NCBI GenBank assembly: GCA_964016885.1
Contig: CAXHJY010001463.1
Span: forward strand, 1-53,191
From: Eledone cirrhosa
Taxonomy: Eukaryota
Direction of reading: 5' to 3'
Length of the DNA stretch: 53,191 nucleotides
Under the pieces are notes generated by a model. It did not search any database and was not told the origin of the DNA. It saw only the letters and a list, made by a program, of their open reading frames with translations. Every line of letters begins with the position of its first letter. Position 1 is the first letter of the stretch. This document shows, one piece after another, positions 1 through 53,191 of this stretch. The translations under genes and the position numbers were made by a program.

Positions 1-350
1 CAAAGGTTGTAACAGTTACGAATTTACACAGGTTATATCTTAAATGTCTCCAGTTGCCATTCAATGTTACCTGGGCAGAAACTTCTCCTAACTGACCGAT
101 CGAATATTATAAAACATACACACACACACGCACGCACGCACGTGTGTGTGTGATCGTGATCCGAAAATCCTAACAAATATTGAAATGCATATACGCCCCC
201 ACACACACTCATAAATATTTATATATATATATATATACTATATATATATCTATATACAAGGAGGTAGTACAGTATAATCGAAGCTCTGGTTGCGGGCAAG
301 CTAACGAATACTGTCGGGAAGTGAAGCCAAAAGCACTCAATAAGGAATTT

Positions 351-354
<4 letters not shown>

Positions 355-394
<40 letters not shown>

Positions 395-1135
395 TGTATA
401 TATATGTATGTGTATGTGTGTGTGTGTGGAGGGTATATGTGTGTGTGTGTGTGTGTGTATATATATACATATACTATACATATATATACGTATGCATATA
501 GACATATATATATATATTATATACATATACACATATATATACACATATACATATACACATATATATATATATATACATATACACATATATATATATATAT
601 ATATACCATATACATATATATATATACATATACATATACATATATACATATACATATATATACACATACATATATATATATATACACATATATATATATA
701 TATACACATATATATATATATATACACATATATATATATACATATACATATATATATACATATACATATACATATATATATATATACACATACATATATA
801 TATATATACACATACATATATATATATATACACATATATACATATATACATATACACATATATACATATATATATACATATACATATACACATATATATA
901 TACATATACATATACACATATATATATACATATACATATACATATATATACATATACACATATATATATATACATATACATATACACATATATATATACA
1001 TATACACATATATATATACATATACACATATATATATACATATACACATATATATATACATATACACATATATATATACATATACACATATATATATACA
1101 TATACATATACACATATATATACATATACACATAT
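355..1135. repeat. Compound (TA)n/(TACA)n/(TG)n microsatellite
   Basis: Directly visible low-complexity array. Confidence 0.95.
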
Positions 1136-1740
1136 GGTGGCTGCAACTCGTTTTTCGAGTACGGCCACTACTTTATATCCATGTAGGAGAACCCCTACCG
1201 ATGCGCTGAACGAATGTGACTTTTTAGTCCAGCCAGCGACTTGAAAACTCTGGTACAAAGACTACACTTGTGACCATTATTGACACATAGGTGCAGGGCC
1301 CATGGTACCATGTGATGACAAGTGCAGAGAGATCTCCAGATATAAAGCAATGCCTGTGCTGTGAAGCTTTTATAGTGAGCAAAGGCACTGCACAAAGCCA
1401 GTCCCACTCTCTTAACCAAGATGATATTTACCAAAAGAAGAACAAGTCAACATCATTGGATACCATCAGGGTTGCAGGTGTTATATCAGAGTTTCCTTCT
1501 CCTAGAATTCTGCCTTGACAAAGGCTAAGGGGTCATCTCTCCGGTGATTTTGGATGGCTATTGAGTCTTAAGAGCTCCCTTGCCCTTTGACAGGTTTTGT
1601 TTTTAGTCCTGCAGGATGTCCAAAGTCACCCTCCTCACCAAGAAACCTTGGTAGGGTTGCCAGTTTAGTCGCCAACGACCCGAACCATGAGACAGGTTGT
1701 ATGGGATACATGTTACCAGTAGCACCAACTGGTGACCTGA
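1136..1740 (-). mobile_element. Non-autonomous RTE-derived retroelement (~605 bp), apparently full-length copy
   Basis: Homologous to 48456-49002, 23318-23588 and, more distantly, 47848-48385. The minus strand has an RTE 5'UTR-like motif (ctaggagaaggaaactctga), encodes [25 protein letters not shown] (like the C-terminal C2H2 finger of RTE/BovB ORFs) and ends gcagccacc followed by microsatellite. Confidence 0.75.
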
Positions 1741-2041
1741 CATATACACATATATATATATACATAATACACATATATATATACATATTCATATACACAT
1801 ATATAAATACATATACACATATATATTTATACATATACACATATATATATATACATATACACATATATATATATACATATACACATATATATATATACAT
1901 ATACACATATATATATATACATATACACATATATATATATACATATACACATATATATATATACATATACACATATATATACATATACACATATATATAT
2001 ACATATACACATATACATATACATATACATATACACATATA

Positions 2042-2077
<36 letters not shown>

Positions 2078-2118
2078 CATATATATAATATATACATATA
2101 CATATTTATATACATATT

Positions 2119-2172
<54 letters not shown>

Positions 2173-2221
2173 CATATTTATATACATATTTATATATACA
2201 TATATATAGATATACATATTT

Positions 2222-2255
<34 letters not shown>

Positions 2256-2856
2256 ATACATATTTATATATACATATACATATTCATATATATATACATA
2301 TTTATATATACATATACATATTCATATATACATACATATTTATATATACATATACATATTCATATATACATACATATTTATATATACATATACATATTCA
2401 TATATACATACATATTTATATATACATATACATATTCATATATACATACATATTTATATATACATATACATATTCATATATACATACATATTTATATATA
2501 CATATACATATTTATATATATATACATATTTATATATATATACATATTTATATATATATACATATTTATATATATATATATTTATATATACATATACACA
2601 TATACATATTTATATACATATACATATATACATATATACATATATATATACATATTTATATATATATATTTATATATACATATATACATATATATATACA
2701 TATTTATATATATATAATTTATATATATACATATTTATACATATATACATATATATATACATATATATATACATATATATATACATATATATATAATATA
2801 TATATACATATATATATACAATATATATACATATATACATATACATATATATATAT

Positions 2857-2887
<31 letters not shown>

Positions 2888-3290
2888 TACATATATATAT
2901 ACATAATATATATACATATATATATATACATATATACATATATATATATACATATACATATATATATATACATATACATATATATATATACATATATATA
3001 TACACATATATATATACACATATATATATACACATATATATATACACATATATATATATACACATATATATATATACACATATATATATATACACATATA
3101 TATATATACACATATATATATATACACATATATATATACACATATATATATATACACATATATATATACACATATATATATACACATATATATATATACA
3201 CATATATATATATACACATATATACATATATACACATATATACATATATACACATATATACATATACATATATATATATATATATATATA
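1741..3290. repeat. Compound (TA)n/(TACA)n microsatellite
   Basis: Directly visible. Confidence 0.95.
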
Positions 3291-3492
3291 TTAGAAAGTG
3301 AGGGTTTTTTACAAAATGAAAAATAACCGGTGTCCTACACGAGTGGAAGTATAAAGAAAAAGGGATGAAATCGAAAATGCAACTGAAGTCTTATTTTTTT
3401 TAAATATATATATTTAGATATATATTTAGATATATATTTTTTTAAAAAATAAGACTTCAGTTGCATTTTCGATTTCATCCTTTTTCTTTATA
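3291..3492. mobile_element. Fold-back (inverted) copy of a Penelope-like terminal sequence
   Basis: 3350-3400 is the near-perfect reverse complement of 3443-3492. The same arm occurs at 18619-18670, downstream of a hammerhead motif. Confidence 0.6.
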
Positions 3493-5796
<2,304 letters not shown>

Positions 5797-6599
5797 TGTA
5801 TTTAAAAATATAATATAAAATTAAAATATTACAGATAGTATAATTTTAAATGATATAAATATTTTCTTATCACAATAAGTTGATGTTTAAGGAGATATTA
5901 AAATTTCCGACGCCAATATCGATAAATTCTAAAATTTTCCTGGGGCAAATAATATCACGTACCTTTCCACGAGTTTGACATATAACCAATAAATTCCTAA
6001 TAATGTAAGCATTTTCGTTAGAATGGAATGACTAGAATTTATCAGCCAATTCCAGAACCATTAAGCAAAATCTCAGATCGACTTGTGATTTTAATAACCA
6101 CATTTGTCAATAAACTGATTACTCAAATTCATAAGGGATTTTCTTTTTAGAATATTTGCACGTTTAACACACAGTGTTTTCCCTGTTGTATCTCTTATAT
6201 ATTATTGTTAAATTATATATTTTATATATACCTGGATCTTAATGGCTATTTTTACTCCCGTTTTATTTAGCTTTTTTGGATGGTATTTGATATTTACGAG
6301 AATTTATAATACATCTGATGGCGATTATGACCCATGAAATAAAGTAATAAATTTACATTCGTTATTTACAAACCTGAATGCAGCGTTTTAAAATTAATGC
6401 TTTTTTCTGATCCCTTGAAACCTTTTGTTTTCTATGTATGCGTACTGGCGCGCGTGTGTGTACGTGTGTTTGTGTGTGTGTATGGGGGGGGGGGGATAAT
6501 AATAACGCAAATTTATACAAAAACAAAGGACATTAACAAATTAATATACCCTATTTCAATACAACAGAAATAAATAGTCTTCTTTTTCATTATTATTAC

Positions 6600-6772
6600 T
6601 CGGTAGAGGGTCGGACGCCATGCTTTGACGCATAGAGTTACGGCCCTTGCCATTCTGAGTTCAAATCCCGCCGAGGTTAACTTTGCCTTTCATCCTTACG
6701 GGGTCGATAAAATAAAGTACCAGTAATGTACTAGGATAATTGCTGGCCTTGTGCCAAAAGTAGAAACAATTA
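6600..6772 (+). mobile_element. tRNA-derived SINE (family S1), slightly 5'-truncated
   Basis: B-box GAGTTCAAATCC, core TTGCCTTTCATCCTTACGGGGTCGATAAAATAAAGTACCAGT, tail ggccttgtgccaaaagtagaaaca followed by (ATT)n. Confidence 0.9.
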
Positions 6773-7106
6773 TTATTACTATTATTGTTATTATTGTTGT
6801 TGTTATTGTTATTGTTGTCGTTGTCTTTACACTCACTTATTTCTCGTAGGGACATGAGGGCAGAGTCCCCCGAGTATTTATTTCAGTAGTTCTTATCCAA
6901 TAGATCCAACAATATATCCAACTGAATCCCCAAACGACACCAACCGAGATATTTGATGTTATCCAGCCTTCTTGCTCAGGGTTTAACCCCTGGGTACCCG
7001 GCTAGTTGGTTATGCCCGTAAAGTCTGTCCAGCGATTCTTTCCTTAGACATTCTCAACTGCTTATCGCATCAGAGATGTAAACTCTCATTTTGGAAAAAG
7101 TAGTGG

Positions 7107-7375
7107 ATCTACTTGAAGCGAATCTCTGATCTCCGCGCTATGCTCTCTATCGAATAACGTTAGTCAAGAGATCATTCGGAGGAAGCCCATTCTAAGCTCA
7201 TGTACTTAGTACCGGAACTGTGTACTCTTAATTCAGAAAGGTAGCCGGTCTACCTGGAGCGATTCTCCAAGCTACGTAGTCTATCTAGTAACGTTACTTC
7301 AGAGACCCTTCGGCGGAACATCATTCTAGTCCCATGTCCTTATATCGAAGCTGGGAATTTATAATTCGGGGAAGA
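7107..7375. repeat. Diverged tandem duplication, ~140 bp unit
   Basis: 7107-7240 and 7249-7375 share collinear blocks tctac..gcga.tctc, taacgtta, agaga...ttcgg.ggaa, cattcta, catgt.ctta, taattc. Confidence 0.6.
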
Positions 7376-7937
7376 AGGGTCTCTGCCATACAAATATTTT
7401 GGTTTCGGTTTGAATATTGGTTTATCTATGTAACGTTATAACATTTATACACATGGCTTCCAACTTCTTGCCATTGTTCATGTTTCTCTTATAGTGTTAT
7501 CACTGTTGTTGCTGCTATGTTTATGTGATTATTGATTATCTGGCATATATTAATTGGACACACGTTGTTAAACCAGTTTAGTATTGCCGTATAAATTTCA
7601 ATTCACAATTTTCCTAAGCACGCGAGAATGTGTAAACACTCATTATAGATGTATACGATCACTCTGATATCTGTAGCAATTACTAAACCACATTAAAATA
7701 GAAAGCCAACTTTTATTTACTGAGAGTTGATTATTTATCGGTTTGTATCCATCAGTAAATGGTTAATGCTTACAATAATATGTTGAGCATCCAGAATATG
7801 ATGCATTTTGAAAAGCATGTGCACCTATGGAAAATTGATCTAATACTGTTTAATATTCATGTTCGTCAACCCCAAAATGTTGAAAGGCAAAAATCAAAGA
7901 CGATACCAATAATTCTATTCAACACACTAATATAAAT

Positions 7938-8109
7938 AATTGTTTCTATTAGGTCAGCAATTACCCCAGTACATTACTGGTACTTTATTTTATCGACTCC
8001 GTAAGGGTGAAAGGCAGTGTCAACCTCTGCGGTATTTGAACTCAAACCGTAAAGAGCCTTACATCTGTGCTGAAAGCAAGGCGTCAGACTCTCTACCGAC
8101 ACTGCCAAT
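7938..8109 (-). mobile_element. SINE S1, diverged copy
   Basis: Reverse complement of the core (ctggtactttattttatcgac...gaaaggca) and head (tttgaactc...ctgccaat). Confidence 0.8.
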
Positions 8110-8179
8110 AGATAATGGTATCTTATTTAGGCACAAGGTAAGAATTTTGTCGGAGGAGAAATTCGGAAGGCATTTAAGT

Positions 8180-9133
8180 TACCAATTACCCATATACATA
8201 TATTTTAAAGCTACCAATTACCCATATACATATATTTTAAAGCTACCAATTACCCGTATACATATATTTTAAAGCTACCAATTACCCATATACATATATT
8301 TTAAAGCTACCAATTACCCATATACATATATTTTAAAGCTACCAATTACCCATATACATATATTTTAAAGCTATCAATTACCCGTATACATATATTTTAA
8401 AGCTACCAATTACCCATATACATATATTTTAAAGCTACCAATTACCCATATACATATATTTTAAAGCTACCAATTACCCATATACATATATTTTAAAGCT
8501 ACCAATTACCCATATACATATATTTTAAAGCTACCAATTACCCATATACATATATTTTAAAGCTATCAATTACCCATATACATATATTTTAAAGCTACCA
8601 ATTACCCATATACATATATTTTAAAGCTACCAATTACCCATATACATATATTTTAAAGCTACCAATTACCCATATACATATATTTTAAAGCTACCAATTA
8701 CCCATATACATATATTTTAAAGCTATCAATTACCCATATACATATATTTTAAAGCTACCAATTACCCATATACATATATTTTAAAGCTATCAATTACCCG
8801 TATACATATATTTTAAAGCTATCAATTACCCGTATACATATATTTTAAAGCTATCAATTACCCGTATACATATATTTTAAAGCTATCAATTACCCGTATA
8901 CATATATTTTAAAGCTATCAATTACCCGTATACATATATTTTAAAGCTATCAATTACCCGTATACATATATTTTAAAGCTATCAATTACCCGTATACATA
9001 TATTTTAAAGCTATCAATTACCCGTATACATATATTTTAAAGCTATCAATTACCCGTATACATATATTTTAAAGCTATCAATTACCCGTATACATATATT
9101 TTAAAGCTATCAATTACCCGTATACATATATTT
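8180..9133. repeat. Minisatellite, 32 bp unit, ~30 copies
   Basis: Unit taYcaattacccRtatacatatattttaaagc, period 32, no spacers. Confidence 0.97.
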
Positions 9134-11419
9134 TTTTAAAAGAGGCACACGAAATCATATTCCAAATTCTAAACAGTGTTTGTCTGGTATTTTATTTATT
9201 GATTCTAGAAGAATGAACTGTGAAATTGAACTAGATTAGAAATGAACTTAGAATGTTCAATTTAAATACCACAAAGGAAGTCATGTGCTCTCCGAATCCA
9301 TATTAATTTAAATGATGGTGATTTTGATGTAGGCGCAATATCATATGTCTGCTGGGCGTTGAACGTTGATTAAATTGGCTGTTGTACAAGACAAATGCTT
9401 CATTTTATTACCCCCCCCCCCCCCCGGAAGGACAAAACGCAATATAGACAACGGTGTGATTTTAACACAAGCCTTTAGGATCCACATAAATAAGACAAGT
9501 AAGGTAGTCTAGTCGTTCCATATATAAATATAATATATTTATAACATTATAAATATGCGTTTCTTATTTTCAATGACACATGACATATTTACATTCGGTT
9601 TAATAATATGAATTCGTTTTGGAAATGCTCCATATCCCTAATATTTGTATTTCGTTTTTGCAGATGCTATTTGTCTAAGAGAAATATATTCAATATTGTG
9701 CTATTATTTACATTAGCGAAACCTAAATTATATTTCTTCTTCAAATTCTTTCTGATATTTCATGGCGCCATTTTAATGTGGAAATTCATCTCCGAAATAG
9801 GCAACTTAAACTTTGAATATTAGAGTGTCAATAAATTCAGTCAGATCATTTACTTTGGTCAACTATTTACACAAAACATTCATTTTCTTATTATCCAATA
9901 GATATACTAGATTTAGGGGGGTTTTCGATAAGACAGCACAGAATTAGTCGCGACATTACAAATAGTTTCGAGTTTCAATAGGAAAGAAGTAAAATCCATA
10001 TCAGGTAAATTTAAGTTCGTATTTCCGAGGCTCTTAACGATATATGCCAATGCATTTGATCCAGCCGTTCAGCATTCATACTACAGAACTTCTCTCCTGG
10101 CCAACTTAAATATGAAAAACTCTCTTTTCAAAAGATACATATCAATATCTTCATGAACCTTATACAGCTGTTGTATATCATTATTTATGTAACTTAATTC
10201 GGTTCAGTAAACAATATGTCACTTATGAGAAGCCATCCCGGTGTTGGAAGTAATGTTCTCTTGGGTCGAATTAAATTCAACGGTTGTGGTTAAGCAGCAA
10301 TAATTGAATTCAAGTTCTATCAAGTGTGAATGTTTCATTCCTTTAGTAAATTAAACCAAATCACAATATTTCTTAGCCCTAAGGTGATTCAACTATGAAT
10401 TCGTTACGTTCCATTCCACCATAACTAACAAATTAGTAAAAATAACGTTTCACATAAAAGCATTCTCCCTTGATCCAATATATTTAGAAAGCTTCCGTTT
10501 CTGAACAGATAATATTCTTCCTTGACGATATCAAAATGTGTGACATTTTATAGTAAGCTATCATGGTTTCTGATTTAGGCACAAATCCAACAATATGGAA
10601 AGGAATGGGAACGTATTTGCGTCTTTAATGTGGAACCTTTTTGCTCCTATTCTCTAAAATCTGAATTTATAACATTGGATCTACGTTGTGGAATCGATCC
10701 CCAAATCATTTAACTGAGAAACACATAGGTTTTTTTTTATCCTCGCAGTCACGTCTTTTACCAATTCTTGTTGTCGTTGTTGCCGTTCTTCTTCTTCATC
10801 ATCATCATCATTTTCTTCTTCATTTGGTTTTCAGTTGTTGTGATTACTATTATCTTTATAACCATCATCACCAGTAGCAATATTACGAATGATTGAAATT
10901 GTTATTTCCACTGTGGTCGTTTATTTCCACCATAGTCGTTTATTGAAATGGGTTGTGAAATATATAGTTTTAGAAATATCTTCCGTTTTACACGCATTGC
11001 TGAAGAATTGTATTGGTTTTTTCTTCCATTTTGTATTTGATTAACTAAATAAAGGCTTTCAAATATAGAAAATATTGCAGCATAAAAAAACAGAAATGCC
11101 TGGGTCCATAACATTAAAAACAACACAAATTAAAAACAAAATAAATATCAGAACGCGAAAAACGATTCAAAAATGATTCATGTTTTGTAAAAATGATTGT
11201 ATTTTTTATATATATATTTATTGTTTTACTCTCTTCTGCGTAAAAGTCAATTTGGTAATTCTCCCCATTTGTCATAGTAAAAAGCATTACTCATCGGTGA
11301 CATGCAATACTATAATGCGGGTCGTAAAAATGTCCAAATTCCCTATTATATACGTATAAGATGCACAATCAAACAAACAATAAAACAATACATATATATA
11401 CATACACATGCACACAGAA

Positions 11420-11879
<460 letters not shown>

Positions 11880-14477
11880 TTAGTATTATTTAAGGCATTC
11901 ACGTATATGTAATAGCTTTAAAAATATGACTGCTTATTATAAATCTTTGGCTTCATCGGTGTGCACTAAATCGACATTATTCCATCAGATTTAAACATAA
12001 AATATGGTTATTTGGAAATCGGGGATTCTACTATCGTAAAGTTGATCTTGGAACAATGCCCGTTTTCTAAACCATCTCTAAGGATTTTATACGCAGAGAA
12101 ATACATAACTTGTGAACCGAAGCATTTATTCACCCGAAGACAGCGGAAACCAATGCGTCCATAACACAAAGTTATTTAACCGAAAGAGAAACAACAACCT
12201 ATACAAGCAACATATAGATACTTAATGCAATAAAACTATAGAATGGTCTCTTATCATGTGTTACAGACTAAGTTTACAAGGAGGTTTATAAGAATGATTA
12301 CGAAATACTGAATACCAGTTGCATAGAAACCTGTAATAATGATTTCTTTATTTAGAAACCCGTAATAATGCGATATGTTTGAGTCTAAGAATGGGTACAA
12401 TATGCTACTTTTCAAAGGTCTAGAAATTGTAGCTAAATTCCCTTCACATACTTTCTCTATATCCTTAATATAAGAAGCATTAAGTTTAAGAAAACAAAAA
12501 TATAACAACAGAATCGTTATATCTGATCAAATTTCCCCGAAGTCATAATTATATGAGATCTATTTCATTTACGTTCAAAACACTGCTCTTTCTGGCCAGG
12601 ATTCTGTACACATTTAAACTTAAAAACATTTATTTTAGCCTTCATCCAAAGGTAGTTTCCTGCGATTCAAATACGATAGTGTGGACTAAAAATTTAGTCC
12701 ACATTGTCGTGCTTATTTTATGCTCCGTGTATGGGATGTGTATCAACATTCTGAAGCACTTTAGTGACATCAAATTAAGGGTTTCGTCCGAATTCTATTT
12801 GGTTATAGCAATAGGCAGAGCGGAGTGCAATAGAAAGTAGTTTACATTTAATTCTCTTATTTATAAGACAGCTTTACTACGATTCTATATAAGATAGCTT
12901 TACTACGATTACTACATTGCTAAAAGCCGTTTAAATAAACCTAAAGGCATATCTTATTTTGATGCTAGTGTATGTCATCGAATATTACTAAACAGTGTCT
13001 ACAGAAATGAGTTATAGGATTTAAACATTGAATTACAGGAGAATTCCAAAGTTATGATAAATCTACTGCTACGCATATGAAATGGAAAAGATTAAACTGG
13101 TAGTCTAATATCTTTTCGTGATTATGGTAATTTTCCTCTTCTTTGAGTTATAAACCAAAACCAAATTCTATTTAATGTTATCATATTGAATTTAACAGAC
13201 ATCGTATATAATATTTTGGATTGATATATACAGTATACTACTATTACACATTCTACACTGGAAAAGCAAATGCAATCTATGATAAAGTCTATAAAATCGA
13301 CTTCGAATTTTATATAACTCTGGAATTTGTTGAAGTATGTTTCTTTATTATAGTTTGCAATGCTCGAATTCCTTTCCCCCATGAATCTACAGCTCATAAA
13401 CAAGGGACTGTGCTACTATGCATATACATTACTGATTATCCAGAGATGCACATTTAAACCTTCCTTTATTGTGCGTTCTCCGTGGATAATTTGTTATGAT
13501 ATCAAATCTGAAGGTATATATATATATATCTCTGACAAACTAAATTTGTTCAGAAAGGTGGCAAATAGGCAGAGCTTTTAAGACTACTAATGCAAAACGG
13601 TAGACGTTAATACTGCGTAGAAATCTGAATGATTTTAACGGACACCACTGTAAATTATTGAATGGACCATTTAATTCTAGCTAATTCGATTGAAGTCAAA
13701 TTGTAAACTTTTTTTTCCGAGGAATCTAGTTAGGAGGAAAATAGGATATACGAACATAAATAAATGAATATATAAAATATAGTGATTTATTCATGAAATT
13801 TCCAAAAGTTATTTAATACACTTATTTGAATTTTAAACTACTTAATTTTGCCTTCTTGCAAATTTCGCCTTTGAAGCTAGGAAATAATCTTTTTTTTGTT
13901 TTGTTTACTCAACAGGTTGATTCCATAGAAATAAATTGTAATGCGCTGAAGTTGGGTATCAAATACATATTCATCACATTACTATTGTGCACACCAGAAG
14001 CGGTTTGGTCAATTACTGTGACTTAATATGTTCTTGACGTATTTGGAACTCGTCAGCTTTGTTGAAATCATTGAAACTTATTTCAATTTGTATTCTTCAG
14101 CATCATAGAAAATTGGACAGTGCTAAGTAACTCTCTTACAAGACACAGTTTTCTGAGAGGTTAAAATGACATGGACCTCTTTAATTATTGATTAATTTGC
14201 ATATTTGAACGATGTATAAATTCTAAATTTAAATAACTGAATGCGCATAATCAAAGATGCATCAAAATCTGAACAGTAAAACGTATCTATAACATAATTT
14301 ATAATCATAACATTTATTTTAACGATACGACAACCTTATGCGTACGCAGATATATCTTCAAGTGCATTGAATGTTATAATTTCCGTTAATCAATAACACG
14401 ACTACTGCGGGGCTAAAGTTAGAATGCGTAAATTCGGAATTAACTAAAACAAATCAAAGTTTGTCACAATGGTATCT

Positions 14478-14647
14478 AATTTAGGCACAAAACCAACCAC
14501 TCATCTGGAGGGGGACGTCGATTCAATCGACCCCAGTGCATTACAGGTACTTTATATAATCAAACCTGCAAGGAGTAAAAGGCACAGATAACCTCGATAT
14601 GAAGCAAAGCATTTTATCCGACGCTCTGCCGATACTGCCAATCCACC
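14478..14647 (-). mobile_element. SINE S1-related diverged copy with internal deletion
   Basis: ttaggcacaa...tcgaccccagtgcattac.ggtacttta...ccgatactgccaatccacc is the reverse complement of the S1 tail, core and head. Confidence 0.7.
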
Positions 14648-15602
14648 AGCCTTAGGTTTGTCATAACAAACGTTAGGCATGTTCATCATAAATAGTGTAA
14701 ATTTAAATGGTTGCCACAGGGTGGACTCAACTATTGGTGCTTCTGTTGGTGGCCTCAACTGTTGGTGCTTCTTGTGATGATGTTTCACACTTGATTGAAA
14801 GCGTTCAATATGTGGCCATTCTGTTAATCCTCATTTCCACATGCAACAGAGAACGAGATCTTACGGACATTATTCACTTGATAGTTGGGAATGTTCCTAA
14901 TTACTTTCTAGGCCGATTATTTAGCATGAGTGCCCACCTTCGCGGAGGAGATTATACTACCAGCTGAACGTAAAACCCTATAGAGGCGTCATTGCTTTTC
15001 TAGTGATGGGAGTAAATATTGACTTGAGAATGAGGAGCAATGGAACAGACTCCGCAGCGGAACTTGCCCAACACATTTGAGTACTATGCCAATCAAACTC
15101 CCCAGGGATTCGACTTTATATATCGACCCCAACAGCATTAAATTGAAATTTGTTTATTGAGCGCATAGGGTTTGAACAAATGTTTTTACAACACTACTAA
15201 TTTGTTCATATCCATATAAGCTTTTTCTCCAGTTTAATACGAAAGGATCTTCATAATTATCCAATGGGTCTTTAGTTTGAATGCATAGTGTATGGTATAA
15301 AGGATCCTAGGCTGTTTCATTGTAGTAGTTACACCTACAAGGTCATTCGTTTTGTGGCATCATTGTAAGAATTTTCTTTCGTGAAATTTCAAATCGTTAA
15401 ACTTGACCTCTCTTGATCTCAATATATTGACACAGAACATATATATTAGTTTGTAAATGGTTATAATTATTATCAAACACACTTGCACACTCAAACAACA
15501 ATCACATGGATGAATGTATGATTATATATATATATATATGTGTGTGTATGTATGTATATATGTGTTTGTGCGTATGAGTTTGTCTGCGTATGTGTATGTA
15601 TG

Positions 15603-15667
<65 letters not shown>

Positions 15668-15705
15668 TAGAGAGATAGAGAGTATAATAATGTAAATGTA
15701 TATAT

Positions 15706-15870
15706 CTCATCATCATTGTTTAACGTCTATTTTCCACATTTGCATCCATTCATTGCATAGATTGTCGGGCTATGAGACTAGTCAGGTCAGGTGATCATGG
15801 CTTGATTATAAGGATGTATTTCCTAGCTTGGGTTATATGGCCGGATGCTCTTCTTAACAACATCCATATT
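15706..15870 (-). mobile_element. Decayed 3' part of an RTE-related SINE or non-autonomous element
   Basis: Minus strand reads gttgttaagaagagcatccggcc, resembling the RTE-derived motif ttggcgttaggaagggcatccagcc, and ends gacgttaaacaatgatgatg. Confidence 0.45.
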
Positions 15871-15889
15871 ATCGTGTGGAATGGAAGCT

Positions 15890-47847: not shown

Positions 47848-48385
47848 TCAGGTCGCTCTCGAGTGCTACTGGTAACATGTAACCCAGTACAACCTGTGTC
47901 ATGGTCGGTTCATCGGCGACTAAACCGCCAAACCCACCAAGTTTTCTTGGTGAGGAGGGTGATATTTTGACACCCTTTGGAATGAAATACAAGACCCGGC
48001 AAAGGACGGAGGAACTCAGCAGAGACAACGGCCATCCAAATAGCACCTTTTTTCTTTTTTTTTTTTTTTTACCTGGGAGTGAAAGGCCTCCAGTTGTTGT
48101 CACAACACCTTTCTAAGAGAGGGAAACTCTGAAAAAGAAACTACAGCTTCGGAAGCATCTGATGATGTTGACCAGTTCTCATTTTCGGGTAGTGTTTTCG
48201 ATGCTCAGAGAGTGGGATTGGTCGATTGAAAGGCCTTTCCCCACTTAAAAACCTTCGAAGCACAGGCATTGCTTGCTCAAGATCTGTTACAGGTTCGTGT
48301 GGCTGACCGTAGCTTTAAAGTGCCCCGTTTTCTGTCATCTGACAAGCGATTGCAATACGCTTAGCAGAGTTTGCAACCATCATCC
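47848..48385 (+). mobile_element. Diverged subfamily of the RTE-derived element
   Basis: Same 5' start (tcaggtc...gtgctactggtaacatgta) and collinear blocks cttggtgaggagggtga, ggccatccaaa, gaaactctga, gagagtggga, gcacaggcattgctt; different 3' part. Confidence 0.75.
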
Positions 48386-48455
48386 ATCTAAGTATGTTTG
48401 TATTTATGTATTTATGTATGTATGTATGTATGTATGTATGTATGTATATACGAAT

Positions 48456-49002
48456 GTAACATGTATTCCAGTACAACCTGTCCTATGGTCGGGTCGTTGG
48501 CGACGAAACTGGCAACCCCACCAAGGTTTCTTGGTGAGGAGGGTGACTTTGGACATCCTGTAGGACTAAAAGCAAAACCTGTCAAAGGGCAAAGGAGCTC
48601 TTAAGAGTCAATGGCCATCCAAAATCACTAGGAGAGATGACCCCTTAGCCTTTGTCAAGGCAGAATTATAAGAGAAGGAAAACTCTATTACACCTGCAAC
48701 CCCGATGGTAAATATCATCTTGGTTAAGAGAGTAGGAATGGCTTTGTGCAGTGCCTTTGTTCACTATAAAAGCTTCACGGCACATACATTGCTTTATATC
48801 TGGAGATCTCTCTGCACTTGTCATCACAGGGTACCATGGGCCCAGCACTATGTGTCAATAATTGTCACAAGTGTAGTGTTTGTACCAGAGTTTTCAAGTC
48901 GCTGGCTGGACTAAAAAGTCACACTCGTTCAGTGCATCGGTAGGAGTTCTCCTACATGGATATAAAGTAGTGGCCGTTCTCGAAAACGAGTTGGCAGCCA
49001 CC
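48456..49002 (+). mobile_element. RTE-derived element, nearly full-length copy
   Basis: Reverse complement of 1136-1716 with a small internal deletion. Confidence 0.85.
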
Positions 49003-49043
49003 ATATATATATGTATGTATATATGTATGAACGGATATGTAGA

Positions 49044-49135
49044 CCCATAACTCCTGATAGTGTTGTAGGGGCCCATCTCCTTTCCAAGTCTGATTACAGC
49101 GGACTTCTTCCAGAGAGGGATAGAGAGTGAGAGAA
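49044..49135 (-). mobile_element. Fragment of the long SINE tail
   Basis: taactcctgatagtgttgtagggg...tacagcggacttcttccagagag matches 44299-44420. Confidence 0.6.
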
Positions 49136-49513
49136 GTCGGCCAAACAGGTAATCGCACAAGTGAATACGCATCGTGAAAACCGACCGAACGCCCATTGAT
49201 TTCATATAGATGTGTATCTTAACCTATATATTTAAATACTCTTGTTTACGCTAGAATAAACTTCGAAATCCTAACAACTGTAAGTGTATAATGATAACTT
49301 ATGAAACATTAAGCGTTGTGTATCATTGCTTTCATCAATATCTCCATTAGTTCTTATTATTTTCTTGCATTTTGTGATTCATATTACTTAATTGCATTTA
49401 TAGATGAGTAACCTAATTGGATAGAATCTACTTGAAAAATAATTGAGCCGGAAACCTTGAGGCGCAGCCGTTTAACTTAGAAATACATATTATTATTATT
49501 ATTATTATCGTAT

Positions 49514-49674
49514 GGTAGAGGGTCAGACATGCTTTCCAGCGTAGTTACGTCCCTTTACGATCTGAGTTCAAATCCCGCCGAGGTTAACTTTGCCTTTCAT
49601 CCTTACAGGGTAGATAAAATAAAGTACCAGTAATACACTGGGTAATTGCTGGCCTTGTGCCAAAAGTAGAAACA
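49514..49674 (+). mobile_element. SINE S1, 5'-truncated
   Basis: B-box, core and tail within an (ATT)n tract. Confidence 0.9.
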
Positions 49675-49753
49675 ATTATTATTAGTATCGTCATCATCAC
49701 CATCGTCATATTATTATTATTATTATTATTATTTTCATTTTCTTTCATTATTG

Positions 49754-49860
49754 TTTCTGAGATATATGACGAGTGTCTTCCTCACACCTAGAGCAAATAA
49801 ATTCAGTGTGCATTGATGAGCCAGTTAATACAGCACATTGATTATAATTTTTAAAAAAAA
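49754..49860 (-). mobile_element. Second copy of the ~105 bp (AAT)n-tailed repeat
   Basis: Homologous to 25558-25665. Confidence 0.65.
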
Positions 49861-50424
49861 AATGATTATTATTATTAAAAAACAAATAACGAAACGAAAT
49901 TAAAAACCCGGTCCGTCTGTGTGGTTACATACAGACTAGCTGACACTCACTGTAAAGTGTCTAGTGAAAAACTGAGTACATGTACATATGTATACATGTG
50001 TGTATTTATATGCATACTAATACTTCCGTATACATATGTAGATGTACACTTTAACTTAATTGATTATTATTATTGTTATAGCATTTGCTAACTCACAGTG
50101 AAATGTAACTCACTACGGTAAACAATTCCTTTGTATCGTGGATATAGAATGAGCATATGTCCTTAATTAATACATATATAATAATCTATGCAGTTTATTT
50201 GAAGTAAATATCCTGAAAATACTTTACAAAACACATACTCATAAACACCTATACATACACACACACACACACACATATACATATATATATTTAGGTTTGT
50301 TGGTTCACCACTGGATAGAACTGGTCATAGTATAATAAACCTTTCAAGGATTTACACCAGTCCAGCCTCCTGTTACTTGATTTATATATATATGAATATA
50401 TGTATATGAATGCAAGGAATGATG

Positions 50425-50495
50425 GGTGGCGTGTTGGTGTAATGGTAACACATTGGGCTGACAGACAAAAGAAGTTGTGGGTTTGTGTCCCATGT
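50425..50495 (+). mobile_element. Decayed tRNA-derived SINE head
   Basis: A-box-like TGGTGTAATGG and degenerate B-box GGTTTGTGTCC at tRNA-like spacing. Confidence 0.35.
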
Positions 50496-50781
50496 ACATC
50501 ATCATTCTTTCCATTCAGAGGGGGTTTTTTTTTAAATCCCAACTAACAGACTAATTCTATTTTGTCAAATACGGCGTAAGCACATGATACTACCTAATTT
50601 TCAAATTCGCTAGCCGTTTGTAAACAAAGCCTGCTTGGTGTTTCCATATTTATATACAGGTAAATATCTCAAATTCTGGACGATATCGTTTCTGTGCAAT
50701 ATAACTTCAGAAATGTAGATATTACATCCGCAATGTTCAGAAAATCACGCAATATCAGCGAATATTTACGTAATATTTACG

Positions 50782-50832
<51 letters not shown>

Positions 50833-51668
50833 GTTAAATCGGATCATGAGGACAATGTCTCCATTGGTCTGTCCATTGTTAATACTATCTACCGGTTGCA
50901 ACTCCTGGCGGAAAGTGCCGCGGGAAATAAAGTGCCTTGCCTGTCCTGGAATTGAACTTGCAAGCTCATTAATGCAAATACAGCTCCCTAGCTACTATTG
51001 AACGGTGTTAATTGAAAATTTGAACATTGAATTAGAAGCTTTCGCAGTTTTTACTACAGAAAATAGTCTCATAATAGCCATATAAGCCCTCTTACTGAAC
51101 ACAATGGGCGTCGATTATGGGTAAGAGTATATAACTGAAATATCTGAAGAAACCAAACTCTGTTTCTATGCTACAGAACGATAAACAATATTCCTTAGTC
51201 GCGAATATTATTGATTCAGACATATCAATGTCTAATATAATTATCTATTTCGTTAATCTCTTACTCTACTTCTAGATCTTTCTTTCATCCTTACTTCAAA
51301 CTGTATTTTATCTCTTATCTCTTCAACATCATCTCTCCTATGCCCTCAATGTTTTCTTTCTTTCGTTTTTTTCTTCGGCTTTGTTTTTCCCCTTCTTCAT
51401 TTCTCATCACTTCCCACTTGACCATTTCTATATCATGTGTTGTTATATCTTTATTATTATATATCATAATATATATTTTCTCATCTTATCATGAGACCTT
51501 TCTTTACATCTATCGAATTGTCTATGGTGTATTGTGTTTGGGAATTTTAAATGATTAAATATTAAAACATTGATAATTTTGATCGCACTTAATGTTTGAT
51601 GTTTGAAAACAAGACAAATAATTCTTATATAAGATTATACATATACATGCACCCACCATATATTTACA

Positions 51669-51669
<1 letters not shown>

Positions 51670-51757
<88 letters not shown>
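51670..51757. repeat. (TC)n-(TA)n microsatellite
   Basis: Directly visible. Confidence 0.95.
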
Positions 51758-51759
<2 letters not shown>

Positions 51760-52339
51760 TTATCTCATCTTTTTAATTGTTACTTCTCAAAATTACCCTC
51801 AACATCAGCCGTATGGGGTAACATTGAGATCAGTTCTATGAAGGCCTGCTTTATCTGTACCTATATCAACTATCAATAGCCTGAGTATAAATGTGATAAT
51901 CAAAATATTACTGATACCATGGTTATCAACGTCTATGCGATATTACATAACAGAATGACTAGAGGATTGAACATATCCATGTGCCATGTTTGGTTTATAA
52001 ACTTTATATGTTCAAGTCTCGAGGAAAAACACTTTGGCGATCATCATTGCGGGGGGGGGGGGGTTATTAGACATAACACACAGAAACATACTGGGTTTTT
52101 TTCCTATCGAATATTTCATCAATGTAATAGGTGTTATTGTTCATGTGACAGTAACCAACCCTTTCAACAACAGGATTATTCATATTTATGTGCTAATATC
52201 TACAATGTCATAGCAGCACCGGCTTCACCACATTGATATTAACAGCACCGTTTAGATGTTACTAGATATGAGTACATCAGCCACATATACATTTTGTTCT
52301 AAACCTATAAGGAATAGACTTCCTCCCCAGGAATGTTGT

Positions 52340-52615
52340 GGAGGCACATGGCCTAGTGGTAAGAGTGTTGGACTTACGATCATAATGTCGTGGGCTCGAT
52401 TCCTGGGTTGCGTCTTGTGTTCTTCACCAAAACACGTTGCTCCAGTATACTCAGTTGAAAATGAGTACCAGCAATAGTTGGAGGTTTAACCCTGCGATGG
52501 ACTGGCGTCCTGTCCTGGGGAGAGTCTTGTAATCTCAGTCGCTTCACGCCATGAAACCGGCATAAGCACCGGCCAAATGAGCCTTCTGGCTTAAGACAGA
52601 CTTTAGACTTTTAGA
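52340..52615 (+). mobile_element. Full-length tRNA-derived SINE (family S2), 10 bp TSD
   Basis: A-box TGGCCTAGTGG, B-box GGCTCGATTCC, body aaatgagtaccagc...aaccctgcgatggactggcgtcctgtcc...gaaaccggcataagc, (agacttt)n tail. caggaatgtt occurs at 52328-52337 and 52616-52625. Confidence 0.85.
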
Positions 52616-53112
52616 CAGGAATGTTATACAGTGCACACCACACTGGTTAATACGATAAGGCAACGATCTCAAAGCATCGGCATGCGTAGAACCGAATGTA
52701 ACTCTGGTGGTATAGATAACAATATTTGTATTTAAGAGTTATAGCGTAAATCTAGTACATCTATGTAGGTTTTTACAACGAGTAAGGGGATTGATGTTGA
52801 TGAAAAGCCGATATTGGTGTATTGCAGGAATAGCTGTAGGTATGCCTCAGTTAGAACATAATTCCTTTTATCAAACATTGACAACGACTCCGGTATTGAA
52901 ACACTCTGTAATATACACATAAGTTACATGTATATACACACACAGAGAGACATAGAGAGACACAGAAAAACTCACACAAACACGTGTGTGTGTGTGTCTG
53001 TGTGTGGTTGTGTGAGTCTGTGTGTGGCTGTGTGAGTGTGTGTGAGTCTGTGTGTGGCTGTGCCGATAGGCATTGTCTGTATTGTTGCATGCGTATAGTC
53101 TTTTTTGTGTAG

Positions 53113-53142
<30 letters not shown>

Positions 53143-53144
<2 letters not shown>

Positions 53145-53191
53145 TTATTAAAATAACAGATTAAAGTTTAAGCATAGAATCGCTGCTTTCA
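53143..53191. repeat. Second copy of the 24749-24852 palindrome arm, cut by the window end
   Basis: atttattaaaataacagattaaagtttaagcatagaatcgctgctttca next to a TA tract. Confidence 0.85.

Follow-up and report, generated by a model that had tools for sequence, protein, structure and literature searches.

An xrRNA-like head on LINEs and non-autonomous elements of Eledone cirrhosa, and its likely part in setting the RNA 5' end

The 5' ends of RTE retrotransposons reportedly carry HDV-like ribozymes in Anopheles and twister ribozymes in Schistosoma Perere-3. The conserved 5' segment described here, referred to as the head, shares with the 5' ribozymes of non-LTR elements (HDV-like in R2, RTE and Ingi/L1Tc, twister in Schistosoma Perere-3), as far as the available parts of their descriptions go, its place and its likely job, which is to free the element RNA. 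It differs from them in having no ribozyme core and in an end that a host exonuclease would make, leaving a 5' phosphate and a leader that is short and varies. RTE 5' ends have been described solely with ribozymes in the available text of the relevant sources (PMC5786205, PMC8501958).

A second point of comparison is the xrRNA (Xrn1-resistant RNA) of flaviviruses, whose subclass 1a has a ring of 14-16 nt about its 5' end and withstands Xrn1 with no protein bound. Subclass 1a is marked by a GU before P1, an unpaired junction C, a U·A-U triple, a PK1 of 1-2 bp and a PK2 of 2-7 bp (available sections of PMC8917146, PMC8374639, PMC8571300 and PMC8078501), and in these viruses Xrn1 halts 5-6 nt before P1, precise to 1-2 nt (PMC5760640, in excerpt). 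Mosquito-borne flavivirus junctions are closed exclusively by C-G pairs (PMC13161572). A 2021 review describes xrRNAs as characterised in viruses only and asks whether eukaryotic genomes have them too (PMC8374639, section 9). A literature search that covered few subscription papers and left Repbase aside found no xrRNA native to a retrotransposon in the text portions returned; papers pairing the two subjects were mostly engineering papers and reviews.

An earlier note on this DNA had proposed a functional, perhaps self-cleaving RNA, possibly of an undescribed fold, at the start of an RTE-derived element. The present analysis points elsewhere. The layout seen in the first 56-70 bases of the element is that of a flavivirus xrRNA of subclass 1a. 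A predicted ring quite probably stops Xrn1/Xrn2 3-4 bases upstream, which would cut out and protect the element RNA.

Heads in the window and the elements that carry them

The window, i.e., the whole stretch of 53,191 nucleotides that was analysed (contig CAXHJY010001463.1), comes from a 3.0-Gb genome rich in microsatellites. It contains two complete heads, one of family A (1741-1686, minus strand) and one of family B (47847-47903, plus strand), and these are the only two that a model of 14 animal heads recovers in it. The features are as follows:

1138..1741, minus: entire non-autonomous family A element, ~605 bp
1686..1741, minus: xrRNA-like head of this copy, damaged, one G lost from P3
1742..1745, minus: ATAT leader within the microsatellite flank, putative RNA 5' end (-3/-4)
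1740..1741, minus: 5' GU of the head; G1 is predicted to pair with C1699 (PK1)
U2 of the same head, minus: predicted to join A1720 and U1701 in a U·A-U triple as its third strand (positions after the available text of PMC8917146)
1735..1739, minus: 5' strand of P1, CAGGU, whose partner is ACCUG at 1697-1693
1723..1734, minus: P2 hairpin (4 bp, 4-nt loop), not uniform in length or sequence from family to family
1722..1722, minus: lone unpaired C at the P2/P3 junction, the discriminator of subclass 1a
1700..1721, minus: P3 (UACUGG with CCA[G]UA) and its 11-nt loop L3, which has CAUG at 1712-1709
1686..1689, minus: CAUG, partner strand of PK2, 3 nt past P1
1630..1685, minus: downstream hairpins, the first P4-like, the next of CACCAAG/CUUGGUG type
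47847..48385, plus: entire family B element (family length about 540 bp)
47847..47903, plus: intact xrRNA-like head of this copy; P2 CGCU/AGUG, P3 UACUGG/CCAGUA
47876-47879 with 47900-47903, plus: PK2 of the family B head
48456..49003, plus: family A copy truncated inside P3, with an incomplete head
23318..23586, plus: family A 3' fragment without a head
elsewhere in the genome, G000:C11, about 2921900-2925430, minus: LINE L219, which shares the first 200 bases of family A and not its tail

The two diverged copies on opposite strands, the CAGGU/ACCUG stem, the hairpin with compensatory changes, the UACUGG/CCAGUA stem, the base missing from the 1694-1740 copy and the hairpins downstream are all as the earlier note described them. 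Its common start is likewise sharp, except that the first conserved base is a G, one before the U that it named. The P2 hairpin exists with its compensatory changes, while the 5-bp form given for it would need a 2-nt loop and the foldable form has 4 bp and a 4-nt loop. The pseudoknot between loop CAUG (1712-1709) and CAUG (1689-1686) had been overlooked. Besides the missing G in P3, the 1694-1740 copy has an extra T near 1683; both damage sites are intact among the sister copies listed (29 family copies drawn). The 150 matches listed of the 695 in a whole-window Rfam scan are of microRNA type and fall on microsatellites and one inverted repeat. A near-perfect inverted repeat of 142 bp lies at 44612-44753 and is possibly a miniature DNA transposon.

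Families A (~605 bp) and B (about 540 bp) are non-coding. The family A element at 1138..1741 (minus strand) combines the 5' head with the 3'-terminal portion of a LINE ORF, and it has both a C2H2 remnant and an ATGT-type tail. The last 177 bases of the family are 95% identical to the LINE L265, whose frame ends in C2H2 fingers, and its first 200 bases recur in L219, a LINE of 3.5 kb that codes for endonuclease and RT domains and ends in a GAT tail. Since L219 shares the head of family A and not its tail, head swapping between LINE lineages is indicated. The exact 5' pattern has 11,826 matches in the genome and its reversed control none, so that at least 11,826 copies of the head are counted here. 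A third, older family (family C, 20 copies aligned) has the same head. RTE is the presumed clade of the head-bearing elements, judged by their general features.

The 5' ends of the copies are not ragged. Among 30 LINE copies retrieved with an internal query, 15 start at G1, three more within 5 nt of it, seven at 21-45 and five at 150-179; in unselected DNA (59 stretches of 10 kb, 590 kb), six of eight head-spanning pieces start at G1.

Further carriers, LINEs or SINE-like elements of other animals, were found by a metagenome scan, the contigs being searched with a three-word core pattern. It listed at least 120 matches, and of 121 parsed matches 63 came through a stem filter blind to PK2; the other 58 scored below 7 and were left out, among them chance matches from microbes and worn L120-family copies. 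L176 is a LINE with an 1135-aa endonuclease-RT frame that begins at the head motif, L104 has the head and an endonuclease frame, and L148 has, by eye, a decayed endonuclease frame. Domain assignments are an APE endonuclease and RT in L176 and L219 and an endonuclease in L104, and microsatellite-type tails were seen. The L120 family is SINE-like (230 bp, 53 copies), with flanks that are random beyond -3. Heads of L122, L203, L151, L164, L175 and L134 are also among the metagenome matches listed. The proteins of L176, L104 and L219 are 23-31% alike and stand behind the same head; the head appears to move between LINE lineages as a module.

An expressed octopus RTE element with a C2H2 finger is described in the available part of PMC9115989. 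Like the bipartite non-autonomous RTE elements of Kojima 2018 (PMC5786205), as far as its available text describes them, families A and B keep the 5' and 3' ends of LINEs and encode nothing. They differ in that the A/B head is shared with L219 and the tail with L265; the portion of that paper available has no mention of the head, and the core words are absent from its supplement. The 70-bp head of LP-SINE, Nimb-17_LMi, I-3_DR and RTE-9_CPB (Matetovici 2016, PMC4758252, in part) is comparable as a short 5' module of putative function spread across unrelated LINEs and SINEs. In contrast to the present head, the scallop heads in its supplementary figure S2 start with a run of C and do not have this core.

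Two further arrangements were observed. Family C heads occur in a tandem array at L531. Another LINE family of this genome (L061:1790-2090; L544-L555) carries a head of another kind, GC-rich and structured and with a G run that varies, for which there is no Rfam match and no good HDV fit.

The three-way junction and the loop-to-tail pseudoknot

Folded in isolation, the A and B heads have as their minimum-energy structure a three-way junction (P1-P2-P3) with a 5-bp P1; longer constructs and L104 fold differently in minimum-energy folding, which takes no account of pseudoknots. Folding energies do not rise above chance (z from -0.29 to -1.88, 10 sequences), and support for the structure therefore comes from covariation. 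Across 14 aligned heads 93.9% of 280 cells are paired: 100% in P1, 94.6% in P2 and 96.4% in P3, with compensatory changes. Both sides have changed in 10 of 20 pairs. None of 500 shuffles reaches the observed pairing and slid-structure controls give 27-46%, with the qualification that these controls ignore the relatedness of the heads, that the search pattern fixes the core and that related families are non-independent samples. The earlier suggestion that an RTE-type element begins exactly with a functional, covarying RNA structure is supported, and the head is real and structured, and probably functional. The HDV-P1-like helix GGUCGCY/GGCGACU put forward at the same time fared otherwise: it has no fixed register, and the best partner lies at offsets from 44 to 107 in the 11 heads tested.

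PK2 enters neither the search pattern nor the stem filter. Because the pattern fixes the core and the shuffle control ignores relatedness, PK2 is the fair test of the fold. It pairs in 45 of 56 cells, the best value among 90 registers (mean 20), and at least four pairs form in 12 of 14 heads versus 39 of 120 prokaryotic pattern matches (p=0.0002, one-base shift allowed; p = 0.01 if just seven distinct pairings are counted against two failures). The seven pairings are CAUG/CAUG, CCUG/CAGG, UAUG/CAUA, GCUG/CAGC, UGGU/ACCA, GGCA/UGUU and CCCU/AGGG. PK2 is broken in the L134 family (one of four pairs) and has a mismatch in the L175 family (three of four). All five structure tests were passed by three of the 120 prokaryotic control matches, by eye one homologous stretch, and by none of 120 viral-contig matches to a loose pattern. 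L134, L145 and L155 consist of the head and ~170 bases without a LINE body, twice in L145 amid unrelated ORFs; a broken PK2 is as expected there if these heads were captured and are no longer selected.

Single positions carry the remaining marks, their invariance among metagenome heads being in part forced by the search pattern. The lone junction C is found in 13 of 14 heads by MAFFT column and in 14 of 14 by parse; it is fixed by the pattern for the metagenome heads and is also the majority base in family C. The G and C of PK1 are invariant in all 14 heads, and since they never vary PK1 gains no support from covariation and is proposed at sequence level only. Base -1 is T in 82 of 88 own-genome copies, facing the A that follows the C of PK1. 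For the predicted U·A-U triple, U2 is present in 14 of 14 heads, and by column 13 of 14 have A-U as the second pair of P3. The junction-closing pair is U-A at P1 in 11 of 14 heads and at P3 in 13 of 14. When a long-range A-U pair was examined, the final base of L3 was C in families A and B, and the base past P1 was U, C or G among heads and variable among viral matches too. L122, L167, L203 and L164 have C-G at the P1 junction pair, nearer the viral form.

A structured, conserved head could also serve the retrotransposon protein as a recognition or packaging signal, or act as a translation aid, having converged on a widespread knot of the three-way-junction kind, with the linkers described below as untemplated bases of the reverse transcriptase. 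Non-autonomous elements keep the head, Rfam scores are weak and PK2 is weak in two families, all of which would suit this explanation. Against it, the head is common to LINEs whose proteins are just 23-31% alike, and ~20 core positions agree in register with viral RNAs; we regard it as quite improbable.

Agreement with flavivirus xrRNAs

RF01415 (Flavivirus_SLIV) matches the head itself. By E-value it ranks first in the scan around the 47847 copy and second in that around the 1741 copy; the two score 22.8 and 16.2 bits versus a cut-off of 54.5. The best score in the genome, 29.6 bits among the 64 candidates scored, is below the Rfam gathering threshold; no xrRNA family came up when 12 other loci were scanned with Rfam, and a flavivirus-type version of the pattern has no match in this genome. 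The core pattern does match six viral contigs. In four of these, 10.7-10.9 kb long, the match lies ~350-400 nt short of the 3' end, and one (L069) exceeds the cut-offs of both RF01415 and RF03547 (Flavi_xrRNA). No relative of the L176 protein was found on the viral contigs.

Set in register, heads and viral matches have in common GU and CAGGY, a hairpin that varies, a lone C, then YAC...GUR, CA and RCCUG, and in both the pairing strand of PK2 lies 3 nt beyond RCCUG. A model built from the 14 animal heads only reached 30.6 bits on L290:141-203, a site that the pattern missed and that Rfam places above the cut-off of Flavi_xrRNA. Six flavivirus sites were found in full at 29.7-38.0 bits, versus at most 29.4 in 100 of 120 prokaryotic controls, and the margin of the model over the controls is narrow. 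The second flavivirus copies in L067 and L068 reach merely 12.4 bits with it. A 1a-type motif also occurs in RNA-virus-like contigs that are not flaviviral (L064:1501-1556; L065:1150-1225 and 1497-1552; L114:2703-2767 and 3039-3094), where it lies past a capsid-like ORF or in tandem between ORFs and scores 27.9-37.3 bits with the animal model, with no Rfam match. Two non-flavivirus RNA virus motifs likewise have U-A at P3.

The 1a markers (GU, lone C, U·A-U triple, C after P3 and PK2) are all present in the sequence, and so they are in family C, for which DNA similarity had supplied the 20 copies. The head has in common with subclass 1a the GU-CAGGY start, the 5-bp P1, the variable P2 and the lone junction C, the YAC/GUR base of P3, the CA before the 3' strand of P1 and the hairpin that follows, the loop-to-tail pseudoknot 3 nt past P1, and an RNA end that would lie 5-6 nt before P1. 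By contrast, it stands at the 5' end of a cellular retrotransposon, whereas the flavivirus RNA stands in a viral 3' UTR; it is present as a single copy, its junction pairs are mostly U-A and its Rfam score is under the cut-off. Judged by its bases, the head thus matches subclass 1a on every tertiary marker readable at that level. It is not filed as a member because its junction is not closed by C-G throughout, its scores stay below the Rfam thresholds and its resistance is a prediction. The fold nevertheless fits a described class, which leaves the proposal of a self-cleaving ribozyme of undescribed fold unsupported.

The RNA 5' end and its likely origin

Evidence on the RNA end comes from copies in which a piece of 28S rRNA is fused in sense to the head. 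A search blind to the junction found that 17 of 40 matches to the 28S piece are 28S-element chimeras. One of the 17 junctions falls in a T run and is unreadable; in the 16 others a linker of 2-4 bases stands before G1 (4 nt in 12, 3 nt in three, 2 nt in one). The linkers differ in sequence, beginning with T in nine, A in seven and G in none, and resemble the TA/ATGT flanks around copies. The 28S piece of 11 of the 16 is an older variant whose end was placed by eye; the other five join present-day rDNA exactly, with TAT, ATAT, TTAT, ATAT and ATAT where the rDNA continues otherwise. Since these linkers cannot be target DNA, they are likely the first bases of the element RNA itself, and they could also come from untemplated additions or RNA ligation. 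Read as a leader, they put the RNA end 3-4 bases before G1, i.e., 5-6 nt before P1, in 15 of 16 chimeras, the distance at which Xrn1 halts on the viral RNAs.

The upstream piece had also been considered as a tRNA, a reading rejected for 28S rRNA. At least 17 chimeras are dispersed (L587, L589, L592, L593, L605-L625), 16 of them joined at one recurrent 28S site, which is a hairpin loop in an expansion segment. An inverted piece of the element lies upstream in L558, L573, L577, L581 and L582, with 1-5 extra bases before the head, and in L568 a different rDNA-derived piece precedes a family A head, with TTAT before G1.

Untemplated bases are added by the R2 reverse transcriptase when it jumps, which is what the recognition-signal explanation invokes for the linkers; the likeness of the linkers to the TA/ATGT flanks of copies argues against this origin.

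Ordinary copies give a smaller signal. At -4, 15 of 88 own copies show a TT that puts the microsatellite out of phase, versus 2.3% elsewhere (p=1.5e-9); a set of 73 copies picked by a pattern that favours 3-4 nt leaders was kept out of the leader counts. Target duplications of own copies are mostly uninformative because the copies sit in microsatellites. In the L120 family eight copies have a clear target duplication, and five of these lack a leader; at -1 the family shows an excess of G (20 of 53), as a copied cap could give, and leader type shows no tie to subfamily (p=0.33). The missing leaders and the excess of G tell against the leader read from the chimeras and would suit an internal RNA polymerase II promoter starting 0-4 bases upstream, the head then being an xrRNA-type shield of decapped RNA. 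A promoter role has been suggested for SINE heads derived from LINEs (PMC4758252, available part), and the head of L1Tc is a promoter as well as a ribozyme (PMC3383444, available part). The leaders of the chimeras start with T in nine of 16 and with G in none, whereas polymerase II favours purine start sites, and a promoter leaves the agreement with the 5-6 nt halt distance unexplained. We hold this origin of the end to be unlikely.

A ribozyme of a new or variant class, to whose 5'-OH product the 28S pieces were ligated, deserves the same scrutiny. Ribozymes are known at the 5' ends of RTE-clade elements (PMC5786205 and PMC8501958, in the parts available), and the break of the 28S partner at one recurrent site fits the ligation of cut RNA. 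Neither Rfam nor descriptors give a known ribozyme core: for the two copies there is no ribozyme family among 6 and 5 Rfam matches with E up to 10, and a descriptor of the HDV topology, a nested double pseudoknot, run without a positive control, has no match in A, B, C, L104, L176, L120 or L191 and one poor match in L148. The twister core, with its UAA cleavage loop and L4/L1 pseudoknot (layout from table 1 of PMC8501958, in part), is absent from eight of eight heads, as is the hammerhead core, by a descriptor likewise run without a positive control. An HDV-like reading, including a P2 with GGACA, was rejected, there being no P1.1 and no catalytic C. The putative end moreover varies by 1-2 nt within unconserved flank and lies 3-4 variable bases ahead of the structure instead of at one internal cut, and xrRNA structures account for the positions that are conserved. 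The head is likely an xrRNA rather than a ribozyme, and self-cleavage has very little left to recommend it.

The exonuclease explanation, which we prefer, may be pictured as follows. A copy of the element would be transcribed by read-through from an upstream host promoter, and this RNA would become open to 5'-to-3' decay. The exoribonuclease (Xrn1/Xrn2) would stall at the predicted ring, 3-4 bases upstream of the head, so that a unit-length, protected RNA may remain for reverse transcription. The head would then stand in for the HDV-like and twister ribozymes of other RTE, R2 and Ingi elements. The balance tips, if only just, towards a wider proposition: that a true subclass 1a xrRNA, instead of a ribozyme or promoter, matures the RNA of a widespread group of animal LINEs and SINE-like elements, as the first natural non-viral xrRNA, and that the module also occurs in flaviviruses and unrelated RNA viruses through passage between retrotransposons and viruses.

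The head is a 60-nt candidate non-viral xrRNA that can be tested by one gel, and it bears on the origin of the flavivirus fold. If the explanation is true, RNA of the xrRNA kind would exist outside viruses, and natural non-viral stabilisers would be available for RNA tools. It would add a third route to a defined 5' end of non-LTR elements, besides internal promoters and ribozymes. With more than 11,000 intact heads in one genome, read-through of sense copies could leave stable decay products.
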